A stretch of 64,000 nucleotides of DNA from a virus (lineage: Duplodnaviria; Caudoviricetes): IMG/VR virus record IMGVR_UViG_3300034127_000005, positions 34,293 to 98,292 of that record; one strand, given 5' to 3'. This document shows, piece by piece, positions 1 through 64,000 of this stretch (its first letter is position 1; every line of letters starts with the position of its first letter). A model generated the notes under the pieces. That model was not told the DNA's origin. It did no database searches and worked only from the letters and a program-made list of their open reading frames with translations. The translations under genes and the position numbers were made by a program.

Positions 1-46
1 GCATTCATTCTTCAGGCTGCAATAGCCTACAACTTCAGGAGGCACG

Positions 47-1531
47 ATGGTAATCAAACCAAAAGAATATCCAGTATTCGATTTGAATCCAAACATCATC
101 GGACCTAAATCCCCAAAGCAATATGAGTTCATGCACACTGATGCAAACATCACCGTCTTTGGTGGTGCTGCTGGTGCTGGTAAATCTTATCTTGGTGTAA
201 TGGACTTCCTGAAGCACGTAAAACTTCCAAACTTCCGTGGTGTAATGGTTCGCCGTTCTACTCCACAGTTGAAAGGTCCGGGTGGCCTTCTTGAGAAAGC
301 TCAAGCCTTGTTTGAACTTGTTGACCCTAAAGTACGTTGGCGTGACAAGCAGGACCACTTCCTGTTTAGTTCTGGTGCCAAAGTATTCTTGCGTCACTTC
401 CAAGACCTCAAAGCAAAGGACGACTTCCAAGGTTGGGAAGTAAACAAATTCCTTATCGACGAAGGACAACAGTTCGAAGAAGCGATGGTCATTTACTTGA
501 TGTCGCGTATGCGTAACCCTAGTTGCCCTGAAGTTGCACCTCACATGAAGATCACATGTAACCCTGACTATGATAGCTTCTTGCGTCATTGGTTGGATTG
601 GTGGCTTGATCCTGACACTGGAATCCCTATTCCAGAGCGTGATGGTGTCACTCGTTGGTTTGTTCGTCTTGATGATAAGATGTGTTGGGCAAGTAGTTGG
701 CGTGAAGCTATCGACTTGTACGGTAATCCAAATCTATCAGACGACCACAAGAAACAAGTTAAGCCACTGAGCTTCAAGTTCATTTCGGCAAACGTATATG
801 ATAACCCAATCCTTTGTGAAATCGATCCGAACTATGTAGCTATGCTAGAAGGTTTGGGACGTGTTGAAAAGGCTCGACTGCTTCACGGTAGTTGGCTGGC
901 CCGAGCTGAAGGCTCTGGTTACTTCAAAGAAGAATGGGTAAACATGGTTCCACATCCTGCACTGAAAGCTGTTAAGCGTGTTCGTGCATGGGATATCTCA
1001 GGAACTATGCCTTCCGATACAAATCCTAATCCTGACTGGACTGCTGGAGTTCTCATGAGTAAGACTCGTGAAGGACGTTATACAGTAGAAGACGTAGTTA
1101 GGGATAGACGCCGCCACGGTGGTGTTCTTGATATGATTCTAGAAACTGCAAGACAAGATGGAGATGATGTAACAATCATTATCCCTTGTGACCCAGGTGC
1201 TGCTGGTAAAGCTTATGCTGCTAGTCTGATCCGTGACATTGCAGATGCTGGATATTATGCCAAGATGAAAGCAACTAACAAATCCAAAGTTACACGATTC
1301 GCACCGTTTGCTGCTGTTGCAGAAGCTGGTGGTATTGATGTTGTAACTGCTGAATGGAACGCAGACTACTTTATGGAGCTTACAAGGTTTGATGGTAGTC
1401 GGAATATTAAAGACGACATGGTTGACGGAACGTCTGACTCATTCCACGCACTCTCCACAGATATTCATATCCCTGACTTCATCGTTCCAGAAATGGTTCA
1501 AGTGAATCCTTTCAGGGTCTACAATACATAA
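47..1531 (+). CDS. terL: Terminase large subunit
   Basis: Walker A GGAAGAGKS, Walker B FLIDEGQQ, coupling motif ITCNPD, nuclease acidic motifs AWDIS and DDMVD; SD aggagg upstream. Confidence 0.95.
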   Translation: MVIKPKEYPVFDLNPNIIGPKSPKQYEFMHTDANITVFGGAAGAGKSYLGVMDFLKHVKLPNFRGVMVRRSTPQLKGPGGLLEKAQALFELVDPKVRWRDKQDHFLFSSGAKVFLRHFQDLKAKDDFQGWEVNKFLIDEGQQFEEAMVIYLMSRMRNPSCPEVAPHMKITCNPDYDSFLRHWLDWWLDPDTGIPIPERDGVTRWFVRLDDKMCWASSWREAIDLYGNPNLSDDHKKQVKPLSFKFISANVYDNPILCEIDPNYVAMLEGLGRVEKARLLHGSWLARAEGSGYFKEEWVNMVPHPALKAVKRVRAWDISGTMPSDTNPNPDWTAGVLMSKTREGRYTVEDVVRDRRRHGGVLDMILETARQDGDDVTIIIPCDPGAAGKAYAASLIRDIADAGYYAKMKATNKSKVTRFAPFAAVAEAGGIDVVTAEWNADYFMELTRFDGSRNIKDDMVDGTSDSFHALSTDIHIPDFIVPEMVQVNPFRVYNT

Positions 1532-1540
1532 GGCGAGGTT

Positions 1541-2992
1541 ATGACTGAACTAATTGAAAAAGCAGAAACTCCTTTGCCTCGTTTGCGTCTTGGTGAAATG
1601 GGTACAACTGGCCTTAAGATGGCTGGTGGTCGCATTAACGAAGAAGCTCGCAGAGAACTACGGTTCCCTGAAGCTTGCAAGACTTTCCGAACGATGGCTT
1701 CGGATGTAACAATCGCTGCTGCTCTCTCTCTGTTCAAGATGATGATCAGCCGCGTTGAATGGGATGTTGACTTGGGTGCTGAACCAGATGCTGCCATGAA
1801 AGCTCGTGGACAGTTTCTGACAGAATGTCTTGATGACATGGAGCACACATGGCGATCCTTCATTCAAGAATCTACATCTGCACTGACATACGGCTTCTCT
1901 GTTCATGAGAAAGTCTACCGCCGTCGTGATCCATCGACAGGCTCTAAATACAGTGATGGTAAGATTGGCATCAAGAAGCTCCCTATTCGCTCACAGGACA
2001 CGATCTACAAGTGGCTGTACAGTGAGGACGGTCGTAACCTTCTAGGCGTCCAGCAAAGCCTCACGATGATTCAAGGGGCAGAACGCTACCTGAATCTGAA
2101 TGCACTAACAAGCACAGGCATGATTGACATTCCTCGTAAGAAGTTCCTGCTGGTCCGTGTGGACGCTGAACGTGACAACCCGGAAGGCAACTCACCACTT
2201 CGTGCTGCATATTACGCTTGGAAGTATCGCTGCCTGATTGAAGAGCAAGAATCGATTGGTGTTAGCCGAGACATGGTTGGTATGCCAACTTTGTACTTGC
2301 CTCCACGTTATATGTCTGCGGATGCAAGTCCAGCAGAAGCCAAGATTTATCAATACTACCAGAACGTCATCCGAAACATTCAGATGAACGAACAAGCTGG
2401 TTTAATCCTGCCACAACAATTTGACCCTGAAAGCCGACAGCCATTGTTCAAGTTTGAACTGACTTCGACACAGGGTGCCAAGATGTACGATACAGACGCA
2501 ATCATCAAACGTTGGGATAACAAAATCCTAACTGCATTGTTTGCTGACGTACTGAAACTTGGACAAGATAGTGTTGGTAGTTTCTCCCTTGCTGGTGCAA
2601 AAACAAACATTATGGCAATGGCGATTGAAGCACGTCTTCAAGAAATCGCTGATGTTGTTAACAAAGACCTTATCCCGCAACTGTTCGCATTGAATGGTGA
2701 AGCCGCTGATGCCAAGCTACCTAAGCTTTGCTATGGTGATCTGGATGAAGTTGACCTTGATGAATTCTCCAAAGCAATCCAACGTATGGGTTCTGTTGGT
2801 GCTCTTGAACTTGACCGTCCTATGGCGAACAAGATTCGTAAAGCTCTTAAAGTTCCTGTCAAACCTGATGATGCTCCGATTGATAAAGAAGAGATTATGG
2901 GTGGTGAGTCTCAAGCTGGTCTAGCCGGTGTTGGGAATGGTGCTTCGAAGAAAGTCTCAGGTAAAGACAACGCTGCTGCCAACAACGCATAA
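1541..2992 (+). CDS. Portal protein
   Basis: 483 aa directly after terminase; YGFSVHEK, NPEGNSPLRAAY and GSFSLA motifs typical of Mu gp29-like portals. Confidence 0.9.
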   Translation: MTELIEKAETPLPRLRLGEMGTTGLKMAGGRINEEARRELRFPEACKTFRTMASDVTIAAALSLFKMMISRVEWDVDLGAEPDAAMKARGQFLTECLDDMEHTWRSFIQESTSALTYGFSVHEKVYRRRDPSTGSKYSDGKIGIKKLPIRSQDTIYKWLYSEDGRNLLGVQQSLTMIQGAERYLNLNALTSTGMIDIPRKKFLLVRVDAERDNPEGNSPLRAAYYAWKYRCLIEEQESIGVSRDMVGMPTLYLPPRYMSADASPAEAKIYQYYQNVIRNIQMNEQAGLILPQQFDPESRQPLFKFELTSTQGAKMYDTDAIIKRWDNKILTALFADVLKLGQDSVGSFSLAGAKTNIMAMAIEARLQEIADVVNKDLIPQLFALNGEAADAKLPKLCYGDLDEVDLDEFSKAIQRMGSVGALELDRPMANKIRKALKVPVKPDDAPIDKEEIMGGESQAGLAGVGNGASKKVSGKDNAAANNA

Positions 2993-3001
2993 GGAACTAA
3001 C

Positions 3002-3457
3002 ATGGCTACATTAATCGAAGACATTCAAAATGTTATCATGAAACACTTCGGAGGAACTAATGTTCCGGCTGTTGTGAATCTTGAAGTTACTAAAGCTCTG
3101 GATGAAGAAGACCGCAAGGCTCTATTCGTCGTTCTCGCTCCTGACGTTGTTGACCTTCACGGTGATACATATACAGCAGTTGAAGTTGAGAAAGCTTGTG
3201 ACAACTACAACGCACATTGTAACGTGGCTTACCTCTTCCACCAAGTAGAGACTGAAGAAGCAACAGCCATTCAGTCCTTTATTTCCCCGGCTGATTTCAC
3301 ACTGGACAACGGTGTACAGATCACTAAAGGGACATGGCTACAGTGGTGGCACTTCCCTGAAACGGAAGTTGGTGAAGCCCTCTGGCAAGGTGTTAAATCT
3401 GGCGACATTAACGGTGTCTCTATTGGTGCTATGGCGAATGTCGAGGAACTAGAATGA
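3002..3457 (+). CDS. Putative prohead protease (XkdF-like)
   Basis: VLAPDVVDLHGD and SGDINGVSIG motifs; position after portal. Confidence 0.7.
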   Translation: MATLIEDIQNVIMKHFGGTNVPAVVNLEVTKALDEEDRKALFVVLAPDVVDLHGDTYTAVEVEKACDNYNAHCNVAYLFHQVETEEATAIQSFISPADFTLDNGVQITKGTWLQWWHFPETEVGEALWQGVKSGDINGVSIGAMANVEELE

Positions 3458-4368
3458 CTATTGCAAAACGTCGCTTGACTGATATCAAGTTTGAACACGA
3501 TGGGGCACACGTTGCCCTTGTCGGTAAACATCAAGGTGGTCCCGCTAACGGAATCACCACACTGATTACCAAAGCAACAAATAACATTACACAAGAACAA
3601 ATCGAGAAAGCCTCGACTGTTAATGTGACAATGCAATTCCCTGAGTTCCTTCGTAAGTTCTTCGGAATGTACTGGGACGATGCAGAAGTCCTTTCTGCTG
3701 TTATGGGTTATGGCCGTACAGAGTATCCTGATTCTACGGAGAAGGATTACATTGATTCTCGTGTTGAGTCCATCAACATTATGAAGTCTGTGTACCGTGC
3801 CCAAGACGTGGAGAAGGCTCTCGCAGCTCTAACTCCAGAACAACATCTGGCCCTTATGGCTGACCAAGAAATGCTGGAGAAAGCATTTGCTGATCTTCCA
3901 GAACAACCAATCAAACAAGAGGAAACTCAAATGGAAACAATTTTGAAGGCTGCTCACGAAGAAGCCGTTATCGCTGCTGTAGCAATTGAAAAAGCTGCAA
4001 GTGCTGCTGCTGTTGCTGAAATCCAAAAAGCTCTAGTTGCTCAAGAAGAAGTTCTGAAAGCCGCTCAAGCTGAAGTAGTCGCATTCAAAGCTGCTGAAGT
4101 AGCTCGCGTGCAAGAAGTTCGTAAATCTGCATTGGCTGCTGTTCTGCCAAGCGAACAAGTTGAAAGTGTCCTGAAGGCTCTTGAAGCTGTTGCAGACGAA
4201 GCATTCCAAGCCGTAGTTGCTGGCTACGCTGTACAGAAGGCTGCTGTTGATAACTCTGACCTGATGGTTGAGACTGGTATCAATGGAGCTGGTGAAGCCG
4301 ATCCTGTGGAACGTGACTTGACCGCTGAAATCCTGAAAGCTAAGTACGCCCCTAAAGCTGCTAAGTAA
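3454..4368 (+). CDS. Head scaffolding/maturation protein
   Basis: HVALV..GGPAN N-terminus; Ala/Glu-rich helical C-terminal half; lies upstream of capsid genes. Confidence 0.65.
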   Translation: MTIAKRRLTDIKFEHDGAHVALVGKHQGGPANGITTLITKATNNITQEQIEKASTVNVTMQFPEFLRKFFGMYWDDAEVLSAVMGYGRTEYPDSTEKDYIDSRVESINIMKSVYRAQDVEKALAALTPEQHLALMADQEMLEKAFADLPEQPIKQEETQMETILKAAHEEAVIAAVAIEKAASAAAVAEIQKALVAQEEVLKAAQAEVVAFKAAEVARVQEVRKSALAAVLPSEQVESVLKALEAVADEAFQAVVAGYAVQKAAVDNSDLMVETGINGAGEADPVERDLTAEILKAKYAPKAAK

Positions 4369-4400
4369 TCTAACCCCAATTCTTATTAGGAGAAACACAA

Positions 4401-4784
4401 ATGGCAACTTACGCCTCTGATGTACAACGTCTAAGCAACTGGCTGAAATATGAAGAAGAAGCTGGTTCGGGCACAACTCGCGAAGTTCTCGCTAAGTCTG
4501 CAACTAACGCCACATTGACTGGTTCTGTCCTCGACAGCACAGGCCAATTGGTTGTTGCTGCTACCCTAGCTGACGCAACTTACATTCTGATTGACGACTT
4601 GACTCGCCCTGCTGCTGCTGAATACACGAAAGTGTTGGTTCTGGCTCGTGGTAAAGCCAAGGTTGGTAAACGTGCTCTGATCTTCGGTAGCGACGTTACA
4701 ACAGATTTGCAGAAGGCTACAGCTTTCACCAAGCTGGCTACTCTACAAATCTTCGCTGTCGATCAAATCGACGTTTCCATCTAA
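4401..4784 (+). CDS. Head decoration protein
   Basis: 127 aa immediately before the major capsid gene; strong SD. Confidence 0.65.
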   Translation: MATYASDVQRLSNWLKYEEEAGSGTTREVLAKSATNATLTGSVLDSTGQLVVAATLADATYILIDDLTRPAAAEYTKVLVLARGKAKVGKRALIFGSDVTTDLQKATAFTKLATLQIFAVDQIDVSI

Positions 4785-4804
4785 TCCCACTTAGGAGAAC
4801 ACTA

Positions 4805-5857
4805 ATGTCTCAAGTACAAATCGCCAAGGCTGCTGTTCGTAGCTTTGCTGGCAACAACTACGAGTACACCGATCTTACTCAAAACCTGTTGATCATCCCT
4901 AACGTATGGTCGCTGGCTGAACAAATCGGTCTGTTCGGGAAAGAAACCACTAACCAAGAAACAATCACTCTAGAAGAAATCACAACTGGTTTCGGAGTTG
5001 TTGCTGACCAACACCGTGGCGCTCGACACACTGTAAGCATGGACCACACACGCCGCATGCACGCATTTGCGTTGCCTCACTTCACCCTTGACGACGCTAT
5101 CACCCCGCGTGATATCCAAGGTAAGCGTGCATTCGGTGTTGACGCACTGGAAACTGTAGCTGCTGTACGTGCTCGCAAATTGGAAACAATTCGTCAGAGC
5201 TGGGCTGCTACAATGGAAAAAGCTCACTGGCACACTATCGTAACTGGTACTGCCTACGCTCCAAACGCAACTGTTGCATACGACTGGTACACTCAGTTCG
5301 GTGCAGTACGTAAAGTGGTTGACTTCCAACTGAACACAAGCACTACTGACCTGATCCAAAAGACAGAAGAAGTATTTGCTCACATCCAAGACAACGCTCT
5401 GGATGGTTCTGTTCGTGGTGAAATCTTCGCTGTTGCTTCTCCTGAGTTCTTCAACAAACTCATCGGGCACCCAACAATGAAGGCTCTGTGGCTGGCTTAC
5501 CAACAGTCTCCACAAATCCTGCGTGATCGCCTGTCCGCTCGCGGATACGACGCTCGCTACCGCGAATTCACAATCGGTAACATCACCTACGTGGAATACC
5601 GTGGTGTTGGTCCAGATGGTGTTCGTTACATCCCAGCAGGTGACGCTTACTTCATGCCTTCGGACATGGGTGATAACTTCACTACCTACTTCGGTCCAGC
5701 GGATCACTTCGACTTTGTTAACACTCAAGGTCAAGAAATGTACGCGTTTGAATACGGCGACAACCGTGGTCAGATGATCGAAATCCAAACCGAATCCAAC
5801 TTCATCGACGTTCTGCGTCGTCCACAGTTGATCGTTCGCGGTACTGTAGGTGCCTAA
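4805..5857 (+). CDS. Major capsid protein
   Basis: 350 aa, lambda gpE-like motifs (YFGPAD, IQTESNF..RPQL), strongly biased codons, followed by a terminator. Confidence 0.9.
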   Translation: MSQVQIAKAAVRSFAGNNYEYTDLTQNLLIIPNVWSLAEQIGLFGKETTNQETITLEEITTGFGVVADQHRGARHTVSMDHTRRMHAFALPHFTLDDAITPRDIQGKRAFGVDALETVAAVRARKLETIRQSWAATMEKAHWHTIVTGTAYAPNATVAYDWYTQFGAVRKVVDFQLNTSTTDLIQKTEEVFAHIQDNALDGSVRGEIFAVASPEFFNKLIGHPTMKALWLAYQQSPQILRDRLSARGYDARYREFTIGNITYVEYRGVGPDGVRYIPAGDAYFMPSDMGDNFTTYFGPADHFDFVNTQGQEMYAFEYGDNRGQMIEIQTESNFIDVLRRPQLIVRGTVGA

Positions 5858-5863
5858 TTGACT

Positions 5864-5897
5864 GGGGGCCACGAAAGTGGCTCCCTTTCTTTGTTTT
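5864..5897 (+). terminator. Intrinsic terminator after capsid gene
   Basis: GGGGGCCAC-GAAA-GTGGCTCCC then T-rich tract. Confidence 0.85.
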
Positions 5898-5911
5898 ATC
5901 TGGAGGTAATT

Positions 5912-6403
5912 ATGCCATACACAGGAAGTCCATCTACTAACGCAATCGATAGAATCCGCCTAGCAGTTGGTGACATCTGGGATGACATTGAAATGCTTAC
6001 AGATGCTGACTATCAATACTTCATTGATCGTAATGATGGTAATGAGAACAGAGCTACAATGGATGCCATCAAGGCTATCCTTTTCAAACTAGCACGTATG
6101 ACTCGTGAACGCACAGGCGACATTGAAGTTTACGGTAGTGAGTGGTTTTCCAATTACTACAAGATGCTACTACTTCTTCTGAAAGACCCCAATGCTTCGA
6201 TCAGCCTCGCTGTTCCTTATGCTGGTGGTATTTCCAAAACGGACATGTTCCTTAACGACGCAAACTGTGACAACGTTGTCCGAGAGATTAATCTTGGATA
6301 CTCGCAGTCTCGCCGTTTGTATGATTCTACATATCCAAGCAGTGGCCCTCATAACGGTGGCGACTTCTACGTAGGAAATCATATCTATGGGCTTTTCCCT
6401 TAA
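5912..6403 (+). CDS. Head-tail adaptor/connector
   Basis: Start moved to ATG 5912 (SD ggagg); IDRIRLAVGD..LTDADY and PYAGGIS motifs; synteny. Confidence 0.65.
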   Translation: MPYTGSPSTNAIDRIRLAVGDIWDDIEMLTDADYQYFIDRNDGNENRATMDAIKAILFKLARMTRERTGDIEVYGSEWFSNYYKMLLLLLKDPNASISLAVPYAGGISKTDMFLNDANCDNVVREINLGYSQSRRLYDSTYPSSGPHNGGDFYVGNHIYGLFP

Positions 6404-6860
6404 AGTTGAGACAAAGAGATTAGACTCTTTGATCCGACGCACAAAAGAAATCGACAACACTGAAATTGAAGTAGGCTTCTGGGACGATAGATACGGTCCT
6501 GAGAATGATAATCTCCCTGTAGCACAGGTAGCTGCTTACAACAACTTCGGAACATCTTTCAACCCCACAAGGCCGTTCATGGACGATACGTTCGAGGACA
6601 TGATGTACCAAACGTACATGGCCCGTGAGGTTAAACATATCTTCACTTCCGTGCTAACCAATGGACGATCCACACAAAGACTCTTGAGAGGACTTGGTAA
6701 GAGGATCAAAGAATTGATGCAGCTCACTATTCTCGAATACGCTGCGGATGGCGGTAACAGCCAGAAAACCATTGAGAAGAAAGGAAGAGATAGTCCACTT
6801 ATTGATACTGGCAAGATGCTCGAATCTGTCAGATTCATTATCCGTAAAGGAGAAATGTGA
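6387..6860 (+). CDS. Neck/virion morphogenesis protein
   Basis: NNFGT..PTRPFM and PLIDTGKML motifs; synteny. Confidence 0.6.
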   Translation: MGFSLKVETKRLDSLIRRTKEIDNTEIEVGFWDDRYGPENDNLPVAQVAAYNNFGTSFNPTRPFMDDTFEDMMYQTYMAREVKHIFTSVLTNGRSTQRLLRGLGKRIKELMQLTILEYAADGGNSQKTIEKKGRDSPLIDTGKMLESVRFIIRKGEM

Positions 6861-7234
6861 TGCTTTATCCACCACTCCTAGCGACTGGTCAAGTTACCCT
6901 CGACGTTACACGTCGGGAGGCTCCTACTATCGACAGAGGCCGTCCGGTTCCCGGTGCTGAGTCTGTTGTTCCTGTTGTATGCAACGTACAACCAGTGTTG
7001 AAATCTTCCGACACTATCATGCTACCTGAAGCTGATCGATCTAAAGCCTGCCTTAAAGTTTATACCAAGGGCAGTGAAATGAAAGCTTTGAAAGAAGCTG
7101 GACCGGGATGGGCAGCGGATAGATTTACATGGCAAGGGGATCTATATGAAGTCATGAGGGTCATTAACTATGCAATGGGCGTGTTGAACCACTACAAAGC
7201 AATCTGCATGCGAGTGGAGTTGACAAGACCATGA
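6860..7234 (+). CDS. Head closure protein
   Basis: Size and synteny; ADRFTWQGDLYEV motif. Confidence 0.55.
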   Translation: MLYPPLLATGQVTLDVTRREAPTIDRGRPVPGAESVVPVVCNVQPVLKSSDTIMLPEADRSKACLKVYTKGSEMKALKEAGPGWAADRFTWQGDLYEVMRVINYAMGVLNHYKAICMRVELTRP

Positions 7235-7806
7235 ACATTTATAAAGACCTTGAAGACAGCCTCTACAATGTAATCATCGAGCTGTTCCCTACAAGCAGAA
7301 TCATCTTCGCTTACAACAACATTCCAGAGCCTCAGACTCCGTATATCGTGATTGATGTTAAGCGGCTTGACCAGCTTGGGAGTGAATACAGTTCCACCTT
7401 CGTGGACATAGCCTCTGACGATGCACAGACGCCTACAACCTACATGAGCATCGATATGATGGCTAAGGTTAGGTTCGAGGTTGTAGGGCTCATGGACAAC
7501 GACACAGCGGCTGCTGAGCTTGCTCAGAACATCCAACTTGCACTACGAACTGCCCGTGGGTATGAGAGTCAAGCAAGAAACAATCTGGCCCGTCACGGAC
7601 AGATCACAAATCGCCGTATGCCTTATCGTAAGGACACGGACATGTACATGCTCTACCAAGTGGATGCAAACTTCGCATACACAGCAACTTCTCAAGATGG
7701 ACAAGATTACATCCTCACAACAGACTTCAATGGCGTCTACCACGATGCTAACCGTCCTCCTGATTATGTCCTTGAGTCTCATGTTGAAATTAACCCAAAT
7801 CCATAA
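7231..7806 (+). CDS. Tail terminator/completion protein
   Basis: Directly upstream of sheath; PQTPYIVI motif. Confidence 0.55.
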   Translation: MNIYKDLEDSLYNVIIELFPTSRIIFAYNNIPEPQTPYIVIDVKRLDQLGSEYSSTFVDIASDDAQTPTTYMSIDMMAKVRFEVVGLMDNDTAAAELAQNIQLALRTARGYESQARNNLARHGQITNRRMPYRKDTDMYMLYQVDANFAYTATSQDGQDYILTTDFNGVYHDANRPPDYVLESHVEINPNP

Positions 7807-7817
7807 GAGGAACTGAA

Positions 7818-9104
7818 ATGACACGTCTAACCGACATCATCGAAATTCAGATCAGCCGTGAAACATCTGCGGTTGCTCAAACGAACTTCAACGTACCAGC
7901 CTTTATCTCTGCCCACACAAACTTCACCGAGCGTGCTCGTGTATATAGTTCGCTGTTGGCAGTATCTGATGACTTCGCAAGCACAGACACTGCATACATT
8001 GCAGCTTCTAAGTTCTTCGGTCAGGCGATTAAGCCAGCAAACATCGTAATCGGTCGTCGTCAGATTCCCGGTGCAACTGTTAACGTTTTGACGGTAGCAG
8101 TAAGTACACCTTACACACTGACAGTAAATGGTGTGACAGTTACTTACGTATCTCAAGCATTGGACACAGCAATCCTAATTGCTGCTGGACTCAAGACAGC
8201 CTACGAAGTTACTCCAATTCCCGGCGTTGTTCTCGTGGACAACCTTGATGGTACTTTGACATTTACATCTACTGTAGATTGGTCTTTGAAAGTATCTGCC
8301 AACCTGAACAAAGCTAACGCTCCAGCAACTGAAACTTGGTCTACCTCGGTATCCGAAGTTCAGGACGAAAACGACACTTGGTATGCTCTGACTATCGAAT
8401 CCCACAACGAACTGGATGTATTGGAAGTTGCTGGTGTAATCGAAGCCAAGAAGAAAATCTTCGGTACTTCTTCTGCTACTGCTGCAATCAAGACAACTGG
8501 GGATACTGACGTATTCGCTAAGTTGCAAGCACTTGGATACCAACGTACCTTCGGTCTGTTCTCTGCGACTGCTGATACAGAATTCCCAGAATGTGCTTGG
8601 ATTGGATACCAGCTACAAGAACAACCGGGTTCCAACACATGGGCTTACAAAGCTCTCTCTGGTGTTACAGTTTCTAAACTGTCGGACACTGAAGCTACTA
8701 ACATCAAAGCCAAGGCAGGAAACACCTACGAATCTGTAGGCGGGCAATCCGTTACTGTCGGTGGTAAGATGTTCGGTGGAGAATGGATCGACGTAATGGT
8801 CTTCGTAGACTGGCTGGAAGCACGTATGACAGAACGTCTGTGGTTCCGTATGGCGAACAGCAAGAAAATCCCTTACACCGCTGCGGGTGCAACTATCATC
8901 GAATCCGAAATCAGAGCCCAGCTCAATGACGGTATTCGTGTTGGTGGTTTGTCTGATAGCCCAAGCCCAGTAGTTCGAGTTCCAGACGTACTGTCTATTG
9001 CTCCTAACCTGCGTGCTCAACGTATCTTCGAAGGAATTGAATTCGAAGCTCGCCTAGCCGGTGCTATTCACTTCGTTAAAATCCGTGGAACTGTTACCGT
9101 TTAA
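7818..9104 (+). CDS. Tail sheath protein (DUF3383-like)
   Basis: PGSNTWAYKALSGV, GEWIDVM..DWL, KIPYT and LAGAIH motifs. Confidence 0.9.
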   Translation: MTRLTDIIEIQISRETSAVAQTNFNVPAFISAHTNFTERARVYSSLLAVSDDFASTDTAYIAASKFFGQAIKPANIVIGRRQIPGATVNVLTVAVSTPYTLTVNGVTVTYVSQALDTAILIAAGLKTAYEVTPIPGVVLVDNLDGTLTFTSTVDWSLKVSANLNKANAPATETWSTSVSEVQDENDTWYALTIESHNELDVLEVAGVIEAKKKIFGTSSATAAIKTTGDTDVFAKLQALGYQRTFGLFSATADTEFPECAWIGYQLQEQPGSNTWAYKALSGVTVSKLSDTEATNIKAKAGNTYESVGGQSVTVGGKMFGGEWIDVMVFVDWLEARMTERLWFRMANSKKIPYTAAGATIIESEIRAQLNDGIRVGGLSDSPSPVVRVPDVLSIAPNLRAQRIFEGIEFEARLAGAIHFVKIRGTVTV

Positions 9105-9135
9105 TTACGGTGCAGTCCCCTACAAGGAGACTTAA

Positions 9136-9660
9136 ATGGCTACTCAACGCGCCTCTACATACGCACCGAACCAAGTAACCGTAGTTATCACACAAGATAG
9201 CAGCGGTATTGCTCACGTCGTATCCGGCTACTCTGAAGATAGCATCGTTTCTATCGAACGTTCTGCTGAAACCTTCACAATGTACACTGGTGCCGATAAC
9301 ACCATGACTCGTATCTACAACGCTAACACATCTGCTATGATCACACTGAGTCTGCAACAAACTTCTGCATCGAACGACATCCTGTCCTTGCTGTACCAAA
9401 ACGATGCAGCTAGTCTGACTTCGGACACAATGTTCTCGCTACAGATCAAAGACAACAGTGGTCGCTCGAATTACTTCAGTGATAACGCTTACGTTGGAGT
9501 TGTTCCTAACTCTGCGTTCAGCAACAGCATGAACACTCGTGATTGGGTTATCCATGCAGCAGACCTTCAAACCTACATTGGCGGTAACGCTAAAGTGGTC
9601 CCAGCAGATCAAGATACCATCCAGACACTTGGTGGAAATCTAGACGCTCGTTGGCTGTAA
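9136..9660 (+). CDS. Tail tube protein
   Basis: Follows sheath; TYAPNQVTV..SGYSED..LQQTSASN pattern; followed by a terminator. Confidence 0.8.
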   Translation: MATQRASTYAPNQVTVVITQDSSGIAHVVSGYSEDSIVSIERSAETFTMYTGADNTMTRIYNANTSAMITLSLQQTSASNDILSLLYQNDAASLTSDTMFSLQIKDNSGRSNYFSDNAYVGVVPNSAFSNSMNTRDWVIHAADLQTYIGGNAKVVPADQDTIQTLGGNLDARWL

Positions 9661-9671
9661 TCTACATCGAC

Positions 9672-9708
9672 GGGGCTTCCATCTAACGGTGGGAGCCCTT
9701 TTTCGTTT
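9672..9708 (+). terminator. Intrinsic terminator
   Basis: GGGGCTTCC..GGGAGCCCT then TTTTCGTTT. Confidence 0.75.
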
Positions 9709-9723
9709 CTATAGGAGAACAAT

Positions 9724-10227
9724 ATGGCTGTCGCACTCTATTCCCCGCAAGACGTATTCATTTCGCTAGCGGGCTTGCACACAATCTCTGGATACGCAGA
9801 CGGTACATTCGTTCGCATTACAAAGGACATGAAACCATTTTCCAAGGTGAGAGCAATGGATGGAGAAATGGCCCGTATGTATAACGAAGACGAAGGATTC
9901 AGAGTTGAAGTTACAATCGCTCAATCGTCTAGCAGTAACAACATTCTGTCGTCCATCTATAACGTGGACGCTGCAACACAGATGGGTAAATTCCCACTAC
10001 TAATCAAAGATACCAAGGGACAGACAAGCTTCTTTGCTTCTACTGCTTGGATCGAACAAATTCCTGAAGTCACTTTCTCCAATCAGCTTGAGACGCGTAC
10101 ATGGACATTCGGTTGTTCTGGTGCTGCGATCACGATTGGTGGTAATGGTGATACAAGCTTGCTCGAAGATGCACTCCTACTTGGGTCTGCGGGCTTGAGC
10201 GTTCTAAAACAATTCGGTGTCTTTTAA
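9724..10227 (+). CDS. Tail tube-like protein (paralog 2)
   Basis: YSPQDV..SGYADG..AQSSSSN..IKDTKG..RTW pattern parallels the tube protein. Confidence 0.65.
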   Translation: MAVALYSPQDVFISLAGLHTISGYADGTFVRITKDMKPFSKVRAMDGEMARMYNEDEGFRVEVTIAQSSSSNNILSSIYNVDAATQMGKFPLLIKDTKGQTSFFASTAWIEQIPEVTFSNQLETRTWTFGCSGAAITIGGNGDTSLLEDALLLGSAGLSVLKQFGVF

Positions 10228-10239
10228 GGAGGATAATAT

Positions 10240-10764
10240 ATGGCCGGTGACATCTTGACTTACGCACCTTCGACTGTTACACTGGTACTCTGTGGCTACG
10301 TTCTTACAGGCGTTGTTTCTGTGAGTCTGCAATGGAAGTCCAGTCCGTTTACAGTAAGACGTGGAATCCGTGGTCAACACACCCGTACAGGCAGTAAGGA
10401 CAGACAGTCCACTGTCACCATCGAAGTATTGCAAACCTCTATCACCAACGACATTCTATCTGAGATTCTTGAACAGGACACCCGGAACTATTCTGGCCGT
10501 CTGGAATTCTCTGTGAAGGATGCTTCTGGTACAACTCAATGGGCAACAACTCAGTGCTTCCTACGTGGATGGGCCGACGCTTCTTTCAGTGGCGAAATCC
10601 AAACACGTAAATGGGACATTGAGATTCTATCGTTCATCAGCGGTAAGATTGGTGGTAACGCTCGACAAGGCTTCGACCTGTTGGACTCTTTCAATGGGGC
10701 ATCAGACTATATCACTAAGGGAGTTGACGGTATCGCTGACTCCGCATCGAATCTATTTACCTAA
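10240..10764 (+). CDS. Tail tube-like protein (paralog 3)
   Basis: TYAPSTV..LQTSITN..VKDASG..RKW pattern parallels the tube protein. Confidence 0.6.
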   Translation: MAGDILTYAPSTVTLVLCGYVLTGVVSVSLQWKSSPFTVRRGIRGQHTRTGSKDRQSTVTIEVLQTSITNDILSEILEQDTRNYSGRLEFSVKDASGTTQWATTQCFLRGWADASFSGEIQTRKWDIEILSFISGKIGGNARQGFDLLDSFNGASDYITKGVDGIADSASNLFT

Positions 10765-10777
10765 TTAGGAGAATCAA

Positions 10778-11158
10778 ATGGCTATCAAACAAAAAACAAT
10801 TGAAGTGAATGGCAGCGAATACCTGATCACACAACTTGGTGCATTGAAAGGAACTCGCGTTCTGAAGGAAATCACTAAACTGGTTGGGCCTGCTTTCGCT
10901 CAGATGCAAAAGAAAGACGGTGAAGGACAATCTGGAACTCTTGGTGATGCCCTTGGTATCCTGTTCGAGAACTTGGACAATGCAAACATTGAAGGTATGA
11001 TCATGGAGCTGGCTAACACTGTTGCCAAGCCTAATGGATCGCCAATCACTTTCGACATGGAGTTTGCTGGAGAATACGACAAACTGTTCCTCGTTCTGAA
11101 GGAGGTTGCCGAATTCAACTTCGGTTCGGTTTTTACTCTGTTCGGTTCTCGGGAGTAA
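10778..11158 (+). CDS. Tail assembly chaperone (G-like)
   Basis: Two genes upstream of tape measure; strong SD. Confidence 0.75.
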   Translation: MAIKQKTIEVNGSEYLITQLGALKGTRVLKEITKLVGPAFAQMQKKDGEGQSGTLGDALGILFENLDNANIEGMIMELANTVAKPNGSPITFDMEFAGEYDKLFLVLKEVAEFNFGSVFTLFGSRE

Positions 11159-11172
11159 CAGCAAGCCCTGAT

Positions 11173-11430
11173 ATGCAAGTAAGCATGGATGGGACAACCC
11201 TTGAACCAGCGGCTGTACATCCTAGATTGCAACGTGTCCAAGATCAATTCAGTCAGGACTGGGAAGTGTATAATGTCCTAACCAGTCCTCTGCAACTTGC
11301 TACATACGTTGAACTAGATACAGTCTGCAACACGGAAGACTTGTACAAGATGTTTGAAATAGTGCAAGTGCATAAAGAGATTGAGATTGTGGCTCAAATC
11401 CAAGCCAAACTCACAGAAGGAAGTAAATAA
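11173..11430 (+). CDS. Tail assembly chaperone C-terminal part (T-like), probably expressed by -1 frameshift
   Basis: No SD; its frame is open back to G_GTT_TTT at 11128-11134 in the upstream gene. Confidence 0.65.
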   Translation: MQVSMDGTTLEPAAVHPRLQRVQDQFSQDWEVYNVLTSPLQLATYVELDTVCNTEDLYKMFEIVQVHKEIEIVAQIQAKLTEGSK

Positions 11431-13673
11431 TGATCACCGAGGAAATCGCGAGGCTTACTGGTAAGCTGGTGTTCCAAGTTGACAACCGCCCTCTTATGGC
11501 GTTCGAGAAGAGACTGAATAGCGTTATCAGTCAACTCCGTCAACTGGAAACACTGGCAAACAAGAAGTTCAATATCAAAGTCCAGCTAGACTCTCGTACC
11601 TTGCGTGAGCAACTGGCAAAGGCAGCTAGTGCCAAAGTTACACTGAAGGATGTTAACGTCTCTCAGGAAGCTATGGCACTTGCTGCTAAGCGTATTACTG
11701 AGAAGTTGGAAAGTACGCCAATCAACCTGAACAAGATTCGTGTTGATATTTCTTCCCTGATTCAGCAGAAGAAACTTGTACGCACTCTGCTAGGGCAAAT
11801 GGATATTCGACTTCCAGTTAAGTTCCAGCGAGCTGGTGCTGACAAAGATTTGAAGGCATGGAAGAAAGATATTCAGGACAAGTACCCAGTCAAGATTGGG
11901 ATTGACCGTGCCCACCTTAAGAATGAAATCAGAGATGTATTGGCTCAGATTCGTCGTGAAACTACTATCCGCGTAGACCTGCGTGGTGATAGTGGAATGC
12001 GTGACAGACAACGTAGTCCGGTGGCTGATCGTGGGGCAAGAGGCCATGCATTCGGTGGTGGCTTGATGGGAGCTGGTATGGGCTTCGCTCGTGGCGCTCT
12101 ACCGGGTCTAGGAGCTGCGTTCGCTATCGGTGCAGTCAACAAGATCAACCAAGAGCTGGTAGCGACTAGCACAGCCTTGGAGGCCGTCAGCGGAGGTGCA
12201 GAAGGGTACGCAAGTAACCTGAAGTTCCTTGAAGACTTGACCCAAGAGCAAGGACGTAACATGAGAGACATCGGTCCTCAGTTCAACTCCGTTCTTGCAT
12301 CTGCAAAGGCCAGCATTGGAAACCAAGGTGTTCAAGATTTGTTCCGTGGTATGTCTAAATACGGAACTGTAATGGGTCTTGATCAGGAGGCCATGAAAGG
12401 TAGCTTCCGTGCTATCAGTCAGATGTTCTCGAAAGATAAGATTCAAGCTGAAGAAGCACAAGGTCAGTTGGCTGAAAGATTGCCAGCGGCTATGCAACTT
12501 CTTGCTGAAGCGAACGGGACTGATGTTCCCGGCCTTCGTGAGATGATGCAGAAGGGTAAGCTCGATCCTAAGAAAGTGCTGCCAGAGATGGCTCGCATTA
12601 TGGAACGACTTGCTGAAGCTAATGGCGCATATGCCAAGGCTCTAGAGTCTACACGAGTTGCCCAAGGACGAATGAACCGTCAGTTTGAACGCTCTGTTCA
12701 AATCTTTGCTGCTGGTGGTTTCGACAAAGGCATCCGAGATTTCTTTACAACTATGGCAGATGCCATGAGAGATGCTGGCCCGCTTGTCAAATCCCTTGGA
12801 GCTGCATTCGAATTCCTCGTTCGTCCACTCAACGCTCTGATTAAGATCGGTGCAGGTATTGGTCAGAATTGGGAGAAGATCGCAGGTGTCTTTGGAATGA
12901 CAGGGGATCAACTAGCTAAGCTTCTAGCTGTAGCTGGTATCGCTGCACTACCATTCGGAACACTAGCGCTTGCTATTTCTGCTGTTGCATTGGCAGTTCA
13001 AGATGTAATGACTTACGCTGATGGCGGTGATTCACTATTTGGACGTTTCCTTGAAAGCAGTCCTGAGGCTAAAGCCGCACTGGAAGGTTTCACAACAGAA
13101 GCTAAACAGTTTGGTGAGTATCTACAACTAGCCGTTACAAACGCTCTTGAGCTTGCTGGTGGATTGGAAGGTCTATCCCTGCCTGAGATGTTCATTAGCA
13201 CCATGCGTGAACTCTCCGCTATCCTGAAGCTGTTCAATGATACTGTTGACCGTATGGTTGCTGCTGGGCAATATGCTCAAATGATGAACCCAGACGGAGG
13301 TACTATTGGAACTAACATGTCCAACATGCGTGCCATGTACGAAGGACCAGAGTGGGCAAGACAACAAATGTCTGACCATATTGCAAGAGGCTTTGCAACG
13401 CAGCCTGTAGGAGCAGCAACGCCGGGAGTTAATTCCCTGACGCCTGAGACTATGGCAGCAGCAATCGCTGAAGCTATTGGAAGACAGCAAGCAGTGAGTC
13501 AACTAAACAAACAGTACATGGAAGCCAACATCAACGTCAATGTCGAAGGTGGTGTTGTATCCGCTGGCGACCTAATGACTGCCCTTAACGAGCCGATGAA
13601 ACAGATCGCTATCAAAGCCTTTGGCGAAGTAGTGAACAGTGAACGCTCTACACAATCGCAGGTGAGACAATGA
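11430..13673 (+). CDS. Tape measure protein
   Basis: 747 aa, helical and Ala/Gly-rich; AISQMFSKDKIQAEE..QLAERLP tape-measure motif. Confidence 0.9.
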   Translation: MITEEIARLTGKLVFQVDNRPLMAFEKRLNSVISQLRQLETLANKKFNIKVQLDSRTLREQLAKAASAKVTLKDVNVSQEAMALAAKRITEKLESTPINLNKIRVDISSLIQQKKLVRTLLGQMDIRLPVKFQRAGADKDLKAWKKDIQDKYPVKIGIDRAHLKNEIRDVLAQIRRETTIRVDLRGDSGMRDRQRSPVADRGARGHAFGGGLMGAGMGFARGALPGLGAAFAIGAVNKINQELVATSTALEAVSGGAEGYASNLKFLEDLTQEQGRNMRDIGPQFNSVLASAKASIGNQGVQDLFRGMSKYGTVMGLDQEAMKGSFRAISQMFSKDKIQAEEAQGQLAERLPAAMQLLAEANGTDVPGLREMMQKGKLDPKKVLPEMARIMERLAEANGAYAKALESTRVAQGRMNRQFERSVQIFAAGGFDKGIRDFFTTMADAMRDAGPLVKSLGAAFEFLVRPLNALIKIGAGIGQNWEKIAGVFGMTGDQLAKLLAVAGIAALPFGTLALAISAVALAVQDVMTYADGGDSLFGRFLESSPEAKAALEGFTTEAKQFGEYLQLAVTNALELAGGLEGLSLPEMFISTMRELSAILKLFNDTVDRMVAAGQYAQMMNPDGGTIGTNMSNMRAMYEGPEWARQQMSDHIARGFATQPVGAATPGVNSLTPETMAAAIAEAIGRQQAVSQLNKQYMEANINVNVEGGVVSAGDLMTALNEPMKQIAIKAFGEVVNSERSTQSQVRQ

Positions 13674-14491
13674 CAATCGCTATCCGCCGTGAGAACGGCG
13701 ACATTCTATGGTTTGACGCTGTTGAGGGCTTCGATGAAGTCCTCAGTTCCATGGTAACTAAACATCCAATTGCTACAGGCAGTTTTGTTGCAGACCACAT
13801 CACGAAAGATAATCCAAAGTTCACTCTTCGTGGAGTCCTATCTGATGCTGACTTTAACTTCAACAGACCACAGTTGGATTACAACGCAACGCTGAATGTT
13901 ATTGGGCTCGGACAAGAGGAAGTAACATTCCCTATGAATGGTGTTAAGAAACAATACACGAACAATACACCAGTCGATAACCCAGTCTCTATTAACAGTA
14001 ACAAGAATACATTCAAGAGCTTCTTGCCTGAAGCTATCTCTCAGTTCACTAGCACGAGTATCCCTGAAGTTGTTGTAACTGAGCAACCAAAGGTTAAGTC
14101 TGCATCTGCTGTACGCCTAGATTTGGTGCGTATCCGTGAGATGAAAGAAGAGTTCACCCTTGTAGACTATGAAGATAATTTGATCCGTCGTAGTTGGTCT
14201 GGATGCGTTCTTGTCAATCTCTCTTTCAGTGAAGACGCTGATGGCGGAGACTCCAGTGCTCTATTCCCTGTTATGGAAATCGAACAGGTTGTATACACCA
14301 ATGTTGAAAACGTTCGTATCAAGTTGAAGCCAGTTAACAAAGGGCGTCAACAAGGTGCAGCATCTAAGCGTGACACTGTTGAAGGGGATGATGCTAAGAC
14401 TCAACCAACTAACTTGTCGGGTGGATCATCTGAAGCTCTGAAGGCTAGTGGTCTAGCTAAACCTAAACCTAAATTTGGAGATGCCCCTTGA
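13670..14491 (+). CDS. Baseplate/tail tube initiator protein (Dit-like)
   Basis: VTKHPIATGSFVADH motif; follows TMP. Confidence 0.65.
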   Translation: MTIAIRRENGDILWFDAVEGFDEVLSSMVTKHPIATGSFVADHITKDNPKFTLRGVLSDADFNFNRPQLDYNATLNVIGLGQEEVTFPMNGVKKQYTNNTPVDNPVSINSNKNTFKSFLPEAISQFTSTSIPEVVVTEQPKVKSASAVRLDLVRIREMKEEFTLVDYEDNLIRRSWSGCVLVNLSFSEDADGGDSSALFPVMEIEQVVYTNVENVRIKLKPVNKGRQQGAASKRDTVEGDDAKTQPTNLSGGSSEALKASGLAKPKPKFGDAP

Positions 14492-14829
14492 CAACTAACT
14501 TTATTAGCATGCCGTTGTATACTGAACTCACTTACCGCTACAGCATCTCTCTAGAGAACATCTCGTGGCAGTTCAAGTTCTATTGGGTTGCACGTGCAAA
14601 GCAGTGGCATTTCGACATTCGTCGAGATGATCAGACACCTATCATCCTAGGATATGCCTTGGTTCCACAGTACCCTATCCTTGAAGACGTACCACTTGAA
14701 ACTTTCGGGCTTACTGGAAGATTCGTATTGATGCCTGCCAACGTTTCTGTTGCAACATCGATCACACAAGAATCTTCTGTCATGCCTGAATTCTTTGAAC
14801 TTTTTTATATGTATGAAACGGAGGACTAA
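14488..14829 (+). CDS. Baseplate protein
   Basis: Synteny; 113 aa; TTG start overlapping upstream stop. Confidence 0.55.
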   Translation: MTTNFISMPLYTELTYRYSISLENISWQFKFYWVARAKQWHFDIRRDDQTPIILGYALVPQYPILEDVPLETFGLTGRFVLMPANVSVATSITQESSVMPEFFELFYMYETED

Positions 14830-14830
14830 C

Positions 14831-15751
14831 ATGATCCAGAAAGAACGGGTTTATGAATTAATCGTTGGTGACTACCGTACAGGAAATGGCCTACGGATCA
14901 CCGCAGGCATCCCCGACGAAGAGGGGTTTTTGAATGTTGGTCTACAGATCACATTTGATATTTCCAAGATGGCGGACAACAAGAAAACAAAAGGCAACTC
15001 TGCCTCGATTGAAGTTTATAACCTGTCGCGTAGTCAGGCTGCTCTACTGGAAGGTGAGTATCTTGAATGCACATTCTCTCTTGGTTATGAAGAACAAGGT
15101 CCACGAGTTGTCGTGACAGGTAATGTTACTGACATCTCCACACGAAAGAGTGGCGAGGATCGTATTACAGTCATTCGAATGGGGGAGGGTTATACAGACC
15201 TTAACCACAAGAAGCTTAAACAAATGGTAAGTCCGGGTAAAACTGTTCAAGATGTCATCAACGATATCCAGAAACAAATGCCCGGTGTATCCCGTGGAAG
15301 TATCACTGGAACCAACCTCAACAATCCAATCGTACATGGATGGCGTCTAACAGGCACACCGCGTGAGATGTTGAAGAAGGTGTGTGATGCCTACGATCTA
15401 GAATACAACGTCTCTGGGGGCGTCCTGAACGTCACTGACGAGAATGGATTGTCTACCAAGGACGTACAAAATGCTCCAGTAATTAGTCCAACAACAGGAT
15501 TGATTGATGAACCATTTTACACATCTGAAGACGGACGTAAACATCCAAAAGATAAACGTCGCCGTCGTGGTGTCCAATTCACTTGTCTGTTGAATACAGA
15601 ACTGCTACCCGGACGTATCGTTAAACTGGAAGACACCGTTATCAACGGGTTCTATCGAATCAACGCTACAAGATTCAACGGAGATTTCCGTGGGAACAAC
15701 TGGTATGCAGAGTGTCTGTGTTCAGAGATTGCAGCAGAGGAACTACAATGA
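14831..15751 (+). CDS. Baseplate hub protein
   Basis: Start at ATG 14831 (SD gagga); IEVYNLS, ISPTTGLI and GDFRGNNW motifs. Confidence 0.7.
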   Translation: MIQKERVYELIVGDYRTGNGLRITAGIPDEEGFLNVGLQITFDISKMADNKKTKGNSASIEVYNLSRSQAALLEGEYLECTFSLGYEEQGPRVVVTGNVTDISTRKSGEDRITVIRMGEGYTDLNHKKLKQMVSPGKTVQDVINDIQKQMPGVSRGSITGTNLNNPIVHGWRLTGTPREMLKKVCDAYDLEYNVSGGVLNVTDENGLSTKDVQNAPVISPTTGLIDEPFYTSEDGRKHPKDKRRRRGVQFTCLLNTELLPGRIVKLEDTVINGFYRINATRFNGDFRGNNWYAECLCSEIAAEELQ

Positions 15752-16545
15752 TTCCCGGTCTACTGAATGAATATCTAAAAACTGAATTCGAATACTCTAT
15801 GGCGGAATACTGGTTCGCATGTCCGGGGATTGTCACTGGTGTATCTGGTGACTTCTCCGATCTACGTGTAACAGTGAAGCCAGCTATCAATGAATTGTAT
15901 GCCGATGGCGTCAGCGAAGAACACTTGGACATTCTGAGTGTTCCAGTTGTAATGCCGGGGAGTGCTACATCTCTTGTTAGTTTTCCAGTCAATGCCGGTG
16001 ACACTGTACTCCTTGTATTCAGTCAGCGCTCGATGGACAACTTCAAGATTGGTAGCGGATTGCCAACACAACCAAACGATGCACGAAAATTCCAAGCCGA
16101 GGATGCTATTGCCATTCCCGGCTTGTTTACGTTCTCGAAGAGTGTTAACCGCCCTTCGATTCGTAAATACCCACACAACCCCAAAACTGACCTAGTAGTT
16201 GCCCATAACATTGCGAGCGGTACTGAGGTAATGATTCACTTCAAACAGTCTGGGGACATGATTGTGAACACAGAGCAGGCTGTAACCGTCAATTGCAAAA
16301 CTGGCGAAGTCAATGCTACCGAGTCTTACACGATCAATACACCAACAATGAATGTTAACGCTGATACAACAACTTGGACTGGTGATATTGCTCATCAAGG
16401 TAACACAACCCAAACAGGCAATTACACTCAGACAGGCAATTACACAATCACTGGACAAGCCAGATTCAATGGTGTCTTGTTCGATACTCACTTCCATTCC
16501 GGTGTTACTCCCGGTGTTAGCAACTCTGGCCCTGTGGCTGGCTAA
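15748..16545 (+). CDS. Baseplate central spike (gpV/gp45-like)
   Basis: FPVNAGDTVLLVFSQRS, beta-helix repeats QTGNYT, C-terminal HxH (THFHSG) metal-binding apex. Confidence 0.85.
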   Translation: MIPGLLNEYLKTEFEYSMAEYWFACPGIVTGVSGDFSDLRVTVKPAINELYADGVSEEHLDILSVPVVMPGSATSLVSFPVNAGDTVLLVFSQRSMDNFKIGSGLPTQPNDARKFQAEDAIAIPGLFTFSKSVNRPSIRKYPHNPKTDLVVAHNIASGTEVMIHFKQSGDMIVNTEQAVTVNCKTGEVNATESYTINTPTMNVNADTTTWTGDIAHQGNTTQTGNYTQTGNYTITGQARFNGVLFDTHFHSGVTPGVSNSGPVAG

Positions 16546-16555
16546 GGAGATTCTT

Positions 16556-16930
16556 ATGGACTTGCTACTCAATACAGACACGGGAGATATGGTTTTTGTG
16601 AACGGTGGCGCTCCAGTCACCCAGCACACTGCCGATGTCGTTGCCCAGCGTCTACGAATTACACTTTACACATTTCTCGGAGAGTGGTTCCTTGACACAA
16701 CAGTCGGGGTTCCATACTTCCAACAAATCTTCGGTAAGCTACGAACAAAAGCTTCCGTTGACTTGATCTTTCAACAAATCATTACTGATGACCGTGACGT
16801 TATTGAAATCCTAACGTTTGAGTCCACACTTGACCGTGGGGCTAGAGGTTACAGTATGACATTCCAAGTGCGTGTAAGTGATAACACTGCATCGCTCCCA
16901 ATTACAATCGACCTAGGAGACGTTATCTAA
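16556..16930 (+). CDS. Baseplate wedge/sheath initiator (gp25/gpW-like)
   Basis: Start at ATG 16556 (SD aaggag); QRL..FLGEWFLDTTVGVPY motif. Confidence 0.75.
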   Translation: MDLLLNTDTGDMVFVNGGAPVTQHTADVVAQRLRITLYTFLGEWFLDTTVGVPYFQQIFGKLRTKASVDLIFQQIITDDRDVIEILTFESTLDRGARGYSMTFQVRVSDNTASLPITIDLGDVI

Positions 16931-18384
16931 TGGCTGGTCTTACGCGTGAAGGTCTTGAGATTAAAACCCAAGACGAAGTATTGAATGACAACCGTATCCG
17001 AGCGTCTAACTTGTTCGCTGACCTTGTGCCAGCAGGAGACATTGTTGACGTTGGGGCTAACGGAACTATCGGGCGTCTCATTGGCGTTGTCTCTCCAGCA
17101 GAGGCGAGCATGTGGGAAGCCATTCAACAAGTTTATAACAGCTTCAACCCAGCAACTGCCATCGGTATTGCTCTCGACAACGTAATCGCTCTCTCTGGTA
17201 TCTCTCGACTTGTTGCACAACCAACAAGAGCACAGGTGATTCTGGAAGGTACAACGAATATCGCTATCAGCTCTCCGCTTGGTAAAGCATATAGCTCTAC
17301 AACTCAGAGAGTTTTCTCGATCCTGAATCCAGTTATCCTGAGTCCAATGTCCGCTTCTGGTATTGGCATCGTTCCAATCACAGTGGCTGACAGCACTAAC
17401 TACACATTCAGCTACTCTCTAGACGGTGTTAACTACATCGACACAGTATACAATTCTGGGATTGGTGCAACATCTTCTTCCATTCTCGCCGGATTGAAGA
17501 CAAATGTTGATTTAATTTTGGGTGGGGTCTTTACAACTTACTATCAAGATGGTAGACTGTTTATAACTCGTACTGATCCGTTCCAAGTTGCTGACTTCAC
17601 TGTCAGTGTCAATCTTCGTATCGAAAAGGTTAGAAAACTTGGTATTGCCGTAGATGATATCGTGGGAGCCTTCCCACAACAAGCTATGAGCATCGATACT
17701 ATTTCTGTCCCTATTCCGGGGTGGGATAGCATTCTCAACCCTATCAGCGCCACCACAGGCCGTCTGGTAGAGACTGACGAAGAGCTTCGTGAACGTTTCC
17801 GTAACTCTAAATTCTTCCAATCTCAGAATATCCTTGAAGCTTTGCTCGACGCACTCCGCAACGTAGATGGTGTCTCTGACGTCGTTGTCTATGAGAACGA
17901 TACAGATGCTCCTGATGTTAACGGTGTACCGGGGCATAGCTTCTTGCCTATCGTTCTGGGTGGATTGCCTTCGGACATCGGAAACACTATTTGGCAAAAC
18001 AAGCCAACGGGTATTCCTTCTGTGGGAGATACAACTGTGCAAATCGCGGATAGCCAAGGCTTCTTGCACAACATCTCTTACAAGCGTCCGACAGAAATTC
18101 CAATCTACATCACTGTAAGCATCTCGAATGCTGGTGGTCTAGCGGGTGACGCACAAGCTCAGATTCGTCAGAACATTGAAAACTATGGAGAGTCTAACTA
18201 CTTCATTGGGGATGATGTGATCTACTCTCGATTCTACACTCCAATCAACTCTGTACCGGGGCACATGGTTAACTCTTTGTTCATTGGAACTTCTCCAAGC
18301 CCAACAGATACAGCTAATATTGAGATTGACTTCGATGCAGTTGCAACATTCAACCCAGCCAACATCATCGTCAACCTAGTATGA
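16930..18384 (+). CDS. Baseplate wedge protein (gpJ-like)
   Basis: ATAIGIALD, GRLVETDEELRER, VYENDT..NGVPGHS motifs. Confidence 0.85.
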   Translation: MAGLTREGLEIKTQDEVLNDNRIRASNLFADLVPAGDIVDVGANGTIGRLIGVVSPAEASMWEAIQQVYNSFNPATAIGIALDNVIALSGISRLVAQPTRAQVILEGTTNIAISSPLGKAYSSTTQRVFSILNPVILSPMSASGIGIVPITVADSTNYTFSYSLDGVNYIDTVYNSGIGATSSSILAGLKTNVDLILGGVFTTYYQDGRLFITRTDPFQVADFTVSVNLRIEKVRKLGIAVDDIVGAFPQQAMSIDTISVPIPGWDSILNPISATTGRLVETDEELRERFRNSKFFQSQNILEALLDALRNVDGVSDVVVYENDTDAPDVNGVPGHSFLPIVLGGLPSDIGNTIWQNKPTGIPSVGDTTVQIADSQGFLHNISYKRPTEIPIYITVSISNAGGLAGDAQAQIRQNIENYGESNYFIGDDVIYSRFYTPINSVPGHMVNSLFIGTSPSPTDTANIEIDFDAVATFNPANIIVNLV

Positions 18385-18414
18385 TGAATACTCACCTAGT
18401 GTAAGGAGCCTCCA

Positions 18415-19146
18415 ATGAGCGTCAATCCGTTTGATACTGTACCCTTCGTTGATGAGGCTCGTAGCCGTATCACTGAACAGTTCAAAGAAAAACCAATCAT
18501 CGATAAATACATTCGACTACTCATCGGTGAATGGGAAGAGATGCAAGTCGTTCTAAAAGATTTGCAACAACTCCGTTCTATTGATACTGCTGTTGGTGCT
18601 CAACTCGATGTCATTGGTGAAATCGTAGGTCGTCCACGTGGGCTTGTAACTGCTGACCTGTTCTACTACTTCGGTTTCGAAGGGGCTCCCTTGTCTGGGA
18701 GCTTCGCCTCTACAACTGACCCAACTGTTGGTGCTCCTTGGTACTCCATCGATGCTCCAACTGGAATCTCTCGTGAACCTTCTGATGAAGAATACCGTCT
18801 GATTCTCAAAGCTAAGATTATCAAGAATAGAACAATGTCACGCCCTGAGGACGTAATTCAGGCTTACAAGTTCCTATTCCAAACTGGGACTGTAACTCTT
18901 GACGAATATGAGCCTGCAAAAGTTCGCATCGGGATCGGTAAGATTCTTACGAACGTAGAACGCGGACTACTGTTTGACCTAGGAGGTGCAGGAACACTGC
19001 TACCAAAAACTGTAGGTGTTAGTTACGCCTATTCTGAATTTCAAGCTGGACGTGTCTTTGCAACAGAAGGATTTCCCGGCGGTGTTGGTGTTGGTGATCT
19101 AACCGACCCACTGTCCGGTGGTATCTTGTCCAACCTAATCACTTAA
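18415..19146 (+). CDS. Baseplate wedge protein (DUF2612-like)
   Basis: IDTAVGAQLDVIGEIVG and SDEEYRLILKAKI motifs. Confidence 0.75.
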   Translation: MSVNPFDTVPFVDEARSRITEQFKEKPIIDKYIRLLIGEWEEMQVVLKDLQQLRSIDTAVGAQLDVIGEIVGRPRGLVTADLFYYFGFEGAPLSGSFASTTDPTVGAPWYSIDAPTGISREPSDEEYRLILKAKIIKNRTMSRPEDVIQAYKFLFQTGTVTLDEYEPAKVRIGIGKILTNVERGLLFDLGGAGTLLPKTVGVSYAYSEFQAGRVFATEGFPGGVGVGDLTDPLSGGILSNLIT

Positions 19147-19164
19147 TTAAAAGGATCATTTTAC

Positions 19165-20505
19165 ATGGTTGATATTATCAAGCAAAATATGACGGATATT
19201 TGGGCATCTGCCGGGGATATTACTGCCCCAGATCCTTCAAAGATTGCGGCTGGATGGGTGGTCGAGGCTGTTCCCCGTCAATGGTGGAACTGGTTTGAAA
19301 ACCGCCAAGATACAAACATCGCCTACATGCTTCAGAAAGGTTTGCCTGAATGGGATGTTGATACAGAATACCTGACAAATAAATCTTACGTCCAACGTAA
19401 TGGTGTTGTTTATAAATGTATCCTGACTAACACTAACCTAGACCCGGCTACAACTCCCGCTAACTGGGTTAAGGCATTCCCAGAGTCCTCTGCGAGCCTT
19501 GAAGCGATTCGAGCAGTTACCCCTGTAGCTGATACGTTCGTTTACTTTACAAGCCCTACAGCGGCTGCTACAAGCTCTGTGACGGCATTCATGCGTACAC
19601 TGCTTGATGACGTAGATGCAGCTACAGCTCGTGCCACCTTGCAAGCTCAAGTAGCAAGTGCTGTTCTGACAACTCTGGCAACACTAAGCCCAGCAACAAA
19701 CAAACTTCCTTACTTCACTGGGACATCGACTGCTACAACAACCGATCTGACAGCCTTTGGTCGCTCTCTACTGGACGATACAGACGCCGCAGCAGCTCGT
19801 TCCACTCTTGGAGTTGATAGTTCTTCTGATGCTGCCGCTGCTCTTGCAGCAGGATTGGCAACTAAACAACCACTGAATTCTCTTCTGACTAGCGTTTCTG
19901 CTCTTAACCCAGCAGCTAACCAGATGATCTACTACACAGGCACAAACACTGGTGCAACCACAGCGTTGACAGCGTTCGCCCGTAGTATCCTTGATGATGC
20001 AGATGCTGCAACAGTTAGAACAACTATTGGTGCTAACGATGCAGCTAACTTGACAACAGGTATTCTGGATTTGGCTCGCCTTCCAGCGTCACTGACAGGT
20101 AAGAATGCTGCAACAGCAACAGCCTTGCAAACACCTCGTACAATTCAAGGTGTTGCATTTGACGGTACAGCAAACATCACGCTCTCTGTAGTTGATAAAG
20201 ATTCTGCTGTCGGTGCTGCTGCAATCCCTGCTGGTAGTACGGCTCAACGTCCTGCAAACGGTGCTGGTAAGTTCCGATTTAACACTGATACAAGTCGTGC
20301 TGAAATCAACAACGGTACAGCTTGGGGCAGCTTGGGTGGGGCATCTGGGGGTGGTAACGATTCGGTCTTCTACTTGAACGATCAAACAGTTACCGCAGAC
20401 TTCACAGTACCTGCTGGACAGAATGCAATGTCTTCTGGTCCTATCACAATCGCAAACGGCGTCACAGTTACTGTTTCCAACGGTTCTGTCTGGACCATCG
20501 TTTAA
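19165..20505 (+). CDS. Tail fibre protein 1
   Basis: Baseplate-anchor N-terminus (WNWFENR..GLPEWD); three TAFxRxLLDDxDAAxxRxTL repeats; FRFNT..WG motif. Confidence 0.8.
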   Translation: MVDIIKQNMTDIWASAGDITAPDPSKIAAGWVVEAVPRQWWNWFENRQDTNIAYMLQKGLPEWDVDTEYLTNKSYVQRNGVVYKCILTNTNLDPATTPANWVKAFPESSASLEAIRAVTPVADTFVYFTSPTAAATSSVTAFMRTLLDDVDAATARATLQAQVASAVLTTLATLSPATNKLPYFTGTSTATTTDLTAFGRSLLDDTDAAAARSTLGVDSSSDAAAALAAGLATKQPLNSLLTSVSALNPAANQMIYYTGTNTGATTALTAFARSILDDADAATVRTTIGANDAANLTTGILDLARLPASLTGKNAATATALQTPRTIQGVAFDGTANITLSVVDKDSAVGAAAIPAGSTAQRPANGAGKFRFNTDTSRAEINNGTAWGSLGGASGGGNDSVFYLNDQTVTADFTVPAGQNAMSSGPITIANGVTVTVSNGSVWTIV

Positions 20506-20518
20506 GGAGAATTATATA

Positions 20519-20947
20519 ATGCCAACAAAAATTGATGGACTTCTAGGTGTGGATACTGTTGCACCAGCGAGTATCGATGTCGGTGATCTGAAATGGACAC
20601 CGCCTTTCACTAAAGAATTTGTAAGTACGCCGCAAACAATCACGCCTCTTGGTGGTTTGACAATCTCCCATGGGCTTGGCGTAAAGCCAAAGCTCGTAAG
20701 AGCTTACCTTGTCTGTACAGTAGCCACAGGTAACTGGGCTGTTGGGGATGAAACTTTCCTTGATCTTGACTACGAACAAGCCAACGCCTCGTTGGTCATT
20801 TTCGGATATATCTGCAAACGGGATGCAACGAATCTAATCATCCGTTTCGGACAGGGCAACTTCCTGATCGACCCTGTTACTGCTGCTGTTGTACCATCTA
20901 CAACAGTAACCACCAACTTTAAAATCGTATTCGAGGCATGGGCATGA
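20519..20947 (+). CDS. Tail fibre-associated/adhesin-like protein
   Basis: Start at ATG 20519 (SD aaggag); ISHGLGVKPKLV motif seen in fibre tip domains. Confidence 0.5.
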   Translation: MPTKIDGLLGVDTVAPASIDVGDLKWTPPFTKEFVSTPQTITPLGGLTISHGLGVKPKLVRAYLVCTVATGNWAVGDETFLDLDYEQANASLVIFGYICKRDATNLIIRFGQGNFLIDPVTAAVVPSTTVTTNFKIVFEAWA

Positions 20948-21420
20948 CAGTCGCAACTAATAACATCCAACTTGGAACGTCCGGTACACCAACAAACAAC
21001 TTTGTAATCACAGCCGAAGCTGCTAACGGTACAATGAAGATTGCCCGTGGGAACGCGGGTGCCACAACACAAGACATTCTCTCTGTCGCTTCCAACGGGG
21101 ATGTAACCTTCGCAGCGACAGTGCTTGGAGTTGGTCTTGGAGTTGGTCAAACTTGGCAAGGTGTTGGTGGTAGCCGAGTAGCGGGTACAACTTACACAAA
21201 CACCACAGGAAAGCCTATTGTGGTTTCTGTCTACCAGAGTGGTGGTGGAACAAACGCAAACTTGTCGTTGACTGTCGGTGGTGTTCTTGTAGCTTATGCA
21301 GGTAACGGAAGTTCTCAACAGACTTACCAAACTGTAACAGCCATTGTACCCAATGGTGCAACTTATGTAGTTAGCGTATCTGGCGGTCAGAGTATTTCTG
21401 GCTGGGTAGAACTGCGTTAA
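20944..21420 (+). CDS. Tail fibre tip/receptor-binding-like protein
   Basis: GVGQTWQ..SRVAGTTYTNTTGKPI..VPNGATY..WVELR pattern of fibre C-terminal domains. Confidence 0.6.
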   Translation: MTVATNNIQLGTSGTPTNNFVITAEAANGTMKIARGNAGATTQDILSVASNGDVTFAATVLGVGLGVGQTWQGVGGSRVAGTTYTNTTGKPIVVSVYQSGGGTNANLSLTVGGVLVAYAGNGSSQQTYQTVTAIVPNGATYVVSVSGGQSISGWVELR

Positions 21421-21447
21421 TCATCTTGAATAATTATCGGAGGGTAT

Positions 21448-21750
21448 ATGAAACATTATATTGATCGTACAACAAATGAAATCTTCGCCTATGAAGCTGA
21501 CGGCTCTCAAGACGATTACATCCGTGCAGACCTTGAACTTCTGACAGATGGTGGGTTGATTGCAGCGCGTGAGGCTCAGAAGCCGTCAATCGAAGTCCTT
21601 AATCAAATTGCAGACGCTCAACGTCTAGCAGCCTACGCAGCAGAAGCTGACCCACTCTTCTTCAAATACCAACGCAAGGAAGTAGCGAAGAAAGTATGGA
21701 CAGACAAGATTGCTGAAATCAAAACTCGTTTCCCTAAGACGGAGGAATAA
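21448..21750 (+). CDS. Tail fibre assembly chaperone
   Basis: IFAYEADGSQD and AYAAEADPLFF..W..IKTRFP motifs. Confidence 0.65.
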   Translation: MKHYIDRTTNEIFAYEADGSQDDYIRADLELLTDGGLIAAREAQKPSIEVLNQIADAQRLAAYAAEADPLFFKYQRKEVAKKVWTDKIAEIKTRFPKTEE

Positions 21751-21753
21751 TAT

Positions 21754-22794
21754 ATGTCTAGTTCTCTAAGAGCGGACGCCTCTGGACTTCTGGGGGCACT
21801 AACAATCAATGGTACGGACTCTGTAACATTCGATGCTGCTGGTATTTCAGCAGGTGTTGAACACCCACTAAAATCCATTGTAGCTTCTGTTGCTGCTAAC
21901 GCACTAACTGTTGGACTGGCAGCGACAACCCTTGAGTTCCGCAGCAGCACACTGTCTATCGGTGCTACAACACGTTTGGCTACGCCATCCTTGACAATGA
22001 CTGTTCCTTCTGGAGCAACACTCGGTACGGTCAACGCTGTTTCGTCTCGTATCCTACTGCTAGCCATTAACAACGCAGGAACTATCGAACTCGCAGTGGC
22101 TAATTCCAGCCTGACCCTAGACGAGACTACGCTAATTAGCACAACAGCTCTAAGCTCTTCTGCTAACTCTGCAAGTGTTGTCTACTCTGTAACAGCTCGC
22201 ACAAACGTCCCATTCCGAGTGATTGGGTATGTTGACTCCACGCAAGCCGTTGCTGGCACGTGGGCAACAACACCTTCGACTGTGCAGGGTTCTGGTGGGA
22301 GCTTGTCTTCTGCAAGTGGTTCTAAATTGGTTTCTGCTGGAGCACAAGCTTCTACTTCTGGTACATCCATTGACTTCACTGGAATCCCATCTTGGGCTAA
22401 AAGAATCACTGTGTTGTTCAACTCTGTAAGTACGAATGGTGCAAGTGCTATTCAAGTCCAGATTGGTAACGGAACAGCAGAGACTACTGGATACCAATCT
22501 GGTAGTCTCGGCGGTGCTCCGGGTAACTCACTGTCTGGTGGTACGAACACCACAGGATTCTTGCCAACGGCCATCTTCACAGCAGCTTCCACCATCACAT
22601 CTACTATGACTTTGCACAATATCTCTGGAAACAACTGGATCGCATCTGGTATTGGTGGGGCTACGGGTGGTTCTACACTGTTCTTGCTGTGTGGAGTCAA
22701 AACCACAAGCAACGTCGTTGACCGTCTCCGCGTTACAACAGTTAACGGTACAGATGTATTCGACGCAGGTACAATCAACATCTTTTGGGAGTAA
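21754..22794 (+). CDS. Tail fibre/adhesin protein
   Basis: Ser/Thr/Gly-rich; TSGTSIDFTGIPSWAKRIT..FDAGTINIFWE C-terminal domain. Confidence 0.6.
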   Translation: MSSSLRADASGLLGALTINGTDSVTFDAAGISAGVEHPLKSIVASVAANALTVGLAATTLEFRSSTLSIGATTRLATPSLTMTVPSGATLGTVNAVSSRILLLAINNAGTIELAVANSSLTLDETTLISTTALSSSANSASVVYSVTARTNVPFRVIGYVDSTQAVAGTWATTPSTVQGSGGSLSSASGSKLVSAGAQASTSGTSIDFTGIPSWAKRITVLFNSVSTNGASAIQVQIGNGTAETTGYQSGSLGGAPGNSLSGGTNTTGFLPTAIFTAASTITSTMTLHNISGNNWIASGIGGATGGSTLFLLCGVKTTSNVVDRLRVTTVNGTDVFDAGTINIFWE

Positions 22795-22814
22795 TCCCAG
22801 TTAAGATTTTATCC

Positions 22815-22839
22815 AAAGCCATCAACCGATGGCTTTTCT
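22815..22839 (+). terminator. Intrinsic terminator (possibly bidirectional)
   Basis: AAAGCCATC-AACC-GATGGCTTTT. Confidence 0.75.
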
Positions 22840-22856
22840 GATTTAAGGAGTTCGAT

Positions 22857-24128
22857 ATGGCTAACATTCCAAAGCCTACAAACCTGAACACTATCTGGGC
22901 ATCTACAGGAACACGTGTTGATCCGGGTGTTACAAAAACAAACATTGGATGGGTCGTTCAACTCCCTCCATACGAATATCAAAACTGGGCAATGAACCGT
23001 TCTGACACAGCTATTGCTCACTTCAACCAGCACGGTATTCCAGAGTGGGACGGTAACACAGAGTATCAGGGGAGCTTGTCTTACACGCAGGGCTCCAACG
23101 GGTTGATCTACAAGTGCATCCAAACCAACACAAACCTTGATCCGATCAACACAAACAACAACCTGTACTGGGTTCGTGCGTTTGAAGAGTATGGTAGTGT
23201 TCAAGTAGTTCAATCTGCATTGACTGCACACCTAACAAACTATGCAACATTGTCTGGTATCTCTAACGTTGTAGCCGCTCGTTCTAACCTGTCTGTTTAC
23301 AGCAAGGCTGAAGGAGATACACGTTATGCATTCAAAGGTGGTGATAACGCAACTCCATTCCTTGTTGGTACTGCAACAAACCCACAACATGCTGTACCTT
23401 TGAGCCAGATCAACTCTCTATTGCTCCCTGCAACTGAATCTACTTACGGTACGACAGCATATGCTACAACAAGTGAAACAGAGGGTGGTGTTATTGATAA
23501 CAAGGCTATCACTCCACTCAAAGCTTCTACAATTCTTTTGAAGAAGTCTGGTAACTTGGCTGGCCTTGGCAACATTGCAACAGCACGTACGAACTTGGGA
23601 CTAACATCTGTAGCGACTGCTGATCCAGCCACTATTATGTTTAAGGCTGACAACCTTGCAGGCTTGACTAACACACAATCTGCCCGTAACAACCTTGGAC
23701 TGGGGACTATCTCAACGGAGCCTACATCTTCCTTCTTGAGAGCGTCTAATAACCTATCTGAACTGACTAACACACAATCTGCCCGTAACAACCTTGGACT
23801 TGGTAGTGCAGCAGTTCGTAATGTCGTAGGAGCCCCCGGGGATCTAGACTTTACATGCCTAGCGGGGAATCCGGGATATACAATCCTTCCAAACGGACTG
23901 GTGTTCCAGTGGGGCAATAACAATGTACCATTCGCTGGTCTTTATATCACACCGCCTTTGCCTGTTTCTGCAATCTACTCTTTGACCGCAACAGCACATG
24001 CTACTACAAATGGTGCAGACGGTGTTGAAGTTAACATCAACTCTCCTACACAGATCCAACTGGTTTGCTACTCTGGTATTAACCAGAGTAGTGGGCGTGT
24101 TAGTTGGTGGTTGGTTGGGAAGCTTTGA
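22857..24128 (+). CDS. Tail fibre protein 2
   Basis: Anchor N-terminus paralogous to fibre 1 (QHGIPEWD); NLxxLxNxxxARxNLGL repeats; GYTILPNGLVFQWG gp53-like tip. Confidence 0.8.
   Translation: MANIPKPTNLNTIWASTGTRVDPGVTKTNIGWVVQLPPYEYQNWAMNRSDTAIAHFNQHGIPEWDGNTEYQGSLSYTQGSNGLIYKCIQTNTNLDPINTNNNLYWVRAFEEYGSVQVVQSALTAHLTNYATLSGISNVVAARSNLSVYSKAEGDTRYAFKGGDNATPFLVGTATNPQHAVPLSQINSLLLPATESTYGTTAYATTSETEGGVIDNKAITPLKASTILLKKSGNLAGLGNIATARTNLGLTSVATADPATIMFKADNLAGLTNTQSARNNLGLGTISTEPTSSFLRASNNLSELTNTQSARNNLGLGSAAVRNVVGAPGDLDFTCLAGNPGYTILPNGLVFQWGNNNVPFAGLYITPPLPVSAIYSLTATAHATTNGADGVEVNINSPTQIQLVCYSGINQSSGRVSWWLVGKL
23665..23800 (+). repeat. Exact 37-bp direct repeat in tail fibre 2
   Basis: TGACTAACACACAATCTGCCCGTAACAACCTTGGACT at 23665-23701 and 23764-23800, 99-bp period. 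Confidence 0.9.
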
Positions 24129-24129
24129 T

Positions 24130-24687
24130 ATGCTAACTGATAGTGATTATAAAACAGCAGCAGAGTTGTTGGGTGTTGAAGTTGCTTGTGTTAAAGCCGT
24201 TACTCAAGTGGAGAGCCGTGGAAGCGGCTTCCTCCCTATTGGAGCCCCTGTGATTCTATTTGAGCGTCATTGGATGTACAAACTGCTCAAGGCTAAGCTT
24301 GGTAAAGAGCCAGCCTTGAGTGACGTTGTAGACCCTAAGGCGGGAGGTTACAAAGGTGGTGTTGCGGAACACACAAGACTTGAGAATGCTGTAGCGATTG
24401 ATCGTGAATGTGCTTTACAGAGTTGCTCTTGGGGATTGTTCCAGATCATGGGATTCCACTGGAAGGCTTTGGGATATGGAAGTGTTCAGCAGTTTGTCAA
24501 CGCTCAATATAAGAGCGAGGCAAGTCAGCTAGATACATTCGTTAGGTTCATCAAGATCAACCCTAGTATGCTGAAAGCACTAAAGGCAAAGGATTGGGCT
24601 GGATTCGCTAAGGCGTATAACGGACCAAAATATAAAGATAATAACTACGACACGAAGTTGGCACAGGCATACGCTAGTTTCGTATAA
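24130..24687 (+). CDS. Endolysin, N-acetylmuramidase (DUF3380-type)
   Basis: VESRGSGF, ILFERH, SWGLFQIMGF and FAKAYNGP motifs; ATG 24130. Confidence 0.9.
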   Translation: MLTDSDYKTAAELLGVEVACVKAVTQVESRGSGFLPIGAPVILFERHWMYKLLKAKLGKEPALSDVVDPKAGGYKGGVAEHTRLENAVAIDRECALQSCSWGLFQIMGFHWKALGYGSVQQFVNAQYKSEASQLDTFVRFIKINPSMLKALKAKDWAGFAKAYNGPKYKDNNYDTKLAQAYASFV

Positions 24688-24706
24688 CTAATCGCGGAGG
24701 TTCCAC

Positions 24707-24910
24707 ATGTCAAAGAAAATGAAGATGGGGTTGGGCATTCTAGCGGCTGTGTTTCTTGCAGCAGAGCCCCTGATGATGTTGTGGCAACCTCTTCTTCCGC
24801 AAGGTTCATATGCAGGGATTGCAACATTCGTGGCAATAGTTCGAGCTGGTCTTGTCTATTACACAACGACGGAAAAGACCGAAGGAGAAGAAGATGTTCC
24901 TACAAATTAA
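24707..24910 (+). CDS. Putative holin
   Basis: 67 aa, two hydrophobic segments, charged termini, between endolysin and spanins; Met-Ser-Lys-Lys-Met-Lys-Met start could give dual starts. Confidence 0.6.
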   Translation: MSKKMKMGLGILAAVFLAAEPLMMLWQPLLPQGSYAGIATFVAIVRAGLVYYTTTEKTEGEEDVPTN

Positions 24911-25316
24911 AACGTATCTAACTGCAATCCTTGTAAGTTTTCTATTGATTACTGGTGGATATGCATATTACGCATACACAGAGATTCAACACTTGAGTCT
25001 CGAAGTTACAACATACAAGATTGCATCAGAAGACAATCTGAAAGCCAAAGAACAGTCTGATGCAAGCTGTTTGATCACAGTTGAATCTCTCACTGAGCAT
25101 TACCGCACTCAGGCAGCCCTCACAAGCTCCCAGAAGGCCACAGGAGACGCGATCAACGCCCTACCCACCCTGACCCTAAGGGAGAGTTCTAATGCAGCTC
25201 CTACGAAGCCTCAAGGTTTCTCTGATGACGATCGTCTTAGCCCTAGCACTATGCAGTTGCTCGACAACGCGTATTGTGACGGTGACAAAGACCATTGTGC
25301 TAGTCCCACCAAGTGA
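24894..25316 (+). CDS. i-spanin (Rz-like)
   Basis: N-terminal transmembrane segment then helical periplasmic region with Cys residues. Confidence 0.65.
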   Translation: MFLQIKTYLTAILVSFLLITGGYAYYAYTEIQHLSLEVTTYKIASEDNLKAKEQSDASCLITVESLTEHYRTQAALTSSQKATGDAINALPTLTLRESSNAAPTKPQGFSDDDRLSPSTMQLLDNAYCDGDKDHCASPTK

Positions 25317-25482
25317 GTTCTTTCTCCCTTGTACCCCTGAACGTGTAAAGGAAAACACTGTTCGTGCATTGGCTCACGGTTACGTGGTCAACACATTCGA
25401 AGTATGGAAGTGTAACTCAAGAATTGCAAACCACAAGAAATGGTTTGAAGAGCAGGAGAAAATCTATGGCAACAACAAATGA
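25225..25482 (+). CDS. o-spanin (Rz1-like lipoprotein)
   Basis: Signal peptide with lipobox LALCSC, Pro/Cys motif VPP..LPC; overlaps 3' end of Rz in another frame. Confidence 0.65.
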   Translation: MTIVLALALCSCSTTRIVTVTKTIVLVPPSEFFLPCTPERVKENTVRALAHGYVVNTFEVWKCNSRIANHKKWFEEQEKIYGNNK

Positions 25483-25762
25483 CATGGTAAAAGGTGTTCT
25501 CAGTTATGTAGCTGGAGCTTTACTGATGGTTTGTGTCGGTGTTGTAGGATACCAACAAACACAAATTGGGAAGTTGGATGACAGGATTTATACACTACAA
25601 GCCACAACAGTAACAGAAGACAAACTCAACACTGCAATCAGCCGACTTGAATCTTCTATGGACAACAAGATTACATCCATTAAGAACGAGCAGCAAGTCA
25701 CCAACAAATGGCTGGAACGTTTGATGGATAGATTGGAGTCTAATAACACGGCTAAGAAATAA
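25466..25762 (+). CDS. Membrane-anchored coiled-coil protein (lysis cassette)
   Basis: One N-terminal TM segment then heptad-rich region. Confidence 0.55.
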   Translation: MATTNDMVKGVLSYVAGALLMVCVGVVGYQQTQIGKLDDRIYTLQATTVTEDKLNTAISRLESSMDNKITSIKNEQQVTNKWLERLMDRLESNNTAKK

Positions 25763-25773
25763 GGGGAACTACT

Positions 25774-26097
25774 ATGACAAGGGAACACGAATGGCCGCTA
25801 ATCATTACTGGTAGTGGTCTGGTAATCGCACTCCTTGTCTGCATTCTGCTACTGGCTTTCCCTGCCTATAATAATAAAACAGGCCAACTAGAACTAGAAG
25901 TTGCAAAACAAGATTATACGCGACAGATAGTTGCGATGGATCGCAAGTATGAAGCGAAGGTCAACAGTCTACAGGAGCAGGTTAACACTCTGCAATTCGT
26001 TGCCAATAAGAGATATGACTTGTTGGATGACGATATGAAAAGGATGAAACGTGAAATTGACGATCTTCGAGAACGAGTAAGAGCCCGCACACGGTAA
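25774..26097 (+). CDS. Membrane-anchored coiled-coil protein (lysis cassette)
   Basis: One N-terminal TM segment then heptad-rich region. Confidence 0.55.
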   Translation: MTREHEWPLIITGSGLVIALLVCILLLAFPAYNNKTGQLELEVAKQDYTRQIVAMDRKYEAKVNSLQEQVNTLQFVANKRYDLLDDDMKRMKREIDDLRERVRARTR

Positions 26098-26113
26098 CGT
26101 GGCGGGCCTTTTT
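26080..26113. terminator. Terminator between convergent late operon and minus-strand genes
   Basis: GCCCGC-AC-ACG-GTAA-CGT-G-GCGGGC then CTTTTT. Confidence 0.75.
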
Positions 26114-26124
26114 ACGTCTACGAT

Positions 26125-26343
26125 TTAGTAACTCTGATACGAGTGTCCAAGGATGTAGAATGGACCTTGTTCTTCCCACTTACCCATTCCAACATACGCC
26201 CTTACAGTTTCTGGTAGGTCTGGGACGTACAGGTCAGCATAAGCACCATCTGCATAGTACCCAGCTTGAGTTACAACCACTGGATGATCGCCGTGGATAG
26301 CTACTTGTTCCAACAGTTTCTTTGCGTACTCTGAAGCTAACAT
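26125..26343 (-). CDS. Hypothetical protein (72 aa)
   Basis: SD AGGAGGA upstream on minus strand. Confidence 0.7.
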   Translation of the reverse strand: MLASEYAKKLLEQVAIHGDHPVVVTQAGYYADGAYADLYVPDLPETVRAYVGMGKWEEQGPFYILGHSYQSY

Positions 26344-26359
26344 ATCATTCCTCCTTTTT

Positions 26360-26494
26360 TCAGATAGTTTTTGGAAGGATGGCGATGCCGTCGTTTCCGC
26401 CCATGTGGAGGCTACGCTTCAATGCTTCTGCATCCTCCATATTGGAGAACACATCTACGAACCGCCCTTGCACAGTAACGATGAATACCTGCAT
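26360..26494 (-). CDS. Hypothetical small protein (44 aa, MQVFIVTVQGRFVDVFS...)
   Basis: Not in ORF track; SD GAGGAGG; downstream of minus-strand promoter. Confidence 0.65.
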   Translation of the reverse strand: MQVFIVTVQGRFVDVFSNMEDAEALKRSLHMGGNDGIAILPKTI

Positions 26495-26526
26495 GTTGTT
26501 TCCTCCTCTGTGTTTCGATGTCGGCC

Positions 26527-26554
26527 ATTCTATACACAATCAGCACAGTGTCAA
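26527..26554 (-). promoter_or_regulatory. sigma70-type promoter (leftward)
   Basis: TTGACA-N16-TAGAAT on minus strand. Confidence 0.8.
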
Positions 26555-26727
26555 TAGCAAAATCAAAAGAATTTATTTTCTTTCTGCTCTTGACAAATCG
26601 GATTTTCTGAGTACCCTAAAAGCTTTTAAAGCTCTTGATCTTAGAAGAAGTAATAAAATACTATTAAAAGATATTGACTTTCATAATATAATACTATAAG
26701 GTATACACAAATCAGAAGGAGGTGTTC

Positions 26728-26895
26728 ATGTACAACCTAGCTAAGTTTGAAGAGTACACATTACGTAAGCATCTTGGAAATGAACCAGTGCTTGCATGGA
26801 GCTTGAAAAACGGGTATCATTTCCTCTCGTTCATCGAACGACACACATCCGTGCAGGATTTCAAGATCATTGGTGTACTGAAGAATGAAGACTGA
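26728..26895 (+). CDS. Hypothetical small protein (55 aa, MYNLAKFEEYTLRK...)
   Basis: Not in ORF track; SD AAGGAGGT. Confidence 0.6.
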   Translation: MYNLAKFEEYTLRKHLGNEPVLAWSLKNGYHFLSFIERHTSVQDFKIIGVLKNED

Positions 26896-27033
26896 TCCAA
26901 ATAGCGCTTGCACGAACGTAAAAGAGGTGCTACGATGGGCCATATTACATGACGCAGTGTGTCACCCACTGATGGCTCTCTCGGGCTACAGCGATTGGTC
27001 AAGGCGTTTCCACGATTACACATCAAGGAGAGC

Positions 27034-27180
27034 ATGGCCCCGATGACAAAGCCTCGTATCAAATATTGGAAGCACGGGCTCTGGGAATGCTCAGGGATCG
27101 GATTGAATTCGTTTGACAAGAGTCCAGAAGCCGCGTACATTCGCTGGACACAATTTATCACCAGAATGAGGGTTGAATAA
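27034..27180 (+). CDS. Hypothetical small protein
   Basis: SD aaggag before ATG 27034. Confidence 0.55.
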   Translation: MAPMTKPRIKYWKHGLWECSGIGLNSFDKSPEAAYIRWTQFITRMRVE

Positions 27181-27374
27181 TGAATCGAGACTTGGCACAT
27201 GCCTTCTTCAAGCTACGAGTATCCGAACGAACCGCAGTGATGCAACGAGTTGACATCACCTTTACACAAGGTCACTCAGAATCAAATACAGATTTTGCTA
27301 AAAGGGTCTTGCAAGCGATCAGTAATGATGGTAAAGTGCGTGAACTAGAGCAAGCAATGCTCTCATTTCAATAA
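27180..27374 (+). CDS. Hypothetical protein
   Basis: Coupled TAATG junction. Confidence 0.6.
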   Translation: MNRDLAHAFFKLRVSERTAVMQRVDITFTQGHSESNTDFAKRVLQAISNDGKVRELEQAMLSFQ

Positions 27375-27391
27375 TTCAAAAGGAGAACAAA

Positions 27392-27730
27392 ATGAAGAAT
27401 CAGAAATTCAAAGTAGCTAACGCAACCATCAGCCGTCTTCTGCAAGAAGAGCTATTCAAACAGGGTTACGGCTGGGGCATCAACGGCACCAATATTGTAC
27501 ACGAACTAAAACCTTTCATCTACACATACGACACCGGCCTGATCACACACGGCATTACTCCATCACATTTTGATGAAAGCACTAACGCAGAAGTGCGTAT
27601 TATCACCGAAAACAAACTGGTGATCGCTGAACTTCAACCTGTACGTGAGAAGGTTATCGTCTTCGGCAAGACCTACTACAAAGACGATGTAGACGCAGCA
27701 CTGGCAAAACTGGAGGTAGCACGAGTATGA
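27392..27730 (+). CDS. Hypothetical protein
   Basis: SD aaggag; phage-like codon usage. Confidence 0.7.
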   Translation: MKNQKFKVANATISRLLQEELFKQGYGWGINGTNIVHELKPFIYTYDTGLITHGITPSHFDESTNAEVRIITENKLVIAELQPVREKVIVFGKTYYKDDVDAALAKLEVARV

Positions 27731-28200
27731 GCATTGTCAAAGCAGGTACTAAGGTTGTAGTTCTGGACAGCCACGTAGGCTTCTTCGTTCCGGGCCAGAT
27801 TGTAACCTCACTGGGTAGTGTATGTGAATACGACGGTGGGCATGAGTTTACCGGCACTGCTCGTGACTACCCATATGATGAGATTATCCAATGCCTTGAG
27901 ACAGAGGATTTCAACGTGATTGGGAACCTCACACGTGAGATTCTTGAAGGGGCGAGCTGGCGTATCTTACCATTAGATGCTCTGCCAGAAGATAAGTTTG
28001 TTGCGGATATGGTGTTTAAATCGCTTGACACCAATATGTTTCCGGGCCATACTGTCGCTCATGGTTACATCTTCAACGACAGTCGTGGTGTGTTCTGCGA
28101 TGGCGATCCTGTCCGTACATCGTCTATTGCACGGATGTTTAGTGTAGAAGGCACAGACTACATCGAAACACGCAACACGATCTACAAATTGCTGAAATAG
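27727..28200 (+). CDS. Hypothetical two-domain protein
   Basis: ATGA overlap; C-terminal GYIFND.RG.F.DG..VRTS..ETRNTIY motif. Confidence 0.7.
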   Translation: MSIVKAGTKVVVLDSHVGFFVPGQIVTSLGSVCEYDGGHEFTGTARDYPYDEIIQCLETEDFNVIGNLTREILEGASWRILPLDALPEDKFVADMVFKSLDTNMFPGHTVAHGYIFNDSRGVFCDGDPVRTSSIARMFSVEGTDYIETRNTIYKLLK

Positions 28201-28203
28201 TGG

Positions 28204-28231
28204 TTGACAGCAGGTGAAAGCCTGCTACAAT
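28204..28231 (+). promoter_or_regulatory. sigma70-type promoter with hairpin spacer
   Basis: TTGACA-N16-TACAAT; spacer folds AGCAGGT-GAAA-GCCTGCT. Confidence 0.8.
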
Positions 28232-28264
28232 GACCACATCAACGAATACAAAGGAGGATTCAAA

Positions 28265-28879
28265 GTGACTCAAATTTCTATTACTCGGGCCTTGGCTCAG
28301 GTTAAATCGCTGAACGATCGTATCGCTCGTGGCAGCAACGCAAACTTCATCACTACGCTGACAGGCGGCAAGCACGGTACTGGCGTGAGCGAGCAGGAAG
28401 CTGCTGCAATCATGGTATCGAACCTGCAATCCGTACAAGGTCTGATCGCACAGCGAACTGCACTGAAGTCGGCTATCGTCAAGAGCAACGCTCTGGCTAC
28501 CGTTTCGATCAACGAAGTTGTTATGACTGTCGCTGAAGCCATCGAGCGTAAGGGTTCCATTCAGTTGGAACAAGTGCTTCTGCAAAACTTGCGACAGCAA
28601 CTGGCTGCTGCAACCCAACAAGTTGAACGGACCAACGTCCAAGTAAACCAACGACTGGATCAACTGATTCAGACTACTGTCGGAAAAGACCGCAAGGTTG
28701 ATGAAGCTGAAGTAGCTGCCATCCGTGACCCATTCCTGAAGTCCAACGAAGCCAAGCTTCTGGACTCCAACAAGCTTCAAGGTGTGATCGACAAGCTTCA
28801 AGCAAGCATCGAAGGCTTCCTTCTGGAAGTTGACTACGCTCTGTCGGAAGTGAACGCCACTACTAAAATTACCCTGTAA
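28265..28879 (+). CDS. 204-aa helical coiled-coil protein (possibly DIP1984/DUF6847-like)
   Basis: GTG 28265 with SD AAGGAGGA; motifs ISITRAL, LKSAIVKSNA, MTVAEAIERK, EVDYALSEVNATTKI; highly biased codons. Confidence 0.75.
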   Translation: MTQISITRALAQVKSLNDRIARGSNANFITTLTGGKHGTGVSEQEAAAIMVSNLQSVQGLIAQRTALKSAIVKSNALATVSINEVVMTVAEAIERKGSIQLEQVLLQNLRQQLAAATQQVERTNVQVNQRLDQLIQTTVGKDRKVDEAEVAAIRDPFLKSNEAKLLDSNKLQGVIDKLQASIEGFLLEVDYALSEVNATTKITL

Positions 28880-28887
28880 CAAGGGTA

Positions 28888-29182
28888 TTCTGTAGCGATG
28901 AGTTGTCTAAATTCAGTGGGGCACCAGCCATACGCCCTAAGTATGGCTACCATAATTGGATAATTAAACGACATTCTCAGTCTTTTATACGGGGTTCAAA
29001 TCCCCGATAAGCTTGCATTGACTACGAACAAAGTTTAACTACTAAAGATTATGGCTTAAGGCTCAACAATGAACCTTTTAAATATGCAACAACGAAAGCC
29101 GAAAGATCATCGAATCTTGGATTATGGTTTCGTGGAGTTCACTGAGCATCCCTAATGACGCCCCAAGCTGTCGTCTACAGAA
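28888..29182 (+). ncRNA. Putative structured ncRNA (~295 nt)
   Basis: Ends pair (TTCTGTAG-CGA / TCG-T-CTACAGAA); hairpin AGCCATAC/GTATGGCT; T-loop CGGGG-TTCAAAT-CCCCG; phased 7-8-nt repeats; no credible ORF; terminator follows. Confidence 0.7.
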
Positions 29183-29188
29183 GCACTT

Positions 29189-29211
29189 AGCCCGCCATGA
29201 GCGGGCTTTTT
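29189..29211 (+). terminator. Intrinsic terminator
   Basis: AGCCCGC-CATGA-GCGGGCT-TTTT. Confidence 0.85.
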
Positions 29212-29238
29212 GCTGCCTAAAATATGTGAATATGGCAC

Positions 29239-29266
29239 TTGACACGCACTGGAAACGGTGTAGAAT
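29239..29266 (+). promoter_or_regulatory. sigma70-type promoter
   Basis: TTGACA-N16-TAGAAT; spacer hairpin GCACTG-GAAA-CGGTGT. Confidence 0.8.
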
Positions 29267-29296
29267 TGCCGAATCAACCAAACACGGAGAAACAAA

Positions 29297-29482
29297 ATGA
29301 AGATTCCAGCAGCCATTCTAGCTTTCGTCATGACCATGCTTTTGTTCTTCCTAATGGGCGCCTTCGTTGGCAACAGCTTCAACATCAGTGATTGGAGTCA
29401 CGACGGACGGTTTATGTGCATGATGTTAGGGTTCGTTATTGGTTGTGTAGCAGCCGGGTTCACTTATCAGGAGGTAAAGTGA
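29297..29482 (+). CDS. Small two-TM membrane protein
   Basis: Two hydrophobic segments; SD ggag. Confidence 0.65.
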   Translation: MKIPAAILAFVMTMLLFFLMGAFVGNSFNISDWSHDGRFMCMMLGFVIGCVAAGFTYQEVK

Positions 29483-29667
29483 GACAAACAAACGTAGGTA
29501 AGTTGCAAGACTTCTTGAACGCACTCTCTGATAAGGTGCCAGCGGACTTCTCTGTACGTGCCTCGCCAATCTTCGGACAGGAATGGCTGGTGATTATTGA
29601 GTCAGCCACACAGAAAGACCAGTATCACCTTGACTTAGAGAACGAAACGTGGGTAAGATATGTCTAA
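29479..29667 (+). CDS. Hypothetical protein
   Basis: GTG 29479 with SD aggagg. Confidence 0.6.
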   Translation: MRQTNVGKLQDFLNALSDKVPADFSVRASPIFGQEWLVIIESATQKDQYHLDLENETWVRYV

Positions 29668-29782
29668 GCCAGTACGCAATCCATTAGCTGGTCCTAATCG
29701 ACGTGTGAATGTGCCAAAGGTAGAACCTGATCGCACGAAATACCGTCGTCGTCAAAAACATAAAAGGAGAATTGAAGAATGA
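29660..29782 (+). CDS. Small basic protein (40 aa), ArfA-like motif
   Basis: Not in ORF track; MSKPVRNPLAGPNRRVNVPKVEPDRTKYRRRQKHKRRIEE; overlaps both neighbours. Confidence 0.6.
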   Translation: MSKPVRNPLAGPNRRVNVPKVEPDRTKYRRRQKHKRRIEE

Positions 29783-29982
29783 AAATTGGTGACAATGTAA
29801 AAATCCGCACAACTTCGGAATTCTACAACGATGGTTGGGATTACAATCCTATGGATGTTGTTGGTGTGATTACGAGTTTGAACGGAAGCGGTACTCAAGA
29901 GGGCTTGCCAATCGATGTCAAGTGGCCGGGACTGTCCGCAGTAAATGATTATGCGGAACATGATCTGGAGCTGGTGAAATGA
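29779..29982 (+). CDS. Small SH3/KOW-like hypothetical protein
   Basis: MKIGDNVKI..G.I..DLELV pattern. Confidence 0.65.
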   Translation: MKIGDNVKIRTTSEFYNDGWDYNPMDVVGVITSLNGSGTQEGLPIDVKWPGLSAVNDYAEHDLELVK

Positions 29983-30170
29983 GAGTAGGTGATAAGGTAA
30001 AGATTCTGCATAGCCCTTACGTCAACCCATCGCTGCAAGCTGGTAAGACTGGTCGTATCGTCTTCATGCAAGGTGGCGGTGCTGATATCGTAATGGATGA
30101 TATGCACCCAGACACTTATGGCGATCTGGATTGGGCATTCGATGAAAGTGAGTTGGAGGTGATCGCATGA
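29979..30170 (+). CDS. Small SH3/KOW-like hypothetical protein
   Basis: MRVGDKVKI..GKTGRIV..ELEVI pattern. Confidence 0.65.
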   Translation: MRVGDKVKILHSPYVNPSLQAGKTGRIVFMQGGGADIVMDDMHPDTYGDLDWAFDESELEVIA

Positions 30171-30352
30171 AATACAACCTACTGATTGTTGCAAATAAGC
30201 CGGGTGAGAATATCACCATGCTGAATCAGGAGTACGACTCTTATGGGGCGGCAGTTGATGCGAAGGAAGCACTCACTCGTGTAAGTAACGCGAGCACTAC
30301 CTACAGTTTCCAAGCTCTTGTAATCACAGCAAAAGGAGAAGAGAATGCTTGA
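30167..30352 (+). CDS. Hypothetical protein
   Basis: ATGA overlap; SD ggagg. Confidence 0.6.
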   Translation: MKYNLLIVANKPGENITMLNQEYDSYGAAVDAKEALTRVSNASTTYSFQALVITAKGEENA

Positions 30353-30683
30353 TCAAACGCGGTTCCGTCTGAAAGGTCACACGCTCATGGCTGTAGCTCC
30401 TAACATTGGAGCCGCATTTGACTTCGTGACATCTGAAGGTTTTGATCAGTTCGGGATGCACAAAGACATTAACACAGGCGAGATTCGCATTGGCGTGCCT
30501 CTCCCTGTAGAAATGCGTGATAAGTACACTTGGTTGTACCATCGCATGAAAGCTCTGGATAAGCCAGAGCCACCAAAGAATGGGCCGAAACCGCCAAAAG
30601 GTCCAACGCCGCCGCAAGGTGGATCACCAGCAGCAGGACAAACCCCTGCCAAGGTAACTGAGGTGTTTGCTGTAGCAGCATAA
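30345..30683 (+). CDS. Hypothetical protein with Pro-rich tail ending FAVAA
   Basis: SD aaggag; sequence content. Confidence 0.65.
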   Translation: MLDQTRFRLKGHTLMAVAPNIGAAFDFVTSEGFDQFGMHKDINTGEIRIGVPLPVEMRDKYTWLYHRMKALDKPEPPKNGPKPPKGPTPPQGGSPAAGQTPAKVTEVFAVAA

Positions 30684-30693
30684 GAGGTAATGA

Positions 30694-32556
30694 ATGAATC
30701 CGATTCAACTGGCTGAGAAGTATGATATTGACCTTTTTCATGGCGGGAAAACAGCCTGTCCGAAGTGCCGTGCAAAAGGGGAGGACAATAGCGGTGATAA
30801 CCTGATGGTCTACGGGACTGACAGCGTTGGTCGCCACAAAGGTGCATTCTGCTGGGCTTGTGAATTTACAATCCCAAGTGAAGAGTGGTTTGAGGAACAT
30901 GGCGTTGAAGAAGAAAAGGAGTACGATTTCGTGGGAAGCCCGTTTAATCCAGATATTCATGCAAGAATGAAAGAAACATTTACTCACGAAACCTATGGGT
31001 TCCGGGGTATCCGCACTGATACAGCCAAGTATTTTGGCATCTTGCACGGTATTGACCAGAACACTGGATTGGTAAACGAACAACTGTATCCTTGTACAAT
31101 CAATTATCAGCTCACAGGTTACAAAGGCCGTAAGGTTCCTAAAGCATTCCCTGCTCCAGTGGGTGAGACTGGCAAAGAATGCGAACTGTTCGGTCAGTTT
31201 CGTTTCAAAGAACGACGTGACAAGTATTGCTTGATCGTTGGTGGTGAACTAGATCAACTCTCTGCGAGCCAGATGCTGTTCGACTATCAGGAAGGCAAGC
31301 GTAAGCCCGGTGAAGAAGCGTTCGAACGTATCCCCGTAGTCAGCTCTACCATCGGTGAAAGCGGTGCTCACAAGCAGGTAGCGGCTCAGTACGCATGGTT
31401 CAACCGCTTCGAGCGTGTGATCATCTGCATGGATCAGGACAAGGCCGGGATGGAAGCAGCCCTGAAGATCGCCAAGGCATTGCCGAAGGGCAAGGCTTAC
31501 GTGATGGATATGGGACGTAAAGACCCGAACTGCTACATCTGGGATAGTGAAACACAGAAGCCAGTGAACTTTGCTCGTGAGTTTGTTAGTGCGTTCTTCA
31601 AGGCACAACCTTATACGCCAACGGGTATTGTAGGTTCTGGTACACTGATGACGGCAATCCGTCAAGCAGCAGTGGTTCCTAAGATTCCTTTGCCGGATTT
31701 CATGCACGAAGTAGAAGTACTGATGGGTGGTGGTATTCCGCTTGGAGTTATCGTAAACTTGGGCTCTGCCTCTGGTACGGGTAAATCGACAATCATTGAC
31801 GAATGTGTGTACCACTGGATTTTCAACAGTCCTCATAAGATTGGTGTAATCTCTCTGGAAAGCGACTGTGCCCAATACGGTACGAAGATTCTGTCTCGCC
31901 ATATGGGTCTGAAAATCGATCTGATTCCAACGGTTGAAGACAAGGTTGCATTCCTCAATAGTCCAGAAGCACAGGAAGCAAGTGATGAACTGTTCTTCAA
32001 TTCGGACGGTTCGCACAGATGGCACTTGGTGGATGATCGTGACGGCTCGATTGAAGAGCTGAAAGAGATGATCATGAGCTTGATCATTCAGTGTGACTGC
32101 AAGGTGATTGTTCTCGATCCTCTGCAAGACATCCTTGATGGGATGAGCATTGACGAACAAGCTGTATTCATGCGATTCATGAAAGGGACCGTTAAGAGTC
32201 ATGGTGTCACCTTCATTAACGTCAACCACGTTCGTAAGAGCAGCGGTGGACAGAAGGCCAACTCGACTGGTGCTGATATCCACGAAGAAGACTTCCAAGG
32301 CTCTAGCGCCATCTTCAAGTCTGCTGCATGCAACCTGCTGTTCACACGTAACAAAGAAGCTGAGAACGAGATTGAACGAAACGTTACTAAGCTTAAGATG
32401 ACAAAATGCCGTTGGACTGGTAACACAGCTCCAGTTGCAGGACGTTACATCTACGCAAACCGTGAACACAAGATGTACGACCTGAATGATTACTTGGATC
32501 GCAACCCCGCCGTCAAAGCTGAGTACGAAGCCTTCCAAGCAGGCGAAGAAGAATAA
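30694..32556 (+). CDS. Primase-helicase (T7 gp4-like)
   Basis: Zn finger CPKC..CWAC, TOPRIM GGELD and CMDQDKAG, Walker A GSASGTGKS, VLDPL, NHVRK motifs. Confidence 0.93.
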   Translation: MNPIQLAEKYDIDLFHGGKTACPKCRAKGEDNSGDNLMVYGTDSVGRHKGAFCWACEFTIPSEEWFEEHGVEEEKEYDFVGSPFNPDIHARMKETFTHETYGFRGIRTDTAKYFGILHGIDQNTGLVNEQLYPCTINYQLTGYKGRKVPKAFPAPVGETGKECELFGQFRFKERRDKYCLIVGGELDQLSASQMLFDYQEGKRKPGEEAFERIPVVSSTIGESGAHKQVAAQYAWFNRFERVIICMDQDKAGMEAALKIAKALPKGKAYVMDMGRKDPNCYIWDSETQKPVNFAREFVSAFFKAQPYTPTGIVGSGTLMTAIRQAAVVPKIPLPDFMHEVEVLMGGGIPLGVIVNLGSASGTGKSTIIDECVYHWIFNSPHKIGVISLESDCAQYGTKILSRHMGLKIDLIPTVEDKVAFLNSPEAQEASDELFFNSDGSHRWHLVDDRDGSIEELKEMIMSLIIQCDCKVIVLDPLQDILDGMSIDEQAVFMRFMKGTVKSHGVTFINVNHVRKSSGGQKANSTGADIHEEDFQGSSAIFKSAACNLLFTRNKEAENEIERNVTKLKMTKCRWTGNTAPVAGRYIYANREHKMYDLNDYLDRNPAVKAEYEAFQAGEEE

Positions 32557-32558
32557 GG

Positions 32559-32593
32559 TTGACAAGGGCGGATTGCTTGTGTAGAATCCGCCC
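32559..32593 (+). promoter_or_regulatory. sigma70-type promoter with inverted repeat over -10
   Basis: TTGACA-N17-TAGAAT; GGGCGGATT/AATCCGCCC. Confidence 0.8.
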
Positions 32594-32613
32594 ATCAATT
32601 CAAAGGAGGATGT

Positions 32614-35265
32614 ATGATTCCATTTATGAAGAAGCCGTGGGCAAGACCTAACGACTGGACGTGGGACATTGAAGCAACCAACCTGCTCAACGAAGAGACA
32701 ATCGATTATGAGGCATCGCCTTATCGTCTGTTGCCGACGTACAGCACGCATTGCGTTGTATTTCAAAACCACGTAAGCGGTGAAATCATCGCGTTTCACG
32801 ATGGCGATAAGTATGAGTTCGATGGTCGTGGATACTCAGAGACGATTGAAGGGGCTGTCTACACACTCGCTGAAGGTTACGAGCCTGTGGAATATACCCA
32901 TCGTCAAATGAGTGAGTTGAAAGGCTTCATTCAAGAGACGACATTCAATCGTCTGGTAGCACACAACCAAATCAGCTATGACTTGCTTGCAATGAAAGCT
33001 GTGTATGGTTTTGACTACTCGATTGGGGATGAAATCCGAGACGGAGGTTTGACTACGTGGTCTAAGGATACATGGGCGGGTAAGCCTCTATCGATCTTCG
33101 ATACACTTGTGGTTTCCAAGACGCTGAACCCTGATCGATATGGTGGTCACTCGCTTGATAAGCTGGCTGCTGGTGGTACGTCTGAGAAGTTCAAGTTCCG
33201 TAAAGAGATTCATGTAAGTCAGCGATTCAAACATTTTGCTGCTGACATGCTGTACTACTGTATCTTCGACGTTAAGGCGAACACAGAAGTTTACAACATG
33301 CTGATCGAGACTTATGGTCTGGATTCGATTCACGAGTTTCAGAAATGGGCGTCTGCTCTAAAACTGGAACACGCTGTAGCGGAACTGATCACTCGACAGG
33401 AGCACCGTGGGTTCTGGTTCAACATGAAAAAGGCTGAAGAAGCCTTGACGAAGTTGGATGCAATGATGGAAGAACGTCGGGTCAAGGTTGAACCGCTGCT
33501 CCCTCCACGCCCTGCAACCAAGAAGTTCATGGGTGACTACACGCCACCAGCTAAGCAGTTCAAGCAGAATGGTGAACTATCCTCGCACATGGAGAAGTTC
33601 ATTGCGAAGCACGAAGGTGTTCTAGACGGTCGCACGTTGTATGTGTTCGGTCATAAGTATGATCTACCGCTGGAAGCTGGTGTTCCTCTGAAGACCACAA
33701 TGCCTGCCGAGATTGGGAATACAACCCACATCAAAAACTGGCTGGTGAGCTTGGGTTGGCATCCAAACGAGTACAAAGAAAAAGACTTGACGGTCGATGA
33801 CAAAAAGATTAAGCTTGACCCTGAGAAGCTTCTAATCAAAATTAACCGTTACATCGATGAAACATTTGATAGCGCGTTTAAGACACACAGATTGGAACAT
33901 CTGGAAGGGTTGGGTGTAACGCCAAAGAGCGGTAAAGACTTTGTACGTCGGCAGATGCTCAAACGAGCAGAGCGACAAGGGCTCAAAGTATTGTCCAACC
34001 CGAGCTTTACAGTCGGAGCGGATAAGGAAATGTGTCCTGACCTTGAGCGTATCACTGAGCAGTTTCCTTTCACAAAGGACATCGTTGAATACCTGACGTT
34101 TAAACACCGTCGTAATAGTATTCTCGGTGGTGGTCAAGACTGGGAAGACCCAGACGAAGAACCTGAGAAGGGTTACATGGCTGGTGTACGTCCTGATGGT
34201 CGTATCGCTACTCCCGCAGACACCTGTGGAGCCGCTACAAGCCGTTTTAAGCATCGTAAGGTGGCTAACGTACCCCGAGTTACCTCTTTGTTCGGCAAAG
34301 AGCTGAGAGAGCTTTTTGGAGTCGCTGTAGGCTACTTCCAGATCGGGTATGACTTTGACAGCTTGGAAGCACGAGTAGAGTCAGCATACTGCTACATGTA
34401 CGATGCTGAAGGTAAAGCGTACTGCAAGTCTTTGATGTTGGAGAAACCGTTTGACGTTCACACAATGATGGCTCAGGCTATCAGCAAGATCATTGGTACT
34501 GACTTCGGTCGTTCACCAGCGAAGAACGTTAAGTATGGTGCCACGTATGGTGCTCAAGCTGCGAAGATCGCCAAGACCATCGGCTGTTCATTAGAGATTG
34601 GCCAGATGATCTTCGATGCATTCTGGGATACTGCATTCCCACTCAAGACGTTGAAGGATGCTCTACAGAAACAATGGGAGGCAAACGGTAAGAAATACAT
34701 CATCGGGATTGACGGGCGTCGTGTTCCAACACGTAGTGCTCACGCAATCTTGAACAGCCTGTTTCAGTCTGGCGGTGTTATCTGTGCCAAGCGGGCAATG
34801 GTGTTGCATGATCGGAAGCTGAAAGCTGAAGGTTTGTCTGTTGACTTCTTCTTGGATGACTGGAAGAGCAAGACGTTCTGCCAGCAAATGATTGCGTATC
34901 ACGACGAAGCACAGTTGGAAGCCTCGGCTTCTCTGTTCAAGTTCAAGACATTCCCGTATTCCTCTGTAGCTTTTGCAGATGGTAACTTCGATGAGAAGGC
35001 TGCTGATAAGATTCTCAAGAAGCAAGCACAGGATTATAAGGATGAAGTGTTTGCAAGTACAGGCGAGGTGTGGTCTGACATCTCTCACAATGACCGTGGG
35101 TTCTACGTGGCCTACTGCCGTGCTGGTGTACTCGCAACAGACGCTGTGCGCGAAGCTGGACAGTTCTACGCTGCCCCAGAAGGGATTGATGCTGCTGTAG
35201 CTCCCGTATTGCTGGACTTGACGGCTGGATACATTGTCGAAAAGAGTTGGGCTGGTTGCCACTAA
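32614..35265 (+). CDS. DNA polymerase, family A, with 3'-5' exonuclease
   Basis: Exo motifs WDIEA, HNQISYD, YCIFDV; pol motif A GYDFDSLEAR, motif B RSPAKNVKYGATYG, motif C YHDEAQ. Confidence 0.95.
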   Translation: MIPFMKKPWARPNDWTWDIEATNLLNEETIDYEASPYRLLPTYSTHCVVFQNHVSGEIIAFHDGDKYEFDGRGYSETIEGAVYTLAEGYEPVEYTHRQMSELKGFIQETTFNRLVAHNQISYDLLAMKAVYGFDYSIGDEIRDGGLTTWSKDTWAGKPLSIFDTLVVSKTLNPDRYGGHSLDKLAAGGTSEKFKFRKEIHVSQRFKHFAADMLYYCIFDVKANTEVYNMLIETYGLDSIHEFQKWASALKLEHAVAELITRQEHRGFWFNMKKAEEALTKLDAMMEERRVKVEPLLPPRPATKKFMGDYTPPAKQFKQNGELSSHMEKFIAKHEGVLDGRTLYVFGHKYDLPLEAGVPLKTTMPAEIGNTTHIKNWLVSLGWHPNEYKEKDLTVDDKKIKLDPEKLLIKINRYIDETFDSAFKTHRLEHLEGLGVTPKSGKDFVRRQMLKRAERQGLKVLSNPSFTVGADKEMCPDLERITEQFPFTKDIVEYLTFKHRRNSILGGGQDWEDPDEEPEKGYMAGVRPDGRIATPADTCGAATSRFKHRKVANVPRVTSLFGKELRELFGVAVGYFQIGYDFDSLEARVESAYCYMYDAEGKAYCKSLMLEKPFDVHTMMAQAISKIIGTDFGRSPAKNVKYGATYGAQAAKIAKTIGCSLEIGQMIFDAFWDTAFPLKTLKDALQKQWEANGKKYIIGIDGRRVPTRSAHAILNSLFQSGGVICAKRAMVLHDRKLKAEGLSVDFFLDDWKSKTFCQQMIAYHDEAQLEASASLFKFKTFPYSSVAFADGNFDEKAADKILKKQAQDYKDEVFASTGEVWSDISHNDRGFYVAYCRAGVLATDAVREAGQFYAAPEGIDAAVAPVLLDLTAGYIVEKSWAGCH

Positions 35266-35275
35266 GGCGCAAATA

Positions 35276-35308
35276 GGGGCTTGACAAAGCCCCAAATCGA
35301 TGTACAAT
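35276..35308 (+). promoter_or_regulatory. sigma70-type promoter; -35 lies inside hairpin GGGGCTT/AAGCCCC
   Basis: TTGACA-N16-TACAAT. Confidence 0.75.
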
Positions 35309-35341
35309 GAACACATACCAAACGAAATAGGAGGAATAACC

Positions 35342-35788
35342 GTGTCCGTAAATCAAAGTGTTAACCCAGAAGTTGTAGAAGGTGCCCGAGTTCTAATCAT
35401 CGATGGTGGTTACAATTATGATGCGTTCTTCGAGCTAGATCAGAGCCTCTTTGGTAAAGAAGGGACTGTTAAATATGTAGACCGTTCTTACACCATCTAC
35501 CAACCAGATGCCACTGTACGTTTCGACGATGGTAGATCTGCTCAGGTAGAACTGCAACATTTGCAAGTTATCGAAACAATTCCTGTACAAGTTGAACTGC
35601 CTTTCGATTTGATCGAAGAAGCCAAATCAACTCCGCGTGTCACCTATCTCTACGTTGTTGAAGACGAAGATGGTGTATACGGCAAGACATTCGACCGTGA
35701 CCATGCCCGAGAGTTGAAGGCAAGTTACGGCGGTAAGAAAGCTGGCGTGATCATTACTGCTTACGCTGCTGTAAAAGAGATTCGTTAA
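35342..35788 (+). CDS. Hypothetical protein
   Basis: GTG 35342 with SD aggagga, downstream of promoter. Confidence 0.65.
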   Translation: MSVNQSVNPEVVEGARVLIIDGGYNYDAFFELDQSLFGKEGTVKYVDRSYTIYQPDATVRFDDGRSAQVELQHLQVIETIPVQVELPFDLIEEAKSTPRVTYLYVVEDEDGVYGKTFDRDHARELKASYGGKKAGVIITAYAAVKEIR

Positions 35789-35852
35789 TTCGAATCAACC
35801 CAATGAGGGTCAAGTGACCCTCCATTTTGAAAACTTAGATAGGAGAAATACA

Positions 35853-36875
35853 ATGGCTGATTTTAAACTGAACATCACTACTTCCAACCAAACCGAAGGC
35901 AAAGGCCGTAAGGTTGTCGATTGGGATGCAATGAACGCACACGTCGTCGAAGCTGCTGGCACTGCTGGTAAGATTCGTTCCATTCCGGGCGTAATCTCGG
36001 GCGTTTATGACCTCGGTGAACAAAAGCTGGAAGATGCTGCGATCCCGGTAACTGATGAAAAGTTCCAAAAAGCTTTCCCTGAGTTCGATGGTTCTGAGGC
36101 TCAACAAGATATCGTTGTTGCAGCTTATGCACACAAAACCAATGCTCGATTTGAAAAAGTTGATAACAAACTTTGCCTGCGTTATGTACAGAACCCTGTG
36201 CAGCAAGTAGCAATCGCTGTAGACTTCCCACAGATTCTCGTGGACAAAGGTCAGTTCTTCGGTAACTCGAAGCCTCTGCCTCTGCGTCTGCTCTACAACG
36301 GTGAGTTCACTACACCGGGCGACAAGACCAAGATTGTTGGTCGTCCATTCAACCTGCGTGATACCAAGCACGACGTTGGCAACAACAAGAGTGTCTGGGC
36401 ATTCGCCAAGAACAACGGCCTGCACCGCTTCGCTGAAGCTGCTGAGCTGCTTGACGAACACGGCCTGTTCAACAAGGAACGTGTTGGTGAGTTGATCGGT
36501 AAAGTTGTACAGTTCCAAGTGCGAGTATGGATGAAGCCAGCAAAAACTGGTGACAAGAAGTTCTTCACTGAAGATATCAGTCTGGTAGGTATTGTTCCAG
36601 AAGGCGTTGCGAAGCCGGAAGTTCCAGAAGGCATTTTGCACATGATCAATCTGCACGGTGAGAACGATCCAGACGCAGTGAAACAAATGCGTGTAAGCAT
36701 CAAGAACACCATGAAACGTGCTCTGAACTACGACACCAGCTCTCTGAAGCCAGTGTTCGAAGCTGAAGCTGCCTCTTACGGCAATAAGCCAGCAGAGACT
36801 GCTGTACAAGCTGCTGTCAAGGCTGCTGAAGTAACTCCGGTCGCTGTAGATTTCGATTCGGACATTCCCTTCTGA
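35853..36875 (+). CDS. Putative single-stranded DNA-binding protein
   Basis: Acidic C-terminal tail DFDSDIPF; replication cluster; ATG 35853 with SD aggag. Confidence 0.7.
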   Translation: MADFKLNITTSNQTEGKGRKVVDWDAMNAHVVEAAGTAGKIRSIPGVISGVYDLGEQKLEDAAIPVTDEKFQKAFPEFDGSEAQQDIVVAAYAHKTNARFEKVDNKLCLRYVQNPVQQVAIAVDFPQILVDKGQFFGNSKPLPLRLLYNGEFTTPGDKTKIVGRPFNLRDTKHDVGNNKSVWAFAKNNGLHRFAEAAELLDEHGLFNKERVGELIGKVVQFQVRVWMKPAKTGDKKFFTEDISLVGIVPEGVAKPEVPEGILHMINLHGENDPDAVKQMRVSIKNTMKRALNYDTSSLKPVFEAEAASYGNKPAETAVQAAVKAAEVTPVAVDFDSDIPF

Positions 36876-36877
36876 GA

Positions 36878-37339
36878 ATGATTCTCATCTGTAAAGCTTG
36901 TGGGGCTGAAAAGCCCCACGATGCCTACTACGCAAATGATAAAACTTGTAAGGAATGTCGTAAGGCAAGAGTAAGAGCCAATCGTCTAGAAAAGCTTGAA
37001 CAGTACACAGCCTACGAGAAAAGCCGAGCAATGGACCCAGAGCGTGTGGCAGCACGAAGAGCTTATATCCAGACGGATGCTGGCAAGGCATCGAAACGTA
37101 AAACAACGTTAAGATACCGAAAAGATAATCCAAAGAAGTACGCTGCCCATAGTGCAGTAAACAACGCAGTACGTGACGGCCTGTTGACAAACCCCGGAAA
37201 CTGTGTAGAATGTGCCTCAGAGTTCGCAGTTGAAGCACACCACGATGACTACGACTTACCACTAACTGTACGCTGGCTTTGTTCTGAATGCCATAAACGA
37301 TGGCACGCTGAGTATGGTGAAGCACTTAATGGAGGGTAA
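36878..37339 (+). CDS. HNH endonuclease (Zn-finger)
   Basis: CxxC pairs; EAHHDDY..VRWLCSECH. Confidence 0.8.
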   Translation: MILICKACGAEKPHDAYYANDKTCKECRKARVRANRLEKLEQYTAYEKSRAMDPERVAARRAYIQTDAGKASKRKTTLRYRKDNPKKYAAHSAVNNAVRDGLLTNPGNCVECASEFAVEAHHDDYDLPLTVRWLCSECHKRWHAEYGEALNGG

Positions 37340-37342
37340 CAA

Positions 37343-37621
37343 ATGAAAGATCAAATCCTGAAACAGTTCGACGCACTGATGAGCCACTTGAATTCTGAAG
37401 AGAATGGTATGGCTGAAGAGTTCCGCAATGAACTGAAGAAAGTCTTCAAGACCAAAACGATGTACCTTGTCGCCGGTGGTACAGATGGCTATGTAAGCAT
37501 CAACTACACACTCGACGAACAGGAAGCAATTGCAATGATCGAAGAAGACCCCGAAAGTTACGGCGGCATGGATTCTGGCCCTGAATCAATTGAAGTTCCA
37601 GTTTGGCTGTATACCACATGA
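37343..37621 (+). CDS. Hypothetical protein
   Basis: SD ggagg. Confidence 0.65.
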   Translation: MKDQILKQFDALMSHLNSEENGMAEEFRNELKKVFKTKTMYLVAGGTDGYVSINYTLDEQEAIAMIEEDPESYGGMDSGPESIEVPVWLYTT

Positions 37622-37722
37622 TCTGGCTATTCGGATTGATCACAGGCTTAGCCTTCGACTTGCCAGCATGGTATTGGATCATGGGATTCTTCATGGCATT
37701 ACTGACAACCCCAATTGAATAA
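37618..37722 (+). CDS. Small hydrophobic peptide (34 aa)
   Basis: Not in ORF track; ATGA overlap; MIWLFGLITGLAFDLPAWYWIMGFFMALLTTPIE. Confidence 0.5.
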   Translation: MIWLFGLITGLAFDLPAWYWIMGFFMALLTTPIE

Positions 37723-37732
37723 GGAGAGCAAC

Positions 37733-38005
37733 ATGACTGAAGAAGTACAACGCGTTACCCTCACAGAACAACAACTGGCTGATCGTTTGGTAGAGCTGAT
37801 GACTGACGCACTTAAAACTGCTGCTGACATCAAACAAATCAAAGCTGATGCAAAATTCCACAAGGATAAAAACCCAACTGGCATTCCAGCGGCTGATGTG
37901 GCCCTGATTGCGAGTGCGGCAAAGATCGAAGCGAATCTCGCCTTTGACGAGTTCAAAGAAAAGAACGCTGCCGTAACAGCCAAATACACTGAGCTGTTCG
38001 ACTAA
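37733..38005 (+). CDS. Putative dsDNA-binding protein (T4 DsbA/GapR-like)
   Basis: Helical; DIKQIKADAK..GIP pattern resembles DIK..Y.EAK..G.D of GapR/DsbA. Confidence 0.45.
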   Translation: MTEEVQRVTLTEQQLADRLVELMTDALKTAADIKQIKADAKFHKDKNPTGIPAADVALIASAAKIEANLAFDEFKEKNAAVTAKYTELFD

Positions 38006-38062
38006 TAATTAGAAAGACCATCTGGCGCCCTTGTGGCGCCATTCTTGTTTATGGAGGCTGAT

Positions 38063-39097
38063 ATGACAGAAGAGGTAATCGGAATCTTGGATGCTGACAG
38101 TATTGCTTATAAAGCGGCTGCTGCCAACGAAGTTAAATCCATCAAATCGAAGCACATTGAGAAAGGTGTGATCGAAGAGTGGAAGAACCGCACTGAGTTC
38201 AAGAAGTATTTGGCAACAACCGATCATACAATTGATATGTATGAAATCATCGATCATGCTGAACCCAAACATCTTAGCTATGCACAGAGCACAGTGAGTT
38301 CAATGATTCAGAAAGCACAGAATGAAATGCGTGCAAACAAGCTGGAGATTTACATCTCTGGTAAGGATAACTTCCGAGATTTCATCCTACTCCCTCAAGC
38401 TTATGTGCAACAGAATGCAACGTACAGTACAATCGGTGGACGCTACAAGAGCAACCGTGACGGCACGGCACGTCCAGTGCTGCTAGGAGCCCTCAGACAG
38501 TGGATGATAGACGAGTTAGGAGCTGTTGTAGTAGATGGTATGGAAGTGGACGATATGTCGTCTATTCGAGCTTATGATGGCGCTAAGGGCAATCAGAAGA
38601 TCATCCAATACACATCTGACAAAGATGCTGGGCAATGTCATGGTTGGCTTCACAACCCAGATAAAGATGATAAGCCACGATTCATTACTGGACTTGGAGA
38701 GATTTATAAAGATGAGAAAGGAAAAGTGCGTGGTCATGGTCGGATGTTCCTATACTACCAAATTCTGGCTGGAGACAAGGTTGACGGGTATCGCCCAGTT
38801 GACATCCTTGACATCAAGACACAGAAAGCTGGCGGTGGAAAAGTACAATATGGTGACATCGCTGCACTCAACTGCCTGAAAGATTGCAAGACAGATAAAG
38901 AATGTTGGGAAGCTATTTACAAACAGTATCTTTCTTGGTATCCTGAGCCACTTCGTTACACAGCTTGCAATGATATCGACTACGATGCAGATGCCTTGAG
39001 CATTATGCAGATGTACGTTGACTGTGCATTCATGAAGCGTTGGGCTGATGATCGAATCATTGTGAAGAATGTCTTGACTAAGTTGGGCATTCTATGA
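38063..39097 (+). CDS. 5'-3' exonuclease (FEN/T7 gp6-like)
   Basis: ILDADSIAY, NFR, YKSNR, EVDD, SDKD, QILAGDKVDGY motifs. Confidence 0.88.
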   Translation: MTEEVIGILDADSIAYKAAAANEVKSIKSKHIEKGVIEEWKNRTEFKKYLATTDHTIDMYEIIDHAEPKHLSYAQSTVSSMIQKAQNEMRANKLEIYISGKDNFRDFILLPQAYVQQNATYSTIGGRYKSNRDGTARPVLLGALRQWMIDELGAVVVDGMEVDDMSSIRAYDGAKGNQKIIQYTSDKDAGQCHGWLHNPDKDDKPRFITGLGEIYKDEKGKVRGHGRMFLYYQILAGDKVDGYRPVDILDIKTQKAGGGKVQYGDIAALNCLKDCKTDKECWEAIYKQYLSWYPEPLRYTACNDIDYDADALSIMQMYVDCAFMKRWADDRIIVKNVLTKLGIL

Positions 39098-39255
39098 GAG
39101 ACTTCGAGTCTTGGTTTGAAGAGCTAGTTGAACTGGCATATGAGTCCTCTGGTCGAGTCGGGAAACTGGTTGACAGAGCGGCGTTTATGTACGAAGATTA
39201 CTTCGAGTTCGGAATGAGTCCTGCTGAAGCGTTGTTCGCTGAGTGGGGCATCTAA
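39094..39255 (+). CDS. Small acidic hypothetical protein (53 aa)
   Basis: Not in ORF track; ATGA and TAATG coupling; ends YFEFGMSPAEALFAEWGI. Confidence 0.6.
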   Translation: MRDFESWFEELVELAYESSGRVGKLVDRAAFMYEDYFEFGMSPAEALFAEWGI

Positions 39256-39803
39256 TGAATCAGCCGTGGATTGAATATCCTCATATCTGGAAGACTGAAG
39301 CGGCGTTCTTAAGCTTTGTTCGAGGGGGCATTCGCCGTGCCCTTTGGAACAAGAGCCCCATTAAGTTGGAGTTCTTGAAAGCTAATCGGAAACGGGTGAA
39401 GAATCCAGTTGCCAAGAATGCCGTAAGGTTCCCAGAAGTTTGGGGTGGTACGTGCTACCAATGTAAGAAAGATTTCGCACTAAAAGATATTGAGGTGGAT
39501 CACCTCACAGGAGAATACTCACTACGCAAGCTGGAAGACCTCCAGTCGTTTGTAGAGGGTATTGCGTGCGTGTCTGCAAAAGACCTCGGACTAATCTGCA
39601 AACCTTGCCACAAGGCTAAGACATACGCTGAACGTAGTGGTATGAGCCACGAAGACGCAATCATTGAGAAACAAGCGATTGTTATCTGTAAACTTCCTGT
39701 AAAAGAAGTGAGAACGTTTATCAGTGAGAATGGTATCGCCCCCGCCAGCACGGCTAAAGGCCGCAGAGCACAAATCGTAGACATTTTGAAAAGGAGTATT
39801 TAA
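39255..39803 (+). CDS. HNH endonuclease
   Basis: CYQC..EVDH..LICKPCHKAKT. Confidence 0.8.
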   Translation: MNQPWIEYPHIWKTEAAFLSFVRGGIRRALWNKSPIKLEFLKANRKRVKNPVAKNAVRFPEVWGGTCYQCKKDFALKDIEVDHLTGEYSLRKLEDLQSFVEGIACVSAKDLGLICKPCHKAKTYAERSGMSHEDAIIEKQAIVICKLPVKEVRTFISENGIAPASTAKGRRAQIVDILKRSI

Positions 39804-39997
39804 TGGACTTGCAACTAGCCATCCAGAGTTACATCTTCAGTTTGATGATGATGAATAAAATCCCAATGACTCAAGAAAGATTGTACTGGCTGAGAGCACG
39901 AGCTGAAAGCGCTTTCAATTATGAGCTAGGAGACTACGGAGTGGAAATCACTCCAGACCTAAATGATCGCAGTATTAAAGTGGAGGTTGTAAAATGA
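39803..39997 (+). CDS. Hypothetical protein
   Basis: Coupled start; SD aaggag. Confidence 0.6.
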   Translation: MDLQLAIQSYIFSLMMMNKIPMTQERLYWLRARAESAFNYELGDYGVEITPDLNDRSIKVEVVK

Positions 39998-40911
39998 GTA
40001 ATTGGAAACTAGAAGCACGTCAGTATTGGGAAGATGGTATGAGTCAGCGTCAGATTGCAAAACGTCTTGACGTACCCCGCTCCACCGTGGGAGACTACAT
40101 CCGCAAGCTTGGTAGTGTTCCTTACGATTCTGCCCCGTTGCTGGAAGGGCCAAAGATTCTGTTCATCGACATCGAAACCAAGCCGATTCTTGGGCATGTG
40201 TGGCGCTTGTGGGACCAGAACGTAGGACTGAATCAGATTCAAGAAGACTGGAGCATCCTGAGCTTCTGTGCTAAATGGAAAGGAACTGAAGAAGTTATCT
40301 ACATGGACTTGGAAGGTCAAGCAGACTTCGAAGATGATAGCATTCTGTTGGATAGCCTATGGCGTCTGCTGAATGAAGCTGACTTCGTTGTTGGTCAGAA
40401 CTCCAAACGTTTCGACGTGAAGAAAATCTTCGCACGGTTTATTCTGAATGGCCTACCAAAGCCTTCTCACTTCCGTCAGATTGACACAATGGAGATTGCC
40501 AAGCGTCAGTTTGGATTCACCAGCAACAAGCTTGAGTACATGACAGACAAGCTTTGCACCGTGTACAAGAAGAAGAAGCACCAAAGCTTCCCCGGTCACA
40601 CGTTGTGGGCTGAATGCTTGAAGGGTAATCCTCTCGCATGGGCTGAAATGAAAGACTATAACATCTACGACGTATTGTCACTGGAGGAACTATATGACAT
40701 CCTATCGAGCTGGGACGACAAGCTCCCGAACTTCGATGTTTATGTCGATGGTATTTTGGATATGTCTGTGTGGGTTGAGGATGGATTCCACTATAGTAAC
40801 TTTGGTAAGTACCAAAGATATCGTAATACCGAGACAGGTGTACAACGTCGTTCTCGTGTAAACGAGTTGAGCAAAGAAAAGCGTAAGACGCTGCTTTCCA
40901 ACATCATGTAA
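39994..40911 (+). CDS. HTH-fused DEDD/RNase H-like 3'-5' exonuclease
   Basis: N-terminal HTH SQRQIAKRLDVPRSTV; FIDIET, QNSKRFD, YNIYDV. Confidence 0.8.
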   Translation: MSNWKLEARQYWEDGMSQRQIAKRLDVPRSTVGDYIRKLGSVPYDSAPLLEGPKILFIDIETKPILGHVWRLWDQNVGLNQIQEDWSILSFCAKWKGTEEVIYMDLEGQADFEDDSILLDSLWRLLNEADFVVGQNSKRFDVKKIFARFILNGLPKPSHFRQIDTMEIAKRQFGFTSNKLEYMTDKLCTVYKKKKHQSFPGHTLWAECLKGNPLAWAEMKDYNIYDVLSLEELYDILSSWDDKLPNFDVYVDGILDMSVWVEDGFHYSNFGKYQRYRNTETGVQRRSRVNELSKEKRKTLLSNIM

Positions 40912-40918
40912 ATATCGT

Positions 40919-40954
40919 TTGACAATCAAGGGGTTAGCCAGTAGACTAGCCCCT
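40919..40954 (+). promoter_or_regulatory. sigma70-type promoter with inverted repeat
   Basis: TTGACA-N17-TAGACT; AGGGGTTAG/CTAGCCCCT. Confidence 0.75.
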
Positions 40955-40977
40955 CAATCTATAAAAGGAGAATCAAA

Positions 40978-41160
40978 ATGATGCAACTCATCGACCTACC
41001 AAAAGAATCTGACCAACTGAAGGCTGAAGTAATGCGCCTACTATTCGCAAGCTACGCCACTGACGACCGTACCTTTGATGGTAACGAAACATTCGAAGCG
41101 TTGCCTATCGTTCTGCGTGAAGTCGCAGATATCTTCGACCAAATCACTGCGGAGGGTTAA
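40978..41160 (+). CDS. Hypothetical protein
   Basis: SD aaggag. Confidence 0.65.
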   Translation: MMQLIDLPKESDQLKAEVMRLLFASYATDDRTFDGNETFEALPIVLREVADIFDQITAEG

Positions 41161-41162
41161 TC

Positions 41163-41375
41163 ATGGAAGCTAGAGATTTTGTATATTGGATGCAGGGCGC
41201 TCTGGAATTGGGTCAGCTTAAAGAGCTGAATGAAACTCAAGTCAAGATTGTTCAAGACCATCTGAACTTGGTTCTGAAGAAAGTCACTCCAACCTATAAC
41301 ACCCCACAAATGCCTAGTATTGGTATCCGCCCATTTGCACCGGGTCAACATCAAATTCATGATGCGGTGTGCTAA
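41163..41375 (+). CDS. Hypothetical protein
   Basis: FVYWMQG..E..IVQDHLNLVL.KVTP pattern common in phages. Confidence 0.65.
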   Translation: MEARDFVYWMQGALELGQLKELNETQVKIVQDHLNLVLKKVTPTYNTPQMPSIGIRPFAPGQHQIHDAVC

Positions 41376-41581
41376 TGGCTGAGAATATCGAGGCACTAGC
41401 AAGCGAGGTTGTGGATCAAGCGGCCTACGAGCGTCTACAAGAGTTTGTGCTGAGTGAATTCCCCGACGACAAACTCATGCAAGGATATCTATGCATGCGT
41501 GTCCTGTCCGCTCAATTAGAGCGTCTGATGGGCATTCCATTCGTGCAGGTTGAAATTGATTTTGAAGGAGGTGAAGAATGA
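41375..41581 (+). CDS. Hypothetical protein
   Basis: TAATG coupling. Confidence 0.6.
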   Translation: MAENIEALASEVVDQAAYERLQEFVLSEFPDDKLMQGYLCMRVLSAQLERLMGIPFVQVEIDFEGGEE

Positions 41582-42138
41582 GACCAACTAAAGAGCAACT
41601 GATGAGCATGCCTAACGGTACAGCGGTTCGTGTCCTCTCCGACATGCTGAACAAGTATGAAGAGGGAGACATCATCTTCCGACTGAAAAATCCCGAGGAT
41701 GATTACGATTCGTGTAAATTTACTAATGAGTTTGGAGTGGAAAACTTCATGCAGGCTCAGGAAGTCGAGCTGATCGAAGAGCATCGTGTCTGTGGCACTA
41801 TCGCACGGCCTGTACTTGAAGAGCGTAAGGTTGGCAAGATCGCAATCGAACTTTTTGATGAAGGCTTCCCGAATGCTGTAATGGCTATCGGTGAAGTGAT
41901 GACATGGGCTGCCGAGAACAAAGGCTACAAACCTCATGACTGGAAGAACCTTCCAAACCCTGATACTGCCTTCCTCGCTGCTGGCTCTCGACACCGCATG
42001 AAGCGTCACATTCAACGTGCCGATGGTGTCAATCATATTGATTGTGTAGACGAAGAGTCCAACCTGTTGCACTTGGCACACGAAGCCTTCAATGTGTTGG
42101 CTCAGCTTGAGCTGGTAATCACAAATCGTATTCAATAA
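41578..42138 (+). CDS. dATP/dGTP diphosphohydrolase domain protein (DUF5664-like)
   Basis: VMTWAA..KGY..DWK..AAGSRH..DEESNLLHLAH motif. Confidence 0.7.
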   Translation: MRPTKEQLMSMPNGTAVRVLSDMLNKYEEGDIIFRLKNPEDDYDSCKFTNEFGVENFMQAQEVELIEEHRVCGTIARPVLEERKVGKIAIELFDEGFPNAVMAIGEVMTWAAENKGYKPHDWKNLPNPDTAFLAAGSRHRMKRHIQRADGVNHIDCVDEESNLLHLAHEAFNVLAQLELVITNRIQ

Positions 42139-42141
42139 GGC

Positions 42142-42187
42142 TTGACGTGAATCTGGATGTGGAGTAGAATTACTCCCATCCAATCAC
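42142..42187 (+). promoter_or_regulatory. sigma70-type promoter inside a long hairpin
   Basis: TTGACG-N17-TAGAAT; TGGATG.GGAGTA-GAAT-TACTCC.CATCCA. Confidence 0.75.
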
Positions 42188-42203
42188 ATAAGGAGGTAAT
42201 GTC

Positions 42204-43178
42204 GTGTCCGCAATAGATTTCACATCTGGGATTACAGCGAAAATCATAGCCTATTCACGGGCTCCAAACGGACAATTGATCGTCACGTTTGAAATCGAAT
42301 ATCAACGGTTCATCCACGGTGAACTAATGACCCATCGTCTTTTCAGTCGCAACGCTGCAAGCTCTCGGGCTATCCCTGTTGCAACAATCATCAAACAAGT
42401 GCGGGATAACCCCGCGACACCGATTCATTGGGGTAAAAACCAATCTGGCATGCAAGCCAAAGAACAACTGAAAGGCAATAGCCTATATGATGTTCAAGAG
42501 TTGTGGCTTGAAGCTGCATGGCGTGCTGCTCACGTAGCTGAACTTATGAGCGAAGAAGGCTGCCACAAACAAGTGGCTAACCGCATTCTTGAACCATTCC
42601 AATGGATGAAGACCGTAGTTACAGCGACGTGCTTTGAGAATTGGTTCTGGCTTCGTGACCATGCTGACGCACAACCTGAAATTCGTGCATTGGCTGTTGC
42701 CATGCTTGAGCAACTTGATTCGCACACTCCGTCTGACTTGAAGCCGGGTGAGTGGCATGTTCCGTATGTCGAGACAACTAAAGACTTTGCTGGTAAGATC
42801 ATGTATGTTGGTGAGTCTACCAAAGACGATCCACTTGCAGTGCCTGATGTTGACACAGACCGTTACATGCGAATCTACACACTTGAAGAAGCTCTGGCTA
42901 TCTCTTCTAGCTGCTGTGCCCAAGTGAGTTACCGTAAGCTGGATGATACACTTGAAAAGGCTCAGATGGTGTACAAGCGCCTCGTGGACAGTGAACCTGT
43001 GCATGCCTCACCATTCGAACACCAAGCAACTCCAATGAAACGTAATGCTGACTTCCGAAACAAGGGAATCACACACAAAGATCGTGCTGGTCACTTCTGG
43101 AGCGGTAACTTTATCGGATGGATTCAGCACCGTCAACTCATTCAAAATAACGTAGCTCCACGCCGTAAGGGGAAATAA
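42204..43178 (+). CDS. thyX: Flavin-dependent thymidylate synthase
   Basis: ELMTHRLFSRNAASSRA motif; HKQVANRILEP; HASPFEH. Confidence 0.9.
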   Translation: MSAIDFTSGITAKIIAYSRAPNGQLIVTFEIEYQRFIHGELMTHRLFSRNAASSRAIPVATIIKQVRDNPATPIHWGKNQSGMQAKEQLKGNSLYDVQELWLEAAWRAAHVAELMSEEGCHKQVANRILEPFQWMKTVVTATCFENWFWLRDHADAQPEIRALAVAMLEQLDSHTPSDLKPGEWHVPYVETTKDFAGKIMYVGESTKDDPLAVPDVDTDRYMRIYTLEEALAISSSCCAQVSYRKLDDTLEKAQMVYKRLVDSEPVHASPFEHQATPMKRNADFRNKGITHKDRAGHFWSGNFIGWIQHRQLIQNNVAPRRKGK

Positions 43179-43179
43179 C

Positions 43180-43551
43180 ATGCAACGAAATATCGCAGAA
43201 GGTAGTCGCGAAACAGATTACAATTTGAGCTTCCATGATCTATTCCTTGTGGATGGATTCAAAGAGGCTTATGAAAGCCAGAACGTTAAAGTGTTTGAAG
43301 CAATCCTCAAGACCAACGGTATGGAAGTTGATCTTGGTTATGAGTTAGTTGCTAGCACACACCGAACAATCAACAACATCCTTTACACAGGTATTCGAGT
43401 GCAAGGCTTTGAACGTACTGATCCGGCTTGGATTGCTACAGGTTGTGCAAGTATTGATGCTCAGATTCGTTCTGTCAAAGATGCTGAAGTAAGAACACAC
43501 CTTCGTCGCATGAGCTACGTTGGAACACAAGACAAGATGATTGAGGACTGA
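43180..43551 (+). CDS. Hypothetical protein
   Basis: ORF between thyX and nrdA. Confidence 0.65.
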   Translation: MQRNIAEGSRETDYNLSFHDLFLVDGFKEAYESQNVKVFEAILKTNGMEVDLGYELVASTHRTINNILYTGIRVQGFERTDPAWIATGCASIDAQIRSVKDAEVRTHLRRMSYVGTQDKMIED

Positions 43552-43583
43552 AGTCCTCTGTATTTCAGACTAAGGAGTATTAC

Positions 43584-45431
43584 TTGACACACGAAGCCCA
43601 ATATCTAGGAATTACCATTGACTACAGCCGTGACCGGAACATCCCCGAACAAGGCTTGGCAATGCTCACAGGTAAGGGCTTCTACAAACGTGAACACGAG
43701 AACAGTCCGCAGGAAACCATCGCACGTATGGCGACCTGCTTCTCGTTCGGTGACTATGCCTTTGCTCAGCGTATCTACGATTACGCGAGCAAGCAACACT
43801 TTGTAGGAGCTTCCCCTGTACAATCAAACGCTGTAGACATCATCTGGCCTGAATTCCGTGAGGATCAGTTTCAAGAAGCTGGGGACTGGCTCGAAGCTAA
43901 CGTCAAACCAGACGGTATGCCTATCTCTTGCTTCCTGAGTATGATTGCAGACTCTAAGGAGGGTCTGAGAGAGGCGCTGGCTGAATCTCTTGAGCTGAGC
44001 ATGGTTGGGGGTGGCGTCGGCCTCTATGCGGCTCAGAGAGCCCCAGATGAGAAGTCTACTGGCATCATGGCACACAGCAAGGTGTATGACGCTGTAACGA
44101 TTGCCTATCGACAGAGCCGAACCCGACGTGGTAGTATGGCAATGTACGCTGATGACAGCCACCCAGAGATTCGTCCATTTCTCCAGATGCGGAACCCGAG
44201 TGGTGGTAGTCCAGATCAGAAAGCATTCAACCTAAACAACGGCTTGAACGTTACAGACGCATTCATGCATGCTGTGATCAAGGGTGAGCAATGGGAGCTG
44301 ATCGATCCGAAGCATGGTCCAACTGGTCGCTTCGAGAACGCTCGTGAGTTGTGGGATGAGTTGATGGATGTCCGCAAGGATACCGGCGAGCCTTACATGT
44401 TGTTCATCAACACTGTAAACCGTAACTTGCCAAAGCAGATTACAAACCCACGTTACCAAGTTCACCAGTCTAACTTGTGTTCTGAAATCACGCTGAGAAC
44501 ATCGTTCAAGCGTACCGCTGTGTGCTGCCTGTCTTCGCCAAACGCTGACAAGTTCCATGAGTGGAAAGACACCAACATGATCGCTGACCTTGTTCGCTTC
44601 TTGGACAACGTGCTAGAATACTTCATTCGTCTTGCTCCTAAGAGTCTGAAGCGTGCTATCCACTCTGCTCGTAAAGAGCGGGCACTGGGTATTGGATTGA
44701 TGGGATGGCACTCGTACCTACAACGTAATAGTATTCCGTTCGAAAGCGGTGGTTTCAACAGCAACATTCAACACACGAATATGGTACACTCTCACATGAA
44801 GCGTCAAGCTCATGCAGAAAGCCTACGTCTGGGTGCTCTGAGAGGTGAGGCACCTGATTGCGAAGGCTCCGGCTACCGTAATAGTCACTTGTTCGCAATC
44901 GCCCCTAACGCATCTTCTAGCTCGTTGGTGAACGTGTCCCCGAGTCGTGAGCCTTGGGCTGGCCTGTGCTTTAACGCTCAAGGTCGTGCTGGATCATACT
45001 TGATTAAGAACCCGCACTTCGAGAAGTTGTTGCAGGCGTATGGTCAAGACACACCAGAAGTTTGGAAGCAAGTGATGTTGGATGAAGGTTGTCAGAATCT
45101 AGACTTCCTGAGTGAACACGATAAGCTGGTATTCAAGACTATCCGTGAAATCAATCCGATGTGGATCATTGAAGCTGCTGCTGCTGCACAGCCTCATATC
45201 TGCCAAAGCCAGAGCGTGAACATTTATGTTCGTCCTGATATCACACGTCAGGAAATGACGGATATTCACATCTTTGCTTGGGCCAAAGGCTTGAAGAGCT
45301 TATACTACTGCCGTTCTTCGGCTGGTACAAAGGTGAAATTAGGTGACGGTGGTGACAAGCCATTGAACGCTGCACCTGTGAAGTTCAAGATTGAGTTCAA
45401 TCAAGAGACGTGCCTTTCGTGTGAGGGCTAA
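43584..45431 (+). CDS. nrdA: Ribonucleotide reductase class Ia alpha subunit
   Basis: PISCFL, SNLCSEI, VCCLSS, AIAPNASSS, KSLYYCR, C-terminal CLSCEG; no ATP cone. Confidence 0.95.
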   Translation: MTHEAQYLGITIDYSRDRNIPEQGLAMLTGKGFYKREHENSPQETIARMATCFSFGDYAFAQRIYDYASKQHFVGASPVQSNAVDIIWPEFREDQFQEAGDWLEANVKPDGMPISCFLSMIADSKEGLREALAESLELSMVGGGVGLYAAQRAPDEKSTGIMAHSKVYDAVTIAYRQSRTRRGSMAMYADDSHPEIRPFLQMRNPSGGSPDQKAFNLNNGLNVTDAFMHAVIKGEQWELIDPKHGPTGRFENARELWDELMDVRKDTGEPYMLFINTVNRNLPKQITNPRYQVHQSNLCSEITLRTSFKRTAVCCLSSPNADKFHEWKDTNMIADLVRFLDNVLEYFIRLAPKSLKRAIHSARKERALGIGLMGWHSYLQRNSIPFESGGFNSNIQHTNMVHSHMKRQAHAESLRLGALRGEAPDCEGSGYRNSHLFAIAPNASSSSLVNVSPSREPWAGLCFNAQGRAGSYLIKNPHFEKLLQAYGQDTPEVWKQVMLDEGCQNLDFLSEHDKLVFKTIREINPMWIIEAAAAAQPHICQSQSVNIYVRPDITRQEMTDIHIFAWAKGLKSLYYCRSSAGTKVKLGDGGDKPLNAAPVKFKIEFNQETCLSCEG

Positions 45432-45436
45432 TTGAA

Positions 45437-45456
45437 GGGGCTTCGGTCCCTGTTTT
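45437..45456 (+). terminator. UUCG hairpin/weak terminator between nrdA and nrdB
   Basis: GGGGC-TTCG-GTCCC-TGTTTT. Confidence 0.55.
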
Positions 45457-45466
45457 AAGGAGAATT

Positions 45467-46480
45467 ATGAGTATTTTTGTAGAGAGCAAGGCATATCGTC
45501 CTTTCACTTATCCTTGGGCTGCTGAAGCGTCTAAACGCCAGAGCCAAGAGCTGTACTGGCACACAGGACAAATTCAAATGGTTGACGACGTTGCACAGTA
45601 TCATAGTGCTGACGGCCTGAAGACCAAGACAGTTTCACACGATGTAAACAAGTACATCATCAAAACCCTACTGTGTATGTTCACTGAGCTAGACCGTACA
45701 GTAGCAACGGGTTACAGTAACATCATCAATTACGTGAAGAACAACGAGATTCGTAATGTTCTGATTGAACAGATGGCTAAAGAGGTAATGCACCAACGGG
45801 GTTATGCTCTTGCTGCTGAGAACTTTGGTTTCTCTGATAGTGAGTGGTCTGGTTTCCTTGAGTATAAGGAAATGCGGGACAAGATCGACGCCATGAGTGA
45901 GACTCTACATGAGCCGACAGACCGTGATGAATTCAAGTTTGCTGTGGGACTTGGTCAGATTCTATTGGGGGAAGGGCAAGGCTTGTACGCTGCCTTCATG
46001 TGCCTTCTGAACTACAAGCGTTCTGGCATCATCATGGGCTTCAACGACGTCAACCAATGGTCACTGACTGATGAACAGGAACACGTAGAGAATAACATCC
46101 GCATTCTGGCCCACGCACGTCAAGATTTGACTGAGGTTGAGAACGAACGTCTGGATCGTATTCTGCGTGCCACTGCCCGCAAGTATAAGGAAGCTGAGCT
46201 GCGTCTGATCGACTTAATCTTTATGCATGGCGAGCAGGAAGACTTGACCAAGGAACAGGCTTACGAGTACATGGAGTTCCTTGAAGAGCTGCGTCTGAAT
46301 GAGCTTGGCCTTCGTAGTCGTGTACGCCCAAACCCTCTGGAATGGATGGATTGGATGCTCTCTGGAGCCCGTCAAGACAACTTCTTTGAGAAGAAAGTGA
46401 CTGACTACTCTCACACTGGCTTGCCGGGTGAAGTGGATTACACAAGATATTCGCATTTGGTGGTTGACACAAAGCTGTAA
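45467..46480 (+). CDS. nrdB: Ribonucleotide reductase class Ia beta subunit
   Basis: Metal ligands TELD, EVMH..Y, GEG, DEQEH; NFFEKKVTDY tail. Confidence 0.93.
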   Translation: MSIFVESKAYRPFTYPWAAEASKRQSQELYWHTGQIQMVDDVAQYHSADGLKTKTVSHDVNKYIIKTLLCMFTELDRTVATGYSNIINYVKNNEIRNVLIEQMAKEVMHQRGYALAAENFGFSDSEWSGFLEYKEMRDKIDAMSETLHEPTDRDEFKFAVGLGQILLGEGQGLYAAFMCLLNYKRSGIIMGFNDVNQWSLTDEQEHVENNIRILAHARQDLTEVENERLDRILRATARKYKEAELRLIDLIFMHGEQEDLTKEQAYEYMEFLEELRLNELGLRSRVRPNPLEWMDWMLSGARQDNFFEKKVTDYSHTGLPGEVDYTRYSHLVVDTKL

Positions 46481-46525
46481 ACCTGTAGAATGGCCTCCAT
46501 CGCTTAGCAGCCTTGGAGGCTTTTT
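46464..46525 (+). promoter_or_regulatory. sigma70 promoter overlapping nrdB end and its terminator
   Basis: TTGACA-N16-TAGAAT (46464-46491) abutting GGCCTCCA..TGGAGGCT-TTTT. Confidence 0.7.
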
Positions 46526-46526
46526 C

Positions 46527-46739
46527 ATGTATTACATCCGCACTGATACAGGCATTATGATTGCAAAGGTTGACAACGTTGTAGCAGGGTGTATGATGCG
46601 CCAATGTAAGGGTGAATGGGTCGAGAAGAAATTCACCACAGGAGCTAAACCAGTGTACGTCTTCATCGAAGATTTCACATATGGTGACTCAATTATCAAG
46701 CTCTGCCTCTGGGTAGGCTTCTATCTAGTAAAGGAGTAA
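46527..46739 (+). CDS. Hypothetical protein
   Basis: ATG 46527 with SD ggagg. Confidence 0.55.
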   Translation: MYYIRTDTGIMIAKVDNVVAGCMMRQCKGEWVEKKFTTGAKPVYVFIEDFTYGDSIIKLCLWVGFYLVKE

Positions 46740-46742
46740 AGA

Positions 46743-47042
46743 ATGTTGAAGCCGATTACCCGAGAAGAAGTGAACGCAGCCAAAGCTGAACGGGGATTCC
46801 CCGACTTCGTGATCCAAGCATTCAACGAATGCATTCTCGAAGCTAAGATCAAAAACACAACCACTGTAAAGCAAGACGATGTGATTGCGAAGATTGTAGC
46901 TGCAAGTGGTGAAACTCGGAGTTCGATCTACGAAAAGCATTGGCTTGATGTTGAAGACCATTATCGTGCTGCTGGATGGATTGTTACTTACACTAAGCCA
47001 GCTTACAATGAGTTTTTCGAAGCTTACTTTACTTTCAAATAG
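46743..47042 (+). CDS. Hypothetical protein
   Basis: PDFVIQAFN..WLDVEDHYRAAGW.V.Y.KP pattern common in phages. Confidence 0.7.
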   Translation: MLKPITREEVNAAKAERGFPDFVIQAFNECILEAKIKNTTTVKQDDVIAKIVAASGETRSSIYEKHWLDVEDHYRAAGWIVTYTKPAYNEFFEAYFTFK

Positions 47043-47051
47043 GAGTTGACA

Positions 47052-47183
47052 ATGTTAGTAGTACAATGTATCCTTTGGGTCACAAATATGGCTCTGGCTT
47101 GCTCTGACAGTAACCGTATCTGGCCTGCGAACTTGTTCGCAGCTCTGTTCATCACTGCAACAGTTGCAAGTCAGGGGTTGTAA
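47052..47183 (+). CDS. Small membrane protein (43 aa)
   Basis: Not in ORF track; SD aggag; hydrophobic. Confidence 0.5.
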   Translation: MLVVQCILWVTNMALACSDSNRIWPANLFAALFITATVASQGL

Positions 47184-47329
47184 TGATTGTATTCATCATC
47201 GGATTCATCTTGACCATGCTGAACAGTAATGGTATCCTGCTGTCCCCTGAGAAGTACATCCCACTGCACTGGATCGGTATTATCGTAGGCTGCTTGCTAA
47301 TGGCACAGTCTGTAAATCAATTAGTTTAA
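47183..47329 (+). CDS. Small membrane protein (48 aa)
   Basis: Not in ORF track; TAATG coupling; two hydrophobic segments. Confidence 0.5.
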   Translation: MIVFIIGFILTMLNSNGILLSPEKYIPLHWIGIIVGCLLMAQSVNQLV

Positions 47330-47340
47330 GGAGGATTCAA

Positions 47341-47973
47341 ATGCGTCTGGAAGATATTAAAGTAGGTCAACGGGTTCAAGCGGCAGAATGTTCGCAACTG
47401 TTTGGAAGCCGCAACGATAGTAAGTACGGCGAAGTGACCGAAATCGATGAAGAAGCTGAGCAAGTTTGGGTTCGCTTTGATGATGGTGCTCTGGACTACG
47501 GCAGATTTGACGATATCCGTCTGGTGCAGGATGTGGTTGTTGAACCAGCCCCGCTTGAAGAGCCTGTGGTTGTAGATGAGTGGCGTCAGATGTACATGAG
47601 CACCGTCGGTAGTGCTGTTGCATCGCTGCAAGCTATCTGCTACAATGCCAACGTCAAAGCTGGCTGGTGGCACGACCTGAACACAGGCGAAGCTTTTGAT
47701 CCTGTGAAGGTTGGTCCTGAGAAGATCGCACTGATGCACTCAGAACTCTCTGAAGCTCTTGAGGGCTTGCGTAAAGGCTTGCAGGATGATAAGCTGCCTC
47801 ACCGCCCAATGGCTGAAGTAGAAATCGCTGACTGCATCATCCGATGCCTTGACTGGTGTGGTGCGATGGGTTATGATGTCGGTGGTGCAATCGTGGAGAA
47901 GCTTGAGTACAATGCGAATAGAGCTGACCACAAAATCGAGAACCGTCTTAAAGACGACGGCAAAAAGTTCTAA
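47341..47973 (+). CDS. MazG-like NTP pyrophosphohydrolase with N-terminal SH3-like domain
   Basis: IALMHSELSEALEGLRK..EVEIADCIIR..D..EKLEYN. Confidence 0.8.
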   Translation: MRLEDIKVGQRVQAAECSQLFGSRNDSKYGEVTEIDEEAEQVWVRFDDGALDYGRFDDIRLVQDVVVEPAPLEEPVVVDEWRQMYMSTVGSAVASLQAICYNANVKAGWWHDLNTGEAFDPVKVGPEKIALMHSELSEALEGLRKGLQDDKLPHRPMAEVEIADCIIRCLDWCGAMGYDVGGAIVEKLEYNANRADHKIENRLKDDGKKF

Positions 47974-47991
47974 TCAAAAAGGAGAATCAAA

Positions 47992-48192
47992 TTGATTTAC
48001 AACGAAGCTGATGCTGTACAACGTGTAGCAGAAAACTGCAATGCAATCCAAGCACTGTACGCTGAGATTCGCGCTCTGAGCGACTACCACGATATCGAAG
48101 TGGAACTGCGTATTCCAACTCAAGATGGCCCGTGGGCCAATACAATTGATGCGGACTACAACAACGACTCTTGGTCGTCTAGCAACTGCTAA
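47992..48192 (+). CDS. Small acidic protein ending WSSSNC
   Basis: SD aaggag; TTG start. Confidence 0.65.
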   Translation: MIYNEADAVQRVAENCNAIQALYAEIRALSDYHDIEVELRIPTQDGPWANTIDADYNNDSWSSSNC

Positions 48193-48218
48193 TCAATCAC
48201 TCACAAAGGAGAACTACT

Positions 48219-48650
48219 ATGTCTTTCGACCGTAACGAAACCCGCACTACTCTGGAAACCGTTGTACTTGGTGGCGTTGAACTGCGCCAAGTTGAAGTGG
48301 CTTACAACTACAAGCCCTACAGCCGCACTGGCGACGCTGAAGTGTCCCGTCACACCTATAAGCATCTGGAGTTCGACGGTGAAGGTCTTGATGGCCTGAA
48401 CAACGCTCGTATCATCCTTGAAGCTCTGGCTCAGATGGACGAACTTACTCTGGCAGACTACAACCTTGAGCAACTGGTGGAGATTGTTGAAGAGCAAGCT
48501 TCTGAGATTGCTGAAGACTTGGAAATCCACTTCATCTATGACCGTGACGGCTCGAAGCGTGAGTACACTCCGCGTTCGCTGTGGTCCCCGTCTGGTGGCT
48601 GTGAGTGGGAAGAGTCTGCCTCTGAATACGATTACGGTTGGGACTTGTAA
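48219..48650 (+). CDS. Acidic protein with WSPSGGC motif near C-terminus
   Basis: SD aaggag. Confidence 0.7.
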   Translation: MSFDRNETRTTLETVVLGGVELRQVEVAYNYKPYSRTGDAEVSRHTYKHLEFDGEGLDGLNNARIILEALAQMDELTLADYNLEQLVEIVEEQASEIAEDLEIHFIYDRDGSKREYTPRSLWSPSGGCEWEESASEYDYGWDL

Positions 48651-48865
48651 TGGACGCTCGTGAACTGAAGAAGGACATAGAAAAGCTGCTTGGTCAGGCA
48701 CAAGCTCTTGTGCATGAGGCTGAAGCTATTGCAGATGAGCATGGTTTGACGTTCTCTCTGGACATTGGTGGTTATGGCATGGGTGGCTACTACGACCCCA
48801 ATGATCGAGAGGACCAATGGGGTAACGATAATGGTGGATGGCACGCATCTAGCCAAAGCTGTTAA
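48650..48865 (+). CDS. Small acidic protein ending WHASSQSC
   Basis: TAATG coupling. Confidence 0.7.
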   Translation: MDARELKKDIEKLLGQAQALVHEAEAIADEHGLTFSLDIGGYGMGGYYDPNDREDQWGNDNGGWHASSQSC

Positions 48866-48869
48866 GACA

Positions 48870-48892
48870 GAGCCCGCTTCGGCGGGCTTTTC
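48870..48892 (+). terminator. Intrinsic terminator
   Basis: AGCCCGC-TTCG-GCGGGCT-TTT. Confidence 0.85.
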
Positions 48893-48905
48893 TGTGGGAG
48901 ATAGA

Positions 48906-49124
48906 ATGACAATAGATGAAATCAAGCGTGACGTGGCTAAAAGCCTCAAGGATTACTGCAAGAGGGCTGGCTTCACTCAGAGTGAGTTTGCATTTCTCAC
49001 AGGCACAACACAACCAAGAGCTTCACGTGTATTTAATCTGAATCTCGACACAATATCGCTTGACAGTTTGTTCAAGATGGTAGAGAATCTGGACCTCAAT
49101 GTAACCCTCACAATAGGAGAATAA
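48906..49124 (+). CDS. XRE-family HTH regulator
   Basis: GFTQSEFAFLTGTTQPRASRV..ISLDSL. Confidence 0.75.
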   Translation: MTIDEIKRDVAKSLKDYCKRAGFTQSEFAFLTGTTQPRASRVFNLNLDTISLDSLFKMVENLDLNVTLTIGE

Positions 49125-49125
49125 G

Positions 49126-49476
49126 ATGCAAAGCTTCAATAGCAAACTAGAAGTCGGTATGCAAGCCATGGTCATTGGCTGCAAGCAGCCTAAGAATTCA
49201 TGGGTTATCGGTAAGATGGTAACTATTGAAGCTTTGTGTCAGAAGGGCGAGAATGTTCCTGATGAATTCCTAAGCGAACAGTTCAAGGCTGAGGATAGTG
49301 ATCGCACTCCGTTCCTGTCTAATGTTGCAATCGTTCGGGGTATCCACGTAAACACTTCGATCCTTTTTAATCACGCAGTTATCAATGAAATGTATCTAAT
49401 GCCCTTGCCACCTCTGGACGATGATGCTATCATCTTCGCCAATGAAAACGTAAAGGAGACTGAGAAATGCTCGTAG
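49126..49476 (+). CDS. Hypothetical protein
   Basis: SD aggag; LEVGMQAMVIG..YLMPLPP. Confidence 0.65.
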   Translation: MQSFNSKLEVGMQAMVIGCKQPKNSWVIGKMVTIEALCQKGENVPDEFLSEQFKAEDSDRTPFLSNVAIVRGIHVNTSILFNHAVINEMYLMPLPPLDDDAIIFANENVKETEKCS

Positions 49477-50435
49477 TCGGCAGCCAAGCAATGAAGCACC
49501 ACTTCCCAGAAGCTGGCATCATCCCACGTGATACCGATATCATCGGTACAATGGATGAGTTCCGTGAGTGGAGCCGTACCTTCGCGAAGGGTGACATCAT
49601 CATCTGTAAGCCTCTGAGTGCCACCAAGATGCACGTTCGCACCAAAGACGGATGGAACTATGAGTTCGAGATTGCGACGGCTGGTAGCAGCTCTGAGAGG
49701 CTTCTAGACTACTTCGATCTAGGCCAAACCTATGCACCAACATGGGTTTTACTATTCCTGAAGATGAGCCATCGGTTCCGCAGGAACTCCCCACACTTCT
49801 TGAAGACGATGCGTGATATCCAGTTCCTTCGTGCTGCTGGTGTAACGATGGGTACTGAGTTGGAAGAGCTGCTTCCTCAAAGGGAAGCTGAGACATACAC
49901 TTACGCACATCCGAAGCTGGATGTGAGCAAGAGTGCGTTCTTCGATGGTGATGGTGTTCCGTACATCTATGACCACGACTCGATCCACCTGACTCAAGCT
50001 TTGTGTGTACGACAGCGTTGGGTGAGAACTGGTGGCCCTTCTGTAGCTGGTAAGCTTGTGAGCTATGGCAAAGAGGAAACCATTCACACTCCTGCCTACA
50101 CCTTCTATATGAAGGAAGGTTCTGAGGTGATGACCAGCAAGGAGAAATTCTTCAGCATGCCTGAGAGTATCCGCTTGGCTGGTGTGTATGAAGAGAGCTG
50201 CGTGCTTGCTCTGGAACGTTCTCAGATTCCCTTTCCAGAGGCTAGCCCTCGTAAGAGTTTTGAGTACGCACTGATGAAGGTATGTACCTCTATCACTTCT
50301 GGTTGGTTCCGCGAATTTGCTTGGGAGAATTATGATAATGTGCTTGACATCTACGAGAAAGAAGGCGAAGATGGCTACCTCAAACGCTTCAACGCAAACA
50401 AACACTTACTGAAACCATATGAAGGGAGTTATTAA
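49467..50435 (+). CDS. Putative Pol-beta-superfamily nucleotidyltransferase
   Basis: N-terminal VVGS..RDTD motif with a later acidic YEFE; C-terminal YDHDSIH, EESCVLALER, CTSITSGWFREFAWENY. Confidence 0.7.
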   Translation: MLVVGSQAMKHHFPEAGIIPRDTDIIGTMDEFREWSRTFAKGDIIICKPLSATKMHVRTKDGWNYEFEIATAGSSSERLLDYFDLGQTYAPTWVLLFLKMSHRFRRNSPHFLKTMRDIQFLRAAGVTMGTELEELLPQREAETYTYAHPKLDVSKSAFFDGDGVPYIYDHDSIHLTQALCVRQRWVRTGGPSVAGKLVSYGKEETIHTPAYTFYMKEGSEVMTSKEKFFSMPESIRLAGVYEESCVLALERSQIPFPEASPRKSFEYALMKVCTSITSGWFREFAWENYDNVLDIYEKEGEDGYLKRFNANKHLLKPYEGSY

Positions 50436-50701
50436 TGGACATCCGCCCAACGAACATCTGTGCTATGAGTGTATTCAAAGTTGAAACTGAGAACTACATC
50501 TACCACTTTCCAAGTTCTGAGCAAATTCTAGCTGCCTTCCAAGGTCTGGGTGGTATTGATACTCAACTGATGCGTATGTCTTCCATTGTCACTGAGAAGA
50601 GTGCAGGGCGTTACGTCAAACACCGGGCTGTAAGCCACGAGGTGGCAAACCTCATTAAAGGTTTGAGCCAAGAAGACATCGACCACATCCGTAGCAACTA
50701 A
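50435..50701 (+). CDS. Hypothetical protein
   Basis: TAATG coupling. Confidence 0.6.
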   Translation: MDIRPTNICAMSVFKVETENYIYHFPSSEQILAAFQGLGGIDTQLMRMSSIVTEKSAGRYVKHRAVSHEVANLIKGLSQEDIDHIRSN

Positions 50702-50769
50702 AGCTTGACAGTATAACCAAATAGCCTCAGAATAGCCCCAACGAAACGAACAATACAGGAGATACACAG

Positions 50770-51129
50770 ATGGCCGATCCAACCTTTGACCTTTACGTTG
50801 CAAAGAAAATGTCGTCTAAGGCAAGCAACGCAAAGGATCGTGGTATCGAGTTCAACTTGACCTTCGCTTCCATGCGAAACCTCCTGTCTGCCAAGAAGTG
50901 TTACTATACAGGCTTGCCGATGACCAAGCCAACGGGCGTCAAGCAGGTTGGTTCTGACCTCACTATCGACCGTATCGATGCTTCGAAGGGCTATATCAAG
51001 GGTAATGTGGTTGCTTGCTGCTATGCCGCAAACCAACTGAAGAGCCAAGTGGAAGCTGCTGGTCTTGAAGGTATCAAGATGGGTGCGCGTGTATTCAACC
51101 GCACAATCAAACGTATGGAGGCTAAGTGA
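50770..51129 (+). CDS. His-Me finger/HNH-like endonuclease
   Basis: KCYYTG..TIDRIDASKGYIKGNVVACC..AN; promoter TTGACA-N17-CAGAAT at 50705-50733. Confidence 0.7.
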   Translation: MADPTFDLYVAKKMSSKASNAKDRGIEFNLTFASMRNLLSAKKCYYTGLPMTKPTGVKQVGSDLTIDRIDASKGYIKGNVVACCYAANQLKSQVEAAGLEGIKMGARVFNRTIKRMEAK

Positions 51130-51332
51130 TGCTTGACCCAAAAGATGTTATCATCGAGGACTTGAAACGTACGCTCTCGAAGCTTGAACGGTCATTGAGA
51201 ATGGCAGGCAGTATTGAGTTCCAGTGCTATCACAACGCCCGTGATCGAGAACTAGCTGGAGAGTTTCTTAAGATGGCTAACGAAGCTCAAGAGTCCCTTA
51301 ACTTTGCAATCCAATTGGAGCATAATCTATAA
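51129..51332 (+). CDS. Hypothetical protein
   Basis: Coupled ORF. Confidence 0.6.
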   Translation: MLDPKDVIIEDLKRTLSKLERSLRMAGSIEFQCYHNARDRELAGEFLKMANEAQESLNFAIQLEHNL

Positions 51333-51559
51333 TGAAACCACAGAGCCGAGAATGTCCGGGTTGTAACAAGCCAATGCTTGACGGTCAAACCTTCAACGGT
51401 TTGCTGCAATGTCACTGGGATTGTCAAGATATAGTCAAGGAGAAGATGGGTCAGCAGAATGCAGACGATCTGATTCAATTCCGAATCAATGCACGACTGG
51501 CTCAGGATGGTATTGACTCTGGGCACCGCCTATTCAAGTTGTTAGGAGGTAGTGTATGA
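51332..51559 (+). CDS. Hypothetical Zn-binding protein
   Basis: CPGC..CHWDC. Confidence 0.6.
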   Translation: MKPQSRECPGCNKPMLDGQTFNGLLQCHWDCQDIVKEKMGQQNADDLIQFRINARLAQDGIDSGHRLFKLLGGSV

Positions 51560-51789
51560 TTTGGACATATTGTGTAATAGCTTGGTTTGTGATAGGTTTG
51601 TTAGCTGTAGCTTGGTGTCTGTACACTGAATTTAATCCAACAGAAGACTTCACTCTACAAGACTTGGGCATGGTGTTGGCAACCATTTGCCTCGGCCCAA
51701 TCTTTGCAATCTGGTACATCATAGAGATAACCCCTAATGTCGTGTTGATTAAAGGGAGAGTTCGAGATGAACGTGGCAGAGCTAATTGA
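51556..51789 (+). CDS. Membrane protein
   Basis: Two hydrophobic segments; SD aggagg. Confidence 0.6.
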   Translation: MIWTYCVIAWFVIGLLAVAWCLYTEFNPTEDFTLQDLGMVLATICLGPIFAIWYIIEITPNVVLIKGRVRDERGRAN

Positions 51790-52027
51790 GTGGTTGAAAA
51801 CAATGCCGCAAGATGCTAAGATTCAAGTCTTGAGTCATAGCAGTGGTGGCAGTTATTACGATCAAGGTGGTAACTGTTGCATTGAAGACTTCCATACCCA
51901 TGTTGAATATCAGCAATGGAAAGATGTGGGTGATACGTCAGAAGTAGACTACATCTATGGCCTGCACTTTGAGCTGTCTAAATTCAAGGGTGAATACGAA
52001 CTTCAATTGGGAGTAAAAGATAAGTGA
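51767..52027 (+). CDS. Hypothetical protein
   Basis: MNVAELIEWLKTMPQDA phage-type N-terminus. Confidence 0.65.
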   Translation: MNVAELIEWLKTMPQDAKIQVLSHSSGGSYYDQGGNCCIEDFHTHVEYQQWKDVGDTSEVDYIYGLHFELSKFKGEYELQLGVKDK

Positions 52028-52218
52028 GTGAGCTTTATAAGTACCAAGCTGGGCAGTTGAATACATGGGTTGAGGTTTATGTTGCAGATGAGGAAATGGA
52101 AAAGACCATTGAAGCTGCGAAGTTGTTGGCCTACCTTGAGAAACATCTTGGTCGTCGCGACTTCAACGATATGATTGCAATGGCTGAAGAGCGGGAGGAA
52201 ATGGATAGTGACGACTGA
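52024..52218 (+). CDS. Hypothetical protein
   Basis: GTGA overlap. Confidence 0.55.
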   Translation: MSELYKYQAGQLNTWVEVYVADEEMEKTIEAAKLLAYLEKHLGRRDFNDMIAMAEEREEMDSDD

Positions 52219-52408
52219 TCAAAAGCTGGCCCACATTCGCTGGTACATCGTTGAAGTGGGCAGGAGCAGCAACAAGGAAACAAAGAAGCACTGGATCAGT
52301 ATGGCTCGCGGAGCTGCTGGTGCATGGTTTGCAGATATGACAATCACCCATGAACACTTCAAGGGGTTTGAAACGGAATTGAACGATCTAGTGGAGGAAA
52401 CATTTTGA
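52208..52408 (+). CDS. Hypothetical protein
   Basis: GTG 52208 with SD ggagg. Confidence 0.55.
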   Translation: MTTDQKLAHIRWYIVEVGRSSNKETKKHWISMARGAAGAWFADMTITHEHFKGFETELNDLVEETF

Positions 52409-52884
52409 AGACGATTTTAAGTATTATTGGTGGTCTGTTGATCACTCTTGCGCTTGGTCTGGGTATCAATCAAGTGTCGGGCCAACCGAAGAATCCCGAG
52501 AACATCGTCACCACAACTGGTGGTATGACTATCAAGATGGGCAATGTGACTGCTGAGTTGGCACAGACCAATATCAGCGTGGGTAGTGGAGGTAGTGTCA
52601 CTGTACCTTTGGCTAATACAGCGAAGGAAGTAGCTAGCCTCATGGATCAAGCTGGTGTGGTAGACACCGACCTCCTGAAAGGAAACTTGACAGTGTGCCT
52701 GATCAGTGTGGTAGCATACAAGACAGAGCTGAATGGTTATGTCAGCACCCAGATTGCGAATGAGTGTCGGAACTTTACACCGGGCATGATGGCTGCTACA
52801 ATCAAAACCTTCGCTGAAGACTACACGGTTGCTACTGTCACTGAGTACAAAACCAACCACACATTTATTAACAAGGGGGAGTAA
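52405..52884 (+). CDS. Secreted or membrane-anchored hypothetical protein
   Basis: N-terminal signal/TM segment; Cys pair. Confidence 0.65.
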   Translation: MKTILSIIGGLLITLALGLGINQVSGQPKNPENIVTTTGGMTIKMGNVTAELAQTNISVGSGGSVTVPLANTAKEVASLMDQAGVVDTDLLKGNLTVCLISVVAYKTELNGYVSTQIANECRNFTPGMMAATIKTFAEDYTVATVTEYKTNHTFINKGE

Positions 52885-52887
52885 ATA

Positions 52888-53496
52888 ATGACTATTTTCA
52901 AGGCTGGCGATAAGGTACGTATCAAGCGAGGCGCTTACAACGTATCTGACCATCGATTCGGCATGACTGCAAAAGTCACTCGCATTGACACTGAGTCCAT
53001 ACTTTTGCCTGTCCGTGTTGAGTACGACAGCTTCCAATTTAACTGGACTAACCACGAAAGCCTTGAGCTGGTCGAAGCTGCTCCATCGGAACATGCTGCA
53101 ATCGGCAAGGACATCCTTGATAAGATGGTGACTCTCAAAGAGTCCATCGTAGCTCGTGATAACGCTGTCAAGCTGGTTGTAGAACAGACTGAAGCACTGG
53201 ATGCATTGCTGACTAGTGTCGGCTTGAAGCGCGGTGAAGAGATTCCTGCGGTCCCTGTACGTGTCACTGCTAAAACACGTACAGTGTTGGACGATGTTAC
53301 AGATGGCAGTATCACACTAGAAGGTCTTTATAAATGTACTTCTAGTGCCGTAGACTTCTTCACCAAGGACAAGACATACCGAGTAGAAGATTTGGACCTT
53401 GGCGACCGTAACCAACCCGTGTCTTTCATTGATGATGATGGTGACGAAATGTTCCCTGATCGTCCTGAGCTGGCCTTCTTCGTTCGTGTAATCTAA
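52888..53496 (+). CDS. Hypothetical protein (SH3-like ends, central coiled coil)
   Basis: FKAGDKVRIK..SLELV N-terminal domain. Confidence 0.7.
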   Translation: MTIFKAGDKVRIKRGAYNVSDHRFGMTAKVTRIDTESILLPVRVEYDSFQFNWTNHESLELVEAAPSEHAAIGKDILDKMVTLKESIVARDNAVKLVVEQTEALDALLTSVGLKRGEEIPAVPVRVTAKTRTVLDDVTDGSITLEGLYKCTSSAVDFFTKDKTYRVEDLDLGDRNQPVSFIDDDGDEMFPDRPELAFFVRVI

Positions 53497-53506
53497 GGAG
53501 CAACGC

Positions 53507-53707
53507 ATGCTGAATTATACCCAACGTGAAAACGATATCCTTGTACGCTTCAAGAAACGCCCACTGGGTACTATCGAGAAGAGTGGCCGCATGCACGTGT
53601 ACATCCCGAGAGCTTGTGACAGGGCTATCCGTTGGGAATTTGGAAGCTTGGAAGAATTGAAATCCTTTCTTACAGAGCCCTCTCGAATCAGCTTGACGCG
53701 GTACTGA
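53507..53707 (+). CDS. Hypothetical protein
   Basis: SD aaggag. Confidence 0.6.
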   Translation: MLNYTQRENDILVRFKKRPLGTIEKSGRMHVYIPRACDRAIRWEFGSLEELKSFLTEPSRISLTRY

Positions 53708-53765
53708 AATCAAGGTAGAATGTACTAAGGACCATCGTTCGTAAGAACAACCCCTCATAGGAGAC

Positions 53766-53951
53766 ATGGATATGTCAGATGAAAATAAGATCGCAATCTA
53801 TGAGAAAAAGACTATTCGAGAAGTAGAGTTGGAACTATCCATCTTCGTGAGAGATAGAAAATCCTGCTCCGTACCTCGAAGACTCCACTGGCTTGAGGAA
53901 CACATTGAGTTCCTTGAAAGAGTTCTTGTAGAGAAACAATCCGCTGTATGA
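53766..53951 (+). CDS. Hypothetical protein
   Basis: Own promoter TTGACG-N17-TAGAAT (53693-53721), SD and terminator. Confidence 0.65.
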   Translation: MDMSDENKIAIYEKKTIREVELELSIFVRDRKSCSVPRRLHWLEEHIEFLERVLVEKQSAV

Positions 53952-53955
53952 TTTA

Positions 53956-53980
53956 GCCCGCTTCGGCGGGCTTTTCTTTG
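53956..53980 (+). terminator. Intrinsic terminator
   Basis: AGCCCGC-TTCG-GCGGGCT-TTTCTTT. Confidence 0.85.
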
Positions 53981-54077
53981 TCTGCGATTTGTTGAGAAAA
54001 GTATTGACGGCACTCTATAAACTCTATAGAATGACTAACACAGCAAGGCAATCCCACCAAGCACTAAGGAGAATCCC

Positions 54078-54497
54078 ATGAAAGAAATTAAGCCGTCTAC
54101 TTGCACTCAATTCCCAGTCGGTTGTAAAGTAAAGATCACCCGTTCTGGTCACTCGTACACTACTTATGCAGAAATGATCCGATTCATGGGTTTAGATATG
54201 CAGGACTATCGGATTAGCGATACAGTTCTTCGTGATGGAGATGTATGTACAGTAGTAGCCAAGGCTTTGCACGGGGACGGGTATGACGGGGAAGTGTTGG
54301 CGGTTCGTTTTGGTGATGGTTCTCGTGGCCCTGTTGGGTTGATCCGTGCTCTGGGTGTAGTTGAATATGAAGTATCTAAGAACGTACTTACAGAGTCAAC
54401 CATTGCACAATTGAAGGCTGAGCTTGCAACAGTCAAAGCCAAACTGTGGGATGTGGAACAGAAGCTGAAGAAGATTGTCGCTGTCGCAACTGAGTAG
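54078..54497 (+). CDS. Hypothetical protein
   Basis: Promoter TTGACG-N17-TAGAAT (54004-54032); SD aaggag. Confidence 0.7.
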   Translation: MKEIKPSTCTQFPVGCKVKITRSGHSYTTYAEMIRFMGLDMQDYRISDTVLRDGDVCTVVAKALHGDGYDGEVLAVRFGDGSRGPVGLIRALGVVEYEVSKNVLTESTIAQLKAELATVKAKLWDVEQKLKKIVAVATE

Positions 54498-54501
54498 CAC
54501 C

Positions 54502-54538
54502 AAAGCCCCGTCCTTACTTTAGGAGCGGGGCTTTCTTC
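54502..54538 (+). terminator. Intrinsic terminator
   Basis: AAAGCCCCG-TCCT-TACTTT-AGGAG-CGGGGCTTT-CTT. Confidence 0.8.
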
Positions 54539-54707
54539 TGCCTTACTTTTAGGGGCACCCTTATTTGTATGGATTATTTATTCATGCTGGATTATTTCGA
54601 TGAAAGATTTGGTGGACCCCCTAGAATCCTAAAACTCTTTGAAGAATAGCTAGACACATGCGGTAAAGATTGGTAGAATCTTCCCATCAACCAACAAGGA
54701 GAATAAA

Positions 54708-54929
54708 ATGGCTCAGTACAGAATGCGATGCAACCACTGTGGACACACCTACGTGACGTCCTATAAGAGCGCTAGCTGCCCTCGACATGACTACCGTGGA
54801 CATAGTTCTACGTTCGTTGAAGACGTCTTAGAGACTGCTGTAGACGTTGCAGCAGCCTACTTTGCCGTAGACTTGGCAATGGATGTAGCGAGTGGCGTTG
54901 GGGATTTGCTTGGGAGTTTGTTCGACTGA
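54708..54929 (+). CDS. Zn-ribbon small protein
   Basis: CNHC..CPRH; promoter TAGACA-N17-TAGAAT (54651-54679); SD aaggag. Confidence 0.65.
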   Translation: MAQYRMRCNHCGHTYVTSYKSASCPRHDYRGHSSTFVEDVLETAVDVAAAYFAVDLAMDVASGVGDLLGSLFD

Positions 54930-55520
54930 AAAAGCGAGGACTGGACAGCTTTTCAGGGGACTGGGGGACTGGACAGCTTTTTACAGGGATTCCTGTACAG
55001 ACGAAGGTACAGGAATTCTCTCGGGGAAGTGGCGTGCCACAATCTGGTGGATCAATAGGGAGCTAAGCATTTAAATAGGGAGCTATCTATTGCGTGACGG
55101 GAATCTCGTTTTAGTCACGAAGGCGACCGTGCACAGTCCGTGCCAGAAATGCCTTACCTAAAACATACAGGCACAGACAAGTCTCGCTCAGTTGGCGATA
55201 GGGCGAATGATCCCCTAGACGACTGATCCAAGGTTTTAAAGTGAAGCCAGATTACCACTCTGATTTTAAGAATGCAAGCGGAAAGATTCATGCCAAGGTT
55301 AGACATGCTATTTTCATGCCAACAAGGAATAACGCCCACTCTCCCTGTTTGTCTCCGGATTCTCTACAACCCCGCTATAGCCATAATTCTACGCCTTTCA
55401 ACAACGAATGCAAGGGGTTGACAGAAATAATTTTACCCTGTATTCGCACGCGCCCCCGGTTCATTTATGTAGTGTGGCTTCCGTAATAGCACAAAGTATT
55501 TTCGTCATTAGAATAAAAAG
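54930..55520. other. Repeat-rich non-coding segment; candidate genome terminus/direct terminal repeat
   Basis: Direct repeats GGACTGGACAGCTTTT (54938, 54966) and AATAGGGAGCTA (55054, 55074); immediately precedes the early promoter array. Confidence 0.45.
55386..55413 (-). promoter_or_regulatory. Leftward sigma70-type promoter
   Basis: TTGCAT-N16-TAGAAT on minus strand. Confidence 0.6.
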
Positions 55521-55598
55521 GTGTTGACGCAATACCGGATAGTGATAAGATGGCCCCACTTAAACAGAACGCCACCAACGGCAAGGAAACTAAAGGCA

Positions 55599-56567
55599 AT
55601 GACTACTCCAGCAAAGCAACTCGGTTATTCTGAAGGTCAAGTATTCCGCATCATCGAACGGGAGTGTGCTGGTTGGGAAGTTGGCGACATTATCCGTCTC
55701 AGAAGTGACGACGCAACAGAATGCCCATCTTTCATACACTTGACCAGTCAAGAACAACGTTATGTTATGCTTCGGAATATTGAGCCAGCTTCGCCAGAAG
55801 CCGTAGCTAGTGCAAATAGCCGGACGCAACAACAGGCCGTTACCACTTTCAAAACCATGCTTGCCCGTGCAATGGCACACCGTAATGGGGACAATGTAGA
55901 AGACTCGCTGTTCTACACTGGGTACGGTATTTGTGATAACATCGAACGCTGCATGCCAGAAGGTTCTAGTTCGACTATCATAGCGCTTATCAAAGACAAT
56001 CTGATCCGTCGTGTACCGTCGTACAGTGGTAACTATCATTACCCTGTGTCTTGCCCTGAAACTTCCGGCAGCGAAGGTGCGGATTCTGCATGGTCACGAC
56101 ATAGCAATAAGTGGGCGGGCGCCTACGGCCAGAATCGTATCACTCAATTGAATGAGTTGATTGATATGATTGAAAACAAGTGGGATGATTCGTTTGCACA
56201 GAACATGACGCCAGCGGTTCGGGTTGGCATTATCCCCAATATTACGCTTTGCCAGTTCCGTGACGGCACGTTCTGGCATTTGGATACTGACGACGGCTCT
56301 AGTGATCCATATTTCCGCCCCGTTGGTGGCGGTGATCGTCGCTCTCAAGAGTTGCGATATGTTACTATCATGCCGACTGTAATTGACGGCAAGAAGCGTA
56401 GTGTTCCGGCCTTCTTGAAAGAGATTGCCAAACAACAGGCTAAACGTGATAAGTTGCAAGCTCAAATTGCAGCATTGCAAAGGCTGGCGGCAGAAGCTAA
56501 CAGCAAGATAGCAATGCTTGATTACGGTCTGGCTCAAACGCATAAAGTTAAGCGGATGGATAAATAA
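55599..56567 (+). CDS. Early hypothetical protein
   Basis: Promoter TTGACG-N16-TAAGAT (55524-55551), so start moved to ATG 55599; GICDN..YSGN..YPV motif; C-terminal coiled coil. Confidence 0.7.
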   Translation: MTTPAKQLGYSEGQVFRIIERECAGWEVGDIIRLRSDDATECPSFIHLTSQEQRYVMLRNIEPASPEAVASANSRTQQQAVTTFKTMLARAMAHRNGDNVEDSLFYTGYGICDNIERCMPEGSSSTIIALIKDNLIRRVPSYSGNYHYPVSCPETSGSEGADSAWSRHSNKWAGAYGQNRITQLNELIDMIENKWDDSFAQNMTPAVRVGIIPNITLCQFRDGTFWHLDTDDGSSDPYFRPVGGGDRRSQELRYVTIMPTVIDGKKRSVPAFLKEIAKQQAKRDKLQAQIAALQRLAAEANSKIAMLDYGLAQTHKVKRMDK

Positions 56568-56590
56568 CACCGCTTCACTCAAATGACTAG

Positions 56591-56625
56591 TTGACAGGGT
56601 AAGCCGCTAACCATAGAATAGCGGC
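56591..56625 (+). promoter_or_regulatory. Early promoter with inverted repeat
   Basis: TTGACA-N17-TAGAAT; GCCGCTA/TAGCGGC. Confidence 0.85.
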
Positions 56626-56658
56626 ACACAAACTCAATAGTAAAAGGAAAGTAGTAGA

Positions 56659-56802
56659 ATGTCCCGTCAAGTTAAAGCTTCTGATTTTGCAACTGCTTAT
56701 GAATATGAGCAAGCCAAGAAACAAGAACGTAAACAAGCTACAGGCAAACGCAATTCGCCTAATGGCCGTCGTAACATGGTAGCTAAAGGGAGTGATGAAT
56801 AA
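56659..56802 (+). CDS. Small basic early protein (47 aa)
   Basis: Not in ORF track; MSRQVKASDFATAYEYEQAKKQERK...; SD aagga. Confidence 0.55.
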   Translation: MSRQVKASDFATAYEYEQAKKQERKQATGKRNSPNGRRNMVAKGSDE

Positions 56803-56922
56803 ATGGAAGTTTTCGGATTCCCAAACGCAGGCTTTGCCAGTGCCGTCGCTGTAATGCACGCCGAACGTGGTACACACTGCAAGCTGTACAAGTCTAACGG
56901 TGTGTGGTACGTGGCTATCTAA
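56803..56922 (+). CDS. Small early protein (39 aa)
   Basis: Not in ORF track; fills the gap and couples to both neighbours. Confidence 0.45.
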   Translation: MEVFGFPNAGFASAVAVMHAERGTHCKLYKSNGVWYVAI

Positions 56923-57302
56923 TGGTGGGATTGCGTGTAACGGTTGTAAAGCCTGTCAAGCCCTTACGTTATCGATTATCGCCGGTAGAAGAAAAGCTAG
57001 ACAATCTCGACAAACTAGAGAGGGAGTTAGAGCTAGCTATTAAAGCTGGTAAAGTACCAGAAGAACAGCAAATCGAAAGCCGTATGTATTTAAAAGTGCA
57101 ACGGGATAAGTTGCAAGTTGTGAAAGATAAGGCACTAGGTATTGTGCCAGTTGTTGAAAGAGAGTTGATCGATAGAACTAATGACCGTATCCCCTCTCAA
57201 TTAGAGTTGTGGTTAAGTGGTATTGATCCTCAGAAAGCTTTCAAATTCGCGCTCTTTTCGTTTGTATTAGTCTGGTTCTTTATGCATAATAAGGGTTTGT
57301 AA
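56922..57302 (+). CDS. Early protein with C-terminal TM segment
   Basis: TAATG coupling; hydrophobic C-terminus. Confidence 0.6.
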   Translation: MVGLRVTVVKPVKPLRYRLSPVEEKLDNLDKLERELELAIKAGKVPEEQQIESRMYLKVQRDKLQVVKDKALGIVPVVERELIDRTNDRIPSQLELWLSGIDPQKAFKFALFSFVLVWFFMHNKGL

Positions 57303-57638
57303 TTGAATAAAACGATCATGCATGCGCTTAACCGTTGCACTACTACAGGGCTAGAGTCACTGATAAGACATACAACAACCCCAGACGGCAAGCATATCAA
57401 GCTGTTCAAGGATCATAAAGGATGGTATAGGATTGTAGCTTTCAAATCAGAAGCGCACAACGTCGGATGCAGTGGTGTTATTGTAGACTCACAAGGTGAA
57501 GTCTATTATAAAGAAACTTGCCCTGATATGCGCTCTCACGGGCTTACAAGACAGTTGCAAGCAATGTTAACAGTGTGGGGAGTGAAATGGTTCCCGTCAC
57601 AATTTCAAACTAAAGGAGGCGCAGCCTGCTATAGATAG
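57303..57638 (+). CDS. Putative minimal GNAT acetyltransferase
   Basis: ETCPDMRSHGLTRQL resembles GNAT motif A; SQFQTKGG C-terminal motif. Confidence 0.4.
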   Translation: MNKTIMHALNRCTTTGLESLIRHTTTPDGKHIKLFKDHKGWYRIVAFKSEAHNVGCSGVIVDSQGEVYYKETCPDMRSHGLTRQLQAMLTVWGVKWFPSQFQTKGGAACYR

Positions 57639-57649
57639 GAGGCGTTAGA

Positions 57650-57796
57650 GTGTTCTGGAAAGTATTTAGAAAGGGTATGATAAACCATGTTGACAAAGTG
57701 TGGTTTGTTGCTACAATGACGGCTCAAGATGTACACGCTAGCTTAGAGGGTGATTATGATTTCCCTGTTACAATCTCCCCTGATGAAAGCGATTGA
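57650..57796 (+). CDS. Small early protein (48 aa)
   Basis: Not in ORF track; GTG with SD aggagg; stop TGA lies within next -35 TTGACA. Confidence 0.5.
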   Translation: MFWKVFRKGMINHVDKVWFVATMTAQDVHASLEGDYDFPVTISPDESD

Positions 57797-57851
57797 CAAG
57801 ACTTCACCACTAACCTAGAATCCTCACAACAAACCAGAGTAGGGCCACAAA

Positions 57852-58103
57852 ATGAACACCACTCGTAAAGACATCCGCAATGCTTTTAAGGTTATCGGCT
57901 ACACTGTTAGTTTTAAACGGAACACGTTTAACGACAGTCTTTGCAATTTAGCTTTTAAGAGTCCTGAAATGTTAAAACCTATCGTGGTGGCCCCTGCAAA
58001 CTGTTACAGTGTGGAGACGATAGAAAAGCATAAGAAAGCTTTTGATCTAGCTAATAGCTACAATGGTGATTACCTCACCGACACAGAACAAAAGATTGTT
58101 TGA
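57852..58103 (+). CDS. Early hypothetical protein
   Basis: Promoter TTGACA-N17-TAGAAT (57793-57821). Confidence 0.65.
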   Translation: MNTTRKDIRNAFKVIGYTVSFKRNTFNDSLCNLAFKSPEMLKPIVVAPANCYSVETIEKHKKAFDLANSYNGDYLTDTEQKIV

Positions 58104-58140
58104 CAGTTTAGTGAATATGACCTAGAATCCCTCTAGGTCA
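58100..58140 (+). promoter_or_regulatory. Early promoter with inverted repeat
   Basis: TTGACA-N17-TAGAAT; TGACCTAGA/TCTAGGTCA. Confidence 0.85.
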
Positions 58141-58159
58141 ACACAAGAGGCAATATCAA

Positions 58160-58495
58160 ATGGCTACCATCGTTATCAAAGGCGCCACCATTGACAAGAA
58201 GCGTGAGATTCTGGACGGCAACAAGGGCCAGATGTTCGCTGTAACGTGGCAGAAAAAGGACGGCACTACCACGCATCGCGTGCTTAAGCAATGGATGAAT
58301 AAAGCCCTTGCCAGTGGGACCAATACTGTGGTACAGGCCAACCCAGCGGCCCACAACCCAGACAACTACACTGCCGCCGATCCTGAGAAGGTGGCAAAGG
58401 GGAATCCATTCCCTTGGGTTAACGTCACGCTGTCGAAAATGACTAGCTGCAAAGTCGGCGGTGATGAATACGTTTTCGAAGACGAGCAAGAGTGA
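58160..58495 (+). CDS. Early protein, possibly Sm/SH3-like
   Basis: FAVTWQKKDGT motif; SD gagg. Confidence 0.65.
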   Translation: MATIVIKGATIDKKREILDGNKGQMFAVTWQKKDGTTTHRVLKQWMNKALASGTNTVVQANPAAHNPDNYTAADPEKVAKGNPFPWVNVTLSKMTSCKVGGDEYVFEDEQE

Positions 58496-58607
58496 TAAAA
58501 GGCTGGCTCTAGGGGGTTGATTTGATCCCTAGAGCCTGTACAATGGCGCCACCGGGAAGGATAAGCCAGAAAGGCAGCCCCCGGCTTCATAGGAGTAACA
58601 TAGCAAC

Positions 58608-58895
58608 ATGGGCAATATGAATGCGTTGGGGTTGGGGGTTGTAAAAGCTTTCCGTGGTCATAGCGTGAAGTTGGGGGTTGTACAGGTGTCAGACGGGGAG
58701 TTTGTCGAGCATCTTGACGATACTTATGCAGATGCAATAATCTGTAACGTTAGTTATGGGGCAGGCGCGGTGCTGTATTCGGCAGATATTGCAAGGTTTC
58801 AAAGTCTCAAGGACGAATATCAAGAAGAATTGCAAAACGAGCTGAAATCGCAAATGCGACAAGGTAACGACGTTGACATAGATTGGCACGAATAG
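58608..58895 (+). CDS. Early hypothetical protein
   Basis: Promoter TTGATT-N16-TACAAT (58517-58544); SD aggag. Confidence 0.6.
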   Translation: MGNMNALGLGVVKAFRGHSVKLGVVQVSDGEFVEHLDDTYADAIICNVSYGAGAVLYSADIARFQSLKDEYQEELQNELKSQMRQGNDVDIDWHE

Positions 58896-58911
58896 TGCTA
58901 ACGTTCTGAAG

Positions 58912-58936
58912 AAAGCCCCGCCTGTCGGGGCTTTTT
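58912..58936 (+). terminator. Intrinsic terminator
   Basis: AAAGCCCCG-CCTGT-CGGGGCTTT-TT. Confidence 0.85.
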
Positions 58937-59033
58937 CATTCCTGTAAAATAATTTGAAAATTCTCTTGACATGTTGATTCACGGTGCTAGTCTCTTAATC
59001 AAGCAAGGGGCAAACGCCGCTGCTTAGACAAGA

Positions 59034-59049
59034 TGTTCCACGTGGAACG
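59034..59049. promoter_or_regulatory. parS: parS-like palindrome
   Basis: TGTTCCACGTGGAACG matches TGTTNCACGTGNAACA at all but the last position. Confidence 0.7.
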
Positions 59050-59069
59050 TCAACCCTAGGAGAAATGCC

Positions 59070-60530
59070 ATGTTCGCTATGAATTCCGAATCTCTCCCTA
59101 CTCCACTCGCTTCGATTGACACTCTGTTGAAAGAAGCTGATAGCAGTGTACGCCCTGAAAAGGTGTTCATTGGTCACAACCTCGGGCATCGGACCTTTAT
59201 TGCCCTGATTCCAATGAAAGACTTCTATGCAATGTCGAAGGTAGCCAACGAGCGGCAAGCTGATGGAACGCCAGCAACACAGCGCCCATTGAATGAGGCA
59301 CACGCGACCGGACTGGCAAAGTATATCCTTCGGGGCATGATTGCCGCTGCTATCGAGTATCGCCGCAACTTCAATAAGCCTGAGTCGCTGGCATTACACG
59401 AGCTACAGCGTGTAATGGGACCACAGACCTACATGTCATTGCAACCCATCGTAGCCAACCTTCGCACTGTTGAACCGGGCGGCGCTGGTATCGAAGGCAA
59501 GCGAATGGAAGCGGACGGTGAGACGGCATGCTTTAAGGTGTTTTTGGGCCAGCGTGACATGCTGTACGTTATCGACGGCCAGCACAGACGCTATGCCATG
59601 GACCTTGTGTTCGAGTTCCTGACTGAAATCAGGTTGAACCGGAAATATCCACGCAAGCCCAAACTGTTCGAAGGTAATTTCAAGGAGCCAATTGCTACCG
59701 ACGTGCTCGCCGCATGGGACGAATGTGACGAAGTGGCACGGGGCTTTAGCAAAATCGCTGTAGAAATCCACCTCGGGCTTGGCGTCCGTGAAGAGCAACA
59801 ACTATTCCACGACTTGAACAATCTCGCCAAGAAGGTAGAACGGTCGCTCGCTTTGAAGTTCGATAGCGCCAACCCGGTTAACCAGTTCATCCAGAACGAA
59901 CTGTTACCACATATCCTAGATTGGGATGATGTAGCAGACGGGGACCAAGCCAACTGGACAAAGGACACTGGCCGTTGGACTTTCCGCGACTTGGCAGCAA
60001 CTAACGCTATCCTGTTCTTGAACAAAACGAGCATTGCCAGTGCTACGCCCGCTGATGTAGAAGAGAAACATGCTACAGCTTGCAGGATGTGGGGCGCTAT
60101 CGCAAACGTTCCTCACTTCGGCAAGCCGGGGGCAAAGGCAAACACGGTGCTAGCACAGCCTGTAGTCGTCAAGGCCATTGCAAAGCTCGTGTATGATCTG
60201 GGCTATGGTCGTCGTCGTGATGCCAGCGCTCAAGAAGATTTGGAACGCCTGCTGATGTCTCTGAGTCAAGTCAATTTCAGCCACACTAACCCGGTCTGGC
60301 GCTTCTATGAAATGACAGAACAGGAACGCATTAAAGCGAAGTTGAACGGCTTACGTGACTATCTGCCCGATGGTGGCGACACTAACAGAAGCATCGGCAC
60401 CTTCGACAATCAAAATAAATGGATGCGCTTTGCCACTCGACATAACGACATTTACCCGATCATTGGGGACATGATCCGCTGGATGCTCAAGCTACCATCC
60501 CGCACCGCTGAAAAGGTAGACGCTGCATAA
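59070..60530 (+). CDS. DGQHR-domain/DndB-family protein (ParB/Srx-like fold)
   Basis: TQRPLNEAHA..LAKYI, LYVIDGQHRRYA, EQQLFHDLN motifs; promoter TTGACA-N16-TAGTCT (58966-58993); SD aggag. Confidence 0.8.
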   Translation: MFAMNSESLPTPLASIDTLLKEADSSVRPEKVFIGHNLGHRTFIALIPMKDFYAMSKVANERQADGTPATQRPLNEAHATGLAKYILRGMIAAAIEYRRNFNKPESLALHELQRVMGPQTYMSLQPIVANLRTVEPGGAGIEGKRMEADGETACFKVFLGQRDMLYVIDGQHRRYAMDLVFEFLTEIRLNRKYPRKPKLFEGNFKEPIATDVLAAWDECDEVARGFSKIAVEIHLGLGVREEQQLFHDLNNLAKKVERSLALKFDSANPVNQFIQNELLPHILDWDDVADGDQANWTKDTGRWTFRDLAATNAILFLNKTSIASATPADVEEKHATACRMWGAIANVPHFGKPGAKANTVLAQPVVVKAIAKLVYDLGYGRRRDASAQEDLERLLMSLSQVNFSHTNPVWRFYEMTEQERIKAKLNGLRDYLPDGGDTNRSIGTFDNQNKWMRFATRHNDIYPIIGDMIRWMLKLPSRTAEKVDAA

Positions 60531-60543
60531 CTGCAAACCCTTC

Positions 60544-60570
60544 GCCCCGCCTAACAAGCGGGGCTTTTCT
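60544..60570 (+). terminator. Intrinsic terminator
   Basis: GCCCCGC-CTAACAA-GCGGGGC-TTTT. Confidence 0.85.
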
Positions 60571-60614
60571 CCGTCACACGAAAGGCCAGGGTGATAACCC
60601 TAAAGGGTGATGCT

Positions 60615-60713
60615 ATGACACCTACAGAGAAAGTTTTCCTTGCTATATTGACAATCATGTTTATTGCGTGGTTTGTGTCTGTCTCAATTCTTTTTCAGTT
60701 GACCTTAAAATAA
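60615..60713 (+). CDS. Small single-TM peptide (32 aa)
   Basis: Not in ORF track; MTPTEKVFLAILTIMFIAWFVSVSILFQLTLK. Confidence 0.45.
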   Translation: MTPTEKVFLAILTIMFIAWFVSVSILFQLTLK

Positions 60714-60794
60714 GTGTTGACGGTCATATCCAACCCTGTAGAATGACCAACATCAGAAGCAAACAAGCTTCTACCACACAAAGGAATCTGCATC

Positions 60795-61316
60795 ATGGCT
60801 AAGCAAACCAACCCAATCGAAACCGCTGTTAACGAATACCTGAAAGCTCAAGGTATCACCTTTGCAGCGTTCGGCGGTATGGAAACAAAACGCGACGACT
60901 GGACTTGTGACGCTTGGCAGTGCAAGTTTAGCCGCTATCCTAAAGGTGTGGTTAATGGTTCTGACATTACCCTGACAACTGACTATTACACTGGCGTCGG
61001 CCATCGTGAAAGCCGTGTGCGTATGCCTGCTGATATCGCACGCCTTCGCCCTAATATCCTGATGCGGGTACAGTGGGAGAAAGCCAACCTTAAGGCCGTA
61101 GCACCAACAGCGGCCAGTGTCCTCTATTCGTTGTTGCTTGATTCTTCAGGTGCCGAACAGAACTTTCTCGACTGGTGTGGCGATTACGGCTATGACTCTG
61201 ATAGCATGAAAGCCCATAAGATTTACACGGATTGCTGTGAACAACTGCAAAAGGTGCGGGTATTCTTCACTAACGAGGAACGCCAAGCCATGCAGGAACT
61301 TTTGCAAGACTACTGA
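60795..61316 (+). CDS. Early hypothetical protein
   Basis: Promoter TTGACG-N16-TAGAAT (60717-60744); VLYSLLLD..FLDWCGDYGYDSDSMKA motif. Confidence 0.75.
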   Translation: MAKQTNPIETAVNEYLKAQGITFAAFGGMETKRDDWTCDAWQCKFSRYPKGVVNGSDITLTTDYYTGVGHRESRVRMPADIARLRPNILMRVQWEKANLKAVAPTAASVLYSLLLDSSGAEQNFLDWCGDYGYDSDSMKAHKIYTDCCEQLQKVRVFFTNEERQAMQELLQDY

Positions 61317-61384
61317 AATAGTTGTTGCACTGCCCATTCAACCTGATAGAATGGGCTCACACAAACGTTCTAGGATGATTCAAC

Positions 61385-61693
61385 ATGACGCCTTCCGAAC
61401 TGAAATACAACGTACAAACCAAGAACACCGAAAGCCACTATTTCACACGTGGGGCTATGAAATTCTTCGGTGACACTATGGCAAACTACGGCTGCCGGTC
61501 TGCTGTAGTCAATACCAACTATGACGCCAATGGCATGTGGGTTGGCGAACACGTCGGTAGCGTGGTTGGTGATAGTGGTGTTCCTGTCGAAGTGTGGGAG
61601 TTATACCGCAAGCGTGCCGTTAAGCATGGTTTGAAGGATAGTGTCTATTTTGCCAAAGACGACTTTCGCCGGGTTTATCCCTCGACAAAATAA
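61385..61693 (+). CDS. Early hypothetical protein
   Basis: Promoter TTGCAC-N16-TAGAAT (61325-61352); HYFTRGAMKFFGD motif. Confidence 0.7.
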   Translation: MTPSELKYNVQTKNTESHYFTRGAMKFFGDTMANYGCRSAVVNTNYDANGMWVGEHVGSVVGDSGVPVEVWELYRKRAVKHGLKDSVYFAKDDFRRVYPSTK

Positions 61694-61757
61694 AGCTTTA
61701 CAGGGTTATTCATTCTGGTAGAATGGCCCCACACAAACCGAAACAGGATGTAGCATC

Positions 61758-61967
61758 ATGGCAAAGTATCAGTCTGAAATCATGACAGTCATTAACAATA
61801 AGACTGAAAAGCAAACGCACTTCATTCGCATTTGTGATGTGTGGCGCCGTTGTGCTGCTGCCGATAACCGCAAACGCTTTGCAGATGCTACAGGTTATCA
61901 TTCCCTTATGACAACCAATGACGGCAAGTTTACCCGTCACTATACCACTTTGACTTTCGACTACTGA
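61758..61967 (+). CDS. Early hypothetical protein
   Basis: Promoter TTTACA-N16-TAGAAT (61697-61724). Confidence 0.7.
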   Translation: MAKYQSEIMTVINNKTEKQTHFIRICDVWRRCAAADNRKRFADATGYHSLMTTNDGKFTRHYTTLTFDY

Positions 61968-62037
61968 AAATAGTTGTTGACTGGCCTATTCAAGTCTGTA
62001 GAATAGGCCACACAAACCACACAATGGAATCAGCAAA

Positions 62038-62361
62038 ATGACTTACACAATCAAATCCGGTGCCGAAGTGGGCCACAACGGTTTTCTGGTATGCTTTGGC
62101 GAAAAGTCAATCGCAAAGTTCAATGAAGAATCTGATGCAGTGGCCTATGTGGCTGGCAAGAATGCTGGCGAGCATGTCCTTGAACAGCGTATCAGCGAAA
62201 CAGCCTACAATGTGAAGCTGGCCGATACTGGCTTTAAATACGTCGTGACCTACGGTAAGCAGGTGGAAAACTATCGACACACGCCAGAAGGTTTGCAGCG
62301 TGCCGCTCAAGAATACATTGAGTGCGTGAATCATTGTATCAAGCTGGAAAAGCTTTCCTAA
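62038..62361 (+). CDS. Early hypothetical protein
   Basis: Promoter TTGACT-N16-TAGAAT (61977-62004). Confidence 0.7.
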   Translation: MTYTIKSGAEVGHNGFLVCFGEKSIAKFNEESDAVAYVAGKNAGEHVLEQRISETAYNVKLADTGFKYVVTYGKQVENYRHTPEGLQRAAQEYIECVNHCIKLEKLS

Positions 62362-62429
62362 AATAGTGTTGACAAGGCCATTCAAAAGCGTAGAATGGCC
62401 CACACCCAAACGAACAAAGGAATAAAATC

Positions 62430-62687
62430 ATGGCCGTTTCCAAGTCTATCGCAATGACTATCTGCAAAGGCGAAACTGTGTTGTTTATCGGCACTATCAA
62501 CGATACGTTGATTTTCCCGCCTGAATACGTGGGCAAGGTGATGGAACTCGTTGTCGAAGGCTTTAAGCTTGAAGAAGACGATCATGCCTGTCTGAATGAC
62601 TTGCATTGTCACGGTCATTGCAATTTCAGTTTTGGGAATGCTGAATGGGACTACCGCGTTGCGGCCCAAGTCAGTTATCCGAAGTAG
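62430..62687 (+). CDS. Early hypothetical protein
   Basis: Promoter TTGACA-N16-TAGAAT (62369-62396); SD aagga. Confidence 0.7.
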   Translation: MAVSKSIAMTICKGETVLFIGTINDTLIFPPEYVGKVMELVVEGFKLEEDDHACLNDLHCHGHCNFSFGNAEWDYRVAAQVSYPK

Positions 62688-62763
62688 ATTCATATTCAAG
62701 GGCTTGCAATGAGTCGAGCCCTTCGATATGATGCCTACACACAAACACAAAGAGTATGCCGCT

Positions 62764-63234
62764 ATGTTGAACATCACTAGCTTGACCCATCCGACAATGA
62801 TTGCCAAGATCCGTCTAGGCTTGAAACTTGCTGCATTGGGCAAAGGTAGTGAGATGGGCGGGCATGCTAACCGCGTTTACATCCAGAACCGCAAGGGCCA
62901 CAACATCATGCGGATAGACTGGAAAGGCAACGGCAAGTTTGTTGCCTATGGTGGCGCTGACTGGGGACGTACAGAAGTAACGGATATTGTGAAAGCGGCA
63001 TTGAAGCGTGCAAACGTCACATACACGACGATTAAAAAAGAAGGCGTAGTGGTGGCCTATAAGAAACGTGACGGCGCTGCTAAGCTGTTTATGTCTGCTG
63101 TGCTGGCCGTAGCTTGCATGTTCGGCAATCCGTCTGATATGGCACAATACATGCCCAACCCACAAGCAATGCAACAAGCCTGTGCAAAGACTCCGCAAAG
63201 CTTGGTATGTGAAAGAATGTTGGTAAAGCTGTAA
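62764..63234 (+). CDS. Early hypothetical protein
   Basis: Promoter TTGCAA-N17-TATGAT (62704-62732), so start moved to ATG 62764. Confidence 0.6.
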   Translation: MLNITSLTHPTMIAKIRLGLKLAALGKGSEMGGHANRVYIQNRKGHNIMRIDWKGNGKFVAYGGADWGRTEVTDIVKAALKRANVTYTTIKKEGVVVAYKKRDGAAKLFMSAVLAVACMFGNPSDMAQYMPNPQAMQQACAKTPQSLVCERMLVKL

Positions 63235-63394
63235 AATAGTGGTGAATAAGGGTTGACAAATCAAGCATGCCCTTTTAAGGGCAACCCCTATACCAACGCC
63301 TAGCTTCTGAATAACGGGGCTCATAGGGCACCACAGGAGCTTTAAATGCCTATTGACACAACCCAGAAAAATGTGAGACTATAAAAGGTGGAAT

Positions 63395-63541
63395 ATGACG
63401 CACAAGCAAAGGGAATGGGCTCGCCAATTTGATTGGTTCCTCTGTAGTGATAGCCGTGCAATATGGGTTAAAGTGGGCGGAGACGTGACGAAGTTTACAA
63501 GCCACAAAGCGCTAAAAGAGTGGGCGAAAGATCAAAAATAG
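63395..63541 (+). CDS. Small early protein (48 aa)
   Basis: Not in ORF track; QREWARQFDWF..LKEWA pattern; SD aaggtgg. Confidence 0.55.
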   Translation: MTHKQREWARQFDWFLCSDSRAIWVKVGGDVTKFTSHKALKEWAKDQK

Positions 63542-63621
63542 TTGTTGACGTGTGTTGTGGCTTCTGTAGAATGGGCGCCAAGGGAGAGCAAACAGCCTCC
63601 CAACTAACCCAAGGTGATAGC

Positions 63622-64000
63622 ATGAACGTAATGGCCCAAGCACACAAAGAAGCTCGTTTCATCATGAGCACTGGTGTAAACACTACGTATCGTGTTGTCT
63701 TCAAAGGTGCATTGATTACAGCCCACAAGGAATACAAAGCCATGAATCAAGTTGAATTGCTCAAAGCCGACACCATCGCCAAGTTTGAAGCTCGTGTGGT
63801 AGAGTTGCAAAACATTCTCACTACACCAGATGCCAACAAATTCATGGTCGTGTGCGGTGATGAACACCCTATACCGATCAACTTCGAAGCGACCGACCCT
63901 AAATGGCCTTGGACTAATGTCGAAGGTGCTACAAAATGGAATAGTGTCCAGTTCGCAAATGCGAATGCTTCCAAAGTGGTTAACGGTAATGCACAAGTGG
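63622..64000 (+). CDS. Early hypothetical protein, truncated by window end
   Basis: Promoter TTGACG-N16-TAGAAT (63545-63572); frame open to the end; alternative in-frame start 63742. Confidence 0.6.
   Translation, partial: MNVMAQAHKEARFIMSTGVNTTYRVVFKGALITAHKEYKAMNQVELLKADTIAKFEARVVELQNILTTPDANKFMVVCGDEHPIPINFEATDPKWPWTNVEGATKWNSVQFANANASKVVNGNAQV

Follow-up and report, generated by a model that had tools for sequence, protein, structure and literature searches.

RNAs with Repeated Motifs and Structured Phage RNAs

TRAP (MtrB) and HutP exemplify the proteins that recognize short RNA motifs repeated at a regular spacing. TRAP, whose small beta-sandwich subunits assemble into a ring of 11 or 12 copies, recognizes 11 (G/U)AG triplets with a spacing of about 5 nt in the trp leader of Bacillus, while HutP, a hexameric protein, recognizes UAG repeats with a 7-nt spacing in the hut mRNA. 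The locus described here lies in a 64,000-nt stretch of viral DNA (the window) from a virulent Pseudomonas phage of the Otagovirus/Flaumdravirus kind, whose nearest public relatives are Milchi, Astolliot, phiK7A1, VCM, KIL1, and PE09. It consists of a gene for a 204-residue helical protein followed by an RNA that contains an array of A-leading heptads. As in the TRAP and HutP systems, where the number of motifs matches the protein oligomer, the motifs are short, regularly spaced, and apparently unpaired. The likeness ends there. Instead of about 11 (G/U)AG triplets placed 2–3 nt apart, the array holds 12 copies of the 7-nt unit AAagnUY, and the 204-residue protein has no match in Pfam, its AF2 model being a helical bundle and not a beta-sandwich ring. 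The 7-nt period is common to HutP and to this array, but the conserved positions are A1, A2, and U6 rather than UAG motifs separated by 4 nt, and the protein has no match to the HutP family. Furthermore, the array is predicted to be a closed loop of a pseudoknotted RNA situated 3' of its own gene, unlike the terminator-controlling leaders bound by those proteins.

Other ncRNAs also hold many copies of one short motif. However, those of CsrB/RsmZ and CrcZ are GGA or A-rich CA motifs, found in hairpin loops or at irregular spacing and in variable number, and their partner is a global regulator of the host, whereas the array described here has a fixed phase, count (12), and length, and its linked partner is encoded by the phage.

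A third group of comparable RNAs comprises ROOL, GOLLD, skipping-rope, and drum, which are complex conserved phage RNAs with a terminator, often located near tRNAs and next to a particular neighbouring gene (PMC5737381); none of them has been described with a heptad array. The YrlA/Y RNAs associated with Ro60 (Rsr) are likewise modular ncRNAs that adjoin the gene of their partner and hold a tRNA-like module, but the partner here falls outside the TROVE/Ro proteins, a tRNA-like part is missing from many members of the family, and YrlA has no repeat array. Type III toxin-antitoxin systems differ as well, since their ToxI-like repeats of about 34–45 nt lie beside a ToxN/AbiQ gene, while the repeats here are of 7 nt and the neighbouring gene product has no Pfam match.

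Scans of the window and 50 related loci with Rfam 15, run at gathering and relaxed thresholds and including the models for tRNA, tmRNA, YrlA, ROOL, GOLLD, and RAGATH-27, gave no match over the RNA at the gathering threshold; the matches recovered were nested or adjacent tRNAs and one sub-threshold YrlA. ARAGORN found no tRNA or tmRNA in the window, where the only element of this kind is an isolated T-arm-like hairpin (Table 1), and full-text searches of the literature returned no description of a heptad-repeat phage RNA or of an ncRNA at this locus in T5. The RNA is uncatalogued, having no Rfam model, and the protein has no Pfam or PDB match.

Organization of the Locus

The protein gene and the RNA form a unit delimited by a promoter and an intrinsic terminator, whose features are collected in Table 1. 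No other promoter-like site was found on the + strand between this promoter and position 29239, and none between the gene and the RNA. The gap that follows the gene in the window comprises about 330 nt with no conserved ORF, and the array is located in the middle of it. Directly 5' of helix P1, a hairpin spans the stop codon of the gene. By eye, the alignments place a hairpin at the same stop-codon site in the relatives, with unrelated sequences, and this element may serve for processing or act as a leaky terminator.

Immediately past the terminator, a second near-consensus promoter (TTGACA-16-TAGAAT, 29239–29266) drives a gene for a hydrophobic protein of 61 residues (29297–29482) with a weak DUF2157-like match. 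This order of promoter and 61-residue gene recurs, by eye, in two close relatives (L006 and L008).

Table 1. Coordinates of the protein gene, the RNA, and their associated elements in the window.
Feature	Position	Strand	Remarks
Sigma-70-type promoter	28204–28231	+	TTGACA-16-TACAAT, TG-extended; 11/12 consensus matches; serves the protein-plus-RNA unit
Shine-Dalgarno of the 204-aa gene	28250–28257	+	AAAGGAGG; strong
Gene of the 204-aa helical protein	28265–28879	+	GTG start; homologues of 203–210 aa start at the same place
Hairpin across the stop codon	28870–28887	+	Directly 5' of P1
Structured ncRNA core	28888–29182	+	295 nt, bounded by the two strands of P1; single-sequence fold z = -3.98
P1	28888–28898 with 29171–29182	+	One bulged U; 12/14 pairs change on both sides
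P2	28902–28907 with 29154–29159	+	7/7 pairs change on both sides
P5	28913–28918 (UCAGUG) with 29140–29145 (CACUGA)	+	From the unbiased column-pair scan; 87% paired, covariation 0.94
H-type pseudoknot	28919–28948	+	S1, 28919–28922 with 28934–28937; S2, 28926–28933 with 28941–28948
T-arm-like hairpin	28990–29006	+	5-bp stem, UUCAAAU loop; in the variable region; close relatives only
Heptad array	29023–29108	+	12 units, the first UACGAAC (29023–29029); consensus A-A-a-g-n-U-Y; no conserved internal pairing
Conserved linker and P3 5' strand	29109–29120	+	Linker AUCGAAU
P3	29116–29120 (CUUGG) with 29163–29167	+	98% paired; 4/5 pairs change on both sides
3' strands of the core	29154–29182	+	P2 (29154–29159), P3 (29163–29167), conserved CUG, P1 (29171–29182)
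Intrinsic terminator	29189–29212	+	7-bp stem with 6 G-C pairs, then a U run; closes the unit

A Conserved Pseudoknotted RNA Surrounds the Array

The original prediction had placed the heptad tract inside an ncRNA, and the helices conserved around it bear this out. Helices P1, P2, and P3 were assessed for covariation on a MAFFT alignment of 45 sequences against 500 shuffles and slid controls. Paired cells amount to 87%, compared to 57% in the shuffles, and the covariation score reaches 0.754, a value attained by none of the 500 shuffles, whose score is 0.226, while the slid controls stay at or below 0.20. Altogether, 23 of the 26 pairs of these helices have changed on both sides. The locus therefore shows the compensatory changes, beyond those of shuffled and slid controls, that are expected of a conserved structured ncRNA. 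The individual helices are variable in sequence, with P1 ranging from 7 to 19 bp and built from many different sequences among the relatives, and P3 represented by more than 14 different sequence pairs. An unbiased scan of all column pairs recovered P1, P2, and P3 and added P5. Because P2 and P3 cross, the core is pseudoknotted, and upstream of the array there is, in addition, an H-type pseudoknot whose two stems (S1 and S2) differ in sequence but keep their complementarity in all groups, as judged by eye in the alignments. The pairs are frequently G-U, as in column 20 of P1, where 41 of the 45 sequences hold one; the constraint therefore acts on the + strand as RNA.

The region between the pseudoknot and the array is variable among the relatives. 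At the site of the T-arm-like hairpin, other phages hold different hairpins or a whole tRNA. One homologous RNA (L057, about 1856–2223) has a complete tRNA-Thr nested in its variable region (1938–2014), and another (L059, 1897–1960) holds there a YrlA-like tRNA module that stays below threshold, with 43.9 bits against a cut-off of 69.

Twelve Heptads of Fixed Phase and Length

The tract was originally described as eleven units at 29030–29108, of which nine are of 7 nt, two of 8 nt, and ten begin with AA. These 79 bases read exactly as described, although the total does not hold, as the array begins one unit earlier with a weak first unit, and the window therefore contains 12 units and not 11. 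In the window alone, the starts of A runs show their strongest period at 7.2 nt, and 111 of 2000 dinucleotide shuffles reach the same power (p ~0.055), a borderline result, so that the window by itself would not justify a claim of phasing.

The case for the phasing is comparative. Relatives were gathered as 18 loci from annotated phages and IMG/VR, identified by DNA or protein similarity, and 80 more obtained through a protein-profile search. Every homologous gene is followed on its 3' side by a gap of 380–460 nt, and an nhmmer profile of the gap finds its match downstream of the gene even at about 35% protein identity. Among 81 distinct downstream regions, with protein identities from 33 to 100%, the strongest A-periodicity within the range of 4–16 nt falls at 6.9–7.7 nt in 74, compared to 8 of 81 shuffles and 10 of 81 upstream regions. 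The absence of a 7-nt period from homologous loci had been named in advance as an outcome that would overturn the original prediction, and the period proved to be conserved. Autocorrelation peaks appear at lags 7, 14, and 21 for AA, UU, GG, and CC, and in a MAFFT alignment of distant phages the units line up, with invariant A columns 7 nt apart. AT-rich and GC-rich relatives have far cleaner arrays than the window, such as the one that reads AAAGUUC AAAGGUG AAAGCUA AAAUCUC, and so on (L046), or AGGACUC AGGACUG AGGACUC AGGUUUC (L063).

The units of 68 distinct tracts were parsed with an iteratively trained PWM and a chain parse, which gave the consensus A (0.90), A (0.80), A/C, G (0.55), N, U (0.81), Y (0.78). 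Exactly 12 units were found in 42 of the 68 tracts. In those tracts with more than 12 that were read, a lineage-specific hairpin inserted at units 6–7 had been parsed as extra units, while counts below 12 look like parse failures. In the 12-unit set, the array measures 85–90 nt (median 86), and unit 1 and the P3 helix stay 92–99 nt apart despite protein identities down to 34%. The 12-unit array is present in phages of Pseudomonas, enterobacteria, Vibrio, Bacillus, Lactococcus, and Clostridioides, and the T5-like phage DaisyDussoix has 12 units too. The units are not uniform along the array, with units 1, 2, 5, and 12 fitting the consensus best, units 8, 10, and 11 being the most degenerate, and spacings of 8 and 9 nt concentrated at units 7–9.

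Pairing Within the Array

The array had also been proposed to be a single-stranded loop. This part of the proposal stands as far as conservation is concerned and receives little help from thermodynamics. The unbiased column-pair scan revealed no conserved helix inside the array, and no covarying or conserved pairing of array columns was found, either internally or with other conserved columns. Pairing between units, in registers from -2 to +2, exceeds permuted controls by at most about 0.3 of 7 positions and reaches at most 4 canonical pairs out of 7. A pairing between units 6 and 8 (AAGG with CCUU), suspected by eye, was not conserved.

Thermodynamic folding, on the other hand, predicts substantial pairing within the tract. 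In partition functions, the unpaired probability is 0.44 in the array compared to 0.37 outside, and it is higher inside in 39 of the 45 sequences, a difference that makes folding a weak discriminator. Since folding does not clearly mark the tract, the term single-stranded rests on the absence of conserved or covarying pairing, and the array is best described as unpaired by the evolutionary criterion and not by thermodynamic prediction. Judged from the alignments, the tract forms the unpaired loop at the centre of a phage ncRNA of about 295 nt that is conserved and contains more than one pseudoknot.

The Upstream Protein

The 204-residue protein belongs to phrog_1491 (E = 2e-64 over the full length). 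The label of this family, tail fiber protein, is a mislabel that nothing here supports: the gene has its own promoter, its neighbours are tRNA genes and genes of the early or replication kind, and the structure searches gave no fibre-like fold. The same unsupported name appears in many public records. The AF2 model (mean pLDDT 88) is an elongated helical bundle of five helices plus short strands. No Pfam family matched the protein at E <=0.01, with weak DUF6847 matches in 11 of 22 members, and no relatives in the PDB were detected by sequence or profile. Further searches (Foldseek against the PDB, VIA-align wide, and the ESM Atlas) returned a generic helical-bundle likeness and unnamed phage clusters only, and BFVD contributed only uncharacterised phage homologues. 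Neither the family nor the fold searches revealed a recognisable RNA-binding fold or family.

By tblastn, the protein was found in 745 phage records, including 441 T5-like genomes that hold the gene and the gap at >=90% identity. Other carriers include the Bacillus phages G, BCP01, and Kioshi, Cronobacter GAP31, Klebsiella KB57, Lactococcus 949, and phages of Vibrio, as well as jumbo phages of Erwinia. An RNA is annotated at the locus in no record examined, and some carry spurious ORFs in the gap or a split gene. In Milchi (L001), the gene is split into two CDS (1522–2114) and a minus-strand ORF is annotated inside the RNA (2314–2421), and in Bitten (L013, 732–1820) a long CDS has been called over the gene on the opposite strand. 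The only longer relative (P0121), with 421 residues, comes from one contig of 1465 nt and is fused to GATase and NAD-synthase domains. It is probably a gene-calling fusion or a read-through from an upstream amidotransferase-like gene, which precedes the unit in Milchi as well.

Linkage of the Gene and the RNA

The protein and the RNA lead to each other from either side. In the protein-side search, the RNA was found just downstream and on the same strand in every homologue examined. The converse search used a pattern of RNA elements only and listed 80 matches, mostly due to chance; among them, the protein gene was located upstream in 20 of the 20 that had P3 complementarity or a 7-nt signal plus family features, and in none of the chance matches.

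Transcripts of a relative that is about 90% identical are present in a soil metatranscriptome (X14), with contigs covering the gene. One of these contigs runs from the 3' end of the gene into the RNA and stops at ~29181 beside adaptor sequence. These contigs lend weak support to the co-transcription of the gene and the RNA, and to an RNA 3' end at the end of P1; the parts left uncovered in runs X14 and X24 are not informative. In a wastewater cDNA run (X9), short contigs over 28957–29099, comprising the hairpin and units 1–10, have a depth of 25,000–85,000 compared to ~135 in the flanks, with adaptors at 28993 and 29090. The sister run X8 has no such excess, which may correspond to a protected RNA fragment or to a PCR jackpot; because it was not reproduced in X8, it is not counted as evidence.

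Association with tRNA Genes

Genes for tRNAs are found within 1.2 kb in 34 of 60 loci, all of them on the same strand as the unit. In three loci, a tRNA begins 6–13 nt past P1 (L076, 2128; L029, 2148; L044, 2176), and tRNA-processing enzymes may therefore define the ends of the RNA there. This points to RNase P as the enzyme that sets the RNA 3' end wherever a terminator is lacking. The frequent position of the unit in same-strand tRNA clusters, together with the nested and abutting tRNAs, points loosely to tRNA or translation biology, or to its defence.

In the T5-like phage SP15, the system corresponds to ORF83 and the gap at 41821–42262, 2.3 kb from the last gene of the tRNA-rich region. 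The tRNA-rich regions of T5-like phages hold anti-defence genes, and the anti-retron genes of the T5 group include Rad (ORF75, 189 residues, Toprim-like) and the Ec83 blockers (ORF71-73) (bioRxiv 10.1101/2023.03.15.532788). The system is none of these published genes and has no link to them, as ORF83 and its gap lie several kb from ORF71-73 and ORF75.

Other structured RNAs occur beside some of the loci. A skipping-rope RNA is found just upstream of the protein gene in two of them (L071:851-938 and L081:851-938, with 63 and 61 bits), and a drum RNA (47.7 bits) is found downstream in a third one (L079:2601-2708). Both are orphan motifs tied to particular neighbouring genes (PMC5737381).

A Putative Docking Track and Its Alternatives

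A phased single consensus, a count of 12, a fixed contour length, and the lack of conserved pairing argue for reading the array as a track for identical subunits, and the heptads are probably a ruler-like docking track for the upstream protein, which is the candidate ligand because it is the sole partner that is universally co-inherited. By analogy with TRAP, we infer that this protein is the ligand, that one unit serves one subunit, and that the assembly closes into a ring or an arc. In the proposed mechanism, the RNA would be transcribed from the promoter of the preceding gene, and its compact core, formed by P1, P2, P3, P5, and the 5' H-type pseudoknot, would hold the 12-unit loop at both ends. 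Each heptad would constitute a weak sequence-specific site for one protein subunit, or for half of a dimer, and the RNA would in this manner act as the template for a closed particle of defined stoichiometry, with about 12 subunits, in the way of TRAP on its 11 triplets. That the array offers one weak site per unit to the subunits of the co-encoded protein and templates such a TRAP-like particle seems to us an evenly balanced proposition.

The original prediction had already drawn the comparison with TRAP, and its idea of one unit per subunit is consistent with the fixed unit count and array length. At about 4–4.5 Å per nucleotide, 7 nt extend over approximately 30 Å, near the width of a helical bundle. 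The sites would not be equivalent, given the degeneracy of units 8, 10, and 11 and the spacings of 8–9 nt at units 7–9. Counting against this mechanism, a loop of fixed length would suit an RNA-only architecture or a different ligand just as well. A more specific version, in which the 12 heptads would nucleate and count exactly 12 copies (or six dimers) of a protein of novel fold into a closed RNP ring that takes part in the handling of tRNA or translation, or in anti-defence, is put forward only tentatively.

The ligand could be another one. In this unlikely but not negligible case, the heptad loop would be a decoy or sponge for a host RNA-binding protein, a nuclease, or another phage protein, while the upstream protein would act on the core as a chaperone, stabiliser, or effector. 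CsrB/RsmZ and CrcZ are established multi-site sponge RNAs, and the location in or near tRNA-rich regions that hold anti-defence genes in T5-like phages, with tRNAs at 34 of 60 loci, would suit such a function. However, the array spans phages of six host groups, so that a shared host ligand would need to be universal; the only invariably co-inherited partner is a phage protein; and the consensus does not fit the motifs of CsrA (GGA), Hfq (ARN triplets), or TRAP.

It is rather unlikely that the repeats go unread by the upstream protein and that the periodic A and U residues instead make tertiary or RNA-RNA contacts, for instance in homo-oligomers. The elaborate core, with four long-range helices and a pseudoknot, the strictly conserved length of the loop, and the pairing that thermodynamic models allow in the tract would all be compatible with an RNA-only element, and ROOL, GOLLD, and OLE are known to form RNA-only multimers. 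Contrary to this expectation, the array columns have no covarying or conserved pairing, and a short consensus present in twelve copies is more to be expected of repeated protein sites than of tertiary contacts.

An operator in the 3'-UTR, on which excess protein would polymerise and thereby regulate how stable its own mRNA is or how well it is translated, in the manner of gp32, RegA, and TRAP on their targets and without forming a particle that has a function of its own, is improbable. The gene and the RNA apparently belong to one transcript, and T4 gp32 autoregulates by cooperative binding to a periodic unstructured RNA with about 7 nt per monomer, but about 750 nt separate the array from the ribosome-binding site on its 5' side, and the array is part of a self-contained domain with paired ends that abuts or contains tRNAs in other phages, which suggests its excision as a stable RNA.

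That the repeats act as DNA, whether as iterons, an origin, or a promoter, or that they reflect chance or coding, is very improbable and already largely refuted: the authors of KIL1 annotated a promoter inside the homologous gap and the single-sequence statistic is borderline, but the signal is strand-specific and surrounded by helices with G-U pairs, a -10-like hexamer near TTGACT is seen by eye in the alignments of the window and two relatives and is absent from others, a spacing of 7 bp does not keep to one face of B-DNA, no ORF is, by eye, shared (the 28-codon frame of the window has 21 codons in Milchi and is broken by an indel in phiK7A1), and chance is excluded by the comparative periodicity (74 of 81 regions against 8 of 81 shuffles).

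Several other candidates were considered and rejected because of their poor fit to the PWM or to the host range, namely the RNase E site consensus, anticodon- or T-loop mimicry, the motifs of CsrA, Hfq, S1, and cold-shock proteins, and DGR template repeats.

Implications for the Biology of T5-Like and Other Phages

The system sits in a gap, apparently empty, that follows a mislabelled gene in at least 745 sequenced phages, and among its carriers are the Tequintavirus (T5) group and phages of Pseudomonas, Salmonella, Klebsiella, Vibrio, Bacillus, and Lactococcus. Its recognition corrects the widely propagated annotation of the gene product as a tail fiber protein. If the proposed assembly is true, the RNA and the protein would each represent a new family and would assemble in a new, sequence-periodic mode, and an RNA that sets how many copies of a protein enter an assembly could provide synthetic biology with a scaffold. 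The hypothesis is directly testable, as phages of the T5 group that grow on E. coli K-12 carry the system. Should the ring reading hold, a particle that has so far gone unrecognised would be present in the T5 group and in hundreds of further virulent phages that carry tRNAs.

Follow-up and report, generated by a model that had tools for sequence, protein, structure and literature searches.

Host-type parS sites in the early region of a Pseudomonas phage lineage are candidate docking sites for host ParB

In the window analysed here, by which we mean the whole 64-kb stretch of phage DNA, a palindrome resembling a bacterial centromere lies in the leader of a gene for a DndB-like protein. This raises the questions of whether it is a true parS of the host type, what reads it, and whether it has a functional connection with the gene beside it. 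The palindrome is made up of GATGTTCCAC and GTGGAACGTC and spans 59032-59051. Its core 16-mer, TGTTCCACGTGGAACG, has a single mismatch to TGTTCCACGTGGAACA (15/16 positions equal), which is the sequence of parS2 and parS3 of P. aeruginosa; parS1 and parS4 of that species end in C (PMC4368675). A preliminary description of this DNA had given the same position and the same one-base difference from Pseudomonas parS, and both are confirmed. The core also fits the 16-bp consensus palindrome tGTTnCACGTGnAACa.

In a search of the 64-kb window, TGTTCCACGTGGAACG is the only match at one mismatch or fewer, where an arithmetic estimate gives about 7e-4 matches by chance. Relaxing the limit to three mismatches adds one match, at 42065 with three mismatches; shuffled windows give 0.32 expected matches per window at this limit, and the match at 42065 is explained by chance. 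The half-site GTTCCAC is not enriched (13 occurrences vs 9.6 expected). The palindrome had also been described as the only full copy, which is true of the window but not of the 98-kb genome: this holds two parS copies, the second being TGTTTCACGTGGAACA at G000:2111-2126, about 5.4 kb downstream and outside the window.

The window copy sits downstream of a predicted promoter and 8 nt upstream of the ribosome-binding site (Table 1). Promoter activity is predicted from the elements TTGACA (58966-58971) and TGc-TAGTCT (58985-58993), of which TTGAC and CTA.TCT are invariant across nine aligned phages. Similarly, TAGGAGA around the ribosome-binding site is invariant in nine phages, and the ribosome-binding site itself is unpaired in the predicted leader fold. 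RNA folding gives -16.6 kcal/mol (z -3.97) for the upstream terminator, which is conserved in relatives, and -15.5 kcal/mol (z -3.8) for the downstream one. With terminators on both sides of the 486-aa gene, the earlier view of this locus as a stand-alone cassette is borne out. Judging from promoter type, gene content and its position at the terminus, the region is probably early and probably injected first.

Table 1. Features of the cassette that carries the DndB-like gene, in window coordinates
Feature	Position	Strand	Details
Intrinsic terminator of upstream early gene	58913..58940	+	GCCCCG-loop-CGGGGC then T run
Sigma-70-type early promoter, predicted	58966..58993	+	TTGACA, 16-nt spacer, extended -10 TGcTAGTCT
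Host-type parS site TGTTCCACGTGGAACG	59034..59049	.	~+34 to +49 of predicted transcript
Ribosome-binding site AGGAG	59058..59062	+	7 nt before ATG at 59070
Orphan DndB-family/DGQHR-domain protein, 486 aa	59070..60530	+	PF14072, TIGR03187, DGQHRR motif
Intrinsic terminator closing cassette	60544..60570	+	hairpin 60544-60564 plus T run

Counting sites as 16-mers with at most one mismatch, we found parS in 12 of the 17 relatives' regions examined, with one to five copies per region, and none in the remaining 5. Besides the two sites of the window's own genome, there is one in Pyxpy02, four each in UAVern and ventosus, two distinct sites in M5.1, five in Ep020 and three in Roomu-2. SYP has five distinct sites, four of which fit the strict consensus and the fifth when positions 5 and 12 are left free. 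VCM, Psxphi15 and Kremar have no parS site anywhere in their genomes. A reversed-pattern control gave no match in any of 11 genomes, and the one to five sites per site-bearing genome compare with about 0.016 expected per 100 kb (arithmetic estimate). All 34 sites of the aligned early regions fall between -0.6 and +7.4 kb from the DndB-like gene, and the IMG/VR relatives show the same distribution. The sole site outside this early zone, which starts a little upstream of the DndB-like gene and runs for about 7-8 kb to the physical genome end, is at position 43120 of UAVern. The array is polymorphic across the lineage, with one to five sites per site-bearing region.

Within the zone, sites occupy 5' UTRs, gaps between stop codon and terminator, and the terminal non-coding region, and their flanks are unrelated. 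The leader slot used in the window's phage is also filled in UAVern (by a perfect site), ventosus, Ep020, L154, L156, L157 and L160. In UAVern, the spread of sites is roughly proportional to the available non-coding space. In two relatives, one site falls inside the direct terminal repeat. When the terminal repeats of M5.1 and SYP are compared with the window's own genome, parS plus a few flanking bases match and nothing more, so that the physical end of the window's phage cannot be placed from them. Leader alleles with and without parS have been swapped between closely related, near-identical genomes. Because one clade is site-less and alleles are exchanged in this way, the sites are dispensable for lytic growth. 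The cumulative GC skew tracks the direction of transcription and marks no origin, and the terminal non-coding region contains no DnaA box.

The pattern of conservation bears on the kind of molecule that is recognized. None of eleven core positions (2-4, 6-8, 10-11 and 13-15) varies among the 34 lineage sites, despite 30-nt flanks that are unrelated. The variant at positions 5 and 12 occurs in both orientations with respect to transcription, so that the RNA would have U.G at six sites and C.A at seven, which suggests that the sites are recognized as duplex DNA and not as RNA. There is nevertheless a bias to transcribed UTRs that a purely DNA-level role does not predict: 11 of the 34 sites begin 0-3 nt past a stop codon, and at least nine lie directly before a terminator hairpin. 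The sites might act at the RNA level, as hairpins in the UTRs (5' and 3') of early mRNAs that serve stability, processing or translation control, with their identity to parS incidental. Most sites are transcribed, others of them lie in leaders, and the window copy is able to fold as an 8-bp hairpin (-11.4 kcal/mol, z -4.0). However, the 34 sites show no compensatory changes, their stem being invariant rather than covarying, and 32 of them share the loop ACGT. The seven C.A mismatches would fall in the sense-strand stem, relatives do not keep the extended stem that the window copy can form, and several sites lie past terminators or in the ORF-poor terminal region. An RNA role would also leave unexplained why many copies equal the host centromere exactly (16/16), and we regard it as highly improbable. 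Sequence conservation supports the palindrome as a genuine host-type parS kept by selection.

Comparison with host chromosomes strengthens the resemblance. The relatives are phages of P. syringae, P. putida and P. plecoglossicida, and the phage sites are identical to those of the genus Pseudomonas. The complete 6.1-Mb chromosome of P. antarctica has six sites at one mismatch or fewer; all six are within about 100 kb, and four within 4.6 kb, beside its single parB. Its variants ..ACATGG.., GGTT.. and ..AACC are shared with the phages. The sites are thus real, host-identical, far beyond chance in number, retained while their flanks diverge, and restricted to one zone.

Two further origins for such sites were weighed together: they could be bound by some other phage early protein or host factor, or be neutral remnants of recombination with the host origin region. 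The neighbouring early genes are all without assigned function, site presence is polymorphic, and close relatives exchange alleles, as either origin would allow. Yet neutral remnants would decay and carry host flanks, and here the 16-mer alone is kept, within flanks that are phage-specific and mutually unrelated. The tolerated variants are those of a Pseudomonas chromosome, and a second reader with the exact specificity of ParB would be unparsimonious. Explanations of this type appear to us quite improbable.

The phage does not seem to bring its own reader. In the complete phage genome, there was no match to ParB_N (PF02195), to CbiA-type ParA (PF01656), which extends the earlier report of no parA in the window, or to integrase (PF00589), and tblastn with Pseudomonas ParB found nothing. 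The phage is virulent-looking, with neither partition genes nor an integrase match. Since nothing in it matches ParB or ParA, host ParB is the most likely reader.

Another candidate, within the phage, is the product of the adjoining gene. The preliminary description had identified this as a 486-aa DGQHR protein, correctly so: it scores 108 bits against PF14072 (DndB; cut-off 29.1) and 65 bits against TIGR03187 (DGQHR; cut-off 58.85), and DGQHRR is invariant among 31 homologues. PHROGs places it in phrog_36010, a family without assigned function, PADLOC gives only a weak DndB match (37.8 bits), and its ESM Atlas matches are DndB-family clusters only. It shares the PF14072 family and the DGQHR motif with DndB, the regulator of the dnd operon, which binds palindromes at its own promoter (PMC4507180). 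Unlike DndB proper, however, it reaches only 34.4 bits against the TIGR03233 equivalog model, where the cut-off is 328, and is about 130 residues longer than the 355 positions of that model; the palindrome adjoining it is parS, not TACG-N10-CGTA. The profile search of the complete phage genome found no PAPS_reduct match and hence no DndC-type partner; the earlier statement that dndCDE are missing from the window thereby extends to the whole genome for the DndC-type component. Nor does the protein qualify as a DpdB, since the complete genome gave no match to the DpdA/TGT-family transglycosylases (PF01702). JSS1_004 (PMC12345140) is a kinase and is not related. The Dnd modification motif is given as GAAC/GTTC (PMC4507180), and its occurrence inside parS is treated here as a coincidence, with no dnd genes found and the whole 16-mer conserved. 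The protein is an orphan DGQHR protein without known partner or role.

Its predicted structure gives a partial likeness to ParB. In an AF2 model (pLDDT 78.7), the N-terminal half, approximately residues 38-258, has a ParB/Srx-like fold by structure comparison (SspE Z 7.5, PadC 6.8, DndI 6.6, KorB 5.8) and aligns with the NTPases of this fold, which include ParB, KorB, PadC, SspE, DndI and DUF262/GmrS, at Z 5-7.5. These scores are middling, however, and the Foldseek comparison proposed in the preliminary description gave no match against the PDB at E <=0.001. A PDB sequence search had nothing at E <=1, and Pfam no ParB_N at E <=0.1. The C-terminal half (residues 259-480) is helical and matches generic helical repeats only (Z <=4.6), so that structure comparison could assign it no DNA-binding fold. 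Neither a ParB-type helix-turn-helix nor a C-terminal dimerisation domain was recognized, and BLASTP against Pseudomonas ParB gave a non-significant E of 0.042 over 34 residues only. With no ParB_N match, no recognized parS-reading helix-turn-helix and no match to a partner ParA, the protein does not classify as a ParB (PF02195).

Could the DndB-like protein nonetheless read the palindrome itself? It would then autoregulate and bind the other phage sites as well as the origin-proximal parS of the host, competing or co-assembling with host ParB, and host segregation would be disturbed or phage DNA marked. A site abuts the gene in 11 of the 13 site-bearing genomes, and in Pyxpy01 and Pyxpy02 this is the sole site. 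Moreover, Salmonella DndB is a sequence-specific autoregulator acting on the palindromes TACG-N10-CGTA at its own promoter (PMC4507180), and the N-terminal half of the phage protein resembles ParB-type NTP-binding domains. Against this, the gene-adjacent position is not conserved, being in the leader, at +1, +7 or +38/+50 past the stop, or absent. VCM, Psxphi15 and Kremar retain the gene at 86% identity without parS, in L155 and L159 the only sites are 3-4 kb from it, and other sites are 1-7 kb off, beside other genes. The family is strongly conserved, with about 50% identity between phages and bacteria, and at nine loci of bacterial homologues at this identity (four proteins) there is no parS within 8 kb; nor is there one beside more distant viral homologues (49%, 34% and ~25% identity). 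Conversely, of 119 other viral stretches in which a parS core occurs, none has a gene for a DndB-like protein or for a relative of ParB; full T...A flanks are found on 55 of 120 parS cores vs about 6% expected. By simple arithmetic, about one quarter of the non-coding DNA in the UAVern zone flanks the gene, and that alone predicts frequent adjacency.

We therefore consider it unlikely that the DndB-like protein is the reader, and, beyond adjacency and the palindrome binding of Salmonella DndB, nothing positive was found for the earlier suggestion that it binds parS. A more specific version, in which a ParB-fold NTPase reads parS, or joins or displaces host ParB there, and so modulates the host centromere, is distinctly unlikely; if true, it would let the phage control its own early DNA, marked by parS, together with the origin-proximal partition complexes of the host. 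More generally, a functional tie between the gene and the neighbouring parS seems to be lacking, although the 11/13 adjacency leaves some probability of a link. The functional connection originally proposed is not supported: in related phages the slot varies or is empty, three phages carry the gene without any parS, and the bacterial homologues are parS-less. Regulation of the gene by host ParB may apply in the window's phage, but not as a conserved coupling.

Overall, these data favor the reading that selection keeps the sites as places for host ParB to dock, as reported for phi29, and by sequence and analogy we put its probability at roughly 0.6. Loading of host ParB on early phage DNA had been one of the options first put forward, and it fits the data best, with host-identical sites and no phage ParB or ParA match. 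We infer ParB binding, and all steps downstream of it, from the sites themselves. ParB would recognize the 16-mer, close as a CTP-dependent clamp and spread along the flanking early DNA, so that the host partition complex would sit on that end of the phage chromosome. By analogy with spore entrapment in phi29, the most plausible pay-off would be that ParA/ParB positions phage genomes that have not integrated, or helps them to be inherited, while the host grows slowly; alternatively, the sites may titrate ParB, load SMC or damp early transcription. The leader of the DndB-like gene would be one of several interchangeable non-coding slots, with no conserved regulatory coupling, and in the window's phage ParB sitting on the site could, as a side effect, interfere with the gene's transcription or translation.

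The closest known parallel is phi29, a virulent phage of Bacillus described as carrying five host parS sites, at which Spo0J/ParB aids segregation of its genome into the prespore (Meijer et al. 2005, as reviewed in PMC2731898). The two cases share a virulent or virulent-looking phage that lacks its own ParB and has several copies of the host chromosomal parS. They differ in that the host here is Gram-negative and non-sporulating, so that the pay-off cannot be spore entrapment. In addition, the sites here are in one terminal early region, with one site inside the terminal repeat in two relatives, at zero to five per region, and the Pseudomonas phage sites are known from sequence. With the chromosomal ParABS system of Pseudomonas, the phages share the same 16 bp, the same end-position variants and the presence of several sites within a few kilobases; in contrast, the phage density is about 50-100 times the chromosomal one, with neither adjacent parAB nor oriC. 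Literature searches on phage parS and host ParB turned up no report of such sites in these phages or in other virulent phages of Gram-negative bacteria.

If host ParB does load, a whole group of ~98-kb virulent Pseudomonas phages, which includes P. syringae biocontrol candidates and phages of P. putida KT2440, places the host segregation machinery on its own DNA, at the early end. The role of the DndB-like gene is a separate question. Phi29, in a spore-former, is the only experimentally studied case that we found. A Gram-negative example in cultured phages with tractable hosts would make carrier-state inheritance, positioning, SMC loading, titration and defence evasion testable, and the lineage supplies natural controls in its close relatives with zero, one or five sites and in its parS+ and parS- leader alleles.

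The layout of promoter, palindrome, Shine-Dalgarno sequence, 486-aa ORF and terminators given in the preliminary description was borne out when we re-read the sequence (see table). Across nine aligned phages, neither the promoter hexamers nor the ribosome-binding site varies, and parS, the 16-bp host centromere palindrome bound by ParB, lies at about +34 to +49 of the leader, 8 nt 5' of the ribosome-binding site. Beyond the terminator of the DndB-like gene is a hydrophobic, single-transmembrane-like 32-aa ORF (60615-60713; MTPTEKVFLAILTIMFIAWFVSVSILFQLTLK); in L154, an IMG/VR relative, a downstream parS precedes the same ORF start.

Features of the window's cassette, stop-adjacent parS examples, and parS counts from whole-genome scans of relatives at ≤1 mismatch to the parS pattern
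Genome	Feature	Coordinates	parS sites
Window	Terminator of upstream gene	58913-58940	
Window	Promoter TTGACA-16 nt-TGcTAGTCT	58966-58993	
Window	Palindrome GATGTTCCAC/GTGGAACGTC	59032-59051	
Window	parS core within palindrome	59034-59049	
Window	Ribosome-binding site AGGAG	59058-59062	
Window	ATG of DndB-like gene	59070	
Window	DndB-like ORF, 486 aa	ends at 60530	
Window	Downstream terminator, then T run	60544-60564	
UAVern	Stop-adjacent parS	1019-1034	4
ventosus	Stop-adjacent parS	39671-39686	4
M5.1	Stop-adjacent parS	93205-93220	2 distinct
SYP	Stop-adjacent parS	7655-7670; 963-978	5 distinct (4 to strict consensus, 1 more with positions 5/12 free)
Ep020	Stop-adjacent parS	72021-72036	5
Roomu-2			3
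Pyxpy02			1

The window core differs only at the last base from TGTTCCACGTGGAACA, which is parS2/parS3 of P. aeruginosa; parS1 and parS4 deviate at that same end position (PMC4368675). On the complete P. antarctica chromosome (6.1 Mb), all six pattern matches at ≤1 mismatch fall inside about 100 kb, four of them inside 4.6 kb; the only parB gene is about 16 kb away from this cluster. As first described, the window site is the sole copy of such quality in the window, and it is not expected by chance. A look-alike with three mismatches (TGTTGCACTTGGCACA, 42065-42080) is consistent with chance.

The complete virus record measures 98,292 bp, with an overlap of about 190 bp between its ends, and the window covers its right-hand 64 kb. 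The relatives of this phage are Pseudomonas phages of about 96-107 kb, several classified as Otagovirus: VCM, M5.1, REC, Psxphi15, Ep020, Pyxpy01/02, UAVern, ventosus, Kremar, SYP and the P. putida phages Roomu-2 and NoPa. These relatives infect Pseudomonas, the presumed host genus of the window's phage. Past the record junction, some 5.4 kb downstream of the DndB-like gene, the full record (G000) has another site, TGTTTCACGTGGAACA (G000:2111-2126). Around it are about 700 nt with few ORFs and many ATGCAT and GTGTGC motifs, ended by a bidirectional-looking terminator (~2290-2320).

Most relatives scanned also carry parS, the IMG/VR relatives behaving like the named ones; VCM, Psxphi15 and Kremar have no site genome-wide at ≤1 mismatch, and a reversed-pattern control gave no match in any genome scanned. 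In regions oriented on the DndB-like gene, 34 sites span -0.6 to +7.4 kb, a block of small early-type genes reaching the genome end, which we infer to be early or first-injected DNA; the only site beyond this zone is UAVern 43120. One parS lies within the direct terminal repeat of both M5.1 (MZ826350.1; 547 bp; 408-423 and 98397-98412) and SYP (OQ183418.1; 351 bp; 294-309 and 107116-107131), 42-124 bp from the right terminus, so that virion DNA has that site at both ends. By analogy, G000:2111-2126 may also be near a physical genome end. Across the 34 sites, 11 core positions are invariant, variation being confined to positions 1, 5, 9, 12 and 16, and the 30-nt flanks are mutually unrelated, implying selection on the 16-mer itself. 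UAVern also has a half-site-like GGTTCCAC (~1600-1618 of its locus) 10 nt 5' of its perfect leader parS.

Many sites are transcribed: 11 of the 34 start 0-3 nt 3' of a stop codon, nine or more have a stop codon on one side and an intrinsic terminator hairpin on the other, and the leader of the DndB-like gene holds eight. This recurrent placement in UTRs, together with the folding of the window copy at -11.4 kcal/mol, would fit an RNA hairpin. However, covariation is absent among the sites and the loop is kept in 32 of 34. Moreover, the common 5/12 variant occurs in both orientations: the stem of the sense strand would contain a mismatched C.A in seven cases and a U.G pair in six. Such symmetry between the strands favours recognition of duplex DNA and argues against the hairpin. 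Sites may be frequent in UTRs simply because a compact early region has room there for 16 more bases.

The preliminary description had treated the DGQHR protein and parS as a possible functional unit. In favour of a link, a site abuts the gene in 11 of 13 site-bearing genomes and is the only site in Pyxpy01/02, and Salmonella DndB binds palindromes of its own promoter (PMC4507180). Yet the slot varies: the leader in the window, UAVern, ventosus, Ep020, L154 and L156/157/160; +1 after the stop in M5.1, REC and SYP; +7 in Roomu-2 and NoPa; +38 or +50 in Pyxpy and L154. In L155 and L159, sites lie only at 3-4 kb from the gene. The leader site is scattered on the protein tree, with losses inside its clade, and near-identical genomes differ in whether their leader allele carries parS. 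These alternative alleles (L156/L160 versus L158/L155; locus positions 9790-10010, window 58990-59060) are swapped among phages with nearly identical DndB-like proteins by local mosaic recombination. The three site-less phages, VCM, Psxphi15 and Kremar, form a clade that retains the gene at 86% identity, and bacterial homologues (~50% identity) have no parS within 8 kb. In UAVern, the gene's two flanks hold about 24% of the zone's non-coding DNA and the terminal region about 56%; the three in-zone sites divide one to two, as available non-coding space alone predicts.

Finally, parS occurs elsewhere without the gene: 119 other viral stretches with a parS core (IMG/VR loci L009-L127) have neither a DndB-like gene nor one for any relative of ParB. 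Full T...A flanks nevertheless surround 55 of 120 14-nt cores in these loci, against about 6% expected, and eight loci hold two to four sites each. Orphan host-type parS thus looks widespread in viral contigs, independently of the DndB-like protein. We found no positive support for a functional unit of site and gene, and consider one improbable.

Nor did the phage yield a reader of its own. Profiles for ParB_N, integrase and CbiA-type ParA matched nothing in the complete genome, and nothing there resembles Pseudomonas ParB. The DndB-like protein is a member of PF14072 (108 bits) with a DGQHR domain; it falls well short of the DndB equivalog cut-off (34 against 328 bits), and a search confined to DndC-type and DpdA/TGT-type partners found none in the phage genome. 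In its AlphaFold model (pLDDT 78.7, pTM 0.66), the N-terminal half is similar to nucleotide-binding domains of the ParB/Srx type (SspE Z 7.5, PadC 6.8, DndI 6.6, KorB 5.8, sulfiredoxin 4.8), in line with the ParB-like fold first proposed; the scores are middling, yet the best matches are all of one fold class. In sequence the protein bears no meaningful resemblance to host ParB, and the structure search gave no match between its helical C-terminal half and a known DNA-binding domain. Bacterial homologues are stand-alone genes, one directly 3' of dnaA-dnaN-gyrB and followed by an unannotated 579-aa gene (L145, a 632-kb contig; 8001-9509), one adjoining a tyrosine integrase (L150, bacterial; 6650-8122) and another adjoining toxin-antitoxin genes, which suggests a self-contained, mobile function.

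In the most likely mechanism, host ParB would recognize the phage sites, load there and spread along the terminal, early portion of the phage genome. In the window's phage, ParB bound so close to the ribosome-binding site could reduce output of the DndB-like gene, although this arrangement is not conserved. The principle of a virulent phage that bears host parS but no ParB of its own is known from phi29: according to a review, its five host parS sites act together with Spo0J to help trap the genome in spores (PMC2731898). The phi29 host sporulates, whereas relatives of the window's phage infect non-sporulating hosts. By analogy, ParAB might here position unintegrated genomes, or see to their inheritance, when cells grow slowly; other possible effects are titration of ParB, loading of SMC, protection of the ends or dampened early transcription. 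The literature on phage parS and host ParB, surveyed apart from the Otagovirus papers, contained no report for these phages. Overall, what distinguishes this system is the restriction of sites to one zone, parS in terminal repeats, a natural presence/absence polymorphism and the existence of cultured phage-host pairs.
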